A DNA stretch of 64,000 bases from contig JAVYWK010000008.1 in NCBI GenBank assembly GCA_038727095.1, positions 8,136 to 72,135 on the forward strand, given 5' to 3'. The stretch comes from Thermofilaceae archaeon (GTDB taxonomy: Archaea > Thermoproteota > Thermoprotei > Thermofilales > Thermofilaceae). The stretch's first letter is position 1. Every line of letters starts with the position of its first letter. This document shows positions 1 through 64,000 of this stretch, one piece after another. Made by a program: the position numbers and the translations under genes. The notes beneath the pieces are model-generated. The model was not told where the DNA came from. It saw only the letters and a program-made list of their open reading frames with translations, and did not search any database.

Positions 1-2745
1 CCTGTGAACGCCCAGCACCCTACGCTCTATAGCGCTACGGAGGGTCTCGCCCTCAGAGCCCAGCATTACGAGCGTGATGAGCAGGATTATCGTGATCAGC
101 GAACCTATGAGGCCCAGAGAGAGATTGCTGATTATCGCGAAGGATGGGTGTATCAGTGAGAAGAACCAGATCAGCGCCGCCGCCACCGTAACCATCACAG
201 CGATCCTGCGCACACCCTCGCTGTGGATGAAGACCTTCTCGATGAAGAAGGCAGCGAAGGCTGCCAGCGGGAACATGTAGAGCATTGAGCGGGCGGCGTC
301 GTTTACCAGGGGCATCACATCGGTGATGTAGGCTTTATACGCGTAAGCTCTCGCCACGAGCGAGTAGGCGTACGCTTCACTGTACCTTCTGGCATTGAAG
401 GCCCTCTCGGCTCTATCCAGGTACTCTCCTGCCTTGCTGAGCGCTTCGTCCGCGCTGGGGCTCCCCACGTGCCGCTCTAGGAATACCCTGTACCTGCCGT
501 AGGAGACCAGGTAGAAGTCCTTTGCAGCCAAGTAAGCTGTGGCAGGGAGCCTTATGGTCTGTCCCGGCTTACCGGAGAAACCGTAACCTTCCGTGTTGTC
601 CAGCGTGGAGTTTGTAAGGAGTATGATGGTATTTAGCGCGGCTCTTTCTCCCATTCCGTAGTAGCCGGCGATCACGAACCTGAGGTTCGGCTGAACCCAA
701 ACCAGGGCTACGTCCTCGAAGCCGTTGTAGTAGAAGCCGTAGCTGAGAGGTAGACTCTTGCTGAGCAGGTCGTACGGCTGCAGCACCGCGGGCGCCTGCC
801 TCCACCAGTCGAAGTAGCTCGTCCTTGGGTCGGGCATGCTCGGCGTATTGAGAGTTGAGGGTATGTTGACGTCGAAGAGCTCGACACTCACGCACTCGGT
901 TAGAACCACCGTCACGTTCGTGTACGGGTGGAGGACGTGGATTATGAGGGGGAAGTTCTGCATACCGAACTGGCCGAGATCTGTGGCCATGATCACGTTC
1001 CCGGATTCGTCGAGCACCCACCCCCTGACGAACCACCTCGAGAAAGGTACAACGGTTCCACCGTAAGCCCCCCTACCCGCGTGTGGGATCCCGTACACCG
1101 TGAATCGGCCCTCGCTGTCCGCCCTGACGAAGATCTTATTGAGCTTGTACGTCGATGTTATGAGCTGCAGCTCCACAATCGCGCGGGGGACTGGGTCGTA
1201 CCAGCCCTTTGTGAAGTTGTACGTGACGGCTCGCCCGTAGAAAACGGTGAAACCAGCGTAACCTCTCTCGGCCGACAGATCGTAGCGCGTCGGAACGAGA
1301 TGGGTCCTGCTGACCTGCCATTCAGAGTTGAGGAGCCGCACGACGATGTAAGAGGCGATCTCGAGGTAGGGTCTCAGTCGAGTGAAGTCCGCGTACCTCG
1401 AATCGTCGATGGGTATCCCGAGGTAAAGCCTACCCGAGCGCCTACTAACTATCGAGAAGGCGGGAAGACCCGCGATGGATACGGCCTCCGAGTCCAGCAT
1501 GTAGGGGAAAGGCTCGGTGCCCCAGAAGCCTTGGTAGTTGAAGAAGATGCTCACGAGGCCTGACGGGTCTTCAACGCCTAGGGTGCTTTTAACGTAAGCT
1601 GTCACTGCATCCTCCCGTAGGATGCTTTGGACAGCCGTCATAACCCACGATAACCTCCCCGGGAAGCCACCGCTGTGGATCGAGTTTCCACCGTAAGTCG
1701 TGTAGAAGCTCGCATGAAGCAGCTGCAGCCCGTCGGCGTCGCTGGCGAACTTGTCTAGGCCTACGAATCCCCAAACTGTAATCCTTCCATTGGTTACGTT
1801 CTCGCTGAACAGGAGGTCCTCCACAAAAGCTCTCGCTCCAGCTAGAGCCTGCCAGTGGCCTGAGAGGAAGGCTACCCAAACGGTGTAGCGGGGGCGGTTC
1901 TCCTTGAGGTACTTCGCCAGCTCGAGTAGAAGCGCGGGCGCGACTGCTTCAACCCTGCTAGCTGCTAACGCTGGCACGACGGACCACGAGTCGAAGTGGG
2001 CTGACAGGATGACGACGTCGTTGGGCAGGCTGCCCTCAATTACCGCAACATAGTTGACGGCTTCCACCTCCCTCCACTCCACCCGTGAAACGACTCTAAC
2101 CCTTCTAGCGCTCTTGAGAATCTCCCAGTCGTTTCTTCTAACGTACAAGCGTGGGAAGTTCAAGGGCGTGTCAAGGAACTTCTTCTCGCACTCGAAGTAG
2201 GTGGTGTCGTCGGGCTCGATGAACACCACGGCCTTGGCCCCCAGCTTCGCGGCGTTGAGCCAGTTATCCTGCGAGTTGAAATCCATCACGACTATGCTCC
2301 CTTCGACATCCTTCCCATCGAAATCTGACAGATCGCCGCGACCTACGTAGATCAGAACTCCTTCGAAGCCGCCCGGTGAGGTTGAAGAGGGGTTCACCCC
2401 GTTAGGGTACAGCGAGTGAGCCTGGATCCGCGCGGTGAAGGGCTCGAGAACCTCTATGTACGCTTCAACCTCGATCGGCACCAACACCTTAAACGTGTGG
2501 TTGATGACTTTGAGCCCGAGCTCGCGGCTTAAGAAACCATATATGTAGTCCGCCGCCTTATAGTAGCCTGGGTATCCGGTCATCCTCGAGCCGAAACTGG
2601 AAAGCGTGACTGCGTGCTGCTCAACGCGCGTAAAATCGATAAGAAGCAAACGCTCTCGGGGCTGTGCCGGTGCCACTTCAACCAGCTGGCCAACAGCCAG
2701 AACTAGTAGAATCCAAGCTGCAACAGCCGCGGCTTTTCGCTCCAT
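1..2745 (-). CDS. Large membrane protein with signal peptide, PA domain and peptidase M28-like domain, probably FtsX-type permease fusion (3' end runs off the window)
   Basis: Manual translation from ATG at 2745 (MERKAAAVAAWILLVLAVGQL...). Contains SRMTGYPG, PA-like LIYVGRG..DFDGKDVEGSIVVMDFN, VILSAHFDSWS, LLLELAKYL; TM helices near the window edge. Parts checked are open and in frame to base 1. Absent from the ORF track because no stop lies in the window. Confidence 0.8.
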   Translation of the reverse strand, partial: MERKAAAVAAWILLVLAVGQLVEVAPAQPRERLLLIDFTRVEQHAVTLSSFGSRMTGYPGYYKAADYIYGFLSRELGLKVINHTFKVLVPIEVEAYIEVLEPFTARIQAHSLYPNGVNPSSTSPGGFEGVLIYVGRGDLSDFDGKDVEGSIVVMDFNSQDNWLNAAKLGAKAVVFIEPDDTTYFECEKKFLDTPLNFPRLYVRRNDWEILKSARRVRVVSRVEWREVEAVNYVAVIEGSLPNDVVILSAHFDSWSVVPALAASRVEAVAPALLLELAKYLKENRPRYTVWVAFLSGHWQALAGARAFVEDLLFSENVTNGRITVWGFVGLDKFASDADGLQLLHASFYTTYGGNSIHSGGFPGRLSWVMTAVQSILREDAVTAYVKSTLGVEDPSGLVSIFFNYQGFWGTEPFPYMLDSEAVSIAGLPAFSIVSRRSGRLYLGIPIDDSRYADFTRLRPYLEIASYIVVRLLNSEWQVSRTHLVPTRYDLSAERGYAGFTVFYGRAVTYNFTKGWYDPVPRAIVELQLITSTYKLNKIFVRADSEGRFTVYGIPHAGRGAYGGTVVPFSRWFVRGWVLDESGNVIMATDLGQFGMQNFPLIIHVLHPYTNVTVVLTECVSVELFDVNIPSTLNTPSMPDPRTSYFDWWRQAPAVLQPYDLLSKSLPLSYGFYYNGFEDVALVWVQPNLRFVIAGYYGMGERAALNTIILLTNSTLDNTEGYGFSGKPGQTIRLPATAYLAAKDFYLVSYGRYRVFLERHVGSPSADEALSKAGEYLDRAERAFNARRYSEAYAYSLVARAYAYKAYITDVMPLVNDAARSMLYMFPLAAFAAFFIEKVFIHSEGVRRIAVMVTVAAALIWFFSLIHPSFAIISNLSLGLIGSLITIILLITLVMLGSEGETLRSAIERRVLGVHR

Positions 2746-2759
2746 ACATGTCCCACCGC

Positions 2760-2800
2760 TCAATGTACTTAAAAAACTATTCAGGCTAAAACCTTAAATC
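2760..2800. promoter_or_regulatory. Divergent TATA-box promoters (likely leaderless transcripts)
   Basis: AAAACCTTAAAT (+, 2788-2799) about 23 nt before ATG 2822; TTTTTAAGTA (-, 2766-2775) about 22 nt before ATG 2745. Confidence 0.55.
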
Positions 2801-2821
2801 CCATCACAGTGGGAGGCGCGC

Positions 2822-4753
2822 ATGAGAGGAGGTGCGGATGCAACTTCTAATGGAGAAGGTTTTAGCACGGGACTGACATGGAGGAGCCTCCTCGCGATGA
2901 TTCTCGCGGGTCTAATCTTCTTGCCGGCGTCGACGTACCTTTGGCTCGCTGTAGGCGCCGGGGCTAGTGTAGCTGCTACCTACATCACCGTTATCCTGTT
3001 CAGCGCGTTAGCCAGGCTCTACGGCGCCAGCCTATCGAGGCAGGAGCTGTTCATCATCTACTCTGTAGTGGGCGGCATCGGAGGCGCAATGCCCCTATTC
3101 TACTGGCTAGTCTTTAGGAGCTACTTCGTCAACAACCCACTAAGCCTCGAGTTCAAGCTTAATGGGCTCCCAGTCCGAGACCTTGTCCCCTACTGGATGT
3201 CCCCGCCCGTTAACTCTCCAGCCCACGCGCTTAGAACGTTGTTCTACCCCGACTGGCTGCCGGCGATAGCGGTGAGCATCACGTTCGCGGCGCTGGGCCT
3301 TCTAGCCGAAATATCGATAGGCATCCTGATTTCCTACCTCTACATCGAAGTGGAACCCCTACCCTTCCCCTTCGCGCAGATTGACGCGACCATGATCAAC
3401 ACGCTGTACGAGCGAGAGCACGAGCCGCTTCTCTACTTCTTCAGCGCTCTGATCGGCGGTGCCATTTACGGTACGCTAGTGTACTTAGTCCCCCTAGTAC
3501 TGGGGCCCGGTGCAGCGGTGATCCCATACCCCTGGATTGACCTGACACCCTATACCCAGTACTTCCTGCCAGGAGCGGCGATCGGTATCGCCACAGAGCC
3601 CACCGGCTTTCTGTACGGTATGATTCTCCCGCCCACGGTCACTTTCTCACTCATGCTCGGCTCGCTGGCGACGTGGGTCTTTGGGAACACGCTAACTTAC
3701 ACTATGTTTAGGGACTTCTCACCGGAGTGGGTAAGAGAGTATACACCGGGGATGAGCATCTTCCTCATCTACCAGAGGGCAACTCTACGGCTATGGCTGT
3801 CCACATTCATGGGGATCAGCTTCGGCCTCGCCCTCTTCATCATCGCTACCTCCTGGCGCAAAATCGCTGCCTCGTTTAGAGCGTTAACCCGCCTTGGGGG
3901 CACAAGGCGGGAGCTGGGGTACCCCTCCTCTACCTTCCTAGTCGCGCTTTTCTTCGCTTCCACCCTAGCTAGCGTGCTCCTCTACTACGCGTTGGTGCCA
4001 GGTGTACCCCTCTGGCTCCCCCCCTTCGTTTCGATCGGTTTGAGCTTCGTGATGGCGCTAGTAGGCGCGCGGGTTTACGGGGAGCTCGGCCTAACGTTCA
4101 GCTCCGATTTCGTCTACAACATGTGGAAAGCAGCCATCTACTTCAGCCCCTACCAGGGCTATGCGGGCTGGATTTACACGCCTGTAATCGCCGGCTTCTC
4201 TACGCCCTGGTATGCGAACGCGACGAAGGTGGCCTACCTCACCAGGACGAGACCGATCGACTACTACAAGGCTGTTCTGGTAGCCTTCGTAATCACGACA
4301 ACGCTGGGGCTCGTCTTCATGGACTTCTTCTGGAGGATGGCTCCGATCCCCTCCTTCGTATACCCTTACGTGATGGGCCTCTGGCCCTTCTACGCGATCA
4401 GCGACTGCCTTTTCGCCACTAGGCAGATCGTGATCAGAGCCGATCAGATACTCGGCGGAGCTGGGGTCGCCCTTGCAGCGGGCTTCGCAGGCTTCCTCCT
4501 CTCCAGAATTGGGGTGCCGATTAACCCGATTGCGCTAGTGGGAGGCACTTACGCGCTACCCCCCTACACAATCATGGTTTTCATAACATCCATTCTAAGC
4601 AGGTACGTCGTTTCAAGAGCTATCGGTAGGGAGAAGTGGGAGCGGATACGATCAGTTGTGATAGCCGGCTTCCTAGCCGGCGTAGGAATAATCGTAGCAG
4701 TCGGAGTCGCAATCACCCTCCTCTCAAAAGCGGCTTGGATCTGGCCCTGGTAA
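2822..4753 (+). CDS. OPT/YSL-like polytopic membrane transporter
   Basis: 643 aa, many TM helices, N-terminal GLTWRSLL, LSRQELFII, E.LPFPFA motif. Confidence 0.7.
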   Translation: MRGGADATSNGEGFSTGLTWRSLLAMILAGLIFLPASTYLWLAVGAGASVAATYITVILFSALARLYGASLSRQELFIIYSVVGGIGGAMPLFYWLVFRSYFVNNPLSLEFKLNGLPVRDLVPYWMSPPVNSPAHALRTLFYPDWLPAIAVSITFAALGLLAEISIGILISYLYIEVEPLPFPFAQIDATMINTLYEREHEPLLYFFSALIGGAIYGTLVYLVPLVLGPGAAVIPYPWIDLTPYTQYFLPGAAIGIATEPTGFLYGMILPPTVTFSLMLGSLATWVFGNTLTYTMFRDFSPEWVREYTPGMSIFLIYQRATLRLWLSTFMGISFGLALFIIATSWRKIAASFRALTRLGGTRRELGYPSSTFLVALFFASTLASVLLYYALVPGVPLWLPPFVSIGLSFVMALVGARVYGELGLTFSSDFVYNMWKAAIYFSPYQGYAGWIYTPVIAGFSTPWYANATKVAYLTRTRPIDYYKAVLVAFVITTTLGLVFMDFFWRMAPIPSFVYPYVMGLWPFYAISDCLFATRQIVIRADQILGGAGVALAAGFAGFLLSRIGVPINPIALVGGTYALPPYTIMVFITSILSRYVVSRAIGREKWERIRSVVIAGFLAGVGIIVAVGVAITLLSKAAWIWPW

Positions 4754-4845
4754 AAGCATTCCGGTTTTCGGAAAATCCCTCACTCTTTAATTGCCTTAAA
4801 AAGGTTCGAGTAATGCTTAAATAGGATCTACTTACTACCCCCTCA

Positions 4846-6954
4846 ATGGCGACGGAAGTTAGGAAGGAGGTTGTAGAGTTTCTGCCGGGGATTACGGTTC
4901 GATCGTTGGCGCTCAGTATTCCGCTAGTGCTGTTGTACGCCTACTTGAGCGTCGTTGTCGGCTTGTACACGGATAAGAGCGGAACCTTCGGAACCTTCAT
5001 CCTACCAATGATCTACCTCATCATCATCAACGAGTTTCTCGCAAGAGCCAACCCCAAATGGAGACTCACACCACAAGAATGGGTCTTCACCTTCTCCCTC
5101 ATCACCTTCATGGGAATGCACAGCTTCCTGACGATGCACGCGGCGGCGCACGTTAACCCGCCCCAGTACATTTGGACTTGTATTCCTTGGGGTGATTATC
5201 TGGCTTTTACGATTGATTCGTTGAGGGATTATTGGAGTCGTGCTGTTCCTGCTGTTTCGATTCCTCCTGAGCCTTTGCGGTTTGATGTGGCTCGGATGGT
5301 GGTGCAGGGTCGTAGTCCTGGTGAGGTGATCTCGTGGGGTGCTGTGTTGCAGCCTTTGTTTTACTGGGGTCTTGTCTACGTGTTCTACAGCTTGATTAGT
5401 GCTTGGGTTGCTTTCGTGTTTGGGAAGCCTTGGGCTGAAGAGGAGAGGTTGGTCTTCCCGCTAGCTGTCCCCAGCCTCTACCTGTTTAGGGAGGCTACTG
5501 AGGTTTCCACCGGCAACAAGTCGAGACTCTTCGACTTCACCCTACCACACACGAAGGTCTTCTGGGCAATGTTCGCAGTCGGAATCATCAGCGGAATCAA
5601 CCCAATCCTCGCCGAACTCCTACCAGCCTTCCCAATCGCAGCCTGGTGGGGAGAAACCAACGTTTCGTTACCTTTCCTGGCAGCCCTCTGGCCTGGGGTC
5701 TACGCTGCTGCGATATTCTTCATCCCACAGATCGCCGTGGGTCTCGTCATGCCCAACGACGCGCTGATCACACTCGTCCTCTGCTGGATCATCTTCGGCC
5801 TACTCTACCAGGGTATCGGAGTCATGACCGGTGTCCTACCGTACAGGCCTGGGATGGAGTACGTCTGGCCGTGGGAGGACTACCCTGGTGTTTGGATGCC
5901 ATTCCCCTACCGCTTTGTAGCTGCGAACGGTGTGGGCTTGTCCATAATAATCTGGATGCTGTACAGGTATAGGAGGAGGTTTGTTGAAGTGTTATCGACG
6001 TTGTGGAAGAGGGATGTTGTGGAGCAGGGTCTCTCGCTGAGGCTCGCCACAGTGCTGATGCTTATCGGCTTCTTCGGCTGGTACGCGCTAATGGTAGCAG
6101 AGCAGGCAAGCCCAATCGTAGCACTACTCGTACCGATCTGGGCGCTCCTCTGGAACATCTGCTTCGCGAGAGTGTATGCAGAAGTCTTCTGGCACGTTGG
6201 TACTGGCTGGGGGCACACCTGGATCCCAACGTACGAGTTCGGCAGGTTGGTGCACGGTTGGCCGAGCTACACTGACGTAGGATGGGATAACCCGAACATG
6301 AACCCCGCCTGGTTCACCGTCGCTCGACACATAGCGAACCTGCACAACTGGAACATAAGCTTCAGCCCGCTCACCGCGGGTCACCAGGTTACACTCTACA
6401 AGTTGGCTCATGATTTGAGGATGAGGATGACTGATCTACTGGTTGCTATTGTGCTGGGCTCAGTAATCTTCTCCTTCGTCGCCATGCCGCTCGCCGCCTA
6501 CTTCATCCTGCATACGAAGGGAGGGCTCAACGCGACGAACGCTGCAGGAGCCAACTGGTGGCCTTGGATGGCTGCCGGCTGGTACCATAGGGGCTACTGG
6601 ATGGGTACTGGCATGACCCCCGATGTTGTCGGCTGGCTGTTCTACGGCGTTGGCATCGCGCTCGGCATCATCCTCTACCTGCTGAAGACGTACGTTGCAC
6701 TCTTCTGGTTCATCAACGTCCCAGCCCTCTACGTTGGCATGACCATTGTAACGTACATGTGGTTAACCTCGCTGCTCGCTCTCATCATCAAGTTCGTCGC
6801 GATCAGAACTGTCGGAATCAAGAGGTACGAGGAGTACGCCATGCCCGCCTGCGCCGGGTGGATCCTCGGCTTCGGCGCCGCGTGGCTCCCCGCAGCGCTC
6901 GCAAACCTCTTCGCCGTCGTAATACCCAGAGTAGGAGCACTCTGGCTACCTTAA
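4846..6954 (+). CDS. Polytopic membrane protein, OPT-related (DUF6785/DUF6784-like)
   Basis: 702 aa, GITVRSL, LTPQEW, W.EEERLVFPLA motifs paralleling the upstream gene; own TATA (CTTAAATA near 4816). Confidence 0.65.
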   Translation: MATEVRKEVVEFLPGITVRSLALSIPLVLLYAYLSVVVGLYTDKSGTFGTFILPMIYLIIINEFLARANPKWRLTPQEWVFTFSLITFMGMHSFLTMHAAAHVNPPQYIWTCIPWGDYLAFTIDSLRDYWSRAVPAVSIPPEPLRFDVARMVVQGRSPGEVISWGAVLQPLFYWGLVYVFYSLISAWVAFVFGKPWAEEERLVFPLAVPSLYLFREATEVSTGNKSRLFDFTLPHTKVFWAMFAVGIISGINPILAELLPAFPIAAWWGETNVSLPFLAALWPGVYAAAIFFIPQIAVGLVMPNDALITLVLCWIIFGLLYQGIGVMTGVLPYRPGMEYVWPWEDYPGVWMPFPYRFVAANGVGLSIIIWMLYRYRRRFVEVLSTLWKRDVVEQGLSLRLATVLMLIGFFGWYALMVAEQASPIVALLVPIWALLWNICFARVYAEVFWHVGTGWGHTWIPTYEFGRLVHGWPSYTDVGWDNPNMNPAWFTVARHIANLHNWNISFSPLTAGHQVTLYKLAHDLRMRMTDLLVAIVLGSVIFSFVAMPLAAYFILHTKGGLNATNAAGANWWPWMAAGWYHRGYWMGTGMTPDVVGWLFYGVGIALGIILYLLKTYVALFWFINVPALYVGMTIVTYMWLTSLLALIIKFVAIRTVGIKRYEEYAMPACAGWILGFGAAWLPAALANLFAVVIPRVGALWLP

Positions 6955-6979
6955 AAGAGAATAAGAGTAAAATAGAAAC

Positions 6980-7010
6980 TTTTTCTTTTTATTTTTCTGT
7001 TTTTCTATCT
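6980..7010 (+). terminator. T-rich terminator region between convergent genes
   Basis: TTTTTCTTTTTATTTTTCTGTTTTT directly after the 6954 stop. Confidence 0.5.
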
Positions 7011-7621
7011 ATTAGCTCCTTTAGCGAGTATACTGTTTGAGCGTATAGCTTCATCTGTTTTAACCCTGCTAGTGGGGGTACGAGGCTTTCTTTCCTCAGC
7101 TCACCCAGCCTTCTAACCAGCTCCTCTTCCCCTACGCCGAGCATCCTGGCTGCTTCTGAGAGACTACCGCTCTTGGCGATTGCTTCGAGAACTTGCATAG
7201 CTTCCTCCCTACCTAGAGCCTTCAAGCCTGCCAGCAGGTTCAGCACGGCATCCTCGACAGCCCCTTTAACAGTGTTGTAGAGCTCCTCTTGATCGACTAC
7301 CAGCAAGTCGCTGAGCTCTAGGAGCTCAACCCCCAGTTTCGCGGCGAGCACCTCTGCCTCCTTGCTGAGGGCGCGCGCCACGAGTAAAGGCTTCGCGTTG
7401 AGTAGGACTGAGTTCGCGTAGAGGAGCTTCACGTCGGAGGGGCTGGCTTGACCCGCCTTCACTTCCACCGCGTACAGCTCACCATGGGGGCCTCTTGCCA
7501 GCAGATCAACTTCGCCGACCTCGAAGCCGTCTACCCTGATCCTAGCAGACTCCTCTATCACCTTGAGGCCCCTGCTCTCCAAGACCCTCTTCGCTATCTC
7601 AACGCTAGCCCTTCCCCTCAC
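6989..7621 (-). CDS. PD-(D/E)XK nuclease-like protein (YraN/Mrr-like) with C-terminal HTH
   Basis: GEVDLLA...VEVKAG catalytic motif; SLSEAARMLGV HTH. Confidence 0.65.
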   Translation of the reverse strand: MRGRASVEIAKRVLESRGLKVIEESARIRVDGFEVGEVDLLARGPHGELYAVEVKAGQASPSDVKLLYANSVLLNAKPLLVARALSKEAEVLAAKLGVELLELSDLLVVDQEELYNTVKGAVEDAVLNLLAGLKALGREEAMQVLEAIAKSGSLSEAARMLGVGEEELVRRLGELRKESLVPPLAGLKQMKLYAQTVYSLKELIDRKTEK

Positions 7622-7651
7622 GCACCCCCTGCACGCCAGCGCCTTTTATCG

Positions 7652-8683
7652 CTAGAGGCGCCAGTACCTCCTCAGCAGAGCTTTGAGCTCTGTCATGTAC
7701 TCCCTAGCCAAGCTTAGGATGGGCTCCGGAGAGCGCTTGAGGGGAGCATCGACGCTCATGCCCTCGAGGGCCCTGAGGAAGGCGGGAAGGCCGAACTCAA
7801 GACCCTCAGAGTACCCTCCCTCAAGGATAGCAGCAACCCCCTTCGCGCCGATCTCTCGGGCCACTTCGCCCAACCTTTGAAACGCGCGTTCGCCCGCTTT
7901 GAGGTGCGTCAAGCCGTCACCGTCGAAGGCGTCGAAGCCCGCCGAGAACACCAGGGTCTCCGGCTTGAACTCCCCGAGCAGGGGGATTACGATCTCCTCG
8001 ATCGCTAGGGCGTAAACATCGTCGCTGCTCCCGGGGGGCAGTACCACGTTCACCTTCGTCCCCTCCCCTTCGCCCTCACCAACGTCCACGGGGAAGCCGG
8101 TCCCCGGGTACAGTGTCGTAGGGTCTTCGTGCAGGTCGATGTGGAGGACGCAGGGGTCGCTGTAGAAGATCTCCTGCGTCCCGTTCCCGTGGTGAGCGTC
8201 GAAGTCCACAACAGCCACTCTCCTCAGCCCAAGCTCGAGCAACCGCGCGACAGCGAGCGCCGCGTTGTTGAACACGCAGAAACCCTGTGTGGGGGCCCCC
8301 ATAGCCCGCCCCCTCTTGCTGGCGTGGTGGCCGGGAGGCCTTACGAGAGCGAAAGCCCCTTCTCCTCGGGCTGCAAGCTCGGCAGCTTGAAGCGAGGCTC
8401 CCGCAGCTGCGAGCGCGGCCCTCATGGTTCCGGGCGAGAGGTACGTGTCCGAGTCTATGAGCGAGACTCCGGATCCCACGTAGCGCGCTATCCTGGCCAC
8501 GTAATCGGGCTCGTGAACCCGGTGCAGGTCCTCCACGCTTCCGCTGCGGGGTTCAACGAGCTCGATGCTAATGCCGCTGCGCTCGACGGCCTCCAGCGCG
8601 AGCAGTAGGCGATCGGGCCTCTCCGGGTGCGGGAATGGAGGTTTATGCTCGAGGAACGCAACGCTGTACAACACGCTCAGCAT
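7652..8683 (-). CDS. Histone deacetylase family (AcuC/AphA-like) protein
   Basis: HPERPDR, RPPGHH, GFCVFNN, DFDAHHGNGTQ, SAGFD, LEGGY. Confidence 0.92.
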   Translation of the reverse strand: MLSVLYSVAFLEHKPPFPHPERPDRLLLALEAVERSGISIELVEPRSGSVEDLHRVHEPDYVARIARYVGSGVSLIDSDTYLSPGTMRAALAAAGASLQAAELAARGEGAFALVRPPGHHASKRGRAMGAPTQGFCVFNNAALAVARLLELGLRRVAVVDFDAHHGNGTQEIFYSDPCVLHIDLHEDPTTLYPGTGFPVDVGEGEGEGTKVNVVLPPGSSDDVYALAIEEIVIPLLGEFKPETLVFSAGFDAFDGDGLTHLKAGERAFQRLGEVAREIGAKGVAAILEGGYSEGLEFGLPAFLRALEGMSVDAPLKRSPEPILSLAREYMTELKALLRRYWRL

Positions 8684-8735
8684 GGCACGTTGAGTCCCCC
8701 AATTAACTTAAATATCAAGCTTCTCGCGAAAGCCC

Positions 8736-9665
8736 GTGCGGCCCCTTACTGTTACTGTTGTACTGGCAGTGGTGGCAGTTGCCCTCGCGCTACCATACCA
8801 GCCTCTAGTCGTTGTCACCCTCTACCAGGGGGGTCTCGCCCGCATCGATTACTTCGTCCCAACGGGGGGCAACGTGAGCCTCGCCATACCGCTCATCAGC
8901 GACCCGGATGAGCAGCTGGGGGTTGTAGTCGTAGACGAGTGGGGGGAGGCTTTGGCGTACGGGGTGAACAGAACCCTCAACGCGCTCTTCGTAACCTGCT
9001 TGGACTGTGGGCTGGTTAAGGCTTCCTACTACACCCAGACGCTGACTTCGAAGCAGGGTGCTGTTTGGACCCTCAACTTGACCGCCCCTTACAGGGTGCG
9101 CGTTGTTTTACCCGAGAACGCGACGGTCGTTGGAATGAGCAGGCTTCCGGACACCGTCTACAGCTCCGCTGAGAGGCTGGTCCTTGAGTTTGGGGCCGGC
9201 CCTTTGACTCTGCAGTACATCATCCTTTACACTGCGCCACCCCAGCCCGCGGCTCAGCAGCCCGCCACCGCACCAACCACTGAGACTCAACCCCCCGAGG
9301 AGAAGACTGCTCCCCAACAACCCCCAGCGCAGGTTCAGCAGCCCCCCGCTGAGCCCTCTTGGTATCAGCTGTTCAAACCCCCGTTTATCTACGCCCTAGC
9401 CGCAGCGGTGGCCCTCGTCGCCGCTGCAGTGGTCTTCGCTCTCAGAAGGAGGGGGGCAGCGATGGAGCTGGTCGAGCTGAGCGAGGAGGATACGGCGATC
9501 CTCAACGCGCTGCGCAACCTGGGTGGCGGCGCCTTCCAGAGCGAGCTGCAGAAGGTGCTAAGCATGCCTTCCACCACCCTCTGGAGGAGGGTGAAGAGGC
9601 TGGAGCAGCTGGGCTACGTCAAGGTCGAGAAGAGGGCTGGGAGGAACTACATCAAGATCGCTTGA
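8736..9665 (+). CDS. Membrane-anchored protein with extracellular domain, Pro/Gln-rich linker and C-terminal winged HTH
   Basis: Signal peptide, PQPAAQQPATAPTTETQPP linker, TM helix, then QSELQKVLSMPSTTLWRRVKRLEQLGYV. Confidence 0.75.
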   Translation: MRPLTVTVVLAVVAVALALPYQPLVVVTLYQGGLARIDYFVPTGGNVSLAIPLISDPDEQLGVVVVDEWGEALAYGVNRTLNALFVTCLDCGLVKASYYTQTLTSKQGAVWTLNLTAPYRVRVVLPENATVVGMSRLPDTVYSSAERLVLEFGAGPLTLQYIILYTAPPQPAAQQPATAPTTETQPPEEKTAPQQPPAQVQQPPAEPSWYQLFKPPFIYALAAAVALVAAAVVFALRRRGAAMELVELSEEDTAILNALRNLGGGAFQSELQKVLSMPSTTLWRRVKRLEQLGYVKVEKRAGRNYIKIA

Positions 9666-10758
9666 TGCTGGCCAGCTTCACCAGCCTGTTCTCGTCCACT
9701 TCCACGCCGAGCCCCGGGCCGGTTGGCAGGCTCCTCCTACCCCTCTCCACCGTTGAGCCTCCGCGCGCGCAATCGGAGGCGAGTAATAGATCCGAGTCCA
9801 AGTCGTAGTACACGATGTTCCGCGCGCTGGCGGAGAGGCACACCGCACCCGTGATGCCCAGCCTACCCTCCCCCATGCAGCCTACCATGTTGGCGAGCCC
9901 CGCAGCCTCGCTGGCGTGGGCGACGCGTAGCGCTCCCAGCAGCCCCCCGCTCTTCATCACCTTGATGTTCACTATGTCGGCCGCCTCATGCCTCGCGATC
10001 CTAAACACGTCGGAGGCCCTCTTCACGCTCTCATCGACAGCGATGGGGAGGGGGCTCTCCCTCCTCACCCTCGCTAGCCCGTGCAGGTCGTCCCACTTGA
10101 CCGGCTGCTCCACGTACTCGACGTCGTAGCCCGCGATCCTGCTGATCACCCTAACCGCCTGCTCGACCGTCCAACCCTGGTTCGCGTCCACCCTGATGCG
10201 AACCCCCTCGCCCACCGCGTCTCTAACGGCCCTGACGCGCTCCACATCCTTCTCCGGGTCGAGGCCGAGCTTCAGCTTCAGGATCCTGAAGCCGTCCTCG
10301 ACGAACTTGACAGCCCTCTTTGCCTGCTCCTCCGGCTCCATTATTCCGATCGTGATGTCCGTCTCGACGCTGTCGCGGTAGGGGCCCCCCAGCAGCGCGA
10401 CCACGCTGGTCCTCGCGCTCTTCGCCCAAGCGTCGAGAACCGCTTCTTCGATGGCCGCTGCCGCGCTCGGAGAGGGACAGGATGCGCAGAGCTCGTAAAG
10501 CCTCTCGGGGCTCGGGTCCCGCTCGGCGAGCAGCCCCTCAGCAAGCTGCTTAGCACCTGAGACGACGAGCCCTCTGGTTTCGCCGAGCACAGTGTAGGAG
10601 GGGGATCCCTCACCCCAACCCGTTGTGCCGTCCTCCAGCCTCACCCTTACGATGACGTTCCACGAGGCGGACGAGCTGCCAGTTGCGATCGTGAACACCT
10701 CCCTGTAGGGGAGCTCGACGCAGTAGACCTCTACGCTCTCAACGCGTGCCCAGCTCAC
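9652..10758 (-). CDS. Dipeptide epimerase (L-Ala-D/L-Glu epimerase family, enolase superfamily)
   Basis: FTIATG, KLKLG, DANQGW, EQP, DES, NIK, DLD. Confidence 0.85.
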   Translation of the reverse strand: MSWARVESVEVYCVELPYREVFTIATGSSSASWNVIVRVRLEDGTTGWGEGSPSYTVLGETRGLVVSGAKQLAEGLLAERDPSPERLYELCASCPSPSAAAAIEEAVLDAWAKSARTSVVALLGGPYRDSVETDITIGIMEPEEQAKRAVKFVEDGFRILKLKLGLDPEKDVERVRAVRDAVGEGVRIRVDANQGWTVEQAVRVISRIAGYDVEYVEQPVKWDDLHGLARVRRESPLPIAVDESVKRASDVFRIARHEAADIVNIKVMKSGGLLGALRVAHASEAAGLANMVGCMGEGRLGITGAVCLSASARNIVYYDLDSDLLLASDCARGGSTVERGRRSLPTGPGLGVEVDENRLVKLASIKRS

Positions 10759-10781
10759 GCAGACCCCAATCCCGCCCGGGC

Positions 10782-11003
10782 TTAACGCTTTCTCCGAATT
10801 GTTCTTGCCAGGTTAGCGGCCGCCAGCAGGGCTGCTGCCGCGTTGAGGAGGGTGAAGACGGGATCCCCGATCTGGATGGAGTGGAGCGTCAAGAGGAGGC
10901 TGCCGGCACCGTAAAGGAGCGAGAGCCTCGGCGGCGGCACATCCTTCAGGCTCACGGCCCATGCTGCCACGATCAGCAGCATCCCAGCTACGCCGGTAAG
11001 CAT
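10782..11003 (-). CDS. Small 3-TM membrane protein (SemiSWEET/PQ-loop-like)
   Basis: 73 aa, three hydrophobic helices, GDPVFTLLN in helix 3. Confidence 0.5.
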   Translation of the reverse strand: MLTGVAGMLLIVAAWAVSLKDVPPPRLSLLYGAGSLLLTLHSIQIGDPVFTLLNAAAALLAAANLARTIRRKR

Positions 11004-11014
11004 ACCCGTCGCGG

Positions 11015-13306
11015 TTGGGCAAGGCCTTTAAGGCTCACGCGGCCAATCGGGTTGTGGAGGAGTACGCGGGGGGCGACGAGTTCCTCGAGGAGCTTCGCAG
11101 GGATCGCAAGTTCGTCTACGTAGCGGTCGAGAGGCCCTCGCCGCCCGATCCGGGCCCCCCGGTTGAGCACGTCGTGAAGTCGGAGGAGCTGAGAGCAGCA
11201 CTGAGGGGGAGGGGTATCGAGCGCCTCTACAGATTCCAGGCGGAGGCCGTCCGGCTGCTCGGCTCGGGGAGGAACGTTCTAATCGCGGCCGGCACGGGTA
11301 CGGGGAAGACTGAGGCCTTCCTCATCCCCATACTGGAGCGGGTGCTCGAGGAGCCCTACAGGCCCGAAGTGAGAGCACTGCTCGTCTACCCGACGAAAGC
11401 GCTGGCTAGGGACCAGCTCTCCCGCGTGAACTCCCTCGTGTCGTCCGTCTTTGGCGTGCGCGCGCTGGTGTTCGACGGTGACACGAGCGAGAGGGAGAGG
11501 GAGGTGATATACCAGATGCCGCCCCAGATCCTTGTTACCAACCCGGACATGCTCCACTACGGGATAATGCGCTCGCCTCGCTTCCGAGACCTGATCAGCA
11601 CGGCTGAGTTCGTCGTGCTCGACGACGTCCACGCGTACAGCGGCGTGCTCGGAGCCCACGTCCACTACGTCCTGCGCAGGCTGAGGAGGCTGCTGAGGAG
11701 CGAACCCGTGTTCGCTGGGACGAGCGCTACGATCGGCAACCCGGGGGAGTTCGCGAGCGCGCTCTTCGGCGTCGACGTTGAAGTGGTGGACGCCGGCTCG
11801 GGGAGGAGGGGGCTCATCTACCACGCGCTGGTCAAGCCGGTCGCCCGCTCCAGGCTCGCGGAGGTTGCAAGCCTCGTAGCAGCCTGCGTAAGGAGGGGTT
11901 TGAAGACGATCGCCTTCGCGGACAGCCACAGGGCGGTGGAGCTTATCAGGAGGGTCTGCGCAAGGCTCGGGGTTGAAGTGCTCGTGCACAGGGCCGGTCT
12001 ACTGCCCGCGGAGCGGAGGAGAGTTGAGGAGGCGCTCCAGAGCGGGAGGGTCTTAGCGGTCGCCGCGACCCCAACGCTGGAGCTGGGGATCGACATCGGG
12101 GATCTCGACTGCGTCATCCTGGCCAACGTCCCCCCATCCTACGGCAAGTACGTTCAGAGGACGGGGAGGTGCGGGAGGAGGGGTGGGACCGCGTACGTCT
12201 TCACGGTCCTCGGCAACGACCCGATCAGCCAGTACTACGAGACTTCGCCTAGCGACTTCTTCGGCAAGGGTGTGGAGCCGCTCTTCGTTGAGCCGGGCAA
12301 CGAGGAGGTGGCGAAGATGCACCTCCTCGCGGCGGCGTTCGACAAGCCGTTGAAGCAGAGCGAGTTGAGCCAGCATGAGGCGGCGCTCGCTGAAGCTCTT
12401 GCCGCGGAGGGGTTGCTTCGCTACGTGAAGAGCCGGGACTGGTACAGGCCGACGCAGGCGGCGGCAAAGTACCTGTCCTCCAGGCCCGGCTTGAGGGGCA
12501 TGGGCGAGATCGTCCGGATCCACGATAGGGCGGGAAGGCTGCTGGGCTACAGGGAGATGCCGATGGCCCTCAAGGAGCTGTTCCCGGGGGCCATCTACCT
12601 GCACGGTGGCGGCACGTACGTTTCGCTGGAGCTTAAGGAGGGTAGAGCCGTGGTCGCCCGGCTCCCCGACGACTACCCCTTCCTGACGAGCTCCCTCTAC
12701 TACTCGGAGCCGGTCACCTTTGAGCGGGAGGCGAGTAGGGAGGTTTGGGGCTTCAAAGTGGAGTACGGGCGGCTGCGGGTCAGGGAGATCGTCTACGGCT
12801 ACGTCGTGAAGGAGGCGGAGAGCGGCGCCACAGTGAGAGAGGCCTTACTCAGCGAGGAGTACAGCTACGAGTTCCCGACCAGGGGTATTCTGCTCCGCCT
12901 CCCGCCGAACCCCGAGTGGAGCCTGACGGGGAACGCGGAAGCCTTCCACGCGATCGAGCACGTAACCATCTCAGCCGGGCAGACGGTTGTCGGAGCCTCG
13001 ATGACGGACATGGGCGGCATCAGCTACCCGACCGGCCACATCTTCATCTATGACAGTTACCCGGGCGGCTCAGGCTGCAGCAAGCTGCTCTTCCACCGGC
13101 TTGAGGAAGCGCTGTCGAGGGCTCTCCGCATAATCTCCTCTTGCACTTGCGAGGATGGGTGCCCAAAGTGCATCTACTCGCCCTACTGCGGGAACAACAA
13201 CAAGATCCTCTCCAGGAGGAAAGCCCTCCACCTCCTGACGCTCCTCGCCGGCGGCAAGGCGCCCGCTCCGCCGCCCCTAGAGGTTGCCGGCCAGCCGATC
13301 GCCTAG
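11015..13306 (+). CDS. SF2 helicase with C-terminal DUF1998 Zn-binding domain (Hrq1/SftH/MrfA family)
   Basis: LYRFQ, GTGTGKT, PTKALARDQ, TNPDMLH, SATIGNP, TPTLELGIDIG, QRTGRCGR, CTCEDGCPKC. Confidence 0.9.
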   Translation: MGKAFKAHAANRVVEEYAGGDEFLEELRRDRKFVYVAVERPSPPDPGPPVEHVVKSEELRAALRGRGIERLYRFQAEAVRLLGSGRNVLIAAGTGTGKTEAFLIPILERVLEEPYRPEVRALLVYPTKALARDQLSRVNSLVSSVFGVRALVFDGDTSEREREVIYQMPPQILVTNPDMLHYGIMRSPRFRDLISTAEFVVLDDVHAYSGVLGAHVHYVLRRLRRLLRSEPVFAGTSATIGNPGEFASALFGVDVEVVDAGSGRRGLIYHALVKPVARSRLAEVASLVAACVRRGLKTIAFADSHRAVELIRRVCARLGVEVLVHRAGLLPAERRRVEEALQSGRVLAVAATPTLELGIDIGDLDCVILANVPPSYGKYVQRTGRCGRRGGTAYVFTVLGNDPISQYYETSPSDFFGKGVEPLFVEPGNEEVAKMHLLAAAFDKPLKQSELSQHEAALAEALAAEGLLRYVKSRDWYRPTQAAAKYLSSRPGLRGMGEIVRIHDRAGRLLGYREMPMALKELFPGAIYLHGGGTYVSLELKEGRAVVARLPDDYPFLTSSLYYSEPVTFEREASREVWGFKVEYGRLRVREIVYGYVVKEAESGATVREALLSEEYSYEFPTRGILLRLPPNPEWSLTGNAEAFHAIEHVTISAGQTVVGASMTDMGGISYPTGHIFIYDSYPGGSGCSKLLFHRLEEALSRALRIISSCTCEDGCPKCIYSPYCGNNNKILSRRKALHLLTLLAGGKAPAPPPLEVAGQPIA

Positions 13307-14029
13307 CAGAGGCTCCAGAGCTTCAGGTCGCCTCGCCATTTTGTAATCCCTCACGATTCTGAGCACCTCCTCCTTCGAAACCCCGAACACCTCTCTGACC
13401 CGCTCCGCGAAGGCTGTGTTCCGAAGCATCAGGCCCTGGATGACCTGCGTCACGTTGCTCCTCCCGCTAAGCAGGCTAGCGGTCTCGAAGTCGAATATGA
13501 CCACTCCCAGCTCCGGGGTTACTAGCACGTGGTCGCCGAGCCTCGAGAGCTCCTGGTGGACGAGACTGATCCTATCGAGGGCTAGAGCCTGCCTAATCAG
13601 CTCCCCCACCGCGGCCTTCAGCTCTCCCTCGCTCGCTTTCAAACCCCAATCCTCCAGCGGCACCCCCTCAACGTACTTCCACACCAGGAAGTTCCTCGAG
13701 GCCGCCAGCAGCCGCGGCCCCACCCCCACCTTGTTGGCCAAGCGCAGCTTCTCAGCCTCCCCCAGCAGAGAGGGCCTGTTCGCGTCGAGACGCCTCACCT
13801 TCACTGCCACGTCAACCCCCATCCGCCTCCCCTTAACCACTATGCCCACAGTCCCCTTTGCGACCACTCTGAGACCCCAAAGCTCCACACGACCCTCAAA
13901 AGCCAGCTCGTCGACGCCGAGCAAGCTCAACTCCACCAGCCTCCTCACAGCGCCCTCCCTATCGAAGGCTGGGTACGTGAGAACAGACAACTGCCGATCG
14001 CTCAACCGCCACAGCCTGACTCCGCCCAC
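13277..14029 (-). CDS. Archaeal Ser/Thr protein kinase-like protein (COG2112-like)
   Basis: AKGTVGIV, VAVK, VGPRL, HQELSR, IFDFE; start uncertain (GTG 14029 or TTG 14050). Confidence 0.75.
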   Translation of the reverse strand: MGGVRLWRLSDRQLSVLTYPAFDREGAVRRLVELSLLGVDELAFEGRVELWGLRVVAKGTVGIVVKGRRMGVDVAVKVRRLDANRPSLLGEAEKLRLANKVGVGPRLLAASRNFLVWKYVEGVPLEDWGLKASEGELKAAVGELIRQALALDRISLVHQELSRLGDHVLVTPELGVVIFDFETASLLSGRSNVTQVIQGLMLRNTAFAERVREVFGVSKEEVLRIVRDYKMARRPEALEPLLGDRLAGNL

Positions 14030-14183
14030 CTTAACCGTTAATCCAGGCAATCGTACAGCAATGTGCTTTGCGTCCGCCTGTGAAAAACGAAAACGCCCTC
14101 ACGATCATGAAATGCGTTAACGCCAGACTCTTGGGCTGAATGCTGGCGTCGACGCTGCGTCAAGCGGTAGCCACACGCTTTTC

Positions 14184-15584
14184 TCAATCCGCTTCCAGCA
14201 TCCATGGTTCCTTTCTGGTGAGCCACCCGTAGAGGTGGGCCCTGTAGCTATCAAGGGTGCTCGCTTTGACCACCTCCCCGCCTGTGAGGATCTGAAACCC
14301 GCTCTTCGCGCACTCCGTCAAGTGTTCACCGATGTTGTACGTGGAGAGCAGCTTGGTTAACGCTTCGCGTGCGTTCCGCACTTTCCTTGGCCTGATGACG
14401 ACCCACCTATCACCTTCGATGTAGGGGCCGGCTACGCAGCGGCCAGCCGCGTACGCTGAAATGAAGCGCTCGTCGTGGTCGGAGTATACGGGTGGGCCCT
14501 CGTGCCTCTCGAGCGGAGGAAGCTCCAGCGTCTCCAGCTCGAAGAGGAGTACCACCTCCCCACCCTCGGCCCACGCCGAGGCTCCAATGACGGGGAAGCC
14601 GAAGCGTTCAAGCCCGCTCTGTAGAGCTCTCAAGGCCCTCTTCACCTGCCCCCAGAGGATATCCTCGGGTAACGTCGGAACCCTCAGCTTCACCGCAGCT
14701 ACCGCCCTACCCTCGAGTAGAGCCTCGAGCTGCCTCGGCTCGGGCGTCACAGGGTAGAAGAAGTGGATTGAAGGTTTCCTGAGGAAGGCGCGGGCGGCAG
14801 CGATGAACCTGCTCAGGCTCTCCAGCGAGACGGGGCTGGCCACGTTCCTGCCCGGGTCGACGGGGTCGATGACGACCAAAGGGTCCTTGAACCGCTCGAG
14901 GATGCTCCGCTTATCAGGGTAGTGACCCTCGATATCGATGACCGTCCTGTACGGCTTCCACCGGGCAGCCGACCTTATGAAATCCGGGAAGGAGCCGTAA
15001 TGGATCACGAGGAGCTCCAGAAGGTAGCCGGAGAAGCCCTCAACCTTCACTTCTGCGCCGTAGACGCCGGTGCCCTTCGCAAAGCGCTTCAGGATCCTTA
15101 CATCCTTCCTCAACTCCGGCTTCTCGTCGAGCCTCATCCTCACGTAGGAAGTGTGGAAGGGCGTCCTGTCGACTGGAGACCTTATCTGGAGGGGGCTTGG
15201 AACCCTGTAGGCGGGAACCACGTCGATGCTGCACGCGTCCAGCAGTAGGGTTAGGTAGGGGTGGGAGGCGAACCTCTCGACACATTTGGCTCCAACGAGC
15301 TGCGCCGCCATCCTGGCCGCAGCTAGGCCGCCCGCCCTGAGCTCCTCGAGGCTGACGCCCGTGTCAAAGAGGAGGAAGACGTCTACGTCAACGTCGCCCG
15401 ACAGCCAGGTGTCTTTGGCGTACGAGCCTTCAACTTCGACCTCCGCCCTTAGGGCCAGCTCAGCTACAGCTTTGCGGAGCCCTTCAACCACGTTTTCTAC
15501 CACAGCGCCTACTCGCTCCCTCTCTTCCGGCGAGGGCGTGACCCTCCTCAGGACCTCGGCTAGCACAGCCTCGAACTCGTTCAT
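14184..15584 (-). CDS. cca: CCA-adding tRNA nucleotidyltransferase (class I)
   Basis: GSYAKDTWLSGDVDVDVF, HPY, DRTPFH, GFSGYLLELL. Confidence 0.95.
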   Translation of the reverse strand: MNEFEAVLAEVLRRVTPSPEERERVGAVVENVVEGLRKAVAELALRAEVEVEGSYAKDTWLSGDVDVDVFLLFDTGVSLEELRAGGLAAARMAAQLVGAKCVERFASHPYLTLLLDACSIDVVPAYRVPSPLQIRSPVDRTPFHTSYVRMRLDEKPELRKDVRILKRFAKGTGVYGAEVKVEGFSGYLLELLVIHYGSFPDFIRSAARWKPYRTVIDIEGHYPDKRSILERFKDPLVVIDPVDPGRNVASPVSLESLSRFIAAARAFLRKPSIHFFYPVTPEPRQLEALLEGRAVAAVKLRVPTLPEDILWGQVKRALRALQSGLERFGFPVIGASAWAEGGEVVLLFELETLELPPLERHEGPPVYSDHDERFISAYAAGRCVAGPYIEGDRWVVIRPRKVRNAREALTKLLSTYNIGEHLTECAKSGFQILTGGEVVKASTLDSYRAHLYGWLTRKEPWMLEAD

Positions 15585-16141
15585 CTCCTCGCCGCCCGCT
15601 CGTAGAGGGTCTGGTAGATCGGTCCTCGCGAGGTAAGAGTGCTCTTCTTCAGCCTGAACCTGTCCACGAGCATGGAGCCGACCTCAACGTGAGAAGCCTC
15701 CTGCAGCATTCGGGGGAGGCCCCCAACACCCCCCTTCACTCGGGCTATCGTCAAGTGCGGTGTGAACTCTTCCTCCGGCTTCGGCAGCTTGAGCTTGGAG
15801 AGAGCAGCGTTCACCTTGGCGCTGAGCTCTGACAGCTCCCTCGCGCCCTCCTGCACCCCCACCCACACGACTCGCGGCCTCCTCGCGTCCGGGAAAGCGC
15901 CCAACCCGGCGAAGCGCGCCGTGAAGGGCTCGAAGCCCACCACCTCAAGCGCCGCTTTAATCCTCTCCACGGTTTCCAGGGGGACTTCGCCGATGAACCT
16001 GAGAGTCAAGTGCAAGTTCTCCAATTCCACCAGCTTGATGCTTGCGCCAGTGGCCTTCAGTTGCTCCTGCAGTTCTGCCACTCGGGCGACTATAAGCGGC
16101 TCCTCTACATCCACCGCTACGAAGCACCTGATTAGGCTCAC
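15581..16141 (-). CDS. thpR: RNA 2',3'-cyclic phosphodiesterase (2H family)
   Basis: Two HLT motifs, RCFVAV, GPIY; adjacent to cca. Confidence 0.93.
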   Translation of the reverse strand: MSLIRCFVAVDVEEPLIVARVAELQEQLKATGASIKLVELENLHLTLRFIGEVPLETVERIKAALEVVGFEPFTARFAGLGAFPDARRPRVVWVGVQEGARELSELSAKVNAALSKLKLPKPEEEFTPHLTIARVKGGVGGLPRMLQEASHVEVGSMLVDRFRLKKSTLTSRGPIYQTLYERAARR

Positions 16142-16177
16142 ACGCTAGGCGCCTAGCCTCTCCTTATAGTTTCATCG

Positions 16178-16576
16178 CTAGGCCGGAGGTATGTTGGAGT
16201 CGAGGAGCCACTTCGCCATTCGATCGCAGTTGAGGATCCTGGAGGGGTCGCCGCAGATGGTCAGCAGAGGGCAGTAGAAGCAGGGAATATCATCCAGTTC
16301 ATCGGGGAGCTTGGGCATGAAGCGGAGCTTCCTGGTGGGTTTGAGGAGGTATACCCTCCTCCCCTTGTGAACCACGGTTTCGCGGGAGACCAGCCCCATC
16401 TTCTCGAGCCTCTTGATAATCCTGCTGCCCTTCCTGCTGTCGATGTTCAATAAGTGCCACACATCTCTCTGCAGAATCCCGGCTTCCCCGGCGGCTGAGA
16501 CTAGCTCAAGCAGGCGCCTCTCGAGCTGCTCGCCACCACCTTCGCTGAGTCGGAGTTCCCTAGCTTCGTTACGCAT
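16178..16576 (-). CDS. Transcription factor E beta subunit (RPC34-like winged helix plus Fe-S Cys cluster)
   Basis: wHTH (GILQRDVW...RLEKMGLV) plus PCFYCPLLTICG...CDRMAKW; neighbours tfb paralog and gar1. Confidence 0.75.
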   Translation of the reverse strand: MRNEARELRLSEGGGEQLERRLLELVSAAGEAGILQRDVWHLLNIDSRKGSRIIKRLEKMGLVSRETVVHKGRRVYLLKPTRKLRFMPKLPDELDDIPCFYCPLLTICGDPSRILNCDRMAKWLLDSNIPPA

Positions 16577-16638
16577 ATCTACACCTCACTCCCTTTTTCT
16601 GGGGAGGGGTGAGGTAAAAAGTTTCTCTTTATTGCTCG

Positions 16639-17505
16639 TTATACTTGGACGGTTATGTCGAGCCTCTTCATCAACTCCTTCGCACGCTTCCTCAGGGTGG
16701 TCTCGGTGATCCCAGCCGCCTCAGCTATCTCCTGCCTTCCTCGCTCCCTCTCCCCGTGGATGAGTGTGGCTATATAGAGGGCTGCCGCTGCTACGCTTCT
16801 CGGCGGTTTGCCGAGTATGATCTTGCCCTCCTCGGCTGCTTTGATAATCTCGGCTGCTGTGCGTTGAACCTTCGTGCTCACGCCGAGCTTTCCGGCTATC
16901 ATCGGTACGTACTTAAGAGGGGTAGGTGGTTTCAGGATCACTCTTTTGCCTAAACACTCGAGCAGCGCTGTGTAGCAGCGGCGCACTCTCTGCATATCCG
17001 CAGCCGAAAGCTCCACCAGCTTGTGGGTGACGCTCGGTAGACCGAACTCCCTGCAGGCTAGGGCGAGGCACGCGACAGCCATAGCAGCGACGCTCCCGCC
17101 CTTGAGTAGCCCCTCCTTATGGGCTACGGTGAAGAGCCTTTGAGCCTCCTCCTTAACCTGCTGTGGCAGCTGAGCCGCCGCAGCTATCCGCGCGATCTCC
17201 CTTTTCCCCGCGCTTACGCTCCTCTCGTCGGCTGAGATAGAATCTTGGATGAGTGAAAGACGGGCGAACTCGTACCTTCTTTCCGCGCTGAGTGCTCCCG
17301 GCCGGCCGATCACGGTGGCCAGGCGCGAGGGCGCCTTCACAGGTTCGGCTCTCGCTCTCGCGACTAACTGCTCCCCGTCGTACGCCCTCCACTCCTGCCC
17401 CGTGTCGACAACCTCTTCGACGACAAAGCCGCAGTCGCTGCACTTAACCTCCCCATGGTCCTGGTCGAGGATCACCTTCTCCGAGCCGCAATTGGGGCAC
17501 TTCAT
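16639..17505 (-). CDS. tfb: Transcription initiation factor IIB paralog
   Basis: Zn ribbon CPNCG..CSDCG, EWRAYD, two cyclin folds, GITETTLRKR. Confidence 0.9.
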   Translation of the reverse strand: MKCPNCGSEKVILDQDHGEVKCSDCGFVVEEVVDTGQEWRAYDGEQLVARARAEPVKAPSRLATVIGRPGALSAERRYEFARLSLIQDSISADERSVSAGKREIARIAAAAQLPQQVKEEAQRLFTVAHKEGLLKGGSVAAMAVACLALACREFGLPSVTHKLVELSAADMQRVRRCYTALLECLGKRVILKPPTPLKYVPMIAGKLGVSTKVQRTAAEIIKAAEEGKIILGKPPRSVAAAALYIATLIHGERERGRQEIAEAAGITETTLRKRAKELMKRLDITVQV

Positions 17506-17762
17506 CGGCCCCCACCCCTCCTTTTCGATGCTTCAGTAGCGTATAGCAAGCGGTTGAGCAGGTAGCTGGGTTGCCGCAGCCTCGGAGATGTTACTTTCAC
17601 GACGACGTAGGGAGAAGAAACGGGGCCGATGATGTCGTACACGAAACCGACCACGTTGGCTGAGGAGTCGTACACCTGCGCCCCCAGCTTTGGTAAGGCT
17701 TCCGCCTTTACGACAAGCTTACCATTGCGGGTAACTTTAACCACCTTACCGATCGCCAGCAT
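17502..17762 (-). CDS. gar1: H/ACA RNP protein Gar1
   Basis: LPKLGAQVYD...VGFVYDIIGPVSSPYVVVK; start set at ATG 17762 behind a TATA-like box. Confidence 0.85.
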   Translation of the reverse strand: MLAIGKVVKVTRNGKLVVKAEALPKLGAQVYDSSANVVGFVYDIIGPVSSPYVVVKVTSPRLRQPSYLLNRLLYATEASKRRGGGR

Positions 17763-17893
17763 AACGCTGAATTGTGACTGCACCCATGCTCTTAAGTTGA
17801 TAGTGCCTTGCTCCGTCACTTTCGAGCAGCCCTCGTAAGAATACGCCTAGCGGATAATCTTATAACGCGATTGCGCCGGTAGGCTTGCATCCC

Positions 17894-19111
17894 ATGTCGG
17901 AAGTGGAAAGGCTGAGGCTGCAAGAGTTCCTGCGCGAGCTGAAGAAGAAGGAGGGTAGGGGGACGGAGCTGATCTCACTGTACGTTCCAGCGGGTAGGCC
18001 GATCAGCGAGGTAGCTGAGGTCCTAAGGAGCGAGTACTCAGCCGCGTCCAACATCAAGGATCGCACAACGAGGCACCACGTCCTCGACGCTCTAACGGCC
18101 GTGATGCAGAGGCTGAAGCTCTTCAAAACGACGCCGCCCAACGGGCTCGTGATCTTCGCCGGGTACGTCGCGGGCGACGTGCCAGGAAACGAGAAGCTGG
18201 AGGTTCACGTGATCGAGCCCCCCCAAAGGCTGAAGGTGTGGCTCTACCGGTGCGACTCGAGGTTCTACACGGAGATACTGGAGGACATGGTGGCGGTGAA
18301 GGGAGCCTACGGGTTGATAGCGGTGGACTCCGGCGAGGCCGCTTTCGGGGTATTGCGCGGCAAGAGCCTTGAAGTGGTGAAGGAGATCGAATCGGGTATC
18401 CCCAGGAAGCACAGGGCTGGTGGTCAGTCAGCCAGGAGGTTCGAGAGGATTATCGAGCAGCTTACCCATGAGTTCTATAAGAGGGTGGGCGAGTACGCCA
18501 ACAAGATTTTCCTCGAGATCCCCGATTTGAAGGGCATCATCGTGGGCGGCCCAGGGCCGGCGAAGGAGGACTTCCTGAAGGGCGACTACCTCCACTACCA
18601 GCTGAAGGAGAAGATCCTGGGGGTCTTCGACATCGGGTACAGCGGGGAAGCAGGCATCTACGAGCTGGTGAACAGGGCTGAGGAGCTGCTTAGGGACGTC
18701 CAGTACATTAGGGAAAGGGAGGCGGTGAACGAGCTGCTCTACAACGTCTCCCGAGACACGGGGATGGCAGTCTACGGCGAGCAGGAGGTAAGAAGGGCTC
18801 TGGAGCAGAAAGCCGTAAAGACGCTCTTGCTCTCAGAAATTTTAAGAAAGGAAGTCGTTAGCTACAGGTGCAGGGTTTGCAATTTCGAGGAACGCGTGAC
18901 CGTGGACGCCTCGGCCAGCGTATCCTGCAGGAAGTGCGGCTCCCCGAACGTCGAGGAGCTGGAGAGGGTGTCTCTTATCGAGGACTTGGCGAAGCTCGCT
19001 GAGGAGGGAGGGGGCGAAGTCGTGCTCGTCTCAACGGAGACTGGAGAGGGGAAGGAGTTCGCGCGCATCTTCAGCGGGATCGCTGCGATACTCAGGTACA
19101 AGATCCAGTAG
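17894..19111 (+). CDS. prf1: Peptide chain release factor aRF1
   Basis: GRGTELISLY, NIK, YRCD, GGQS, GIAAILRY. Confidence 0.97.
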   Translation: MSEVERLRLQEFLRELKKKEGRGTELISLYVPAGRPISEVAEVLRSEYSAASNIKDRTTRHHVLDALTAVMQRLKLFKTTPPNGLVIFAGYVAGDVPGNEKLEVHVIEPPQRLKVWLYRCDSRFYTEILEDMVAVKGAYGLIAVDSGEAAFGVLRGKSLEVVKEIESGIPRKHRAGGQSARRFERIIEQLTHEFYKRVGEYANKIFLEIPDLKGIIVGGPGPAKEDFLKGDYLHYQLKEKILGVFDIGYSGEAGIYELVNRAEELLRDVQYIREREAVNELLYNVSRDTGMAVYGEQEVRRALEQKAVKTLLLSEILRKEVVSYRCRVCNFEERVTVDASASVSCRKCGSPNVEELERVSLIEDLAKLAEEGGGEVVLVSTETGEGKEFARIFSGIAAILRYKIQ

Positions 19112-19117
19112 CGCGAG

Positions 19118-19738
19118 ATGAGGAAGAGAGAGCTGGAGCTCCTCCTCTCCACAATTCCGCCGCACCCAAGCCCGAAGCTGGAGCTGGAGCAGTACGCGAC
19201 TCCAGTCCACTTGGCTTCACGGCTCCTCTGGGTGGCGGCATTCTCTTTCCACGATCTCCCCGCCCAAATCGTGACCGATCTTGGAGCCGGAACGGGTAGG
19301 CTCGGGATCGGGGCTGCGCTAATGGGCTCCGAATACGTGCTGCTTGTCGAATTGGACCGCGAGGCCTTGAAGGTGGCCATTGAGGCCGCCAGGCGGTTGG
19401 GCGTTGACGCGCGGGTGGACGCCGTTTGCGCCGACGTTAGGTTCCTGACCCTCTCCCGGAGAGCCCGCTGTGCGCTTCAGAACCCTCCGTTTGGCGTGCA
19501 TGGGAGGGGGGCCGACGTCGCCTTTCTAGCGGCCGCGTTGAGGTTGGCCGAGAGGGTGTACAGCGTGCATAAGGCTGAGACCATCCACTACGTACTCGAG
19601 AAGTGCCGCGAGAAGGGGGCTGAAGCGACGCTGCTCTTTGAGGACGTAGTCAGGCTCCCCCCCACGATGCCGCACCATCACAAGAGGGAGCACCGCGTGA
19701 GAGTGGTAGTCGTCAGAGCGGCACCTTTTTCTTCGTGA
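19118..19738 (+). CDS. METTL5-family RNA methyltransferase
   Basis: LEQYATP, DLGAGTG, NPPFG. Confidence 0.88.
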   Translation: MRKRELELLLSTIPPHPSPKLELEQYATPVHLASRLLWVAAFSFHDLPAQIVTDLGAGTGRLGIGAALMGSEYVLLVELDREALKVAIEAARRLGVDARVDAVCADVRFLTLSRRARCALQNPPFGVHGRGADVAFLAAALRLAERVYSVHKAETIHYVLEKCREKGAEATLLFEDVVRLPPTMPHHHKREHRVRVVVVRAAPFSS

Positions 19739-19753
19739 CGCGTTGAGCGCCCT

Positions 19754-20311
19754 GTGGGTGAAGAGGGGTTCGCGGTTCCCGGCGATGAACTCGGGGTCAT
19801 TGAGGAGTACATGCCGGCGCATAACGCTTACGAGTTCGACGGCGTGGTGAGGGCGAAGGCTGTTGGGCGCGCGAAGCTGGACGCAATCAAGCACGAGGCT
19901 CGCGTCGTTGAGGCTAAGCGCCCGCCTCTACCTAAGAGCGGTGATGTCATCCATGCGATCGTCGCGGTTGTCAGGGACGCTGTCGCTTACGCCGACATCT
20001 TCTACAACGAGACAGCGAAGGTGTTCTACCCCGTGCCCTTTAGGGGGGTCATTCACATATCGGAAGCGAGCAACGAGAGACTGAGGAGCTTACACGAGGT
20101 CTACGGCTACGGGGACGTCCTCCGGGCGCGCGTCCTATCCCGTAAACCACCCTACATGCTCTCAACTAGGGGGCCTGAGTACGGCCTCCTCCTCACCCGT
20201 TGCCCAAAGTGCTTGACACCGCTGAAGAAGAAGGGGCTCTGGCTCTACTGCCCGACGTGCAGGAGAACGCACAAGAAGAGGAAGATTTCAAGGTACTACG
20301 CGTTGAGATGA
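19754..20311 (+). CDS. csl4: Exosome RNA-binding subunit Csl4
   Basis: VPGDELG..EEY, S1 domain IHISE, CPKC..CPTC Zn ribbon. Confidence 0.9.
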   Translation: MGEEGFAVPGDELGVIEEYMPAHNAYEFDGVVRAKAVGRAKLDAIKHEARVVEAKRPPLPKSGDVIHAIVAVVRDAVAYADIFYNETAKVFYPVPFRGVIHISEASNERLRSLHEVYGYGDVLRARVLSRKPPYMLSTRGPEYGLLLTRCPKCLTPLKKKGLWLYCPTCRRTHKKRKISRYYALR

Positions 20312-20943
20312 GCGCGAGAAGGAAGAGAGTGATAACCCTCAAGTTCGCTTCGGCCAGCGAAGCGGCAGAGTTCCTCCAGTATGCACTTACGAGAGTCGAG
20401 AATTTAGCCGCTGAGCAATCAGGCCCTTCGCTCAAGCTCATCCTCCTAGCTCCGCCCGTGAAATCCGAGGAGGATTACCGGAAGCTTATAGCACTCCTGA
20501 AGGAGTGGAGGACGTCTAGGCAGGCTCCGAGGAAGGGCTTCTTCAGGCATAGCATCGGCCTCCTGCTAGCCTCCGCCAACCTTAAAGCGGGCATACCGTT
20601 AGCGGCACTTGCTGATACGCTGACCCTCATGGGGTACAAGGCGCGCGTGGATGGGGGGCACCTGGTCACGAACGCTCCCTTCAAGCGAGCCGTAGAGGTC
20701 GCAGAAACCTTTTCTGCGAAGTACTCTGAAGCCTTCGAAACCCCCGCCGCCCCTCTAGCGAGGAGATTGGCGGCGGTGTTAGCTACGGCGCTCGACCTCA
20801 CCGTGGAGGAAGCCTTCGAAGAGCTGCAGCGCTTAAACATCGTGAAGGTGGACGAGGAGAGCGGTAAGTACGTGCTGAGCGTCAACTACGAGGAGGCCTT
20901 GAAACGGCTCTCCAACCTGGATTCAGGCTGCCAGGCACGGTAG
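20308..20943 (+). CDS. Conserved archaeal hypothetical protein (DUF2067-like)
   Basis: ATG at 20308 overlaps csl4 stop (ATGA); lies between csl4 and rpo11. Confidence 0.6.
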   Translation: MSARRKRVITLKFASASEAAEFLQYALTRVENLAAEQSGPSLKLILLAPPVKSEEDYRKLIALLKEWRTSRQAPRKGFFRHSIGLLLASANLKAGIPLAALADTLTLMGYKARVDGGHLVTNAPFKRAVEVAETFSAKYSEAFETPAAPLARRLAAVLATALDLTVEEAFEELQRLNIVKVDEESGKYVLSVNYEEALKRLSNLDSGCQAR

Positions 20944-20975
20944 GTTTTTTACCTTCGAGTTGCCAGCGCGTAGCC

Positions 20976-21269
20976 GTGGGCGAGGAGCTCAAGATATCGA
21001 TCCTACGCAACGAGCCTAACCGGTTGACACTCAAGGTGCGGGGGGAGGACCATACCCTCCTCAACCTGCTCACGGAGGAGCTACAGAAGGATGGGAGCGT
21101 AGTGTTCGCCGCGTACCGTGAAGAACACCCGCTCACCCGCGAGTATACCTTGACGATCATCACTGACGGGAGCAAGGCACCCTTCGACGCGCTCGCAGAG
21201 GCTGCAGCCAGGCTAAAAGAGCTCTTCGAGGAGCTTAGAGACCAGTGGCTCCGAGCGGTTGAGGGATGA
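20976..21269 (+). CDS. rpoL: RNA polymerase subunit Rpo11 (L)
   Basis: GEDHTLLNLL, FAAYREEHPL. Confidence 0.95.
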   Translation: MGEELKISILRNEPNRLTLKVRGEDHTLLNLLTEELQKDGSVVFAAYREEHPLTREYTLTIITDGSKAPFDALAEAAARLKELFEELRDQWLRAVEG

Positions 21270-21631
21270 AGGTTTCAGCGAGCCTGAAGGAGCTGGCCAA
21301 GCTGGGGGATGCCATCGTCAACTTCACGGTATCGGCAGCATTGACCCTCCGCGACGGGAGGCCGTGGGGCGTTAAGGTCCCTGACTCCGTGCTAAGAGCG
21401 GCTTCGAAGCGGGTGGGGATTCGCAGCCTCGGCGCGTTGAAGCCGGAAGACGTGCTCGAGGCTGTTATCGCTTACGCCTGGCTCAAGGGCTTCAGCGTCG
21501 AGGAAATGGTGAAGATTACATTAAGAGGGATGGAAAAGGGAGGGGTCGAGGAGGGGCTGGCGATCCTCACTCAGCACCTCTCACCCTACGTAAGGGAGCT
21601 TCTTGCGCTGAGAGGCGAGTCCCGCGTATGA
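21266..21631 (+). CDS. Archaeal ribonuclease III-like protein
   Basis: LAKLGDAIVNF, KVPDSVL, DVLEAVIAYAWL. Confidence 0.7.
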   Translation: MKVSASLKELAKLGDAIVNFTVSAALTLRDGRPWGVKVPDSVLRAASKRVGIRSLGALKPEDVLEAVIAYAWLKGFSVEEMVKITLRGMEKGGVEEGLAILTQHLSPYVRELLALRGESRV

Positions 21632-22095
21632 TTGCTCACGCAGTGCTCTGCTTCCTGCTGCGCGACGGAAAGGTGCTTCTAATCAGGAAGAAGAAGGGTT
21701 TCGGAGCCGGCAAGCTAGTGGGGGTTGGTGGTCACATAGAGCCGGGCGAGACACCCGAGGAAGCAGCGGTACGGGAGGTTTACGAGGAGGTTAACGTTCG
21801 CGTAAGCTCGCTAGTTAAGGTGGGTGTGCTCACGTTCTACTCGGCATCCGACGAGCCTGACTGGATCGTCCACGTCTACCTCTCTACAGACTTCGAGGGC
21901 GAGCCTAAGCCGAGCGAGGAAGCTGAACCGCACTGGTACGCGGTGGATCAGCTGCCCCTCGAGGAGATGTGGGAGGACGACAGCGTCTGGCTGCACCACG
22001 CTCTCTCAGGGGACTTCGTGGTCGGCCGCTTCTGGTTTGACGCCGAGTACAAGCGCATGCTGAAGTGGGAGCTGTCTCTGGACGCTAACGCCTGA
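21628..22095 (+). CDS. Nudix hydrolase (8-oxo-dGTP diphosphatase-like)
   Basis: KKKGFGAGK, GGHIEPGETPEEAAVREVYEE, MWEDD. Confidence 0.9.
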   Translation: MIAHAVLCFLLRDGKVLLIRKKKGFGAGKLVGVGGHIEPGETPEEAAVREVYEEVNVRVSSLVKVGVLTFYSASDEPDWIVHVYLSTDFEGEPKPSEEAEPHWYAVDQLPLEEMWEDDSVWLHHALSGDFVVGRFWFDAEYKRMLKWELSLDANA

Positions 22096-22378
22096 TTCCC
22101 GCGTGCTTGAGGAGGTCGCTTATCGTTGCGAAGGTTTTGCTTGAACCGGCTTCATCCACCGCGATTTCCTCGATAGAGAACGAGGAGAGGACATCGTGTG
22201 GCGGGCGTGAGCCGAAGGCCACCTGCCAGGGGACTCTTCTTCCCGCCGCATCAACCGCTTCAACGTACCTGCTGATCAAAACAGAGTACTTCAACCCCTT
22301 GAACTTGATCCTCACCCTCCTCGAACCGGAGCGAGCCCAATTAACGAGAGCCTCTAGCTCCCTCTGCGTGAGGGTCAT
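22085..22378 (-). CDS. Hypothetical protein
   Basis: 97-aa ORF filling the gap downstream of rpo8 on the same strand. Confidence 0.6.
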   Translation of the reverse strand: MTLTQRELEALVNWARSGSRRVRIKFKGLKYSVLISRYVEAVDAAGRRVPWQVAFGSRPPHDVLSSFSIEEIAVDEAGSSKTFATISDLLKHAGIRR

Positions 22379-22399
22379 CGACTCTTCCGCGGATCACGC

Positions 22400-22741
22400 T
22401 TATTTTACCTTTTCCAACCTCCTGAGCTTCAAGTAGACTTTCTCCAAGGGTTTCTGCTCCGGGCCCATCACTGTCAGGAGGAGCCCTCCGAAGGTATACG
22501 CGATCTTGCCCTCGCTAGCCTTCAGCGGCTTCCCGGACATCACGATGTCCCACTCATCCGTGCTCCCCAGCTCCTCTCCAAGCACTAGCTCCACTTCGTC
22601 CCCCGCAGCCGGGCGCCAACCAACCTCCTCGAGGATCTTGATGGGCACTTCCAGGGAGGCGGTGAGGCCCTCGCCCTCCATCACCAGCAGTGCGACATCC
22701 GCGTAATCATACTTCTCCACCTTAGCGACCTTGAGCTTCAC
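22400..22741 (-). CDS. rpoG: RNA polymerase subunit Rpo8 (G)
   Basis: DIVMSG and TFGGLL, the Rpb8 signature; divergent from Lsm gene. Confidence 0.75.
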   Translation of the reverse strand: MKLKVAKVEKYDYADVALLVMEGEGLTASLEVPIKILEEVGWRPAAGDEVELVLGEELGSTDEWDIVMSGKPLKASEGKIAYTFGGLLLTVMGPEQKPLEKVYLKLRRLEKVK

Positions 22742-22831
22742 AGGTGGGGTTTGACCTCCAGTTTTTATAACTCATGCTGTTGCAAGCAAAGCTATTAAAA
22801 ACGGTTTTGAGGGACGCTCGGTGACCGGAAC

Positions 22832-23275
22832 TTGGCTTACGTCGATACCGCGACGAGGAGGTTTACCTCCGAGCTTAGCTCCCTGCTCGACAAGCACGTC
22901 GTAGTGCGAACCACCGATGGGCAGAGCTTTGAGGGCACCCTACTCGGCTATGAAACCTCTAGGTACAACATCGTACTCAAGGATGCGAGAGCCCCAGGCG
23001 GCGAAACCTACCCGAGACTCATCATATACGGTCACGCGATCGCGGAGATTAGGCTAACCGAGCCCCCGCTCGACATGGAAGAGCTCGCCCGGCGCCTCGA
23101 GGAGATTTTCCCGAAGATGGTGAAGTACGTCCCTGAAGCACGGGTAATAAGCGTCATGGATAGGATTCGAGTGACCGATAAGGGGGTTGAAGGCACAGGA
23201 CCGCTAGCGGATAGAGTGAGGAGCATCTTCGAGAAGTTCGTTGAGGAGTGGCGCGCGAAGCATAAAGTGGTATGA
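22832..23275 (+). CDS. Lsm/Sm-like protein SmAP3
   Basis: Sm1/Sm2 motifs (FEGTLLGYE..NIVLKDA, IIYGHAIAEI) plus C-terminal extension. Confidence 0.85.
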   Translation: MAYVDTATRRFTSELSSLLDKHVVVRTTDGQSFEGTLLGYETSRYNIVLKDARAPGGETYPRLIIYGHAIAEIRLTEPPLDMEELARRLEEIFPKMVKYVPEARVISVMDRIRVTDKGVEGTGPLADRVRSIFEKFVEEWRAKHKVV

Positions 23276-24879
23276 GCGACTGCTTTGAGATTGAAGAGGT
23301 CGACCTCCTAGGCCGTGTGGGACGGCTCAAGACGAAGCACGGAGTCGTTAGAACCCCAGCCCTAGCCCCGGTTATCGACCCTGCTAGAAACGTCGTCCCC
23401 CCTAGCGAAGTAGCCGGCCTGGGCTACCAGCTCCTCATAACCAACGCCTACCTGATCAAGAAGAGGTACGGAGATGTAGCGACCGAGATGGGGGTTCACA
23501 ACCTCCTCGGCGTAAACGCGCCCGTAATGACGGACTCTGGCGCATACCAGCTGATGGAGTACGGGGAAGTAAGCGTCGAACCGCTCGAGATCGTCGAGTA
23601 CCAAGTTAAGCTGGGCAGCGACATCGGCGTCATCCTCGACATTCCGACCAGGCACGGGCTGTCGCGCGAAGTTGTTGCCAGAGAGGTGGAGGAGACGTTG
23701 AGAAGGGCTCGAGAAGCGTTGAGCATCGAGCGGGGGTCCATGCTCATAGTGGGACCGGTTCAGGGGGGCTTGTACTTGCACATTGTCGCTAGGGCTGCGC
23801 GCGAGCTGGCTCAAATGGACTTCGACATTTACGCGGTGGGTGGGCCAGTGCAGCTGATGATCAACTACGAGTACCGCGATCTGGTGCGGCTGGTGATGAC
23901 GGCCAAGATGAACCTCCCCCCCGGCAAGCCCCTTCACCTCTTCGGTGCCGGCAACCCCCACATGCTGGCGCTCGCAGTTGCGATGGGTGTCGATACTTTC
24001 GACTCAGCCTCCTACGCTCTCTACGCTAGGGACGGCAGGTACATGACGCCCGAAGGGGTCTACAGGCTGGACGAGCTGAGCGAGCTACCCTGCGAGTGCC
24101 CCATCTGCTCTAAAGTAACCGCTGAAGAGCTCAAGGGTTTACCGGCACAGGATAGAGTCTACAAGCTGGCTGTCCACAACCTGTACGTCCTGCAGGGGGA
24201 GTTGAAGAGGGTCAGGAACGCGATAAGGGAGGGGAGGCTCTGGGAGCTGCTGGAGCTGAGGGCGAGGAGCCACCCCGCTCTCCTGAAAGCCTTACGGGAG
24301 TACGAGAGGTATGCGGCCTTTGTGGAGAAGTACCACTACACCACGAAGGCCCGCGTGAGCGGTCTCTTCTTCTACGATTTAACGAGCCGCGGTAGGCCCG
24401 AGGTCTTTAGGCACTTCGCGCGAATCAGGGAGCGCTACGAAGCCCCGGCTTCGAGCGTTCTCGTGCTAATCATGGAGACTGAAGCGAGACCGGCTGCGAG
24501 GTTTACGTGGGTTGGGGAGTTCGTTAAGAGGGTTACGAGCGACGAAGCGCTAAGAAGCAAGGTGTGCGTAGCGACGGTCACGAGCCCCTACGGGGTCGTC
24601 CCCATCGAGCTGGAGAGCGTCTATCCTCTCGCGCAGTACGAGACGGCAATCCCTCTTGATGACTACGCGGTTGCAAACGAACTAGCCAGCGATACGACCT
24701 GGTTCGTCACTGGGGTTGGGGGCTACCGGGCCGTCGTTATCGCCTACGAGCGCGGCCTGGAAACTGCCGCTAGAATCGCTGAGAAGCTGCGTAAAAGAGG
24801 CGTGAGGGTGTACACGAGGCGTTACTCAAGCGTGGAAGACCTGGTCAACTTCGTGAAGCTGGCGCTTACGCTCATCTGA
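23272..24879 (+). CDS. tgtA: tRNA-guanine(15) transglycosylase
   Basis: ITNAY, MTDSGAYQ, LDIP, VQGG, HLFGAG, DTFDSASY, CECPIC, HNL. Confidence 0.95.
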   Translation: MSDCFEIEEVDLLGRVGRLKTKHGVVRTPALAPVIDPARNVVPPSEVAGLGYQLLITNAYLIKKRYGDVATEMGVHNLLGVNAPVMTDSGAYQLMEYGEVSVEPLEIVEYQVKLGSDIGVILDIPTRHGLSREVVAREVEETLRRAREALSIERGSMLIVGPVQGGLYLHIVARAARELAQMDFDIYAVGGPVQLMINYEYRDLVRLVMTAKMNLPPGKPLHLFGAGNPHMLALAVAMGVDTFDSASYALYARDGRYMTPEGVYRLDELSELPCECPICSKVTAEELKGLPAQDRVYKLAVHNLYVLQGELKRVRNAIREGRLWELLELRARSHPALLKALREYERYAAFVEKYHYTTKARVSGLFFYDLTSRGRPEVFRHFARIRERYEAPASSVLVLIMETEARPAARFTWVGEFVKRVTSDEALRSKVCVATVTSPYGVVPIELESVYPLAQYETAIPLDDYAVANELASDTTWFVTGVGGYRAVVIAYERGLETAARIAEKLRKRGVRVYTRRYSSVEDLVNFVKLALTLI

Positions 24880-24881
24880 AA

Positions 24882-24927
24882 CCGGCCGCGAGCGGTAGCT
24901 CGCGATCGGCGGCGGAAGGGTGGCCGC
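24882..24927. terminator. Two GC-rich hairpins between convergent genes
   Basis: CGCGAGC-ggta-GCTCGCG (24887-24904) and GCGGC...GCCGC (24909-24927). Confidence 0.35.
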
Positions 24928-24928
24928 A

Positions 24929-25666
24929 TTAGACGTAGAACGTCGGCACGCTGGGAGTCCTGCTCTCCCGGCCCATCCTCTTGCGGAGCTCCTCAAACTC
25001 GCGCTCCAGCCGCGCCTTCTCTTCGGCCATTCTCATTAAATCGCTCACATCCACTTCTACTTGTAGCACGCGGGAGATGAACTCGACGGCCGCCTTGGCC
25101 GCCATCGGATCGATCGAGCTCGGATCGGCATAGGGCAGCACAGCCACTGCGGGGAAGTCATGGGCCTCGTAGTACGCCAGCATGGCTGCTAGGGGTCCTA
25201 CGATCGACAGACCCTCCTCGAGCTGCTGCAGCCCTTTGACGAGGTTGTCATAGCGGGCTAGGAAGGTTCTGGTAGCAGCGTACCTCATCGTATTTCCGCC
25301 CTTCCTGTAGCTGGCGTCGAGCCCCCCTACCAGCAGTGCAACTTTAGCTCCGCCAGCCACGCTGGCCTCAGCGAGCTTGTAGGGGATGCGGATCAAGTCA
25401 GCTTGGGGGAGTGGGACGTTCGGCAGGAAGACGACCGCTAACCCCACATCGTACAGCTCGTAAGGTGTGATAAGGCCCTCGGGGCCGGCATTCACGACTT
25501 GAGGCATGTATGGCGAAACCACGTAACCGATCTTCCTCCCGCCGAGAGCCTTTACGAGGTGCCTAGCAGTCAAGTACCCGACTAAGCCGAAGCCGTGGTA
25601 GCCTGCCACGAAAACCTTGTTTGCGAAGGCGTCGCTCTCGACTCGGACCTCCACCCTAAGAGGCAC
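24929..25666 (-). CDS. Proteasome assembly chaperone (PAC2 family)
   Basis: GYHGFGLVGYL, VGGLD, IVGPLA, DPMAA. Confidence 0.85.
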   Translation of the reverse strand: MPLRVEVRVESDAFANKVFVAGYHGFGLVGYLTARHLVKALGGRKIGYVVSPYMPQVVNAGPEGLITPYELYDVGLAVVFLPNVPLPQADLIRIPYKLAEASVAGGAKVALLVGGLDASYRKGGNTMRYAATRTFLARYDNLVKGLQQLEEGLSIVGPLAAMLAYYEAHDFPAVAVLPYADPSSIDPMAAKAAVEFISRVLQVEVDVSDLMRMAEEKARLEREFEELRKRMGRESRTPSVPTFYV

Positions 25667-25711
25667 AGGTTCACCCGACCGTAAAGTTGCGCGCCGATCT
25701 TAAAAAGCCAC

Positions 25712-26095
25712 TCACTGAATCAGCACTGCGTTGACTACGCCGTCCTGCCCGGGCCTCGACGTTACAACAGCCCTACCCAGCTCCGTCTCTACGATCGCGC
25801 CCCTCGTTATGACCCCCCTCCTGTCGTAGTCCTTGCTGCTTGGGTTGGAAACAACCCTTAGAATCCTCACCCTCCTGCTCTGCCCCGTCTTCGGGTCAAC
25901 AACGTTGGCATGCTCGGCGAACTTGAGCTTGATCTTTAGGTTTCCGCCTCGCGTCCTAACATGGATCCTGCGCTCCGTGCCGGGCAGCGTCTCGATCGGA
26001 GGCCTCCCCATCCAGTACCTCCTCTTCACTTTCACGTGCCTACCCTTTAGCCCGCCCGTGATCTTCCTCAGATCGTTGCCCTGGTAAATGCCCAT
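25712..26095 (-). CDS. rps8e: 30S ribosomal protein S8e
   Basis: RTRGGN, ITRGAI, VTSRPGQDGVVNAVL. Confidence 0.97.
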   Translation of the reverse strand: MGIYQGNDLRKITGGLKGRHVKVKRRYWMGRPPIETLPGTERRIHVRTRGGNLKIKLKFAEHANVVDPKTGQSRRVRILRVVSNPSSKDYDRRGVITRGAIVETELGRAVVTSRPGQDGVVNAVLIQ

Positions 26096-26147
26096 ACGCT
26101 CGCCTCTCTAACGCCCACTTTAAAAACCTTGGTACCTTAATTACAGC

Positions 26148-26462
26148 GTGGAGGAGGGTAGGAGGCCGGTCGTGCTCTGGCCCGTCTACTTCGATGCTAC
26201 AAAGAGCAGGTCCGCCCGACGCCGCGTCCCCGCGAGCCTGGCTGTGAAAGGCGTGACGCCGGAGGACTTGCTTAAAGCGGCGCAGGCAGCAGGCTACAGG
26301 GCGGAGCTGGACGCCAGCGCTAAGCACCCTGCTACGTGGTTCGAAAGTAGCGGCCGAGTTTTAGTGTACACCGATGAGCGCAAGAGCCTCGTCATAAGGA
26401 AGGTGGCAGAGCAGCTCAAGAAGCTGAAATCTGAGAGGCCCGAAGCCCCACGTAAGCGCTAA
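26148..26462 (+). CDS. srp19: Signal recognition particle protein Srp19
   Basis: VLWPVYFDATKSRSARRRVP..LAV, KHP, GRVLV. Confidence 0.92.
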   Translation: MEEGRRPVVLWPVYFDATKSRSARRRVPASLAVKGVTPEDLLKAAQAAGYRAELDASAKHPATWFESSGRVLVYTDERKSLVIRKVAEQLKKLKSERPEAPRKR

Positions 26463-28345
26463 ACCCCCTTTAACGCCTTCTCCAACTCCTCGCTAACGAG
26501 CTTGTTGATCAGAGCTCCATCAACTCTCCCTCGGAGCTTACGCATGACCGCGCCCATTACTTGACCGAAGGCGGCGCTGCCTCTCTCCCTAACTAGGCTC
26601 TCCATCTCCTTGATAATCCCCCGGATAACCTCCCTCGCCTCCTCCACCGGGAGGGGGGTTAGCCCGAGGATCCTTACAGCCTCTTCGGCTGTGAGGGAGG
26701 GGTTCTCGGAGAGCTGCTTGAGAACCGCCGGTATCGCCTCCTTCACAAGCCCTCCTTTCACCACCAGCCTGAAGACGTCCACCAGGTGCTCGTCGCCGAG
26801 GTTCTGGACGGGGACTCCGTCCCTCCGCAGCTCGACGAGAGTCCCCTCCAGCGTGGAGGCGACGAGGGTCGGCAGTGCTCCAACCTCCGCTACGATGCGC
26901 TCGAAGAGGTCGAGCCTGTAGGATCGTAAGAGCTTCCTGGCCAGGTCGTGGCTCAGCCCGTACACCTTGACGAAACGTTCGAACTTCGCTTCGGGCGGTT
27001 CGGGAAGCTTCAGCTTGAGCTCCTCCAGCAGCTGCGTGGGGATGGGGACCGGCCGAATGTCGGTCTCCGGGTACATCCTCGCCCTACCCGGCATCGGCCT
27101 CATGAACCTCGTTGTGCCGTCCGGGTTCGCGGCTCGCGTCTCCGGCGGCACCCCCTCCAGAGCTTCCCTCGCCCTCTCTAGCACGGCCTCGATAGCCCTT
27201 TCCGCCTTCCGCGCCTCCTCGAACACGAGGACGAAGGCGTCTCCCTCGCCGCAGCTGAGCGCCTTGCGCACCCCCAGAACCTCATCGGCGCTAATCCCGT
27301 ACCCGGGCAGCTCATCGCTGTGGAAGAGCCCGCCCACCTCAGCCCAGTAGCGCGCCCTATCGGCCATCTCCGTGCCCAGCCGCCGCCCGGGTTGGAGCTC
27401 CCGGGCGAGTAGGCCTGCGAAGCCGGGCAGCTTTACTGCTAGAGCTACTCCTCCGCTCGCCAGCGCCTTTCTAGCTACGCGGGAGCTCGTGTCTCTGAAC
27501 AGTTCGGTGACATCCACTGCCCTCTGGTTGAGGGCCTCCGCCGACACGCCGCGCCTCCTCAGCTCCTCTCTAATCTCGAGGAGAGCCTTCTGCCTCTTCA
27601 CCTCAAGCTCAACGACCCTGGGGATCAACTCGAGCTCCTGAACCCCCTTCACTTCGACCCTCGCACCCCCCTCCACCGAGATGTTCAAGTCCTGCCTAAT
27701 CGTCCCCAACCCCCTCTTCACCCGTCCCGTCATGCGGAGCAGCTGGCCGATCCTCATCGCTGCTAAGCCCGCCTCCTCGGGGCTCGTTAGAGCGGGGGCC
27801 GTCGCGATCTCCACCAGCGGGATCCCGAGTCGATCCAGCCGGTACACGACCTCGCTCCCAGACTCCCCCATCTTCCTCGCCGCATCCTCCTCCAGGCAGA
27901 CGGTGGCAATGGGGACCCTCTTCCCCTCCACGTCCACCCAGCCGTCCATGCCGATGAGAGCCGTCCGCTGGAAGCCTGTGGTGTTCGACCCGTCGATGAC
28001 GATCTTCCGCATCACGTGGACCTCGTCGACAACCTTGCAGTTGAAGGTGAGGCAGATGAGCAGCACAGCCTCCAGCGCCTCGCGGTTGAGGGGGTGCGGC
28101 GGCTCCTCGTCCATCTCTACCAGGCAGGTGTTATCGAGGAACGACTCGTAGGCGAAGATCCTCCCCTTCGAGTACTCGAAGACCGCCGCGGGGTCCAGCT
28201 CCCCCAGCTCGCTCCTCGCGAGCCTCAACCATCTCCTGTACGTGAAATCGGGATCGTCCCTCCTCAGCTCGGTCGGGCAGCTGCAGAACAGCTTCCCCCT
28301 CGTGTCGAGCATCTGGTGGATTTCGAGACCCACTCGGCAGCTCAC
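26459..28345 (-). CDS. gatE: Glu-tRNA(Gln) amidotransferase subunit E
   Basis: GLEIHQ, KLFC, DEEPPH, IDGSNTTGFQRT, RMYPETD; start set at GTG 28345 overlapping the gatD stop. Confidence 0.96.
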   Translation of the reverse strand: MSCRVGLEIHQMLDTRGKLFCSCPTELRRDDPDFTYRRWLRLARSELGELDPAAVFEYSKGRIFAYESFLDNTCLVEMDEEPPHPLNREALEAVLLICLTFNCKVVDEVHVMRKIVIDGSNTTGFQRTALIGMDGWVDVEGKRVPIATVCLEEDAARKMGESGSEVVYRLDRLGIPLVEIATAPALTSPEEAGLAAMRIGQLLRMTGRVKRGLGTIRQDLNISVEGGARVEVKGVQELELIPRVVELEVKRQKALLEIREELRRRGVSAEALNQRAVDVTELFRDTSSRVARKALASGGVALAVKLPGFAGLLARELQPGRRLGTEMADRARYWAEVGGLFHSDELPGYGISADEVLGVRKALSCGEGDAFVLVFEEARKAERAIEAVLERAREALEGVPPETRAANPDGTTRFMRPMPGRARMYPETDIRPVPIPTQLLEELKLKLPEPPEAKFERFVKVYGLSHDLARKLLRSYRLDLFERIVAEVGALPTLVASTLEGTLVELRRDGVPVQNLGDEHLVDVFRLVVKGGLVKEAIPAVLKQLSENPSLTAEEAVRILGLTPLPVEEAREVIRGIIKEMESLVRERGSAAFGQVMGAVMRKLRGRVDGALINKLVSEELEKALKGV

Positions 28346-29715
28346 TGACCTCCACCCCCCACGTACCTCTCGAAGTAGTTGAGCGGCGGGTAGTACCACT
28401 CCTCGCTCCTCTCGCCCATCTCGTAAGCTACATTCGTCAGGAACAGTGATGCGGCCTCCCTCGCATCGTTGGTGCGCGCGAGCACCCACGAGAGCTTCAC
28501 GAACGCTGTCTCTGGTAGCATGTCCTCAGCGGGCAGCGCGCCGGCCTTAAGCAGCTCCACCCCCCTCCTGTACACGTTCATGTTCACCCTACCCCACAGG
28601 CACTGCGACGCTACAACTACGACCACCCCCTCCTCCACAGCCCTCCTGACAGAGGGGAGCAAACGCTCGGAGACGTGGCCGAGACCAGTGCCCTCGATCA
28701 CGACCCCCCTGTACCCCTTGTCCACGAGGAAGTCGAGGAGCTCCCCGCTCATCCCCGGGTAGAACTTGACGAGAGCCACTTTTTCCTCGAAGCCGTTCTC
28801 CAGGAGTACACCCTCCCTCGAGCGCGGGAGGAACCTCCTGGCGAAGACCTTCAGCTCCCGTGAAGGTAGCTCCACTTTCGCGAGCGGTACCGCGTTCACG
28901 CTCCTAAAGGCATCCCTCCGGCTCGTGTGCATCTTCCTGACTCGCACACCCCGGTGCACGTAGAAAGCCGTGTCATCCAAGCCGGCGTGCATCACAACCA
29001 CGGACTCGGCGAAGGGCGCCTTCACTGCAGTAATGGCAGCCGCCAGCACGTTCGTGGCCGAGTCGCTCGAAGGCCTGTCCGAGGACCTCTGCGCCCCCAC
29101 CAGCACCACGGGCCCCGGCAGCCTGCGCAGCGCGAAGGCCAGCGCCGCGCCGGTGTAGCCCATCGTGTCGGTCCCGTGCGCGACGATGATTCCGGCCGGC
29201 TCCTCCCTCTCGAAGACCTGCGCCACGCGCTCGGCGATCATCGACCAGTGCCTCGGCGTTAGATCCTCGCTGAACACGCTGAACAGCGTCTCAGCCGACA
29301 CCAGCGCCACGCTCTCTAGCTCGGGAACCATCGAGTAGATCTCCTCCGCCGTGAAGTACGGGTAAACGGCTCCTGAGACGTAATCGATGCGCGACGCAAT
29401 CGTGCCACCCGTACCGATGAAGTGGACCCTCGGCAAACCCGGCTTCAAGCTGGGAGGCGGTGGTAAAGCGCCCCTCGAAGGTTCCGCTCTACCGACCCTT
29501 CTGATCGATTTGACCCTTCTTGCGTCAACCCCCACGTTGTAACCGTTGGGCAGCTTCAGAACCAGGATGTCGGGGTCTCCGTACTGGGGCCTCGGCAGAA
29601 CGATGCCGCGGACAACTACACCATCATCCCGCTCCAGCTCAACCTCGTCAAAGAGAGAGGCGCCAGCAGAGTCTAGCAGCTTTACAGCTTGATCCCCGTA
29701 GCCCTCCAGGCTCAT
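28342..29715 (-). CDS. gatD: Glu-tRNA(Gln) amidotransferase subunit D
   Basis: KLPNGYNVG, TGGTIASRIDY, HGTDTM, QRSSDRPSSD. Confidence 0.96.
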   Translation of the reverse strand: MSLEGYGDQAVKLLDSAGASLFDEVELERDDGVVVRGIVLPRPQYGDPDILVLKLPNGYNVGVDARRVKSIRRVGRAEPSRGALPPPPSLKPGLPRVHFIGTGGTIASRIDYVSGAVYPYFTAEEIYSMVPELESVALVSAETLFSVFSEDLTPRHWSMIAERVAQVFEREEPAGIIVAHGTDTMGYTGAALAFALRRLPGPVVLVGAQRSSDRPSSDSATNVLAAAITAVKAPFAESVVVMHAGLDDTAFYVHRGVRVRKMHTSRRDAFRSVNAVPLAKVELPSRELKVFARRFLPRSREGVLLENGFEEKVALVKFYPGMSGELLDFLVDKGYRGVVIEGTGLGHVSERLLPSVRRAVEEGVVVVVASQCLWGRVNMNVYRRGVELLKAGALPAEDMLPETAFVKLSWVLARTNDAREAASLFLTNVAYEMGERSEEWYYPPLNYFERYVGGGGQ

Positions 29716-29721
29716 CGCCCA

Positions 29722-29877
29722 CTACATGGCGGCGGTCTGCTGCGCGTAAACGAGGCGCCTCAAGTAGTTCCTCCTGTTCCTCCTCCTGGGCACCAGGTTC
29801 TTCTTCGGCTTTGGCGGAATCTTCGGAGTCGCGTTACGAACCTTACCCGCCTTCGTAAGCGAACCGTGACTCGGCAT
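29722..29877 (-). CDS. rps30e: 30S ribosomal protein S30e
   Basis: Manual translation [41 protein letters not shown] (51 aa, below the ORF-track cutoff). Confidence 0.95.
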
Positions 29878-29956
29878 ACAGTTCCCACCCTCAACGAATC
29901 GCTATAAGCCTTTCGCCCCTAGTAAACCAAATAAACCCTAACATGTCGAGCAGCCA

Positions 29957-30033
29957 GGGCCGGTAGCTCAGCACGGTAGAGCGACGGGCTCTTAACCCGT
30001 AGGCCCCGGGTTCGAATCCCGGCCGGCCCGCCA
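29957..30033 (+). tRNA. tRNA-Lys(CTT), intronless, CCA encoded
   Basis: GGGCCGG/CCGGCCC acceptor stem, D arm GCTC..GAGC, anticodon arm ACGGG-CTCTTAA-CCCGT, T arm CCGGG-TTCGAAT-CCCGG. Confidence 0.97.
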
Positions 30034-30134
30034 CGAACACAGGCGATTTTAACAACATATGGTTAACACAAATTAAAGGTAGGTTGATTGAGAAGAGTAC
30101 ATTATTTATTGAGGTAAAGGGGACCACAATTGCT

Positions 30135-31184
30135 ATGCCATCAGCAGCTCTCAAACGCTTTCTGAGCGGTCTTATAAGAGGTGAACTTACAACATTCGAT
30201 TTAACGCTCGCGTTGATCAGGCGTACTTGGATTGAGCTTCAGTCGCGTTACAACTTCTACGTTGGAAAGTTCAGGTTCATCGATCGATTGAAGGGGTACC
30301 ATTTAACAGTTATTGTGATATCGGGTAAGTACCCGAGCATCTGGAATGCAACGCTTGAGAGGCTTTACGCCTACTCCGGGAAAGCTGACGTCATTATCGT
30401 GAACCCGGACGGCCTTCACGGCAGAACCCTGGAGAAGCTCTGCGAAGCGTATAATTTCAGTTACTTCGAGGGGTCCACGAAGAATTTTGAGGCTGCTCAA
30501 AATTACGTTTGCACATTCATTATAGATTCCCCACTCGTACTAAAAATGGATGATGACGTCTTTTTAACCGAGAAAACCATCCCTTCTCTGCTTAGCGCGT
30601 ACATACGGTTGAAATCGGTAGGACATGACATCGGCTTCTTAGCCCCGATCCTCAACGTGAACAATGTTACATACTTCCACTTTCTGAAAACGTTAAATCT
30701 TGATGATGAATACGCTCAACGTTTTGAAAAGCCCATTTTTACTCGGCATTGGACGAGGCAGAGGATCTGGTGGGATCCCGCTGCAGCACAGTGGGTCTGG
30801 GAGCGATCCTTACCACTAAACACCGTTGCCGACGTTATTGAAGAGCGAAACAGAGGCAAACACGATCTAATCCCCGTGCGATTCTCGATCAGTTGCATTC
30901 TTTTCGAGAGGAGGATCATCGCATCTAGTAGGGGGCTATTAGCGTATAATCGGGCTACGGGAAGATACGAGGGGCGTGGGGATTCCATCGGAAGGATAGC
31001 ATCGCCTATGATCCCCACCGGGGACGAGGCTTTCATGAATTACTACACCAACGATAGGATGTGCGGTCGTTTCATTGCTCTCGACTCTTTTGCGGGTCAC
31101 CTTTGCTACGGGCCTCAAGCGACCACCATGCTAAGGTGGTTTGAAAACAATAAAGCACGGCTCCTAGAGGACGTGAGGCGGTGA
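30135..31184 (+). CDS. Putative GT-A fold glycosyltransferase
   Basis: VLKMDDDVF DxD motif, APILNVN; lower GC; start set at ATG 30135. Confidence 0.6.
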   Translation: MPSAALKRFLSGLIRGELTTFDLTLALIRRTWIELQSRYNFYVGKFRFIDRLKGYHLTVIVISGKYPSIWNATLERLYAYSGKADVIIVNPDGLHGRTLEKLCEAYNFSYFEGSTKNFEAAQNYVCTFIIDSPLVLKMDDDVFLTEKTIPSLLSAYIRLKSVGHDIGFLAPILNVNNVTYFHFLKTLNLDDEYAQRFEKPIFTRHWTRQRIWWDPAAAQWVWERSLPLNTVADVIEERNRGKHDLIPVRFSISCILFERRIIASSRGLLAYNRATGRYEGRGDSIGRIASPMIPTGDEAFMNYYTNDRMCGRFIALDSFAGHLCYGPQATTMLRWFENNKARLLEDVRR

Positions 31185-31187
31185 AAT

Positions 31188-32486
31188 GTGAGTAAAATTG
31201 CTGTGCTGGGTGGCGGCTGGGCCGGGATCACCCTGGCTCTTGAGCTGAAGCGTGCCCACCCTTTGGCGGACGTAATCGTACTAGAGCGAGAGCGGGAGCC
31301 GGGTGGGTTGCTGAGAAGCGTGACGCTCGAAGGGCACGTGGTGGACGCGGGTGGAAGCCACGTGATCTTCTCCCGAAACGAGGAGGTGCTTAAGCGGATG
31401 CTGGAGCTTCTCTCCAGCAACTATACTCCACACTCCAGGAAATCGTTCGTGCGAATGGGGCATCATTTCATCCCGTACCCCATTGAAAATGGGCTGTACG
31501 TTCTACCGCCCGAAGAGAGAGCTGAAGCGCTCGTATCCTTCCTCGAAGCCCTCCTCTCGCTCGAGGAAGGATGGAGGCCGGGGAACCTGAGGGAATGGAT
31601 ACGCGGCTTCTTCGGGAGATGGATCGCGGAGAGGTACCTGGAGCCCTACAACAGGAAGGTCTGGAAGAGGCCTCTCGAGGTCATCGACATCGACTGGGTT
31701 TACACGCCCGGCCGGCTCCCGATACCGGATTGGCGGGATGTTGTTCGCGCTGCGAGCGGCGTCCCCACGATCGGCTACAGGGAGCAGGCCATCTTCTACT
31801 ACCCGCTGAAAGGGGGGATAGAGGCTCTCTTCGAAGCTGCTTACCGGAGAGCGCTGGAGCTGGGCGTAAAGGTTGCCACCGGAACCCCCGTCAGGAGCCT
31901 GAGGAAGGAGGGTGACGGTTTCGTGGTGAACGAGAGGTTCAGGGTCGAAAAGGTGTACAGCACAATACCTCTCCGAGAGCTGGTGAGGGCAGCCGAAGCC
32001 CCGGAGAGCATCATCAAGGCCGCGGAGGATCTCGACTACAACCGAGTGCTAGTCGTGGGCGTGGCTTTGAAAGGTCTAGCGCCTAACCAGCACTGGGTCT
32101 ACGTGCCAGACGAGGACGTGCTGTTCCACAGGTACGCGTGGATCAGCAACTACAGCCCCTACAATGCGCCCCAAGGGGAGTCTACGCTTATCGCTGAAGT
32201 TACGCTACCTCCTCATGCCAGTACGAAAGGCGACATCGTAGAACGAGTTATCGAGCAGCTGGCCGACCTTGGGATAATTGATGAACCCCAGATTCTACGG
32301 GTTGACGCGTGGCTGCACGAGTACGGCTACCCTGTTCATACGCTCTCCCGCCAGAAAGCGTTACGAGAGATTCGAGAATGGCTTAATAACGCGGAGATAG
32401 AGTCCGTAGGGAGGTGGGGGAGCTGGGAGTACTGGAACATGGACAGGGTTTACGCAGAGGTACTGAAACTGGTGCAAGGATCCTGA
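31188..32486 (+). CDS. FAD-dependent oxidoreductase (protoporphyrinogen oxidase / UDP-galactopyranose mutase-like)
   Basis: GGGWAG, GGLLRS, DAGGSHV, PYNRKVWK, FYYP..GG, YGYP, GRWGSWEYWNMD. Confidence 0.8.
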   Translation: MSKIAVLGGGWAGITLALELKRAHPLADVIVLEREREPGGLLRSVTLEGHVVDAGGSHVIFSRNEEVLKRMLELLSSNYTPHSRKSFVRMGHHFIPYPIENGLYVLPPEERAEALVSFLEALLSLEEGWRPGNLREWIRGFFGRWIAERYLEPYNRKVWKRPLEVIDIDWVYTPGRLPIPDWRDVVRAASGVPTIGYREQAIFYYPLKGGIEALFEAAYRRALELGVKVATGTPVRSLRKEGDGFVVNERFRVEKVYSTIPLRELVRAAEAPESIIKAAEDLDYNRVLVVGVALKGLAPNQHWVYVPDEDVLFHRYAWISNYSPYNAPQGESTLIAEVTLPPHASTKGDIVERVIEQLADLGIIDEPQILRVDAWLHEYGYPVHTLSRQKALREIREWLNNAEIESVGRWGSWEYWNMDRVYAEVLKLVQGS

Positions 32487-33202
32487 CCTTGTTCCTGACG
32501 AGAGACACGAGCACCTTCGTGCGGGAGAACTACGAGCGGGTTCGGAAGCAGGTCGGAGTAGTGCAGGATGTCTACGTGGTGTCAGCATCCCCCGTCCCCG
32601 TGGAGAACAACATCGTCGTCCCCGTCCCGCAGAGTTTTCCGCTACCCGTTAGAGTCGGCGTGTCGATCAATAAGGCTTTGGAAAGAGTTGGCACGCAAGG
32701 GTATACGCATATCTTCAAGGTGGATAGCGATGCGAAATTGCCTCTAGACTATCTCGTCAACCTGCTCTCCAAGTGTAAACCAGTTGCAGGAAGAGGCGTA
32801 GCACTACTTATTTCAATCAAATTCTTCCACGAGTTCCTGAAAGGCAAGTATCCTGTCAATTACTGTGATGATGGTTACATCGCAGCAGTCAGCATAGCGC
32901 ACGGATGGTGGCCCCCCGAGTACGATGGCGGATCATTTCCGCTCTTTCCAGTAATCCACCAGCGCCAAAGGGAGTATGCGTACGGTTGCGAGTACTATAA
33001 ATGGGGCCTTCCTTTACCTCTTTTCATCTTTATGACTCCAGTTCTTCTCGTAACAAAGCAGCGGGATTTGAGAAGCGTAGTGTACAATCTAGCTGGCTAT
33101 CTCTCAGCCCTATTGAGGAGAGAAAAACGATATCCCTGGTGGAGGAGCTACTCATACCACCGAACAAAGCATATCGTATCGTCTATTGTTCAAATTCTTT
33201 AA
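32483..33202 (+). CDS. Putative glycosyltransferase-like protein
   Basis: SINKAL, FKVDSDA DxD motif, CDDG; start uncertain (CTG 32483, TTG 32489 or GTG 32414). Confidence 0.55.
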   Translation: MTLFLTRDTSTFVRENYERVRKQVGVVQDVYVVSASPVPVENNIVVPVPQSFPLPVRVGVSINKALERVGTQGYTHIFKVDSDAKLPLDYLVNLLSKCKPVAGRGVALLISIKFFHEFLKGKYPVNYCDDGYIAAVSIAHGWWPPEYDGGSFPLFPVIHQRQREYAYGCEYYKWGLPLPLFIFMTPVLLVTKQRDLRSVVYNLAGYLSALLRREKRYPWWRSYSYHRTKHIVSSIVQIL

Positions 33203-33228
33203 AAAAGCTTAAAAATAAAAAATAAAAA
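33201..33228 (-). terminator. T-rich terminator for the 34097-33288 gene
   Basis: AAAAAAGCTTAAAAATAAAAAATAAAA on + strand, i.e. T tracts on - strand. Confidence 0.45.
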
Positions 33229-33287
33229 GGATATTCAGTTGCACTACCCGGAAGGAGGAATCACAGGTGTACCTTTTCAGCTTAAAG

Positions 33288-34097
33288 CTATTTATCTTTG
33301 CGCACTTTATGGGGACTAGAAGCATGGATACTTAGGTAGGCTTCCCTAAGCTTTCTCTTTGGGGTGGATAAGGCTGCGTAAAGGTAGCCGACCGCGACTA
33401 ATGGTCTTAAACGTAAAGTAGAGTGTGCTAGCGTTCTTAAGAGGCTTTTCCCCATGATGTACCTGCCGATACCGGTGTTAAACTGAGTTCGGAGGGCTTT
33501 ATCCAAAGTCACATCGCGTATGTGGTAGGCTTTCACCTCCTCAACTATTTTCAGCTTATAGCCTAGTTTCAGCGCCATATCCTGTACGTACGTATCGGGT
33601 GCTGGGACGTCGGCGTACCCCCCTATTTCCTCCAAAACTTTTGATCTTATTAGAAGGGCACAGCCGCGGGGCCTCCTATCAGGCGAGAGCTTATAGGAGC
33701 GCTCCCAGAACCTAAGCAGCTTAGATAAGAGCGTTGCACCGGCCGTCTCTACAGCTCCACCCACGCACGCAATGCTGGGGTCTCGCTCGGCCTCAAAAAC
33801 CAATACTTCGAAGTAACGAGGTTCCAGCTCTACATCGGCGTCGACTATTGCGAAGTAAGGTGTATCCACAAACCTTCTTGCCAATTCCAGGTTCTCAGCA
33901 TAGGAAAATAACCACTTCTTCTCGCGCTTCTCAATGATCTCAACTGGGAAACCTTCGGCGATCTCCCTCGTCCTGTCTGTACACCGATCGAGGATAACTA
34001 CAATCTTGAGCGGCTTCAATGTCTGACCTAGTACGGACCTTAAAGCACGCCCGATGTACTTCTCCTCATTGTGGGCCGCCATCACAACCGTGTACAT
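33288..34097 (-). CDS. Glycosyltransferase family 2
   Basis: VVMAAHNEE, LDRCTDRT, IVDAD. Confidence 0.88.
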   Translation of the reverse strand: MYTVVMAAHNEEKYIGRALRSVLGQTLKPLKIVVILDRCTDRTREIAEGFPVEIIEKREKKWLFSYAENLELARRFVDTPYFAIVDADVELEPRYFEVLVFEAERDPSIACVGGAVETAGATLLSKLLRFWERSYKLSPDRRPRGCALLIRSKVLEEIGGYADVPAPDTYVQDMALKLGYKLKIVEEVKAYHIRDVTLDKALRTQFNTGIGRYIMGKSLLRTLAHSTLRLRPLVAVGYLYAALSTPKRKLREAYLSIHASSPHKVRKDK

Positions 34098-34176
34098 TGT
34101 CTTCCCCGAATTAGCACCGGTTACCTATCCATATATCTATTTAGGGCTTTGAGAAGAATACATGATTAGCCCAAGC

Positions 34177-34227
34177 GCTAAATATATAATTTAAATATTA
34201 TATAAAATGAAAAGTTTATATATTAGC
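34177..34227. promoter_or_regulatory. AT-rich nested inverted repeat, candidate ArsR operator overlapping the promoter
   Basis: TATATAAT-ttaaat-ATTATATA (34183-34204) and outer GCTAAATATATAA...TTATATATTAGC. Confidence 0.5.
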
Positions 34228-34249
34228 CTGATGCCAGGTTATCGATGGG

Positions 34250-34561
34250 ATGTGCAATGGAGGGGAGAAGGAGCTAGAGCAGCTAGTAAAAACACTGCGC
34301 GTAATGGCAAACCCAATAAGGCTGCGCATGCTAGCCTTGATCGCTGCGCGGCCGAGGCACGCGTACGAGCTTTCGAAGCTGCTGGGGCTCTCGTACCCGC
34401 TGGTGCACATGCACCTTCGAGCATTGGAGAAAGCGGGGTTCGTGGAAGGAGCGTACGTGGAGGAAGCCAGGGTGAAGCGAGTCTACCGGTTGAAGGACTT
34501 TCGGCTGGTGCTAGATGGGGAAACCCTCAGGAAGCTGGGTGAGAAGCTTGAGGATGGGTAG
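34250..34561 (+). CDS. ArsR-family transcriptional regulator
   Basis: MANPIRLRML, ELSKLLGLSYPLVHMHLRALEKAGFV. Confidence 0.88.
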   Translation: MCNGGEKELEQLVKTLRVMANPIRLRMLALIAARPRHAYELSKLLGLSYPLVHMHLRALEKAGFVEGAYVEEARVKRVYRLKDFRLVLDGETLRKLGEKLEDG

Positions 34562-34934
34562 CGTTGTGGCCTCCGTGGTCACGCTGGTGGCGGTTGTCGC
34601 TGCCGCTCTAATGGTCGTCTACGTGCCGATCCGGCTCTTTGAGCTATCCGGAACAGGTGGGCTAAACGTTATTGCGGCCGGCGTCTTCAGCGCCATAAGC
34701 ATGATCGCGGGGGCAGTAGTGGCTTTCTTCGCGGTGGTTATTGGCGTTCCACTTTTGACAGGTGTTACCCGTAGCCCTGAAGAGAAAGCCGAGCTCTCCC
34801 TAAAGCGGAAGGAGCTTGAGGAGAAGCTGACAATGTACAGAGCCAGGCAGAGGGCTATGCTCGAGGAGCTTGACGAGATTAAGAGGGTGCTTGAGGAGAT
34901 CCGCGACATACTCAAGGAGGGTGTTGAGGGGTGA
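34554..34934 (+). CDS. Two-TM membrane protein with C-terminal coiled coil
   Basis: Two hydrophobic helices then LEELDEIKRVLEEIRDILK; ATG 34554 overlaps arsR end. Confidence 0.7.
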   Translation: MGSVVASVVTLVAVVAAALMVVYVPIRLFELSGTGGLNVIAAGVFSAISMIAGAVVAFFAVVIGVPLLTGVTRSPEEKAELSLKRKELEEKLTMYRARQRAMLEELDEIKRVLEEIRDILKEGVEG

Positions 34935-35065
34935 GCGGCGAGCTCAGGTTCGTGGAGCTTTCAGACGAAGAGGTTGATCAACTGATCCTGCAGAGGCTGC
35001 GAGAGATCAAGGAGCTGCTCAAGGAATTGAGGGACGTGCTGAAGAAGGCGAGCGAGTATGGCTGA
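34931..35065 (+). CDS. Small coiled-coil protein (44 aa)
   Basis: MSGELRFVELSDEEVDQLILQRLREIKELLKELRDVLKKASEYG; GTGA overlap upstream and overlap with next ATG. Confidence 0.7.
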   Translation: MSGELRFVELSDEEVDQLILQRLREIKELLKELRDVLKKASEYG

Positions 35066-35732
35066 GCTCTTCGACCTGTACGAGAGAGCACTGAGGACTA
35101 GCAAGGTTAGAGGTGGATCAGTGAGGATCAGCGGTGCTGGCCGAGTCAGCGGCGGTACCTACGAGAGCGTGACCATCAGCGGCTCTGCGACCGTTGATGG
35201 AGATGTCGAAGCTGAAACCGTTAGGGTTGCCGGCTCAACCTCTTTCCGCGGCAGCGTAAGGGCAGGCGAGATCTCTATTTCCGGCTCCGCGAAGGTGGAA
35301 GGAAGCGTGAAAGGGGAGCTTCTAAAAGCGAGTGGCTCACTGTCCGTAAAGGATGTCATCGAGTGCGAGGAAGCTTGGGCTGCGGGATCGCTGAGGGCAC
35401 GATCCTTAAAGGGCAAGATCGTTCGGCTAGCGGGGGCTTTTAAAATCGAGGATGAGTTAGACGCTCAGCTCGTGGAGCTCAAGCTGTCAAACGACTCAAG
35501 CTGCCGCGCCCTCAGAGGGGAGGAGGTGAGCATCGAGCGCTCTGGGGGCACTTTCCGGATGTTCCTCAGGTTCACCCGCAGGCATCCCACCTTGAAGGTG
35601 GAGCTCCTCGAGTCGAAACTAGTTAGAGCCAGGGACGTTGTGATCGAGGGACGAATCAAGGCGGATAGAGTTGAACTATACGGTGAAGCTGCAGTAGTGG
35701 GAGTCGTCGAAGGAGAAGTCGTTAAGCTCTAG
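35058..35732 (+). CDS. Bactofilin-like (polymer-forming cytoskeletal, YhbE/F-like) beta-helix protein
   Basis: Repeating V.ISGS..V.G.V.A units (ISGAG, ISGSA, VAGST, ISGSA, ASGSL, AAGSL, LAGAF). Confidence 0.7.
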   Translation: MAELFDLYERALRTSKVRGGSVRISGAGRVSGGTYESVTISGSATVDGDVEAETVRVAGSTSFRGSVRAGEISISGSAKVEGSVKGELLKASGSLSVKDVIECEEAWAAGSLRARSLKGKIVRLAGAFKIEDELDAQLVELKLSNDSSCRALRGEEVSIERSGGTFRMFLRFTRRHPTLKVELLESKLVRARDVVIEGRIKADRVELYGEAAVVGVVEGEVVKL

Positions 35733-35773
35733 CGAGGGAGAACCAATTTTAACCATTTTCCCCTTTCTCCGGC

Positions 35774-36043
35774 ATGCGTACATACGTGTTCAGAATCGTA
35801 GTCCCCCGACGCGACTGGGGGCGGGTTGAATGGCTCACCGAATTTTTGAAAAAGGAGAATGTCGAGCTGCTATACACTCGGGTTGATCAACTGTTCAGCG
35901 AGAGGGCCGATCTGGATTCGATAGAAGTAGCCTTCCTGCTGCGGGGCGATACAAGAGCTAGGAGGGAGCTGGAGAGGAGGCTTGCTGAGAGCCTTAGGGG
36001 GAGCATAGGCTTCTTCGTATCGTACGTGAAGCTGGAGGATTAG
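35774..36043 (+). CDS. Hypothetical protein
   Basis: 89-aa ORF with upstream TTTTAA box. Confidence 0.6.
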   Translation: MRTYVFRIVVPRRDWGRVEWLTEFLKKENVELLYTRVDQLFSERADLDSIEVAFLLRGDTRARRELERRLAESLRGSIGFFVSYVKLED

Positions 36044-36312
36044 CCGAGGAGCTTGAGGAGGAGCTCTTTAGCATCCTCAAGGGTGCCGGAGTCCCTCAGC
36101 CTTATCAGGAGCCGGTCTGGCGCAACGTAGGTCAGCGAGTGGCCGCCGTAATCGAACTTCACGAGGGCTTCACCCAGCTTCAGGCTAACCTTGGCCTTCG
36201 ACGAGATCCTCCTCAAGATCTCCTCCTGCGCCCCCTCCCTGATGAAAGCGACGAATGTGGCTGCAGTCTGGCACACGACTTCGATCCTGGAGAACAGATC
36301 CTCGAGCTCCAT
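36040..36312 (-). CDS. Hypothetical protein
   Basis: ATG 36312 MELEDLFSRIEVVCQ..., stop overlaps the convergent gene. Confidence 0.55.
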   Translation of the reverse strand: MELEDLFSRIEVVCQTAATFVAFIREGAQEEILRRISSKAKVSLKLGEALVKFDYGGHSLTYVAPDRLLIRLRDSGTLEDAKELLLKLLG

Positions 36313-36384
36313 CGCGGCTAAAACCCTCAAAGCTTATTTTAGATTTTCTCGTACCGATAGAGATAAGAACGACACGCCGGGCTC

Positions 36385-36747
36385 GTGGGTGTGGCGAGTA
36401 GACAGGTGTTAATCTCAACTACACCGTCCATCCCCGGCTTCAGAATCGTCAAAGTTCTCGGTGTCGTGACGGGTATGAGTATACGGACCCGCGGGGCTCT
36501 GGGCCGCTTCGCAGCCTCGATTGAGGCTCTCGTCGGCGGCCGGGCGGAATCCTACATCTCAGAGCTGAAAAAGACTCGTGATGAAGCGGTACAGGATCTC
36601 GTGAACGAAGCTTGGAAGCTGGGTGCGAACGCAGTCGTAGGTGTGGACTTTGAAACCTCCGAAATCCTCGAAGGCTTCATAATCGTAACAGCAACAGGGA
36701 CGGCTGTTCTAGTCGAGCCCGAGCAGCAGGGGCCGCAAGGGAAATAA
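36385..36747 (+). CDS. YbjQ/UPF0145 family protein
   Basis: STTPSIPG, LGVVTG, LGANAVVGV, ATGTAV. Confidence 0.9.
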   Translation: MGVASRQVLISTTPSIPGFRIVKVLGVVTGMSIRTRGALGRFAASIEALVGGRAESYISELKKTRDEAVQDLVNEAWKLGANAVVGVDFETSEILEGFIIVTATGTAVLVEPEQQGPQGK

Positions 36748-36766
36748 GAGAGGAGTCACAGCGTTA

Positions 36767-36825
36767 GAGCAGTGATGAAGGGTACCAAATCGGATCAGTG
36801 AAGATTCAGAAAAAATCTGATCCTC
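36767..36825 (+). ncRNA. Box C/D guide sRNA
   Basis: C box GTGATGA (36772-78), 12-nt guide, D' CGGA (36791-94), C' GTGAAGA (36798-804), 12-nt guide, D box CTGA (36817-20); intergenic. Confidence 0.8.
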
Positions 36826-36826
36826 G

Positions 36827-38704
36827 CTACTGTACTTTTCCGGGGGCGTGGGCTAGCCTAACCCACACTTGCATAGGCCCGGGCTCGCGGTTAGCCCAAG
36901 CGTAGTACGGTACCGCTGTGAACTCCACCTCCCTAGCCCGCTCTTCCACCTCGCCGAGGCGCGCGTAGAGCCTCTTCTCCCAGCCGCCGGCGTCTAGGGC
37001 TAGCGCCCTACCCCTAACCACTGCCACGCCTCCAAGAAGGTCTGGGCGCCACTCCACTTTCATCTCGCCCGGTACCAGGGCTAGGTTCCAGACATCGTGG
37101 CTGTTGTCGGCCTGCTCCAAGCAGTAGACGAGGGGGCCGTACTTTACGGCGCACCTGCACGTGTTGTAGGTGACCCATGGGTGGCTTACGAGGAGGTACG
37201 GACCCATCTCGAATCTAAGCGCAACCCTATCGCCCTCCCTCCACCTCCTCTTCACCTCAAGGAAGGTGCCCGGCCGCACTGGCTCCAATCTCTCCCCGTT
37301 CACCTCGACTTTAGCTACACGAGTCCAGCCCGGGATTCTCACGAAGAGGGAGAACTCGTCGATGCCCCGCGGCTTCACCTCAATATCGACCTGCCCATCC
37401 CACGGGTAGTTGGTGCGCTCGATCAGTTCCACAGATCCTCCGTCAAGCTCGATCGTGGCTCTGCTGGCTGCGTAAAGCACCGTGTAGATGCCCATCCGCG
37501 TCTTCGCGTAGAGCATCCCCGGGACGTAGGCGATCAGCCTGGCGATGTTCGGCGGGCAGCAGGCGCACTCGAACCACCTCTGCCTCCGGTGCCTCCCCCT
37601 ATCCGCGAGCGGGTTAACGTAGAAGTACAGGTCCCCACTGAGCGAGATGCCGGCGAGCGCACCGTTGTAGAGGGCCAGCTCCATTACGTCTGCGAACCGA
37701 GCTTCGCCCGTCGCTAGCAGCATCCTCCAGTTCCACATCACGTTGGCAACGGCGGCGCACGTCTCCGCGTAGGCCCTCTCGTTGGGGAGCTCGTAGGCTT
37801 CGCCTATCGCCTCACCCTCGTACCTCGACCCCACGCCGCCGGTCACGTACATCTTCCTCGTGACGAGGTCCTCCCAGAGGAGCTCCAGCGCTCTGAGCAG
37901 GTCAACATCGCCGTTCTCCATGTAGACGTCAGTAGCGCCGCAGCAGAGGTACAGCGCTCGCACAGCGTGCCCTGTGATCTCGGTCATCTGCTTGAACGGC
38001 ACGTGATCCAGGTGGTAGGGGCTCCCCCCGATCAGCCCCCTCCCCCTCCTCTCGATGAGGAGCTGGGCCAGCTCGAGGTACCTGCGCTCCCCCACTTCCC
38101 TGTAGAGCTCGACGAGCGCCATCTCGACCTCCGGGTGCCCGTCGACAGCCTCCCGTTTGCCGGGGCCGAAGACCTCGTAAATGTGGTCGGCGGACCTGAC
38201 GGCAGCGTCGAGAAGGTCCTCTTCACCCGTGGTTCTGCTCCTCGCGACCGCCGCTTGGAAAAGGTGGCCGGCGCAGTACATCTCGTGCAAGTCGCGCAGG
38301 TTCGTCCACCTCTCCCCCTTCCTCTCAAAGGTGAAGAAGGTGTTCAGGTAGCCGTCCTCATCCTGCGCCGCGATTATCTCGGCTACAGCGCGATCCACCA
38401 ACCCCTTCAACCGGGCGTCATGCTCGTAAGCTAGGGCCCACTGAGCCGCTTCCACCCACTTGTAGACGTCCGAGTCGTTGAAGACGAGCCCCCTGAAAGG
38501 CTCTTTGATCTTACCGGCTGCGCGCCTGAAGTTATCGATGCGCCCCGTTTCCTCCAGCAGCTCGTACTGCGACGGCAGCGTCGCATCGATCAGCTTTCTG
38601 AGGCGTGGAGCCCAGAAGCCGTCCATCAGCCTGACGCGCCCAAGCGGGACTGGTTCCAACTTGGCGTACGGGCTCTTCGAGGTGTCAATTACGAGTTGCT
38701 GCAC
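36827..38704 (-). CDS. Glycoside hydrolase family 127 (beta-L-arabinofuranosidase-like)
   Basis: DSDVYKW, HEMYCAGH, GHPE, GHAVRA, YAETCAA, CACCPPN, PYYAWANR; start set at GTG 38704. Confidence 0.92.
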   Translation of the reverse strand: MQQLVIDTSKSPYAKLEPVPLGRVRLMDGFWAPRLRKLIDATLPSQYELLEETGRIDNFRRAAGKIKEPFRGLVFNDSDVYKWVEAAQWALAYEHDARLKGLVDRAVAEIIAAQDEDGYLNTFFTFERKGERWTNLRDLHEMYCAGHLFQAAVARSRTTGEEDLLDAAVRSADHIYEVFGPGKREAVDGHPEVEMALVELYREVGERRYLELAQLLIERRGRGLIGGSPYHLDHVPFKQMTEITGHAVRALYLCCGATDVYMENGDVDLLRALELLWEDLVTRKMYVTGGVGSRYEGEAIGEAYELPNERAYAETCAAVANVMWNWRMLLATGEARFADVMELALYNGALAGISLSGDLYFYVNPLADRGRHRRQRWFECACCPPNIARLIAYVPGMLYAKTRMGIYTVLYAASRATIELDGGSVELIERTNYPWDGQVDIEVKPRGIDEFSLFVRIPGWTRVAKVEVNGERLEPVRPGTFLEVKRRWREGDRVALRFEMGPYLLVSHPWVTYNTCRCAVKYGPLVYCLEQADNSHDVWNLALVPGEMKVEWRPDLLGGVAVVRGRALALDAGGWEKRLYARLGEVEERAREVEFTAVPYYAWANREPGPMQVWVRLAHAPGKVQ

Positions 38705-38795
38705 GCAGCTTCGATGATTGCCCGCTGAAATCTTTTTCCTAATCTTTTTAACTATAGAGCGTAAGGCTAAAAAGTGTAGTGAGAGGCACGGACTT

Positions 38796-39554
38796 GTGAG
38801 CGAGCTGGAGGGGGGAGAGAAGCTATTGGAGGAGGCCAGGAGCGCCATAAGACAGTTCGGCGACTTGCAGTACGAGCTGAGGGATTACGAGAAGCGGAGG
38901 AGCGAGGTGCTCCGCATGTACTCGACGGGGCAGGTTTCCAGGGAGGTTTTCGAGAACCTCATGGGCGAGCTCAAGCAGAAGATGCTCCCCCTCGTGAAGA
39001 GGTACTTCGAGCTGAAGTGGAGGCTGAGGGAGCTCGAATCGCAGCTACGGCTTGTGGTGACCAGGCTCAGCGTCGAAGCTAGGGCTTCGGAGAGTTCCCC
39101 GTACAGAGCCAGTTTCGAGAGGGATCAGCGCTTGAGAGCTACGCTCTCCAGGGTGGGTAGCACGTTGGAGGACGTCCAGCAGACCCTGAAGAACGTTGAT
39201 GCTGAAAGAGAGTTGAGGATGCTGGATGTCCTTCTCGATGTCCTCCCGAGGGAGGAGGTTGAAGCGTGGAGGCAGGTGATCGGTGAAGTGCTGGAGGGAT
39301 GGTCTCGCACGCGATTCTCCTACGCCAGCAGAGTTGAGGAGCTGGAGAGGAAGTTGGAGTCACTCAAGGATGCTTTAAGGGAGCTCGAGATAAGATTCGC
39401 CGTGGGGGAGTACGAGAGGGGGGAGTACGAGCTGAGGCGCTCAGCGGCCGAGAGGGAAGCGGGTGAGGTGCAGGCTCAACTTGAGGAGCTTCAGGAGAGA
39501 TTGGAGGACCTCGACCTTATCGCAGCTAGGTGCAGGGAGTTTCTGGCTAGGTGA
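38796..39554 (+). CDS. Coiled-coil protein with two CdvA/SHOCT-like motifs
   Basis: All helical, MYSTGQVSREVFENL and RFAVGEYERGEYELRR; start set at GTG 38796. Confidence 0.65.
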   Translation: MSELEGGEKLLEEARSAIRQFGDLQYELRDYEKRRSEVLRMYSTGQVSREVFENLMGELKQKMLPLVKRYFELKWRLRELESQLRLVVTRLSVEARASESSPYRASFERDQRLRATLSRVGSTLEDVQQTLKNVDAERELRMLDVLLDVLPREEVEAWRQVIGEVLEGWSRTRFSYASRVEELERKLESLKDALRELEIRFAVGEYERGEYELRRSAAEREAGEVQAQLEELQERLEDLDLIAARCREFLAR

Positions 39555-42232
39555 GGCTGATGGTTGCCCAGAGAAGGTTCATACTCACCGTGCTCCCGCT
39601 GCTCCTCGCTGTCGCGCTGGCTGGAGCAAGGGGTCAGGGGGTCAGAGAGGTGAGGGTGTTCAACCCGCTCCCCTACCCCCGCAGCGAGATCATAAGGTTG
39701 AACCTCAATTTCCTGGAAGGTGAAGCTTACAATGGGACGCTCAGCATCCGGGATTCCTCGGGCAACCCAATCCCCCTCCAGCTGGTTAACTGCACCTTCT
39801 ACCCTTCCGGGCACTACAAGAGCTGCTCCCTCCTATTTCGGGCTGATCTACCACCCTTGAACGTAACTCGGTACTTCATTACGTACTACTCGGCCCCGCC
39901 CGGGTACAACGTTAGCGTCCATGGGGGGTTGAGCGTCCGTTCCGCTAACCTGACCCTCGTTGCTTTCAATGCTACGGGCTCCTACGCCATCAATGTGACT
40001 AAAGCCATTATGGTCAGAGGGCCCGGTTACACAGTCATATTCAGCAACTCGTCTCTCGTTAACTTCCTCTTCGATGACGTGGGCGGCAACCTCGTCTTTG
40101 TCGACTGGCCGCTGGCGGGTTTCGTGGTTATGAGGAACCTAACGATCGCGGCTAGCGGCTACGATTTGAAGGAGTGCCAGGTTAAGCTGCTACTCAACGG
40201 GACGCTCGAGGCGAAGGTCGAGCAGGTTTGCCGCCATGGTGGGTTCGAGCTCAGTCAGGTGTTTACGTTCAGCGGTTTATCGGCCTTCGTACGCGTCGAC
40301 GCGCGGCTAAAGGGGGTGGAGGAAGGGCTCCTCTTCTTCCCCTTCCTGAGGCTCGCCGCCTCTGATTTTCGCGAGGCAATAATCAACGCGACCAGCGTTA
40401 GTGTAAGCCGAGAGCGGAGCTACGTTCCTGCCCCCCGCTGGCTGGCGCTGAGGGGTGGAAGAGGGTGGTTAGTTGTAGCTGTTAACTACACAAGTGTTGA
40501 CCCGAGGTCCGTGCTGGAGGCGCAGAGGCTCACTCTCTTCAGGAGGTACGTTAACGAGACGCACCCGCTGCAGAAGGCGCTTTACGAGCGTTTACTGAAG
40601 ATCCACGGAAACCTCACGAGAGTTCTAACAGCTGGTCAGCTTGCAGAAGCGGGAAGGCTAAACCTCACGCAAACATTGAGAGAAGCTGACTACCTCGCGG
40701 CTTTCAGTTCTGAGAGGGACCTCCTCCTTAAGAACCTGACAGACTTACTCGAGGCGACTGAGAGAGTGGCTAGCAGGCTCCTATTCATGCCTCAAGAGGG
40801 GGCTCTCAACATAGCGTACCAGGTAGGGAGGAGGGAAGCTAGCATCAATGCAACAATCGTTCTGGCGGTAGTCACAGAAAGCCCCCGCGATCTCGTTAGG
40901 TTCTCCCTCTTGAGCGCGGTCGCTACACCGGCCGTACTCTACGCCCCTATTGAGGCCCGACTCGACGCGCCAACCACCGTCTACGTTGACGATTACCTCC
41001 CAGTTAGCGCCGTCGTAAGATCAGCGGAGGGCCTGCGCAACGTCAGCGTCAGGCTAGTGCTCCCGGAGCATGCATTCGCGGTTGTAGAGGGCAGGAAAAG
41101 CGTTAACTTCACGCTCCTGCAGGGCACGCAGAGGGTTGATTGGACTCTGAGAGCGATGTACGAAGGCAGCTGGCCCATTCTCCTCAACGTGTCAAGCCCG
41201 TGGGGTAGCCTCATCCTTGAGAGAACCATCAACGTTTCGCTACTGCCCATCGTACCACGCGTCATCATCCCCAGAGCATTCAACGCGACGATCATTTGCA
41301 TCGATGCGCAGGGTAGACCCCTCTCGGGTTACCTGGTTAACCTCTACGAGAACGCTACTCGCGTGTTGGTACGCTGGGGGTTCACGAACGAGAGCGGCCT
41401 GCTGCGCTTCACAAACGTCACCGCCGGCGTGTACCGCATTGAGGTCACAGATGGTTTCCACAGCACATGGAGCACCGTCTACATCTACTCTGACAGAAAC
41501 TTCACCGTGAGCGTAGGCTTGTCCAACTTGAGGGTCAGGGTCGAGCTGGCCGAGGGGCGTCCTCTACCCCAAGCGGCTGTCTACGTTCGAGATGAGGAGG
41601 GCAGCCTCGTCTGCGCGGGCTTCACAGATGCTAACGGCACGGTGCTGTGCACCGGTCTTCCTCGCGGCAACTATACGGTATCCCTGCGGTGGCAAGGGGC
41701 GCTCGCCGGCTCCACACGCGTTTCCCTAACTAACGATACCCAGGTTGTGCTAAGGGGGCTCGTGAGGCTTGTGACAGTCTACGTCTCGCTAGGCGGAAGC
41801 CCAGCGGCTGGCGCCGTCGTAGCCGCGTTCTCGCCTGGAGGGACCCTAATTGCTACTACATACACAGATGAAAGAGGGATAGCCCAGTTGTACCTGCTCC
41901 CCGGCCCCTACCGGTTCACCGCTACAAAGGGCCAGTACAGTTCAAGCGTAACTGCCGACGTCAGGGTCGGCGGGTACGTAGAGCTAAACCTGACGCTTTC
42001 ACCAAGCCTCTGGCTGCTAATCGCAGTAACCGCCGCGTTGTGGTCGGTCACAGCTTACGTATGGCACCGGAGGACAAGTTACGTGTACAGGGAGAGGGAG
42101 CGGTACAAGCGCCTCCTTCAGCGGCTCGAGGAGCTTTACGGTAGAGGGGAGGTTGAGGAGAGGTTCTACGTGAAGCTTAAACAGGAGTACGAGACGAAAC
42201 TAAACGAGCTGAGCCGAGGTGAGTGGGAGTGA
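39551..42232 (+). CDS. Membrane-anchored surface protein with three carboxypeptidase-regulatory-like repeats and SHOCT-like tail
   Basis: Signal peptide, about 30 N-x-S/T sequons, three G.P..(A)V...T(D/N)..G...G.Y repeats, TM helix, LEELYGRGEVEERFY. Confidence 0.75.
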   Translation: MRLMVAQRRFILTVLPLLLAVALAGARGQGVREVRVFNPLPYPRSEIIRLNLNFLEGEAYNGTLSIRDSSGNPIPLQLVNCTFYPSGHYKSCSLLFRADLPPLNVTRYFITYYSAPPGYNVSVHGGLSVRSANLTLVAFNATGSYAINVTKAIMVRGPGYTVIFSNSSLVNFLFDDVGGNLVFVDWPLAGFVVMRNLTIAASGYDLKECQVKLLLNGTLEAKVEQVCRHGGFELSQVFTFSGLSAFVRVDARLKGVEEGLLFFPFLRLAASDFREAIINATSVSVSRERSYVPAPRWLALRGGRGWLVVAVNYTSVDPRSVLEAQRLTLFRRYVNETHPLQKALYERLLKIHGNLTRVLTAGQLAEAGRLNLTQTLREADYLAAFSSERDLLLKNLTDLLEATERVASRLLFMPQEGALNIAYQVGRREASINATIVLAVVTESPRDLVRFSLLSAVATPAVLYAPIEARLDAPTTVYVDDYLPVSAVVRSAEGLRNVSVRLVLPEHAFAVVEGRKSVNFTLLQGTQRVDWTLRAMYEGSWPILLNVSSPWGSLILERTINVSLLPIVPRVIIPRAFNATIICIDAQGRPLSGYLVNLYENATRVLVRWGFTNESGLLRFTNVTAGVYRIEVTDGFHSTWSTVYIYSDRNFTVSVGLSNLRVRVELAEGRPLPQAAVYVRDEEGSLVCAGFTDANGTVLCTGLPRGNYTVSLRWQGALAGSTRVSLTNDTQVVLRGLVRLVTVYVSLGGSPAAGAVVAAFSPGGTLIATTYTDERGIAQLYLLPGPYRFTATKGQYSSSVTADVRVGGYVELNLTLSPSLWLLIAVTAALWSVTAYVWHRRTSYVYRERERYKRLLQRLEELYGRGEVEERFYVKLKQEYETKLNELSRGEWE

Positions 42233-45200
42233 GGCGGGCAACAAGCTACGCGGTATTCGCCCTCCTATCGCTACTTGCATCGGTAGGCATAGCGGTCGCT
42301 ACACCCGAAAGCCAGCTCATAGTCATAGTTCGCGAGTACCCCAGCGGGAGGCCTCTGGGGGGCGTATCCCTCAACGTTACGCTGTGGATTGGGGGGAGGA
42401 CTCTGACATTTAACGCGCTGACAAACCCCGTCGGGATGTGGAACATACAGCTAGACCTGAAGCCGCAGGAGGCCTACCTGGTTAGGCTCTCAGTAGCACC
42501 CGCGAACTTCACAGGCTTCTCCTCCCCGCAACCCGCCCTACCCGTGCGCGTGGCTGATACGATGATCGACGAAATAGACTACAGAGCAGCCTTCATACCC
42601 TCTGCCAACGTAACAGAGCTCTCAGAGCTCAGGATCCCCCTCCAGGTTACCCAGAGCGGCAATGTTAGCCTAGTGAGGTGCGCAATCTGGATCGCTCCAG
42701 CGAGATTCGTTAACGTCAGCGTTCTAGACCCGGTAACCCGAAGGCCGACGAGAGTAACCGTGAAGCCGGGAGCCCCTCTCGTTGCGAGAGGCTACCTTCA
42801 GCCGTACCTCCTCCCGATAGGCTACCCTGTGCTGGTTAGGGCTGACACCCCCCTGACGGAGGCTCGGCAGCTGAGGTTCTGGGTGACCAATGAGACTCGC
42901 CTCGTGCCATGGTCGTACTACGCTGCTGATGCATTCCTGAAAGGGCAGCTGGCCTCCATTGACGATACGCTAAGGCAGTTAGAGGCGATCGGCTATCCGA
43001 CTGAAGAGTTTAGGAGGGGGGCGAGCCTGTTAAGGGCTGTTGCATGGCAGGCTTTGATCTACTTTGAGCGGGGCAATTACACGACGGCTATCGGAGCTCT
43101 CCTGGGGCTCGTCAACGGAGTTAACTCGCTGCGCAGTAGAGTGGACAACCTTTTCAGCTACTCACAGTTAGCCGCTGTTGGGGTTATCCTGCTCACCCTA
43201 GCATTCACCCACGTCTTGTCAGCAATGCTCTTTGAGAGGCGAAGGCATCTCTTCGTGACTCGGTTAGCCTTGTTGGTGGCGCTCATCCTGTTCGCGCTGT
43301 ACACGTCGCCGACGATGAGGGTCGCCGCAGCCGGACTCCTCGGGACACTGGGGGTACCCATGGCGGCGCTGGATTACCCCACGCTGGTTGCCGGAACCCT
43401 TCTCCTAAGCTTCCTAGCTTACAGCCTGCTCGTGCTCTTCTCAGCCGTTTCCGGTCCCGTGAGGGGCTTCTGGCTGCAGATAGCGCTCAGGTACATGAAG
43501 TCCAAGCGCCTAAGAACTGTGCTGGTTCTCACGGCCATGACCTTAGTCGTATCCTCGGTGCTCGCGGTCTCCGGCGTCACTATAGGTTCCGCAGTGATGG
43601 TGAAGAGCGGCCGGGGCTCTGGCTTCTACGGCCTCGACGTAGAGGTTGATACGATTCGCCGACCCACGGGCATGAACTTGTCGGAAGTTGAATGGCTCAG
43701 AGCGCTGGTTAACGCCACTGCAGTAGGCCGCATGGCCACCCCGCCTCCAAACTACCTGGGCGTGCTTGTGATGACTCGCGCCTCCGAAGCAATGATCTTA
43801 ACCCAGATGGCCGCCATCGATATCACCTTCGCAGCACGATACTTCAACCTGACAGCCGCTCTCTACGACGGGAGGCTTCCTCGAGATGGCGCGGCCGAGA
43901 TCCTCCTGCCGAAGGGCTTCTCAACTTCACTAAGCATAGGCGACAGCGTGTGGCTTTTCTTCGCCCAGCCGAGCGCACAGGGCCCACCCTCGCCGGCGGG
44001 CCCCGTATGGGACACGCCCGTACGAGTGGTGGGCTTCTTCGATCCGCTCGTCCTCAACGGGACGTTGGACCCGGAGCTGAGGCCGCTCTTCGGTGATCTT
44101 GCGCGAGTAAACTTCCTCGTAATAGCACCCTTCGATCCTCTAGCGCGCAGGTTAGCCCTCTCGCGAGTCTGGCTGCTTACAGCAAATGCCACGCCCGCTG
44201 GAGATGCGGCTCAACTTGTATTCACTGCGCTCCCCGTTACAGTGCACGTGCTCGAGGGCGACCGCGTCACCACCTACGAGAGGACGCTCCAGCTGTCGTT
44301 CAGGGGGCAAGAGTCGTTAGTGCTCCTAGTCATAGCAGCCTTGATGAACGCTATGGTGATGCTCGGCCACGTAGAGGACAGGAGGAGGGACGTTTACACA
44401 ATGGCAACGCTGGGCGCCGACCCTAAGAACCTATTCAACGCGATGATCGTCGAGGCTTCAATCATAGGTATCGTGGCCTCCTACCTCGGTTGGCTCCTTG
44501 CCCCTGTGATAAACCTGGTGCCCTCATCCTTCACCTTCCTCTTCGGCGGGGCGCCGATCGCGATCTCGCCGCCGCCGGTTGAAAGCCTGTTCTACGCGGC
44601 GGGGCTTGGGCTAGCCACGTCCGTGCTCTCGGCTTACGTGCCGTCGAGGAGGGCGAGCGGCCTCTCCAGGATGGGTAGGGAGGAGAGGAAGGTGATCTCG
44701 CCCAGCGAGCTCAAGCTGGTGGGTGGAATGGCGATATACGAGCTGCCGGTTAGGGTCTCGGTCTTCGAGAGCGAGGCGCTGTACAGGTACTTGAAGGAGA
44801 TCCTTCCGAAGAAGGACATCCTGGGGGAGGAGGTTTACCTGGATGGAACCTTCGCGATCTCCTTCGCCATCCTACCGCCGCACATGAGGGGTACTCTCGT
44901 CACTTGCAGGCTCCGAACGGTTAAGCGCGGCGACAGCCTGATCCTGCAGCTCGAGGTCCCGGAGGAGTACAGGAGCTACATCTACCTGAGCGACGTGATC
45001 TACGCGCTCGAGACGAAGCTGCTCGACTACTCCAAGTGGAGGGACACGCAGTTCAGGTACCAGATTCTGAGGTACGCGCCGCGACGCGAAGTACTGACGC
45101 TGGACGCCCTCCTCGAGCGGAGCTCGAACGTCATGGCTAGAGCCAGGGAGCTGGAGCTGAAGTTGAGGAGGCTCGACGAGATGAAGGCCACGATATCCAC

Positions 45201-45492
45201 GAGCTTGTACACCGAGTACGAGAGGAAGTACAGGAGGGAGCTCAACATACTCATCCGGGAGCTCCTCACGCTCTCGCTAAGGCTCGAGCCATTCGTGAGC
45301 CAGCTGCGCGATGAGATGCGCAAGCTCGAGTCCGAAAGGGAGAAGCACAGGGTCGCATACGAGCTGGGCGAGCTAAGCGAGGCGGAGTACAAGGCCGCTG
45401 TTGAACCGATAGAGAAGCAGCTCGACGAGTACGCGAGCAGGCTCAAGATGATAGAGGAGGTAAACTCCTTCCTGGCGTCGAGGCGCAGGTAG
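42223..45492 (+). CDS. FtsX/MacB-like permease with C-terminal CdvA-like coiled coil
   Basis: ALRYMKSKRLRTVLVL, VEDRRRDVYTMATLGA, VEASIIG, YVPSRRAS; tail AYELGELSEAEYK. Confidence 0.75.
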   Translation: MGVRRATSYAVFALLSLLASVGIAVATPESQLIVIVREYPSGRPLGGVSLNVTLWIGGRTLTFNALTNPVGMWNIQLDLKPQEAYLVRLSVAPANFTGFSSPQPALPVRVADTMIDEIDYRAAFIPSANVTELSELRIPLQVTQSGNVSLVRCAIWIAPARFVNVSVLDPVTRRPTRVTVKPGAPLVARGYLQPYLLPIGYPVLVRADTPLTEARQLRFWVTNETRLVPWSYYAADAFLKGQLASIDDTLRQLEAIGYPTEEFRRGASLLRAVAWQALIYFERGNYTTAIGALLGLVNGVNSLRSRVDNLFSYSQLAAVGVILLTLAFTHVLSAMLFERRRHLFVTRLALLVALILFALYTSPTMRVAAAGLLGTLGVPMAALDYPTLVAGTLLLSFLAYSLLVLFSAVSGPVRGFWLQIALRYMKSKRLRTVLVLTAMTLVVSSVLAVSGVTIGSAVMVKSGRGSGFYGLDVEVDTIRRPTGMNLSEVEWLRALVNATAVGRMATPPPNYLGVLVMTRASEAMILTQMAAIDITFAARYFNLTAALYDGRLPRDGAAEILLPKGFSTSLSIGDSVWLFFAQPSAQGPPSPAGPVWDTPVRVVGFFDPLVLNGTLDPELRPLFGDLARVNFLVIAPFDPLARRLALSRVWLLTANATPAGDAAQLVFTALPVTVHVLEGDRVTTYERTLQLSFRGQESLVLLVIAALMNAMVMLGHVEDRRRDVYTMATLGADPKNLFNAMIVEASIIGIVASYLGWLLAPVINLVPSSFTFLFGGAPIAISPPPVESLFYAAGLGLATSVLSAYVPSRRASGLSRMGREERKVISPSELKLVGGMAIYELPVRVSVFESEALYRYLKEILPKKDILGEEVYLDGTFAISFAILPPHMRGTLVTCRLRTVKRGDSLILQLEVPEEYRSYIYLSDVIYALETKLLDYSKWRDTQFRYQILRYAPRREVLTLDALLERSSNVMARARELELKLRRLDEMKATISTSLYTEYERKYRRELNILIRELLTLSLRLEPFVSQLRDEMRKLESEREKHRVAYELGELSEAEYKAAVEPIEKQLDEYASRLKMIEEVNSFLASRRR

Positions 45493-45504
45493 CCTCAAAC
45501 CCTT

Positions 45505-46644
45505 TTAATTCCTCTTTTTCCAACCCTCCACGATCTTGGAGAAAAGATCGAACACCCAGCTCGTGTCGTTCGGCCCCGGCGAAGCCTCAGGGTGGAACTG
45601 GACGCAGAGAACCCCCCTCTCTTCGTCTATGACCCCCTCGATGGTTTCATCATCGGCGTTGATGAACCAGGGCTCGAGACCGGTCTCCGCCAGCGATTTC
45701 CTCTCCACGGCGTAACCGTGGTTCTGAGAGGTCATGTAGCACCTTCCCGTCCGAAGATCAACTGCTGGCTTGTTGGCTCCGCGATGCCCGTAGCGCAGCT
45801 TGAAGATTCGCGCCCCGCGAGCCAGCGAAATCACCTGGTGGCCGAGGCAGATCCCCAGCATGGGGTAGCCGTACTCGATCAGCGCTTTCGCGCACTCGAT
45901 GGCTTCCCCGTAGAGCGAGGGGTTCCCGGGGCCGTTGCTGAAGACTACGCCCACCGGGTTCAGATCCAGCACGCGCTCCGCTCTGGTCCCGTAGGGCAGC
46001 AGCGCAACATCGTAACCTCTCGTGAGGAGCGCTCTCACGATGCTCGCCTTGACGCCACAGTCGTAGAGCGCAACCACCCCACGCCCCCTCCCCGATTCAA
46101 GCTTCACGGGTTCCCTGACGGAAACCCTCTCGGCCAGCTTCAGCGAGCCGTAGTCCGTCCCTCTGGCGAGCTTCAGGAGTTCCTCAACGCTGGGCTCCCC
46201 CTCCTCGTAGACTGCGAGTGCGCCCATCATCACGCCCCTCTCCCTGATCCTCTGCGTGATGCGCCTCGTGTCCACACCCCAGATTCCGGGAATACCCTCG
46301 TCCCTCAACCACTCGTGGATCGACCTCCTCGAGGCCCAGTGGCTCGGCTCTAAGCAGGCCTCGTGCACGACCACCCCTTCTACCTTGATGCCCCTCGATT
46401 CGAAGTGCAGCGGGAGCCCGTACCTGTCGGTCAGCTCGTACGGCGGTACACCGTAGTTGCCGATCAAGGGGTAGGTAAAGACGAGGATCTGCCCAAGGTA
46501 GGAGGGGTCGGTCAGCGCCTCCGTGTAGCCGACCATGCCCGTCGTGAAGACCACCTCACCCACAGCCATGCCGGGTGCGCCAAAGCCGCGCCCCCTCACC
46601 ACCGTCCCGTCCTCGAGGACGAGGATCGCCCTCACACCCACCAC
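45505..46644 (-). CDS. carA: Carbamoyl-phosphate synthase small subunit
   Basis: GEVVFTTGMVGY, TDPSY, SNGPGNP, GICLGHQ, QFHPEASPGP. Confidence 0.97.
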   Translation of the reverse strand: MVGVRAILVLEDGTVVRGRGFGAPGMAVGEVVFTTGMVGYTEALTDPSYLGQILVFTYPLIGNYGVPPYELTDRYGLPLHFESRGIKVEGVVVHEACLEPSHWASRRSIHEWLRDEGIPGIWGVDTRRITQRIRERGVMMGALAVYEEGEPSVEELLKLARGTDYGSLKLAERVSVREPVKLESGRGRGVVALYDCGVKASIVRALLTRGYDVALLPYGTRAERVLDLNPVGVVFSNGPGNPSLYGEAIECAKALIEYGYPMLGICLGHQVISLARGARIFKLRYGHRGANKPAVDLRTGRCYMTSQNHGYAVERKSLAETGLEPWFINADDETIEGVIDEERGVLCVQFHPEASPGPNDTSWVFDLFSKIVEGWKKRN

Positions 46645-49600
46645 CTACAGCGGCTCGACGCTCAACGGACCCCCGCTCGTGTAGTACTCGATGGCCTCGA
46701 GCAGATGAACAGCCAGTCTGCGGTTAAGCACGAGCGGTACCATGTAGTCGGCTGCAGCCCTCCTGACAGAGTAGTCCTTACCATCGCCGCCGCAAACGAT
46801 GACAGCCTTTATCACCCCCCTCCTTACTAGCTCATTGACCCTTCCGTCCAGCGCAGCGGGCTCCACTACCAGCGGCTTAAACCCCAGCCTTTCCAGCCTC
46901 TCCGCGAGGTCGACTCCATCCCCCACGATTAGGACTGTTGAGCCAGGCTCGGGGAGGGTGTTGGGCTGCGCAGCCAGCCAGGACTTCAGCAGCGCCTCCT
47001 GCAAGCTCGAGCCCACGGCTGCCACCTCCCCCGTTGACCGCATCTCAACGTCGAGCACTGGGTAACCGCCCCTCAGCCTCGACCAGGAGAACTGCGGCGT
47101 CTTCACCCCCCAGCGGAACGCGGGGGGCTCGTACACCTCACCAGGGATATCGAGCACCCTCCCCAGGACCACGTCCGCGACGTAATCCATCAGGTTGACA
47201 CCTTTCACCTTCGAGACGAAGGGCATCGTCCGCGAGGCCCGCAGGTTGCACTCGATCACGTAGACGTCGCTGCCCTTAACGACGAACTGTATGTTGACCG
47301 GCCCTCGAGCTTTGAGGGCCCTGCAGATCTCGAGAGTGTACCTCCTCACCCTATCGAGGACGTCCTGGCTCAGCGAGAATGGCGGAATGACGAGGGTTGC
47401 ATCACCCGAGTGTACGCCCGCCTCCTCGATGTGCTCGATCACTGCGCCGATCAAGACGCGCTTGCCGTCGGAGACGCAATCCACCTCAACCTCCCTCGCC
47501 CCCTCGATGAACTTGCTGACGACGAACTTGCCCACCCCACCCCTCCTCGCGACGTCGTTCAGGTAGCTCAAGAGCTCCCCCTCGCTCCGCACAACCCGCA
47601 TGGCCGTGCCTGAGAGGACGAAGGAGGGCCTCACGATGACCGGGTAGCCGACTCGCCTGCAGAAGGAGATGACCTCTTCGGGGCTCCTCAGCTCAGCCCA
47701 AGGCGGCTGAGAGATGCCCAGCTCATCCAGCAGCCTGCTGAATTTCTGCCTGTCCTCCGCCCTCTCAACCGCCTCACCGCTGGGACCGAGAATTCTAACG
47801 CCGCACACCTCGAGGAGGGGAGCGAGGTTGTTGGCGATCTGCCCGCCCACGCACGCGATAACTCCCATCGGGTCCTCATACTCGTAGATGTCGAGCACCC
47901 TCTCGAGCGTGAGCTCCTCGAAGTAGAGCCTGTCCGGCACGTCCCAGTCCGTCGAGACAGTCTCGGGGTTGTAGTTCACGACGATGGTCTCCACGCCCCT
48001 CTTCTGAAGGGCCCAAACGAGCTGCACGACGCTCCAGTCGAACTCGACCGATACGCCGATGCGGAAGACCCCCGCGCCGATTACGACGACCGCTCTGCGG
48101 CCTGCGGGCTCCACGTCGTGCGCATCGCCACCGTACGTCACGTACAGGTACTTCGTCCTGGCCGGCCACTCGGCCGCGAGCGTATCGATCTGCTTCACAG
48201 CCGGTAGAATGCCGTGCCTCTTTCTGAACGCACGCACCCCCCTCTCATCAACCCCAAGACACGCGGCGATCTGAGCGTCTGAGAAGCCGAGCCTCTTCGC
48301 CTCCCTGATCAGCTCCACCGCCCTCTCGGTGTCGCTGAGGCCTCCGAGCCTGCACAGCTCTTTCTCCAGGTCGACGATCCTCTTCATCTTGTATATGTAC
48401 CACGGATCGATACCGGTCAAGCGGGAAATCTCCTCCACCTGTAGACCAGCCTTGAGGGCTTCAGCGATGAGGAAGACCCTGTAGGGTTTCTGCTCAGCCA
48501 GCTCCCTCCTCAACTCCTCAGCGGGCCTCGGCTCCCGATCCCACGGGTTCGCGACGAGACCCCTCGCGCCGATGTCGAGCATCCTTAGAGCCTTCTGGAG
48601 GGCCTCCTCGAAGCACCTGCCGATCGCCATGACCTCACCGATGCTCCGCATCTCGGTCCCGATGCCCGGCTTCACCCCCGGGAACTTCTCGAAATCCCAG
48701 CGAGGCACCTTAACAACGACGTAGTCGAGCGCCGGCTCGAAGTGCGCCGTCGTTACCCCGGTCACGCTGTTCATCAACTCGGGGAGCCTGTAGCCGAGAG
48801 CGAGCTTAGCAGCTATGTACGCCAGCGGGTACCCTGTGGCCTTACTAGCTAACGCGCTGCTCCTCGACATCCTCGGGTTGGTCTCGATAACGTAGAACTC
48901 CTCCGACCTGGGATCGAGCGCGAACTGGACGTTGCACTCCCCAACCACGCCGATCGCCCTGGCGACCGCCAGTGAAGCATCCCTCAGCGCCTGGTACTCG
49001 CGGTTCGTTAGCGTCTGGGAAGGCGCGACAACGATCGAGTCGCCCGTGTGAACGCCCATCGGGTCGACGTTCTCGAGGCACGCCACAGCGACCGCGTTGT
49101 CGGCGGAGTCCCTCACCACCTCAAACTCGACCTCCTTCCACTTGTCCAGGTACTTCTCCACGAGCACCTGCTTAACAGGCGACTGGGCGAAGGCCTTCGC
49201 GATCCCCTCGCTCAGCTGCTCCTTGCTCCAAGCCACGAAGGAGCCCGCCCCTCCGAGGTTGAACGCGACTCGAACCATCACCGGGTAGCCGACCTCTTCA
49301 GCCGCCTCGATAGCCTCGCTCGGCGAGTAAGCGGCCCTCGCGGGTGGGACGGGTATCCCATGCTCCACCATCGTCTTCCTGAAGAGGTTCCGATCCGAAG
49401 CCCTCACTATGCTTTCCACGGGTGTGCCCAGATCCTTCACGCCGTACCTGTCCAGAACCCCCCTCCTCGCCAGCTCAACCCCGCAGTTCAGCGCTGCTTG
49501 GCCGCCGAAACCGAGCAGTATGCCATCTGGCCTCTCCCTCTCGATCACCCTCTCGACGAAATCCGGCTGAACGGGCAGCAGGTAGACCTTGTCGGCCAAC

Positions 49601-49767
49601 TCCTTCGACGTCTGTATCGTCGCAACGTTCGGGTTGACGACAACAACTTCGATCCCCTCCTCCTTCAAAGCCTTGATCGCTTGGGACCCGCTGTAGTCGA
49701 ACTCCGCAGCCTCAGCGATCTTTATGGCCCCTGATCCCAGCAGCAGAACCTTCCTGACGCCGCCCAT
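46645..49767 (-). CDS. carB: Carbamoyl-phosphate synthase large subunit
   Basis: GSGAIKIAEAAEFDYSG, GVHTGDS, NPRMSRSSALASKATG, NYNPETVSTD, GVHSGDA; start set at ATG 49767. Confidence 0.97.
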   Translation of the reverse strand: MGGVRKVLLLGSGAIKIAEAAEFDYSGSQAIKALKEEGIEVVVVNPNVATIQTSKELADKVYLLPVQPDFVERVIERERPDGILLGFGGQAALNCGVELARRGVLDRYGVKDLGTPVESIVRASDRNLFRKTMVEHGIPVPPARAAYSPSEAIEAAEEVGYPVMVRVAFNLGGAGSFVAWSKEQLSEGIAKAFAQSPVKQVLVEKYLDKWKEVEFEVVRDSADNAVAVACLENVDPMGVHTGDSIVVAPSQTLTNREYQALRDASLAVARAIGVVGECNVQFALDPRSEEFYVIETNPRMSRSSALASKATGYPLAYIAAKLALGYRLPELMNSVTGVTTAHFEPALDYVVVKVPRWDFEKFPGVKPGIGTEMRSIGEVMAIGRCFEEALQKALRMLDIGARGLVANPWDREPRPAEELRRELAEQKPYRVFLIAEALKAGLQVEEISRLTGIDPWYIYKMKRIVDLEKELCRLGGLSDTERAVELIREAKRLGFSDAQIAACLGVDERGVRAFRKRHGILPAVKQIDTLAAEWPARTKYLYVTYGGDAHDVEPAGRRAVVVIGAGVFRIGVSVEFDWSVVQLVWALQKRGVETIVVNYNPETVSTDWDVPDRLYFEELTLERVLDIYEYEDPMGVIACVGGQIANNLAPLLEVCGVRILGPSGEAVERAEDRQKFSRLLDELGISQPPWAELRSPEEVISFCRRVGYPVIVRPSFVLSGTAMRVVRSEGELLSYLNDVARRGGVGKFVVSKFIEGAREVEVDCVSDGKRVLIGAVIEHIEEAGVHSGDATLVIPPFSLSQDVLDRVRRYTLEICRALKARGPVNIQFVVKGSDVYVIECNLRASRTMPFVSKVKGVNLMDYVADVVLGRVLDIPGEVYEPPAFRWGVKTPQFSWSRLRGGYPVLDVEMRSTGEVAAVGSSLQEALLKSWLAAQPNTLPEPGSTVLIVGDGVDLAERLERLGFKPLVVEPAALDGRVNELVRRGVIKAVIVCGGDGKDYSVRRAAADYMVPLVLNRRLAVHLLEAIEYYTSGGPLSVEPL

Positions 49768-49904
49768 AGAAGAGCGGGAAGCAGCTGTGCGGTGTAAACC
49801 CGCGCTCGAGAGAGCGCTTTCCCTTAGGGCTCGAGGCAAGACCCTGACCCGGGCTGGCTCTGACAGCCTAGAAAAAGCTTTTGGTTATTTTAAGCGTGGA
49901 AAGC

Positions 49905-50729
49905 TCAGATTATGAAGCGCTCGAGGAACTTTCGCGCCAGGATCAAGCCCTCCTCGTAGCCGAAGTAGGGGTCCTCGTGCTCGATGCTGATCGCGTAGTC
50001 GTACTTGTGCTTCTTCAGGACGGAGAAGAAACCCGTCCAGTCGAGCTGGCCGAAGCCGGGGAGACGGTGGGGGCACCACCCCCCTACAGTGACTCCGAGC
50101 TCTTTCACGCGCTCCCAGAGAACCATAGCGTCCTTCGCGTGCACGTGGAAGATCCTGCCGCCGAACTCGTCTGCCGCCCTCACGGGGTCGATGAGCTGGC
50201 AGATCAAGTGGCTGGGGTCGAACTCGAGGCCCAGATTCGGCGATCCCAGCTCCTCGAAGACGGCTCGCCAGATGTCGGGCCGGTACATGATGTTGGCGGG
50301 GCAGTTCTCGATCGCCACTTTGACCCCACAGTCCTCAGCCTTCCTCAAGATCGGGGGCCAGGCCTTCTTGATCTCCTCTATGTTTCTATCCACGTCGCCC
50401 GGGTGCTTGCCCAGCCAGCCCGTAACCACGGATTTCTCCAGCTTGTAGCTCGCCTCGATGAGCTTCAGGAAGTGCTCGGAGTGAAGCTTCCGCGTCGAGG
50501 GGTCCGGGTCGATCGGGTTCCCGTAGAAGCCCAGCGCGCTGATCACAACTCCCGTCTCAGCCTCGAGCTCCCTGATCGCTCGGGGGTTCCTGATCACCTC
50601 ATCGACGTCCAAGAACTTGGAGCCGGGCGGCGCGGCCACGCTGATCGAGTGAAAGCCGTGCTTCTTCGCCCACTCCAAGGTTTTCTTCAAGTCGCCCAAC
50701 TGCCCACCTGTGAAGAAGCCCAGCAGCAT
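49905..50729 (-). CDS. Sugar phosphate isomerase/epimerase (xylose isomerase-like TIM barrel)
   Basis: IENCP, FDPSH, HVHAKD, SIEHED. Confidence 0.85.
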   Translation of the reverse strand: MLLGFFTGGQLGDLKKTLEWAKKHGFHSISVAAPPGSKFLDVDEVIRNPRAIRELEAETGVVISALGFYGNPIDPDPSTRKLHSEHFLKLIEASYKLEKSVVTGWLGKHPGDVDRNIEEIKKAWPPILRKAEDCGVKVAIENCPANIMYRPDIWRAVFEELGSPNLGLEFDPSHLICQLIDPVRAADEFGGRIFHVHAKDAMVLWERVKELGVTVGGWCPHRLPGFGQLDWTGFFSVLKKHKYDYAISIEHEDPYFGYEEGLILARKFLERFII

Positions 50730-50814
50730 GTCCCTCCGCTCTGTGCGGGGGGTTAACGGTAAAAATGGTTTGTGGAGACCATAAATCTTCTAAGCCTTCA
50801 GGGGAAGGGTTTGC

Positions 50815-51264
50815 GTGGCTAAAGTCGTTGTTGGTTCGGATGACGTGTACCCCCTGGCTAGGTTCGTAGTGGAGCTTTTGAAAGCACGCGGCTTCGAAGT
50901 GGTGACGGTTGGCGCGCTAAGGGAGGGGAAGCTCGTCCCGTGGCCCGACGTTGGTTTCGAAGTGGGGGAGGCGGTGGCGAGGGGCGAGGCGGCTTTCGGC
51001 GTTGTCGTATGCTACACCGGCACGGGGGTTTCGATTGCTGCTAACAAGGTGAAAGGCGTTAGAGCGGCCCTCTGCTTCGACGCTCAGACTGCGAGGGGCG
51101 CGAGGCTGTGGAACGACGCCAACGTCCTAGCGCTGAGCGCCCGTTTAACAAGTGAGGAGGTTGCAAAAGAAATCTTGGAGGCGTGGTTGTCGGTGGAGAA
51201 GCCCGACCCCAGCGAGATCGAAAACATCAGGAGGCTGAGGGAGTACGACGAAAAGCGAGGCTAG
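50815..51264 (+). CDS. rpiB: RpiB/LacA/LacB family sugar-phosphate isomerase
   Basis: GSDD, CYTGTGVSIAANKVKGVRAAL, WNDANVLAL. Confidence 0.88.
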   Translation: MAKVVVGSDDVYPLARFVVELLKARGFEVVTVGALREGKLVPWPDVGFEVGEAVARGEAAFGVVVCYTGTGVSIAANKVKGVRAALCFDAQTARGARLWNDANVLALSARLTSEEVAKEILEAWLSVEKPDPSEIENIRRLREYDEKRG

Positions 51265-52586
51265 CCCCTCTCCAACGTCAGCAGCTGCACGGAGTAGGGC
51301 TCGATAGTGCAGATAGCTCCTCTGCACTCCTGATCCTCCAAATCCCTGCGCGCGTCAATAGCTTGAACCCTCGCGACCCTGTACCCCTCCGCCGCGACTT
51401 CGTACCTGACCTGGGCTGGGCCGTAGTTCACCACCAACAGGCGCAGCGACCCGTCCCGCTTTAAGCCCACCATCGCGTACAGCAGCCCCCTCTCAACAGT
51501 CACAGCAACCCTGACGCTGTCCTCCACGAGCTCCCTGTAGGCCAGCCAGACGTAGTAGGGCTTGCCTAGCCCCCCATCACTGTAGAAGAGCCCGCCCCAC
51601 ATCCAAGCGTCGCCGCGGTAGAGTGTGACGATGTCCACGGGCGCGTCCTCCATGAGGATAAGAGCTGCGGCCTGGAACGCTGCCGCTTGAGAGCTCCTGA
51701 AAATCTCCCAAGGCTCGCCCTCCTGATGAGCGAAGTTCCACTCGGTCAGGACGCTCGGGAGCGCGCCGTAGCCGTGCCTCTCCATCGCGCGTCGCACCGC
51801 TCTGGCCCTCTCCACGACCTCGGCTGGGTTCCTCGTGTAGATGTGCCACGAGACGAAGTCGATGGGGACACCCCTTGTGGAGGTGTAGGCGAGAAACCTG
51901 TCTACGAAGCCAACGTTCCAGGCTATACCCGGCCCGCCTACGACCACGTCCGGGTTCGCCTCCTTGATCGCCCTGGCGACCTTCTCGTAGAGCTCGAAGA
52001 ACTCGGCTTCCGAAAGGTTCCAGAACCAATCTATGTCCGGCTCGTTCCATACTTCGAACCAGATGTTTTTGTAGTTGTAGCCATTGGCCCACCCCTCAGT
52101 GTAGTGAAGCACGATGTGTTTAGCGACCTCCGCGAGCTTATCAACGCTCAAGTGAGGTTTATTCTTTGGCGGATCGTTCCAATCATAGCCGATCCTGAGG
52201 ATGAGGACGTCGGCCAGCTTGAGGGCCGCTTCCACGTGCCGGTCGAGGGCGGTGAAGTTGTAGCTACTGGGGTCTCTGGGGTCCGCATCAGGGTTTGGGA
52301 AGATCGTGTCGAGCTCGTCGACCACCCAAAGGTCGTGAAACCTGATGACCTTCACGCCCAGCTTAGCGTAGTGGAAGCTCAAGTCGAGATTCAAAGCCCG
52401 ATCCCAGCCCCGGGGGCTCCAAGGGCCGCAGTTAACCCCCCTCAGATCCTTGAACCGCCCCAGCATCTGGCCCGGTTGCACTACCACTCTCTCGTTCGGC
52501 CTCTCGGAAAGCAGCTTGAAAGCACCAATAAGAGCAGCGACCCCGATCGCTACTCCGACCACCACCCACCTGGGGGGTCTGGCCAT
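51261..52586 (-). CDS. Membrane-anchored glycoside hydrolase, GH39-like
   Basis: N-terminal TM, IRFHD, FEVWNEPD, DFVSWHIY, LTEWN; start set at ATG 52586. Confidence 0.8.
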   Translation of the reverse strand: MARPPRWVVVGVAIGVAALIGAFKLLSERPNERVVVQPGQMLGRFKDLRGVNCGPWSPRGWDRALNLDLSFHYAKLGVKVIRFHDLWVVDELDTIFPNPDADPRDPSSYNFTALDRHVEAALKLADVLILRIGYDWNDPPKNKPHLSVDKLAEVAKHIVLHYTEGWANGYNYKNIWFEVWNEPDIDWFWNLSEAEFFELYEKVARAIKEANPDVVVGGPGIAWNVGFVDRFLAYTSTRGVPIDFVSWHIYTRNPAEVVERARAVRRAMERHGYGALPSVLTEWNFAHQEGEPWEIFRSSQAAAFQAAALILMEDAPVDIVTLYRGDAWMWGGLFYSDGGLGKPYYVWLAYRELVEDSVRVAVTVERGLLYAMVGLKRDGSLRLLVVNYGPAQVRYEVAAEGYRVARVQAIDARRDLEDQECRGAICTIEPYSVQLLTLERG

Positions 52587-52627
52587 CGAATCCGGATGTA
52601 GCAAGCGATAAAAAGCAATGCGGTACG

Positions 52628-53419
52628 ATGCCTGCCATGCGAATCGTAGTGACGAACGACGACGGTTTGAGGAGCCCAGGGCTCCGGCTGCTGTACGAGG
52701 CCGTGAGAGAGCTGGGGGAGGCGATCATCGTAGCCCCCTTGGAGCAGGCCTCAGCGCGGGGTGGGATGCTGACGCTCGACGAGCCGATCCGCGTTTACGA
52801 GGTGGACCTCGGTTACGCGAAGGCCTTCGGTATCACGGGATCGCCGAGGGACGTTTTACACGTGGCTCGAGAGGTGCTCGGGGGTGCCGACCTCCTCGTC
52901 TCGGGGGTTAACGTGGGTGAGAACACGAGCGTTCAGAACGTGCTCGTTTCGGGCACGGTGGGAGCCGCGTTCGAAGCCGCTCTCTTCGGTATCGCCGGCA
53001 TCGCGTACTCTGCAGACGTTGATAAGCTTGAGGCCTTCCTCGACGCTCGTTACGCGGAGTTCGTAAAGACTGTCTGCGGCAAGATTGCGAGGTACGTTGT
53101 CGAGAGGGGGATGCCGAAGGGGGTGGACGTGCTCAACGTTAACTTGCCGCGAAGGCCCTCGGGGATCGTCAAGGTGGCCCCTCCTGCTAGGCTGCGGTGG
53201 ATCGAGAGACTTGACAAGCGCCTTGACCCGCGCGGCAAGCCCTACTACTGGCTGTACGGGGAGGCTGCGCAGCCGGAGCCGGGGACGGACTCCTACGTTG
53301 TGTTCGTTGAGGGCGGTATTTCCATCACACCTCTGGCCTTGAGCCTCCGCGGTGTTGATTCGTCGCTTCTCGACGAGCTGATCCAAGCTTTGCGAGTCGC
53401 GATAGAAAAAGGCCTATAA
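52628..53419 (+). CDS. surE: 5'/3'-nucleotidase SurE
   Basis: TNDDG..SPG, VSGVNVGEN, SGTVGAA, DPRGKPYYW. Confidence 0.93.
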   Translation: MPAMRIVVTNDDGLRSPGLRLLYEAVRELGEAIIVAPLEQASARGGMLTLDEPIRVYEVDLGYAKAFGITGSPRDVLHVAREVLGGADLLVSGVNVGENTSVQNVLVSGTVGAAFEAALFGIAGIAYSADVDKLEAFLDARYAEFVKTVCGKIARYVVERGMPKGVDVLNVNLPRRPSGIVKVAPPARLRWIERLDKRLDPRGKPYYWLYGEAAQPEPGTDSYVVFVEGGISITPLALSLRGVDSSLLDELIQALRVAIEKGL

Positions 53420-53422
53420 CCC

Positions 53423-54307
53423 ATGCATTGCGATGCGCGCGTGGCTAACGGCGGCAAGCCCACCGCGGATCGAGTCCTCATAGCTTCAGTGGTGGGCAAC
53501 GCCCTCGTGTGCTCCGTCAAGATCGCTGGCGGCTTGTTGTCCGGCAGCACCGCTTTGCTTGCTGACGGCAGCGACTCGATTCTAAACGTCGTGAGCGGCG
53601 CTTTAGCCTACAAATATAGGAGGGAGGCGGAGAAGCCCCCGGACTTCGAGCACCCCTATGGTCATTCGCTCTTGGAGGTTTACGGGTCGCTGCTGATAGT
53701 AGTCGTGATGGTCGCAACGTTCTCGTTTGTCGGCTTCATGGCACTTGACAGGATGATGCACGGTGAACTGGGGCGCGTGGACCCCGTCGGTGTGCTTTTC
53801 GCCGCTGCATCGCTCGTGCTCAACTTCACCGTCTCCACGCTGCTGAGGATATACGGGCGTGGGAGCGTTGTAGCTAGGGCTGAGTCGCGCCACGTGAGCT
53901 TCGACGTGTTCGAGGGCCTCCTGACCCTTACTGGGGTTGCGTTGGGCGCGTACGTTTCCGCCCTGTTCGACGTTGCGGCGACCTTCGCTCTACTGGCATT
54001 GGTGGCCTTCATGGTCTTCCTCACACTGCAGGAGCTGAAGGGCTTCATAACAGCTGAAAGCCCTCCGGCAAACCTTGTAAGTGAGATTGAGCGCGCGCTG
54101 GCCAGCGTGGAGGGGGTGAGGGGGGTGCATCGGCTGCGCGTGAGGCAGGCCGCGGACGCCATCTTCGCCGACGTTCACTTGGAGGTGAAACGTGGGATCA
54201 CTGTTGAGGAGGCGCACCGGATAAGCGATGAGGCTGAGCGGAGGGTGAAGGAGAAGCTGGGGAACGTCGATATCGTAGTCCACATCGAGCCGGAGGGGGA
54301 GGGTTAA
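53423..54307 (+). CDS. Cation diffusion facilitator transporter
   Basis: ALLADGSDS, PPDFEHPYGH, HVSFD, VEEAHRI, VHIEP. Confidence 0.9.
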   Translation: MHCDARVANGGKPTADRVLIASVVGNALVCSVKIAGGLLSGSTALLADGSDSILNVVSGALAYKYRREAEKPPDFEHPYGHSLLEVYGSLLIVVVMVATFSFVGFMALDRMMHGELGRVDPVGVLFAAASLVLNFTVSTLLRIYGRGSVVARAESRHVSFDVFEGLLTLTGVALGAYVSALFDVAATFALLALVAFMVFLTLQELKGFITAESPPANLVSEIERALASVEGVRGVHRLRVRQAADAIFADVHLEVKRGITVEEAHRISDEAERRVKEKLGNVDIVVHIEPEGEG

Positions 54308-54345
54308 CGCGCGCGACGAAAAGTATAAGTTCAGCTTCTCAACGC

Positions 54346-54642
54346 GTGCACGTGGCTTCGCCGAGCATCCCGGACGACGTGAGGCAGTTCATCGAGCTGG
54401 CTCGTAAGCGCGGATACAACGTCAGCAAGGTCGCCATCGCGAAGGTCCCCTTCGAGCGGTACTACTACTTTGAGAATGGCGAGTACGTCGGCGAGATCGG
54501 GGAGGAGGTTGCCCTCGAGTCCAACATCGTCATGGCTCACGACGACATCTGCATCCTCTTCTACAACGATGAACCCGTGCTCGTGATGACGCGGGGAGGG
54601 AGGGGGAATCGGGAGAGCATAGGGGTGGCGAAACCGCAATAA
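54346..54642 (+). CDS. Hypothetical protein
   Basis: 98-aa ORF after TATA-like AAAAGTATAA. Confidence 0.65.
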   Translation: MHVASPSIPDDVRQFIELARKRGYNVSKVAIAKVPFERYYYFENGEYVGEIGEEVALESNIVMAHDDICILFYNDEPVLVMTRGGRGNRESIGVAKPQ

Positions 54643-54664
54643 GAGGGGCGGGAGTGGTTGCGGA

Positions 54665-56089
54665 GTGCCCGACAGACTGATCGCTGTACTCGACGTCGGG
54701 AAGACGAATAAGAAGTTCACCGTTTACACAGAGCAGCTTCAACCTCTCTTCTCCACTTCCACGCGGATCGGGGAAATAAGCGTGGAGGGCATCCTCTGCG
54801 ACGACGCTGAGGCAATCGTCAGGTGGGCTCGAGCGGCTCTCGCCGAGTGGGCGGGGAGGGTGTCCGCCATCGCTGTCACGACGCACGGGGCTACGCTGGC
54901 CCTCCTCGACGAGCGGGGAGAACTGGCGATGCCTGTCGTGTCCTACAACCATGAAGTGGGAGAGGAGGTCAAGTCGGAGTTCTACGCCCACTTCGGCAGC
55001 CCCGAGGAGCTCTACGCCCGAACTGGGACACCCCCGCTCGGCCAACTCCTGAACGCGGGCGTCCAGCTCTTCTGGATTTCAACGAGATTCCCCGACAGGT
55101 ACCGCAGAGCTAGAAGGCTGCTCTTCCTGCCCCAGTACATCGTTCACGCCCTCTCCAATCTCGAAGCTGCCGAGCTCACATCGATCGGGTGCCACACGTA
55201 CCTTTGGGACCTAGTGGACAGCAGGTGGAGCAGCGTAGCCGAAGGCTTGAACGCCCACAGCCTCTCACCGGGGATCAGGAGCGTGTGGGAGCCCCTTGGC
55301 CGGCTGAGGGGAGCAGTGGTGACTCCAGGCATCCATGACTCGAACGCCGCGCTTCTGCCGTACCTGGCTGTCGAACGGGAGGAGTTCGTGCTCGCCTCCA
55401 CCGGCACGTGGTGCGTCCTGATGTACCCCGGCGCGCCCTTTGCCCCCGAGCCTGTCGACATGAGCCGGGATATCCTCTACTACGTTGACGCCTACGGGAG
55501 GCCGGTCAAGGCGGCCCGCTTCAAGATCGGGTTTGAGTTCGACTACTACGTTGAAGACATCAGGCGGCGCTTCGGAGTCGAGCCCCTCAAGATCGCGCTA
55601 GATGAGAGCCTGGCGGTGGAGGTTCTGAAGGAGGCGCGCGCGTTTTACGTTCCCACCCTGACCCCGGGTACAGGCCAGTTCCCGCGATCCAAGGGGCGCC
55701 TCGTCGGCGACCCGGGTGACGCTGTGCGGGCGTACTACTACCTCAACCTCTCCATCGCGGTTCAGACTTGGTACGCGCTTAACCTGCTGACGGGCGGCAA
55801 GGGTGTTAGGGTCTACGTGCAGGGGGGTTTCGCGCGGAACGATGTCTACCTTTCCTACCTGTCAACGCTGCTCCGCGACTGTGAAATCGTGAGGGCGGAG
55901 AACCCGGAGGCCACGAGCCTGGGCGCGGCGGTGACGGCGCTGTGCGCGCTGGAGGGTGTTGAACCGAGGGGGTTGAGCGTTGAACCTCCCGGGCTGCGCG
56001 GCTCGAGAGTCAAGCCCCTCGAGGTCGAGGACAGCTACGTTGAGCGCTACGTTGAGGATTTCCTCCGTTACTGCACTGAGCAGTTTTAA
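54665..56089 (+). CDS. FGGY-family carbohydrate kinase
   Basis: LDVGKTNKK, TTHGA, GCHTYLWD, GIHDSNAA, STGTW, GGFARN. Confidence 0.85.
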   Translation: MPDRLIAVLDVGKTNKKFTVYTEQLQPLFSTSTRIGEISVEGILCDDAEAIVRWARAALAEWAGRVSAIAVTTHGATLALLDERGELAMPVVSYNHEVGEEVKSEFYAHFGSPEELYARTGTPPLGQLLNAGVQLFWISTRFPDRYRRARRLLFLPQYIVHALSNLEAAELTSIGCHTYLWDLVDSRWSSVAEGLNAHSLSPGIRSVWEPLGRLRGAVVTPGIHDSNAALLPYLAVEREEFVLASTGTWCVLMYPGAPFAPEPVDMSRDILYYVDAYGRPVKAARFKIGFEFDYYVEDIRRRFGVEPLKIALDESLAVEVLKEARAFYVPTLTPGTGQFPRSKGRLVGDPGDAVRAYYYLNLSIAVQTWYALNLLTGGKGVRVYVQGGFARNDVYLSYLSTLLRDCEIVRAENPEATSLGAAVTALCALEGVEPRGLSVEPPGLRGSRVKPLEVEDSYVERYVEDFLRYCTEQF

Positions 56090-56113
56090 GGCTGTGCGGG
56101 CATCTAGCTTGAG

Positions 56114-56794
56114 ATGAGGGTTTGCGTGCTGTACTCCGGGGGGAAGGACTCGAACCTCGCCCTCCTAGAAGCTAGTGAGCGCCACGAGGTGGTGTGCCTT
56201 GTCACTCTGGTGCCTAGCTCGCTGGAGAGCTGGCTCTTCCACTACCCTAACGTGAACCTCGTCCCGCTGCAGGCGGAAGCGCTGGGCCTTCCGCTGATGC
56301 TCCGCAGATGCCCTGATGATGAGGCGGGGAGCCTGGTCGCGCTTGAGAGGGCGCTGGGGGAGGCGGTTGAGTTCTACGGGGTGGAGGGGGTTGTGACGGG
56401 CGCCGTAAAGTCGAGGTACCAGGCTGAAAGGTTCGCCGCCGTCTGTCGAAGGTTGGGGCTGGAGTGCATCAACCCGCTCTGGGGCAGGAGCGAGGTGGAG
56501 CTCCTACGCGAGGTTTTGAGGCGCCGCATCGAGGCGATCTTCACACGCGTGGCGGGTTACCCGCTCAGCGCGTCCCTACTCGGCAGGAAAATCGATGAGA
56601 GAGTAGTGGAGTGGTTGAGCGGGCTCGCACACATCGTAAACCCCTCGGGTGAGGGGGGCGAGTACGAGACGTTCGTCCTCGACATGCCCCTCTTCAACTG
56701 GAGGATAGAAACGGTGAAGTGGAGAGTGGAAGGCACGGATTACGACGCAGTTCTAATCATTGAGAGCGCCGAGCTGCGAGCTCGTCGAAGCTAG
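56114..56794 (+). CDS. Diphthine--ammonia ligase (PP-loop ATPase)
   Basis: SGGKDS, NPLWG, GEGGEYETFVLD. Confidence 0.88.
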   Translation: MRVCVLYSGGKDSNLALLEASERHEVVCLVTLVPSSLESWLFHYPNVNLVPLQAEALGLPLMLRRCPDDEAGSLVALERALGEAVEFYGVEGVVTGAVKSRYQAERFAAVCRRLGLECINPLWGRSEVELLREVLRRRIEAIFTRVAGYPLSASLLGRKIDERVVEWLSGLAHIVNPSGEGGEYETFVLDMPLFNWRIETVKWRVEGTDYDAVLIIESAELRARRS

Positions 56795-56874
56795 GACACG
56801 GAAATCAACTTAGCAGTTCAGCTGCCCTCCCGCGATCTCGGCTCGGAAATCTTTGAGTGAGATGCTGGGGGAAT

Positions 56875-57834
56875 CTACTTCTTGATGGGGAGGTCAATCT
56901 TCAGCTTTCTCACTAGCTCCTTGTACCTGTTCCTGACGGTGACTTCTGTGACTTGGGCAGCTCGAGCGACCTCCTTCTGAGTCCTCACTTCGCCTCTCCT
57001 TAGCGCGGCGATGTAGATGGCTGCTGCCGCCAGCCCCGCCGGATCCTTGCCTGCGGTAATGCCTATCTGCTGCGCCTGCCTCAGTATGTCTATCGCATCC
57101 CTAACTGTTGCCGCGCTCACTCGCAGCATGTTCCCGATGCGGGGGGCGAAGTCGATAGGGTTTGGCAGCGGAACCCTGATCGAAGTCTCCCTCAAGAGAA
57201 GCCTGTAGCACCTGGCCACCTCCTTCCGCCCGGCTCTCGTGTACCTGGAGATCTCGTCGAGCGTCCTTGGGATTTTCAGCTCTCTGCAAGCCGCGTAGAT
57301 AGCTGCTGCCACAACCGACTCTATTGAGCGCCCTCTTACGAGACCAGTCTCCAGGGCTCTCCTATAGACCTCGCTGGCGCGATCCAGGATCCTCTTCGGT
57401 AGCCCCAGCTGGGCGCCGAGCCTCTCCAGCTCCTGCTGGGCTTGGATCAAGTTGCGCTCGAGGCTGGACTGCGCTTGCGCTCTCATGTGCCACCTGCGCA
57501 GCCTGAACATCTCGACCTTCTTCCTCAACCCGAGCTCGCGGCCGGCAGCGTCCTTGCTCCTCCAGTCGATCTCTGTGGCGAGGGCATCCGGCGTGTACCT
57601 CAGGATTGGGGCGCCCACCCTGCTCCTCTTCTCCCTCTCCTCACCATCGAAGGCCCTCCACTCGGGGCCCTTGTCGATCTCCTTCTCGCTGACAACGTAG
57701 CCGCAGAGGGCGCAGATGATCTCGCCCCTCATAGGGTCGTATATCAAGCGTTCAGATCCGCACTGTGGGCAGCTCTTTACCTCCTCCGTGGGGAGGAATT
57801 TCGCAATCAGATCCTCATTAACCTTTTCCGACAT
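56875..57834 (-). CDS. tfb: Transcription initiation factor IIB (canonical)
   Basis: [53 protein letters not shown]. Confidence 0.96.
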
Positions 57835-57872
57835 GGTACCACCCGAAACCTTTTTAAGGGCCGTAGAAAGGG

Positions 57873-58130
57873 TTATTTAAGCTTTTCGTTTGTATGAGCG
57901 AGCGCATCGACAAGCCTGAGCACGTCATCGATAAAAGAGCGGATTTTCGCAGCCTTTGAGTGGCAGGAGCAGGAGGCCTCGACGACTATGAAGGCTCCAC
58001 TACTGCTTGTTGAGATCGTCGAGCAACCATCGCTCCAATCGTCGGGGGAGAGGGCCGTCTTTAACGCTTCAGCTTCCCTCTCGTCTGCCTGCGGCAGCTT
58101 CAGCAGGACGCCGACCTCCCTAAGCGCCAG
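57873..58130 (-). CDS. pcc1: KEOPS complex subunit Pcc1 (probable CTG start)
   Basis: Manual translation (L)[30 protein letters not shown]...[15 protein letters not shown]...; follows rps15 and the DHH gene as in the conserved archaeal operon. Confidence 0.7.
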
Positions 58131-59520
58131 TCGACATCACCCTCTCCAGTTCCGCCAGAAACTCCTCCAACCTTCCAACCGGTATCGTCGCGCCCCCCGC
58201 TCTCTCATGGCCCCCGCCAACCCCACCCACTTTCTCGGCAGCTTTTCGCAGAACTTCGCCCACCACGACTTGAGGACCGTCAGCCCTCCGCGCGGAGATC
58301 TTGACGCCGTCCGGGGAGTCTAGGGCCACGAGGAGGAGCTTGCCGCTCTTCACGTAGGGGAGGAGTAGGGAGGCGAGAGCCCCGCTAACCCGCTCGTTGA
58401 GGAAGCTCCTGCCCCTCAGATCCACCAGCATGAGGCGCTCGCTTTCCCGTATCGGCTTCTCCTCCCTAACGCACTTGAACGCTTTTGAGAGGAGGGACCG
58501 GTACTGGGCGGCGACATTGATCGCCTTCAGAAGCAGGTCGCCCCTGGCGCCGAGGCACAGGGCGACGGCTACGTCGTAGGATCCGATCCTCCCGCTGGCG
58601 TTCAGCAGCTGGGCGTATTCTCTGGCATCTCTAAGGGGGCTGTCGGGTGCCTCGCCGAGGATCACGTAGCTGGCCCCGTAGATCCGCTCCGCCTCACCCG
58701 CCGTGTACCCGTACTTCAGCATGAGCTTGACGAGCTCGGAGGCAAGCTTCCTCCTCTCCTCTTTAGACAGTTCGCCGAGGGTCCTGTGCTTTTCTCCAAT
58801 GGCCGGCTCAATGTTGATGCTCTTGAGGAAGGCGACAGCGTTACCCTCGTCGCCCGTTAAACCGGGTAGGAAGGGGTCGGTCGTGTAAGCTAACGCCTTC
58901 GCGATGGGCCTCGCGGGCCCCCCGAACAGCCTAAGGTCTATCCTCTCCTCGATGAGACCTGCCTCCACAGCCTCCTTTACGATCCTCCTGTTTACGCCGA
59001 TGAGCCTGAAGCGTTCACCCACATCCTGCCTATCGCCGAGCGCGCCGACGATGGCTAGGGGAGCGAGGTCGACCGCTTTCTCCCCCAGCAGCTCCTTCGC
59101 GAGGAGGTAGGCGAGGCCGGAGCTGCTGACCTCTCGTGACCCATCGATACCGCACCGATGCGGATTAACCTCTACAACCCCTCCTCCAGCCCCCTGCAGC
59201 AGGTGGTGGTCGAGGACTATGACGCTAGTCTTCAGCTTCGAAAGCTCTCTTACGCTGCCGCTACCCATGTCTGCGAGGAGGGTTAAGGGGTAGTCCGAGG
59301 CTAGGGACTGAAGCCTTCCGAAGCTCGAGGGCGTCATTTGCTCGAGGATGAGGAGGTGCACGACGAAACCCCTACCTGTTAGCGCCTTGAGGAGTATTGA
59401 AGCAGCGGACAATCCATCCGCGTCGTAGTGGGAGGCTAGCAGCGCTCGCCGCTCGCCGCACTCTTCGATAATCGAGGCTGCGCGCTCTAACTGATCGGAG
59501 AGTTCATACGCTTCAGCCAT
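58120..59520 (-). CDS. DHH-family phosphoesterase (RecJ/Cdc45-like)
   Basis: HYDADG, DMGS, LDHH, NPH, GALGD, GGGHERAGG. Confidence 0.9.
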   Translation of the reverse strand: MAEAYELSDQLERAASIIEECGERRALLASHYDADGLSAASILLKALTGRGFVVHLLILEQMTPSSFGRLQSLASDYPLTLLADMGSGSVRELSKLKTSVIVLDHHLLQGAGGGVVEVNPHRCGIDGSREVSSSGLAYLLAKELLGEKAVDLAPLAIVGALGDRQDVGERFRLIGVNRRIVKEAVEAGLIEERIDLRLFGGPARPIAKALAYTTDPFLPGLTGDEGNAVAFLKSINIEPAIGEKHRTLGELSKEERRKLASELVKLMLKYGYTAGEAERIYGASYVILGEAPDSPLRDAREYAQLLNASGRIGSYDVAVALCLGARGDLLLKAINVAAQYRSLLSKAFKCVREEKPIRESERLMLVDLRGRSFLNERVSGALASLLLPYVKSGKLLLVALDSPDGVKISARRADGPQVVVGEVLRKAAEKVGGVGGGHERAGGATIPVGRLEEFLAELERVMSTGA

Positions 59521-59560
59521 GAGCGGAGCACAAGGCAGAGCTACGCTAAAAGCCTATTCG

Positions 59561-60007
59561 TTAGGTGAAGATACTCACCCTCTCGGGCTTGTACTCCCAG
59601 TTTGGCGGCAGTACTCCAACCCTCTTGTAGTACTTCGCTAACCTGCGTATCTTCGACTCGATGAGGATCAACCCCCTCTTCGAGTGGTAGTCCTTCGGGT
59701 GTTCCTCGAGGTGCCTCCTAACTCTCATCGCCCTCCTTATCAAGTTAGCCAGATCCTCGGGAACTTCAGGCGCCAAACCCCTTTCACGCAGGATGCGAAC
59801 CAGCTTCTTACTGGTTACAGCCCGTACGCTGGGGATACCGTACTGGTCCCTCAGTATCGTACCGATCATTGATGGCTGGTAACCTCTCCGGTAGAGCGAG
59901 ACTACCAGCTCTTCCACCTGCTCCGGCGAGACCGTCATCCACTCCGGCTTCACGATTTCCACGGGGCGCGTTGAGCCAGATTTACCCTTCTCGTGGCGTT
60001 TATTCAC
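59561..60007 (-). CDS. rps15: 30S ribosomal protein S15 (uS15/S13e)
   Basis: [33 protein letters not shown]; start set at GTG 60007. Confidence 0.96.
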
Positions 60008-60046
60008 GGTGGCGCGGAGGCCCCCATCCAAATATAAGTGTTGTGC

Positions 60047-60748
60047 TCAAGCCCGGAGAACCCTACGCCTCTCAGCAACGTACCTGCCTCTTCTCCTAAT
60101 CTCGGCCACTTTCTCCTCCACCAGCTCAGCTGTTGCCGCACCCCTGGCCTTTCTGTACCCCCTGAGGAAGGCCCTGTAAAGGCTGGGGGCTAGCGAGGGG
60201 ACGGTGCTCTCCAGAGATCGGAGCATGAGGTGTACGTCAACGCCCTGCTCCTCCAAGTCGTTGCTGAAAGAGCCCAAACCGAAGTCGATGATGAAGACCC
60301 CCCGACTTGACGCTACCACATTGGCCGCTGTCAAATCCCCGTGCACGATGCCTCTCGCGTGGAGGAGGCCAGCGTAGAAGCCCAGTTCCCGGAAAACGCC
60401 CTCCCTCCCCTCCAAGCTGGGGAGCACCTCCCTCAACCGGGGACCGGGGATGTAGTCCATCATGAGTACGAAGAGCTCAGGGTTCACGTAGAGGAGGGTG
60501 GGGGCTGGCACGCCGAGCTTTCGAGCTTCGGCAAGCAGCTTCGCCTCCAGCGCCGTCCTTTCCCTCCTCAATCTCCCGTCGAGCTCGGGAGCCCGGTACG
60601 GCTTTGGCAGTCGAACTTTAGCAACAGCATCGAAGGATCTCCACTCGCACCTGATCACGACTGCTTCAGCCCCAACCCCGAGCAGCTCAACCGGTTTTGA
60701 GCCTACGGCTTTGACCAGCTCCTCAGCCTCCGCGAGCACCGCTCTCAT
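60047..60748 (-). CDS. bud32: KEOPS kinase Bud32
   Basis: GAEA, KPYRAPELD, HGDLTAAN, IDFGL, RRRGRY; start set at ATG 60748. Confidence 0.92.
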   Translation of the reverse strand: MRAVLAEAEELVKAVGSKPVELLGVGAEAVVIRCEWRSFDAVAKVRLPKPYRAPELDGRLRRERTALEAKLLAEARKLGVPAPTLLYVNPELFVLMMDYIPGPRLREVLPSLEGREGVFRELGFYAGLLHARGIVHGDLTAANVVASSRGVFIIDFGLGSFSNDLEEQGVDVHLMLRSLESTVPSLAPSLYRAFLRGYRKARGAATAELVEEKVAEIRRRGRYVAERRRVLRA

Positions 60749-60818
60749 CGCGAGGAGTCCAAGCACAACGCTTATAAGAGGTTCTTCTAAGCGTCTTCTA
60801 TACTTTCGGTGAACTCTC

Positions 60819-61433
60819 ATGTTTAAGCTGGTCGAGTGCGAAGGCGTTGTAAAGATCCCACCCAGCCTCATCGGTGCCCCCTTGAGGGAGGCTGTTCTGG
60901 AGGTCCTTAGGCGCGAGTACGTGGGTCAAGTGATCAAGAACCTCGGAGTCGTGGTGAGCGTGCTCGACGCGGAGGCCAACGAGTTCGGGATGATCCTACC
61001 GGGCGAGGGCAGCCTCTACCACGAGGCCAAGTTCAAGATGCTGGTCTACACCCCTGTGAACCAGGAGGTGGTCGAGGGGGAGGTGATGATCGTCGAGTCG
61101 ACCGGCGTCATCATCCGGCTGGGGCCCGTTGAGGGCTACATACACCGGAGCCAGATCATGGACGAGACGATCTCCTACAGCAGGGAGCAGAGCGTCATCA
61201 TCGGCGAGAAGAGCGGGAAGGTTCTGAGAAAGGGCGACACCGTAAGAGCCCGGATCGTCGCGGTCAGCTACGGCGGAAGGAAGCAGGCCTTAAGAGTTCA
61301 GCTCACGATGAAGCAACCGTACCTCGGGAAGCTCGAGTGGATCCGGGAGGAGGTGAAGAAAGCCGAGAAAGCGGCTCAGGTGCCGGTAAAACCGGAGGCC
61401 GAGGCTAAACCAAAGCCTAGCGCGAAGAGGTGA
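60819..61433 (+). CDS. rpoE1: RNA polymerase subunit Rpo7 (E')
   Basis: VKIPP, EVVEGEV, IHRSQIMD, LTMKQPYLGKLEW. Confidence 0.95.
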   Translation: MFKLVECEGVVKIPPSLIGAPLREAVLEVLRREYVGQVIKNLGVVVSVLDAEANEFGMILPGEGSLYHEAKFKMLVYTPVNQEVVEGEVMIVESTGVIIRLGPVEGYIHRSQIMDETISYSREQSVIIGEKSGKVLRKGDTVRARIVAVSYGGRKQALRVQLTMKQPYLGKLEWIREEVKKAEKAAQVPVKPEAEAKPKPSAKR

Positions 61434-61439
61434 GCGCAG

Positions 61440-61655
61440 GTGGCCACGCGAAAGAGAAAGGCCTACTTCAAAGCTTGCATGAAGTGTAAGATGCTAGCGC
61501 CCCTCAACGTTGAGATCTGCCCCAACTGCGGCAGCCGCGACTTCAGTGAGGAGTGGGAGGGGATGATCATCGTGTTCGACATAGAGAACTCGATGGTTGC
61601 GAAGCGGCTCAACATCACGAGACCCGGCAGGTACGCCATCAAGCTGCGCGCCTGA
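61440..61655 (+). CDS. spt4: Transcription elongation factor Spt4 (E'')
   Basis: ACMKCK..CPNCGS..FSEEWEG..PGRYAIK. Confidence 0.95.
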   Translation: MATRKRKAYFKACMKCKMLAPLNVEICPNCGSRDFSEEWEGMIIVFDIENSMVAKRLNITRPGRYAIKLRA

Positions 61656-62200
61656 TGCTCCACCGCTTGAGGGAGGAGTACAGGCAGGCTCTCCGAATAC
61701 CCCTAGGCCTCGCTCTCTACAAGCCACCTCCCGAGTCCGCCAAGCTGATCCTCGAGCTGGCCGAGCTTGTCCAGCCCCCTATCATCGTCACGGTGGGAGA
61801 TTTCGTCACCGCCAACCTGAGACGCGCCGGGTTGGAGCCCGATGTCGCTGTCGTTGATTGGAAGACCCTGAGGACGCCGCTGATGGAGGATCTAAGCTCT
61901 CTGGTCTCGGGACGCCGTGTGTACAGGTGCGCTAATCCTTCAGGCTCATTGACGGTTGAGGCTGTTGAACTTGTGCGCAGTGCGCTTGCGAAAGCGTCTT
62001 GGTGCTCCAAAATACTGGTGGCGGTAGAGGGGGAGGAGGATCTGCTAGCTCTGCCCGCGCTGGCATTCGCGCCACCCCGCTCCTTCGTGATCTACGGGCT
62101 CTGGTTGGGGGCTGCAGTCGTAACCTTCTGCCACCCTCTCATTGAGAAGGGCGTAAGGCTCTTCCTGAAGGTAGCGTTCGACCCGCCCCTGAGCCTGTAA
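61655..62200 (+). CDS. GTP-dependent dephospho-CoA kinase (DUF359)
   Basis: VGDFVT, VVDWKTLR, NPSG, VEGEEDLLAL; ATG 61655 overlaps spt4 stop. Confidence 0.85.
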   Translation: MLHRLREEYRQALRIPLGLALYKPPPESAKLILELAELVQPPIIVTVGDFVTANLRRAGLEPDVAVVDWKTLRTPLMEDLSSLVSGRRVYRCANPSGSLTVEAVELVRSALAKASWCSKILVAVEGEEDLLALPALAFAPPRSFVIYGLWLGAAVVTFCHPLIEKGVRLFLKVAFDPPLSL

Positions 62201-62230
62201 ACTTAAAAACGATCTCAGCTGGGGAGGACT

Positions 62231-62554
62231 GTGCAGAACGGGTTTAACGTGGAGATCCTCTCGTCGAGGGATAACAGGCTGATCGAGCGGAAGGAGTACA
62301 TAGTGAAGATCGTCCACTGGCCGCAGGGGACTCCATCGCGTAAAGAACTGCGAGAGCGAATCGCACGGATGCTGGGTGTTAGCCCGGATCTGGTGTACGT
62401 GAGGAAGCTTAAGACGGAGTACGGGAAGTGCGAGAGCTTAGCCCGGGTTCACGTCTACGAGAGCGCCGAAAGAGCTCGCAGCATTGAGCCCTCTTATATC
62501 ATTAAAAGGAACTTAGGTGAAGAGGGCAAGAAGGAGGGTGAGAAGGGTGGCTGA
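62231..62554 (+). CDS. rps24e: 30S ribosomal protein S24e
   Basis: [29 protein letters not shown]. Confidence 0.95.
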
Positions 62555-62714
62555 AGTACACAAGAGGTACGAGTACGACTACAAAACCGGCACTATAAAG
62601 CTGAAGAGCAGGAAGTGCCCCCGATGCGGATCGATCCTGGCTCATCACCTCGCTCCCGTGGAGCGGTGGCACTGCGGGAAGTGCGGCTACACCGACTTCG
62701 TTCAGAAGAAGTAG
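62547..62714 (+). CDS. rps27ae: 30S ribosomal protein S27ae
   Basis: CPRCG..LAHH...[10 protein letters not shown]; start set at GTG 62547. Confidence 0.95.
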
Positions 62715-62881
62715 CTGGCTTCCAGGAGGTCAACTGAGCTTAAGCCAGGCGTAGTGGCGCGAGCTTGAGCACTGCAGATTCGAGCCAGGCCGCTCCACAC
62801 CTCTTAACGCGCAGCAGAAGAGGGGATAGTCGGGGGGTCAACGCTTTAAGCTTAAGCCGCCACGGTAGGGAGGGGTTTGCT

Positions 62882-63868
62882 TTGTCCGAGCCTCTCGTGC
62901 TCGGGATCGAGAGCACCGCTCACACGTTCGGAATTGGAGTCGCAACACCGAGCCGCATCCTCGCTGCCATCGACTACGCCTATCAGCCGAGGGCTGGCGG
63001 TATCCACCCGAGGGAGGCTGCCGAGCACCACGCGAAGGTGGCTGGCAGAGCGCTGGCGGAGGCGCTGACGGAGGCGGGCTTCAGCGTTAGGGACTTGGAC
63101 GCGGTGGCCGTAGCGCTGGGCCCGGGCATGGGTCCCTGCCTCAGGGTGGGGGCTACGCTCGCCCGCTACCTGTGCGTGAAGTACTCGAAGCCCCTCGTCC
63201 CCGTGAACCACGCGGTAGCGCACATCGAGATCGCGAGGCTGACTACGGGTTTCAAGGACCCCCTCGTCGTCTACATCGCTGGGGGCAACACGCTGATAAC
63301 CACATTCGTCGAGGGGAGGTACAGGATCTTTGGCGAAACCCTCGACATCCCCCTGGGCAACTGCCTTGACACCTTCGCGAGGGAAGTGGGCCTCGGCTTC
63401 CCCGGTACGCCGAGAGTGGAGGAGATGGCAGCGAAAGGTCGGAAGCTTCTCGAGCTCCCCTACGTCGTGAAGGGCCAGGATCTGCAGTTCTCAGGCCTCC
63501 TCACAAAGGCCTTGAAGCTCGTGAAAGAGGGGGAGAGGCTGGAGGACGTCTGCTACAGCCTGGTGGAGACGGCGTACTCGATGCTCGTGGAAGTTGCTGA
63601 AAGGGCTCTAGCGCTCACGGGGAAGCGTGAAGTGACACTCACGGGCGGCGTTGCGAGGAGCAAGCTGCTGACAGCGAAGCTGGAGAAGATGGCGGAGCTC
63701 CACGGCGCAGTTTTCAAGCCTGTGGAGCCCAAGTACGCCGGCGACAACGGGGCGATGATCGCGTACACCGGTGCACTAGCCTTTACGGCGGGCGTCACGA
63801 TAAGCGTCGAAGAGAGCAGGGTACGCCCCCTCTGGCGCCTCGACCAGGTCGAGATACCCTGGAGGTAG
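62882..63868 (+). CDS. kae1: KEOPS tRNA N6-threonylcarbamoyltransferase Kae1
   Basis: LGIESTAHT, GGIHP, VNHAVAHIE, GETLDI, DNGAMIA; start set at TTG 62882. Confidence 0.95.
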   Translation: MSEPLVLGIESTAHTFGIGVATPSRILAAIDYAYQPRAGGIHPREAAEHHAKVAGRALAEALTEAGFSVRDLDAVAVALGPGMGPCLRVGATLARYLCVKYSKPLVPVNHAVAHIEIARLTTGFKDPLVVYIAGGNTLITTFVEGRYRIFGETLDIPLGNCLDTFAREVGLGFPGTPRVEEMAAKGRKLLELPYVVKGQDLQFSGLLTKALKLVKEGERLEDVCYSLVETAYSMLVEVAERALALTGKREVTLTGGVARSKLLTAKLEKMAELHGAVFKPVEPKYAGDNGAMIAYTGALAFTAGVTISVEESRVRPLWRLDQVEIPWR

Positions 63869-63873
63869 TTGGC

Positions 63874-64000
63874 TCACAGCTCGCCGCAGTGCCTCTTGAT
63901 CTTCAAGACCGCCTCGACGATATCGTCCATGTCCTCCCTCTCGGCCAGGAAGATGTGCTGAGGCAGCGTGACAACGCGCTCCACGGCCTCCCTCGCCGCC
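63874..64000 (-). CDS. C-terminus of a DegT/DnrJ/EryC1/StrS-like aminotransferase (partial)
   Basis: ...AAREAVERVVTLPQHIFLAEREDMDDIVEAVLKIKRHCGEL*. Confidence 0.6.
   Translation of the reverse strand, partial: AAREAVERVVTLPQHIFLAEREDMDDIVEAVLKIKRHCGEL

Follow-up and report, generated by a model that had tools for sequence, protein, structure and literature searches.

A conserved three-gene module of uncultured heat-loving archaea points to a possible, as yet undescribed scaffold between surface proteins and a submembrane structure

CdvA-like coils, FtsX-type permeases and the three-gene locus

To our knowledge, CdvA is so far the sole protein with a studied role for its type of coiled coil, namely as a filament that templates ESCRT-III rings. 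Type VII permeases of the FtsX/MacB/LolCE kind form a separate group of membrane proteins in which an FtsX domain is combined with a large extracytoplasmic domain before the last three transmembrane (TM) segments. In the solved CdvA of S. islandicus (9s9g, 9s9h and 9s9i; Pfam PF18822), the coiled-coil domains are linked in head-to-tail fashion via residues near both hairpin tips, and PMC12818579 gives A90, L94, I100, I149, M153 and I156 as residues of this longitudinal interface. A CdvA-like coil also occurs outside canonical CdvA in the arCOG03733/03734 families and in FHA-CdvA-like and Cren7-CdvA-like fusions, which are soluble and, in the available parts of PMC11188069 and PMC5906684, are not described together with FtsX or a surface glycoprotein. 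Among these, the arCOG03733/03734 pair consists of adjacent soluble paralogues, one of them with an N-terminal zinc ribbon.

The window that we analyzed is a stretch of 64,000 nucleotides from the genome of a Thermofilaceae archaeon. Between positions 38796 and 45492 it carries three genes on the plus strand that overlap by 4 nt (ORF1/ORF2) and 10 nt (ORF2/ORF3), so that the three overlapping, co-oriented genes reported in the initial annotation were confirmed (Table 1). The flanking genes are YbjQ, GH127 and carA/carB; as had been stated, genes for a PRC barrel, ESCRT-III or an ATPase do not adjoin the operon. In the public record, these genes are labeled only as "hypothetical protein" and "FtsX-like permease", and full-text searches of the literature turned up no description of the module; the supplements of PMC11188069 might list such families. 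Metatranscriptome contigs from 1 library span ORF1, ORF2 and ORF3, which is consistent with expression but no proof of it, and RNA-library depth drops to 0.7 in the last bin, downstream of the ORF3 stop. The metatranscriptome runs exist as contigs only, from which transcript ends, strand and levels are unreadable and in which an uncovered stretch proves nothing.

Table 1. Features of the three-gene module, in window coordinates (protein features are predicted from sequence and models)
Feature	Coordinates	Strand	Description
ORF1 and product	38796-39554	+	GTG start, 252 aa; soluble, all-helical; probable stretched CdvA-type coil with 2 long hairpins and an inserted helical segment
ORF1 motif 1 (residues 39-55)	38910-38960	+	first-hairpin tip; G45 invariant
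ORF1 motif 2 (residues 197-215)	39384-39440	+	second-hairpin tip; invariant E196, R200, G204, E205, R215
ORF2 and product	39551-42232	+	GTG start, 893 aa; type-I surface glycoprotein with signal-like N-terminus, ~550-aa head, 3 Ig-like repeats, 1 TM segment and 56-aa cytoplasmic tail
ORF2 head (residues 26-575)	39626-41275	+	no family found
ORF2 stalk	41276-41974	+	3 CarboxypepD_reg / Ig-like repeats (PF13620, E 5.6e-24, 3 stretches)
ORF2 TM segment	41984-42058	+	hydropathy
ORF2 cytoplasmic tail (residues 838-893)	42062-42229	+	motif 859-880 at 42125-42190
ORF3 and product	42223-45492	+	GTG start, 1089 aa; FtsX/MacB-type membrane protein with 2 glycosylated ectodomains and 268-aa cytoplasmic tail (predicted)
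ORF3 ectodomain 1 (residues 28-309)	42304-43149	+	7 sequons; no Pfam family
ORF3 membrane block	43150-43575	+	4 predicted TM segments
ORF3 ectodomain 2 (residues 452-697)	43576-44313	+	5 sequons; position of MacB periplasmic domain; no Pfam family
ORF3 FtsX domain (residues 698-814)	44314-44664	+	PF02687
ORF3 cytoplasmic alpha/beta domain (residues 822-951)	44686-45075	+	KA1 / TBP-like arrangement, weak matches
ORF3 CdvA-type coil of three helices (residues 955-1089)	45085-45489	+	profile and fold matches
ORF3 motif 1 (residues 984-1003)	45172-45231	+	hairpin turn
ORF3 conserved LEP kink	45271-45294	+	within CdvA-type coil
ORF3 motif 2 (residues 1043-1060)	45349-45402	+	hairpin turn

Domain content of the three proteins

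The initial annotation had likened motifs of all three proteins to the coiled-coil body of CdvA, a resemblance that stands for the ORF3 tail, is probable for ORF1 and is weak, covering the first hairpin only, for the ORF2 tail. Among 48,161 PDB chains, the solved CdvA chain 9s9g_A ranked first against a model of the last 135 residues of ORF3 (Z 13.6, rmsd 3.6, 128 residues, 18% identity; runner-up Z 9.9), and the same model gave Z 13.7 with 9s9g_C and Z 13.4 with 9s9i_A. Aligned by hhalign with 12 CdvA-type proteins, the tail reached 96.3% (score 62, E 1.6e-9, 120 columns) as compared to scores of 29-31 for reversed sequences; coiled coils inflate profile scores, with reversed controls reaching 23-31. 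CdvA was also the best PDB sequence match of the tail (E 0.025). Scores against Pfam PF18822 were 22.2 bits for the whole protein, 26.0 bits for the tail alone and 27.0 bits in a genome search and did not reach the cut-off of 30 bits, which is passed by the orthologues in genomes G012 (30.4 bits) and G001 (30.3 bits, with neighbors). The NCBIfam CdvA model NF041007 scored 11.5 bits (equivalog cut-off 350), and a Foldseek search with the tail model stayed without matches at E<=0.001 and placed CdvA only at rank 22; the likeness surfaced in VIA searches. By structural model and profile alike, the resemblance of the ORF3 tail to CdvA is real: It has the same three-helix coil, with both conserved turns in places equivalent to those of CdvA.

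In the HMM alignment of the ORF3 tail, the six CdvA interface residues fall right beside both turns, and their letters agree with those given in PMC12818579. Three of these six positions are hydrophobic and conserved among 20 ORF3-family tails (M/I/V/L, I/V/L and V/L/I) while the remaining three are charged or polar (R/K/T, E/Q/D and E/K/N), so a CdvA-like homopolymer is not implied. Where CdvA has a PRC barrel, ORF3 instead has a membrane protein and a small alpha/beta domain, and ORF1 has no counterpart (no PRC match at E<=1 in ORF1 or ORF3).

The membrane part of ORF3 matched FtsX (PF02687) with 43.5 bits, and with 49.5 bits in a second search (cut-off 25.5). Its first membrane block, in which Pfam did not call FtsX, is probably a remnant of a first FtsX repeat together with TM1 of the second, and alignments to ORF3 paralogues cover residues 273-868 and, as a separate stretch, 234-475. 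These signs of internal duplication recall the orphan duplicated permeases (TIGR03434, ADOP), to which ORF3 is a weak match (30.5 bits). A 246-residue, putatively glycosylated segment without Pfam match at E<=10 sits where the periplasmic domain of MacB-type proteins belongs, between TM1 and TM2; Pfam also gave no match for the ectodomains, the first membrane block or the alpha/beta domain. All 12 sequons of ORF3 (3.3 expected) lie in the predicted ectodomains and none in the tail. The alpha/beta domain was modeled by AF2 with strands and helices (pLDDT about 80-89), and its fold matches are tied between DUF4468 (Z 8.0), the AMPK C-terminal domain (7.9), Chk1 KA1 (7.8) and the adaptin appendage (7.5). 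While ORF3 shares the basic layout of type VII permeases, it differs from them by the lack of a MacB_PCD profile match or of a nearby ATPase gene in 20 loci, by a 268-residue cytoplasmic C-terminal extension that bears the CdvA-type coil, and by its partners, of which one is a coiled-coil protein and the other a glycoprotein with a tail.

ORF1 contains neither a TM segment nor an N-X-S/T sequon, and its AF2 model (pLDDT 91, pTM 0.79) consists of helices at residues 3-43, 49-100, 107-132, 136-147, 152-202 and 208-251. The protein scored 20.5 bits against PF18822 (E 5e-4), under the gathering cut-off of 30 bits. Whole ORF1 aligned to the 12 CdvA-type proteins with 92.5% in hhalign (score 52; reversed controls 23-24), its N-terminal half to the first CdvA hairpin with 89.4% and its C-terminal half to the second with 94.7%, the reversed control for halves being limited to the N-terminal one (score 24). 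The two halves gave no internal-repeat signal with each other (about 4%). Since many helical proteins scored Z 10-11 (best Z 11.2) and CdvA came 19th with Z 10.0, the wide fold search cannot place ORF1. Judging from the hhalign values of 89-95%, ORF1 is a probable stretched CdvA coil that matches the two hairpins separately. The C-terminal half also aligned with 90% to one member (126 aa) of a zinc-ribbon/CdvA-like pair elsewhere in the genome (contig C7; see below); unlike the arCOG03733/03734 pair, ORF1 has no Cys-rich N-terminus and lies at a different locus with membrane-protein neighbors.

ORF2 carries 30 N-X-S/T sequons where 5.3 would be expected from composition, 29 of them in the predicted ectodomain, one right at the outer end of the membrane segment and none in the tail. 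Its head varies by lineage, being missing in 460-aa orthologues and doubled in those of 1557 aa, and the ectodomain size spans 460 to 1559 aa while the tail stays conserved. For the head, a protein atlas offered no usable lead, its matches being bacterial clusters without names at 0.89-0.90 along with faint ones to PcRGLX. The constant core comprises stalk, TM segment and tail (HMM positions 575-889 matched in 7/7 distant orthologues), and conservation within ORF2 is highest in the tail (76% mean column identity; 16 columns invariant), which is conserved in other classes as well. The tail aligned to CdvA with 26% (score 25; reversed 11-13) and to ORF1 motif 1 with 57% (score 30; reversed 12.6), so that this short stretch bears a weak resemblance to the first CdvA hairpin only.

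All five helix-turn-helix motifs that had been quoted were found (Table 1). In the AF2 models they lie at turns joining long helices, at residues 44-48 and 203-207 of ORF1 (pLDDT 91) and at positions 166-171 and 227-231 of the ORF3 tail model (pLDDT 84.7). They coincide with invariant or near-invariant columns among 11-12 orthologues of 18-99% identity, with peak conservation at the hairpin tips, and are kept in orthologues as low as 18-30% identity as well as in 8 loci of other classes. The proposal of one motif common to all three proteins stands in that the motifs are similar, not in that they are identical: With an HMM built from the ORF2 tail, neither ORF1 nor ORF3 was retrieved from the genome at E<=10, and hhalign of the ORF2 and ORF3 tails gave 2%. 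The same HMM retrieved 5 other proteins of the genome; since the same kind of tail hairpin thus sits on at least 5 of them, the motif is not private to the operon. The suggested relationship to SHOCT domains found no support, as PF09851 matched none of the three whole proteins (E<=1) and neither the tails nor the ORF1 halves (E<=10). Shared with SHOCT and SHOCT-like bi-helical domains (PMC11237479) are the cytoplasmic position on membrane proteins and the short helix-turn-helix form with its Gly-acidic turn.

Distribution of the module

Conserved co-occurrence of the three genes was borne out across several families and classes. All three were found in the same order in 12/41 related genomes, and each of the three queries returned the identical 12 genomes; in genome G004, the cluster is broken by a contig end. 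Identity to the window drops in parallel from 98 to 18% for ORF1, 95 to 25% for ORF2 and 97 to 28% for ORF3, and the flanks of the module change between lineages. A profile of the cytoplasmic part of ORF3 had matches in 29/401 genomes sampled across the phylum, and 8 distant loci comprised ORF1-ORF2-ORF3 in 6 cases, ORF2-ORF3 in 1 and ORF3 alone in 1. The module was not found in 29/41 relatives, including 8/8 genomes of a sister genus (5 of them single-contig and 99% complete).

A possible assembly and its alternatives

Our preferred reading, which we consider about as likely as not, is that the products of the three genes form a single assembly across the membrane with a CdvA-type scaffold. 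ORF3 would be an FtsX/MacB-type protein without neighboring ATPase gene whose cytoplasmic end is formed by the alpha/beta domain and a complete CdvA-type coil, ORF1 a free cytoplasmic protein with a stretched version of this coil, and ORF2 a single-pass surface protein with heavy N-glycosylation, the short tail of which corresponds to the first hairpin only. Because CdvA domains join near their hairpin tips and these tips are the motifs conserved here, we infer that ORF1, the ORF2 tail and the ORF3 tail may dock tip to tip to form a scaffold under the membrane. This scaffold would hold together or cluster ORF2 and ORF3, and ORF3 might transmit changes of shape through the membrane or simply serve as an anchor. 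Mutual binding, any polymer and a physiological role are what we infer from these features, and the role, an accessory one, would likely lie in the organization of the envelope or cell surface. A complex prediction of the cytoplasmic part of ORF3 with the ORF2 tail and ORF1 gave a median score of 0.49 and a control with ORF3 replaced gave 0.63, which counts neither way. Rather improbable is a bolder form of the assembly, in which a CdvA-type polymer of ORF1 under the membrane, without ESCRT-III, would be bolted directly via tip-to-tip hairpins both to the surface glycoprotein and to an FtsX-type mechanotransmitter that lacks an ATPase, and would reshape or partition the envelope in lineages without FtsZ and ESCRT-III.

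The FtsX domain above cut-off would fit a type VII (MacB/FtsEX-like) ABC machine in which an unlinked ATPase drives ORF3, with ORF1 and the coil tail in a regulator or adaptor role and ORF2 in that of an extracytoplasmic client, as EnvC and PcsB are for FtsEX. The genome has 53 ABC_tran matches, two beside small FtsX genes, so that an ATPase could act from elsewhere, and at a second locus, on contig C4, genes for FtsX and an ABC ATPase occur together with that of a 721-aa surface protein bearing this same hairpin in its tail. We nevertheless regard this machine as unlikely: In 20 loci from several classes, the 336 ORFs within about 5 kb gave no match to a cognate ABC ATPase, whereas the same query matched 48 ORFs in the genome itself, and the ABC_tran matches nearest to the operon are on other contigs. 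Moreover, 11/13 FtsX matches in the genome have no adjoining ABC ATPase gene (nearest 8-14 kb off, or the contig has none). Docking of an ATPase is expected at the cytoplasmic end of such a permease, and it is there that the C-terminus of ORF3 runs straight into the alpha/beta domain and the coil. The three neighbors could also have separate jobs without contacts among them, the hairpin being a generic membrane-proximal or self-association tag of the sort suggested for SHOCT-like bi-helical domains. In line with this, unlinked proteins of the genome carry the same hairpin, the ORF3-tail profile also retrieves FHA, zinc-ribbon, glycosyltransferase and surface proteins, and SHOCT-like domains are predicted in PMC11237479 to anchor domains to the inner leaflet. 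Strict co-occurrence in fixed order with overlapping frames amid changing flanks, across classes, and an ORF2 tail that is far better conserved than its ectodomain make separate jobs quite unlikely in our view.

The initial annotation had named division among the possible roles, and bacterial FtsEX is indeed part of the divisome. A CdvA-type cytokinesis or constriction scaffold independent of ESCRT-III, with ORF1 polymerizing at mid-cell and tied to the envelope by ORF2 and ORF3, would draw on CdvA-type domains, whole or partial, in all three proteins, and CdvA filaments form through the coiled coil according to PMC12818579. The 92%-complete genome gave no match to tubulin/FtsZ and none to ESCRT-III/CdvB (Snf7, PF03357) at E<=0.01, a search of limited sensitivity given that the Sulfolobus control matched only below cut-off, and no E3B tail as known from the CdvA system was identified. 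We nonetheless find this scaffold highly doubtful, with half of the CdvA polymer interface not kept and with a module that is missing from most relatives and from all sampled genomes of the sister genus and occurs in few genomes across the phylum. The genome has three PRC matches, on contigs C40 and C1, and its own PRC-barrel and coiled-coil CdvA-like gene on C1, while a zinc-ribbon CdvA-related pair (G000 C7:22073-23238) is by resemblance a candidate arCOG03733/03734-like pair, of families proposed as division parts of Thermoproteales in PMC11188069. There was thus no sign of a general division machine; absence from the sister genus and the separate PRC-barrel CdvA-like gene point to an accessory envelope module and not to a missing division machine.

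What sets the module apart is a CdvA-type domain that is fused to an FtsX/MacB-class protein and common to two operon partners, in archaea without detected ESCRT-III or FtsZ. If the three proteins assemble as in our preferred reading, they would provide a testable example of how a CdvA-type scaffold can be attached to both membrane and cell surface as well as a clue to the purpose of the many ATPase-less giant FtsX proteins in Thermoproteota. Should the reading as an ESCRT-free polymer be true, the module would constitute a new archaeal link between cytoskeleton and envelope, and the CdvA coil would be an ancient modular element of membrane scaffolds that is not specific to division.

Layout of the operon and anatomy of its products

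The initial annotation had described three overlapping, co-oriented genes whose products share helix-Gly-turn-helix motifs, and this was borne out: the gene ends overlap on the forward strand, and all five quoted peptides (two in ORF1, one in the ORF2 tail and two in the ORF3 tail) were located in the proteins as stated. The flanks, both on the opposite strand, are housekeeping or sugar genes unrelated to ORF1-ORF3 (YbjQ and a GH127 arabinofuranosidase upstream, carA and carB downstream). Near-identical proteins are publicly labelled "hypothetical protein" or "FtsX-like permease family protein [Thermofilaceae archaeon]", and sequencing runs containing the stretch are labelled hot-spring metagenomes. 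Contigs from one metatranscriptomic library covered 30/30 bins from 38700 to 45398 at 90-99% identity, which is compatible with transcription of the operon but could also reflect DNA carry-over. By eye, the segment 38740-38795 contains A/T-rich boxes TTTTTAAC and CTAAAAAG, around 53 nt and 28 nt 5' of the GTG at 38796, which could be an archaeal TATA element of a leaderless or short-leader transcript. Around 3 kb upstream of the operon is a gene for a bactofilin homologue (PF04519, 35.2 bits vs a cut-off of 27.9), which keeps this position in the closest relative.

Throughout ORF1, no transmembrane (TM) segment was predicted and no sequon was found; its AF2 model (pLDDT 91, pTM 0.79) consists of six helices, and two tight turns, one at residues 44-48 and the other at 203-207, coincide with the two motifs. 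In ORF2, a signal-like N-terminus leads into a head of ~550 residues that matched no family, then into three CarboxypepD_reg/Ig-like repeats (PF13620, E 5.6e-24), a single TM segment, and a tail of 56 residues. None of its 30 N-X-S/T sequons (5.3 predicted from composition) falls in the tail. ORF3 begins with an N-terminal hydrophobic segment, an ectodomain (7 sequons), a four-TM block, and a second ectodomain (5 sequons), after which follow an FtsX domain (PF02687, 43.5-49.5 bits vs a cut-off of 25.5) and 268 sequon-free cytoplasmic residues at the C-terminal end. Paralogues from related genomes align over both halves of the membrane part, suggesting that ORF3 is an internally duplicated permease, but a first FtsX repeat was not called by Pfam in ORF3. 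In the AF2 model of residues 822-1089 (pLDDT 84.7), an alpha/beta domain precedes three helices with turns at both motifs.

Features of the operon, of the source genome (contigs C) and of operon loci in other genomes (L)
Feature	Location	Strand	Size or remark
ORF1	38796-39554	+	252 aa
ORF2	39551-42232	+	893 aa
ORF3	42223-45492	+	1089 aa
Bactofilin homologue	35058-35732	+	224 aa
Bactofilin homologue, closest relative	L021 1333-2007
FtsX loci without adjacent ABC ATPase gene (examples)	C12:12777; C10:12336; C10:61972; C8:6858		last one just upstream of window
Run with FtsX permease, ABC ATPase, surface protein	C4:50784-62138	-	390, 240, 721 aa
Stand-alone hairpin copy; protein with N-terminal motif and C-terminal TM segments	C4:70857-72265		65 aa; 167 aa
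Repeat-rich surface protein, TM segment and tail hairpin	C44:6686-9043	-	785 aa
PRC-barrel and coiled-coil protein	C1:90329-91249	+
Overlapping pair: Cys-rich protein (two tail-type motifs), coiled-coil protein	C7:22073-23238	+	262 aa, 126 aa
ORF2 with doubled head, one family	L048 6889-11568; L054 4835-9508		1557-1559 aa
ORF2 without head, another family	L049 8068-9450; L053 7867-9258		460-463 aa
ORF3 with zinc ribbon	L047 9084-12701; L051 10054-13653

Likeness of the cytoplasmic parts to CdvA

The motifs had been likened to the coiled coil of CdvA and to SHOCT domains. The likeness to CdvA has strong support in ORF3, reasonable support in ORF1, and weak support in ORF2; that to SHOCT has none (no match at E<=10). 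The Pfam family of CdvA-like coiled coils, PF18822, scored 22-27 bits over nearly the full length of the ORF3 tail, below its cut-off of 30 bits, which two ORF3 orthologues passed (30.3 and 30.4 bits); at E<=1e-5, it matched in 1 of 14 control genomes (Sulfolobus). In hhalign against a profile of 12 CdvA-type proteins that carry a PRC barrel and belong to the same class, ORF3 tails reached 96.3% (E 1.6e-9, score 62, 120 columns), compared to scores of 29-31 for reversed sequences, which retain composition and heptads, and 9-14 for column shuffles. A Foldseek-independent search of 48,161 representative PDB chains placed S. islandicus CdvA on top (Z 13.6; runner-up 9.9), with an rmsd of 3.6 A over 128 residues (CdvA 68-197), and re-scoring of Foldseek candidates gave two CdvA entries (Z 13.7 and 13.4). 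CdvA was also the best, though weak, match of the tail's sequence profile among all PDB sequences (E 0.025). A CdvA-type fold is thus established for the modelled ORF3 tail.

The likeness is less certain for ORF1, which scored 20.5 bits against PF18822 and whose fold search ranked CdvA 19th (Z 10.0), not separated from many other helical proteins. Its N-terminal half aligned with the first CdvA hairpin at 89.4% (score 44) and its C-terminal half with the second at 94.7% (score 52); reversed controls, run for the N-terminal half and whole ORF1, scored 23-24. The ORF2 tail aligned with the first CdvA hairpin only (score 25) and with motif 1 of ORF1 at 57% (score 30), with reversed controls at 11-13 in both cases.

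Passages of the S. islandicus CdvA study report that its coiled-coil domains make head-to-tail contacts through A90, L94, I100, I149, M153, and I156, and that no filaments form once these are substituted (PMC12818579). In our profile alignment with the ORF3 tail, the residue letters at all six numbers agree with the paper, and these residues closely flank turn 1 on both sides and directly precede turn 2, which are the motif sites. Among 20 ORF3-family tails, 3/6 positions are conserved hydrophobic and 3/6 charged or polar, so that the geometry is retained but the CdvA homopolymer interface only by half. Their position at these contact sites suggests why the motifs may matter.

Distribution of the module and reuse of the coil

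Full-length orthologues of ORF1, ORF2, and ORF3 were found in the identical 12 of 41 related genomes for each query, with constant gene order and adjacency (one cluster is broken by a contig end). Within the order, these genomes come from four families, and in the distant members the genes on either side differ. The module was not found in any of eight sister-genus genomes (five single-contig, 99% complete), and a profile built on the cytoplasmic region of ORF3 matched 29 of 401 genomes sampled phylum-wide, clustered in a few families. Eight distant loci, screened for ORFs of at least 90 aa by greedy choice, contained all three genes in six cases, ORF2-ORF3 in one, and ORF3 alone in one. Conserved co-occurrence is supported. 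ORF2 varies from 460 to 1559 aa in these loci, with constant stalk, TM segment, and tail and a head that is lost or doubled. In one distant family, a four-cysteine zinc ribbon is appended C-terminally to the CdvA-type coil of ORF3; at one of its loci, L051, neither ORF1 nor ORF2 was found next to the ORF3 orthologue, which is arranged tail to tail with a second FtsX paralogue.

The ORF3-tail profile gave 96 matches at E<=1e-3 among 1.84 billion representative proteins, headed by 17 proteins of 1038-1179 aa and fragments. A Pfam scan of 39 further matches listed FtsX (4), FHA (5), zinc ribbons (6), PF18822 (7, of which 2 over cut-off), SHOCT (1), glycosyltransferase (1), a large surface protein (1), and no Pfam domain (13). 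These varied partners mark the CdvA-type coil as a widely reused module, in accord with parts of PMC11188069 and PMC5906684. The source genome itself encodes hairpin copies on C4 and a C44 surface protein whose hairpin aligned at 93% with the ORF2 tail and at 91% with CdvA hairpin 1.

ATPase partners and a role in division

Queried with two ABC ATPases of the source genome, 0/336 ORFs in 20 operon loci matched; as a control, the same queries matched 48 ORFs in their own genome. There, 2 of 13 FtsX matches adjoin an ABC ATPase gene. For the other 11, ORF3 included, the nearest one is 8-14 kb off or none is on the contig, and most of them lie in proteins of 975-1802 aa. Elsewhere in this genome, co-oriented genes on C4 (an apparent operon) encode an FtsX permease, an ABC ATPase, and a surface protein with a CdvA-hairpin-like motif in its C-terminal tail, as in the operon, besides two TM+FHA-like proteins and a Ser/Thr-kinase-like protein noted by eye; this is a second link of FtsX to a tail-motif surface protein, with an ATPase present in that case.

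Division was among the roles initially proposed; a role as the general division machine was not supported, in view of the distribution of the module (29/401 genomes, 0/8 in the sister genus) and a separate PRC-barrel gene on C1. Tubulin and Snf7 had no match in the 92%-complete source genome. The C1 protein (PRC 27.9 bits) aligned with CdvA-type proteins at 94.8% over 142 columns, reached only 11.8 bits against PF18822, and is probably the diverged CdvA orthologue of this genome. On C7, the smaller protein of the overlapping pair resembles the C-terminal half of ORF1 (hhalign 90%), and the two may correspond to arCOG03733/03734, a pair reported from Thermoproteales; parts of PMC11188069 already put forward families resembling this type of pair as division components there. 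Co-assembly of ORF1-ORF3 is inferred, as is any function of the module. Given the organism's own CdvA-like genes on C1 and C7 and the patchy distribution, the module appears to be an accessory trait.
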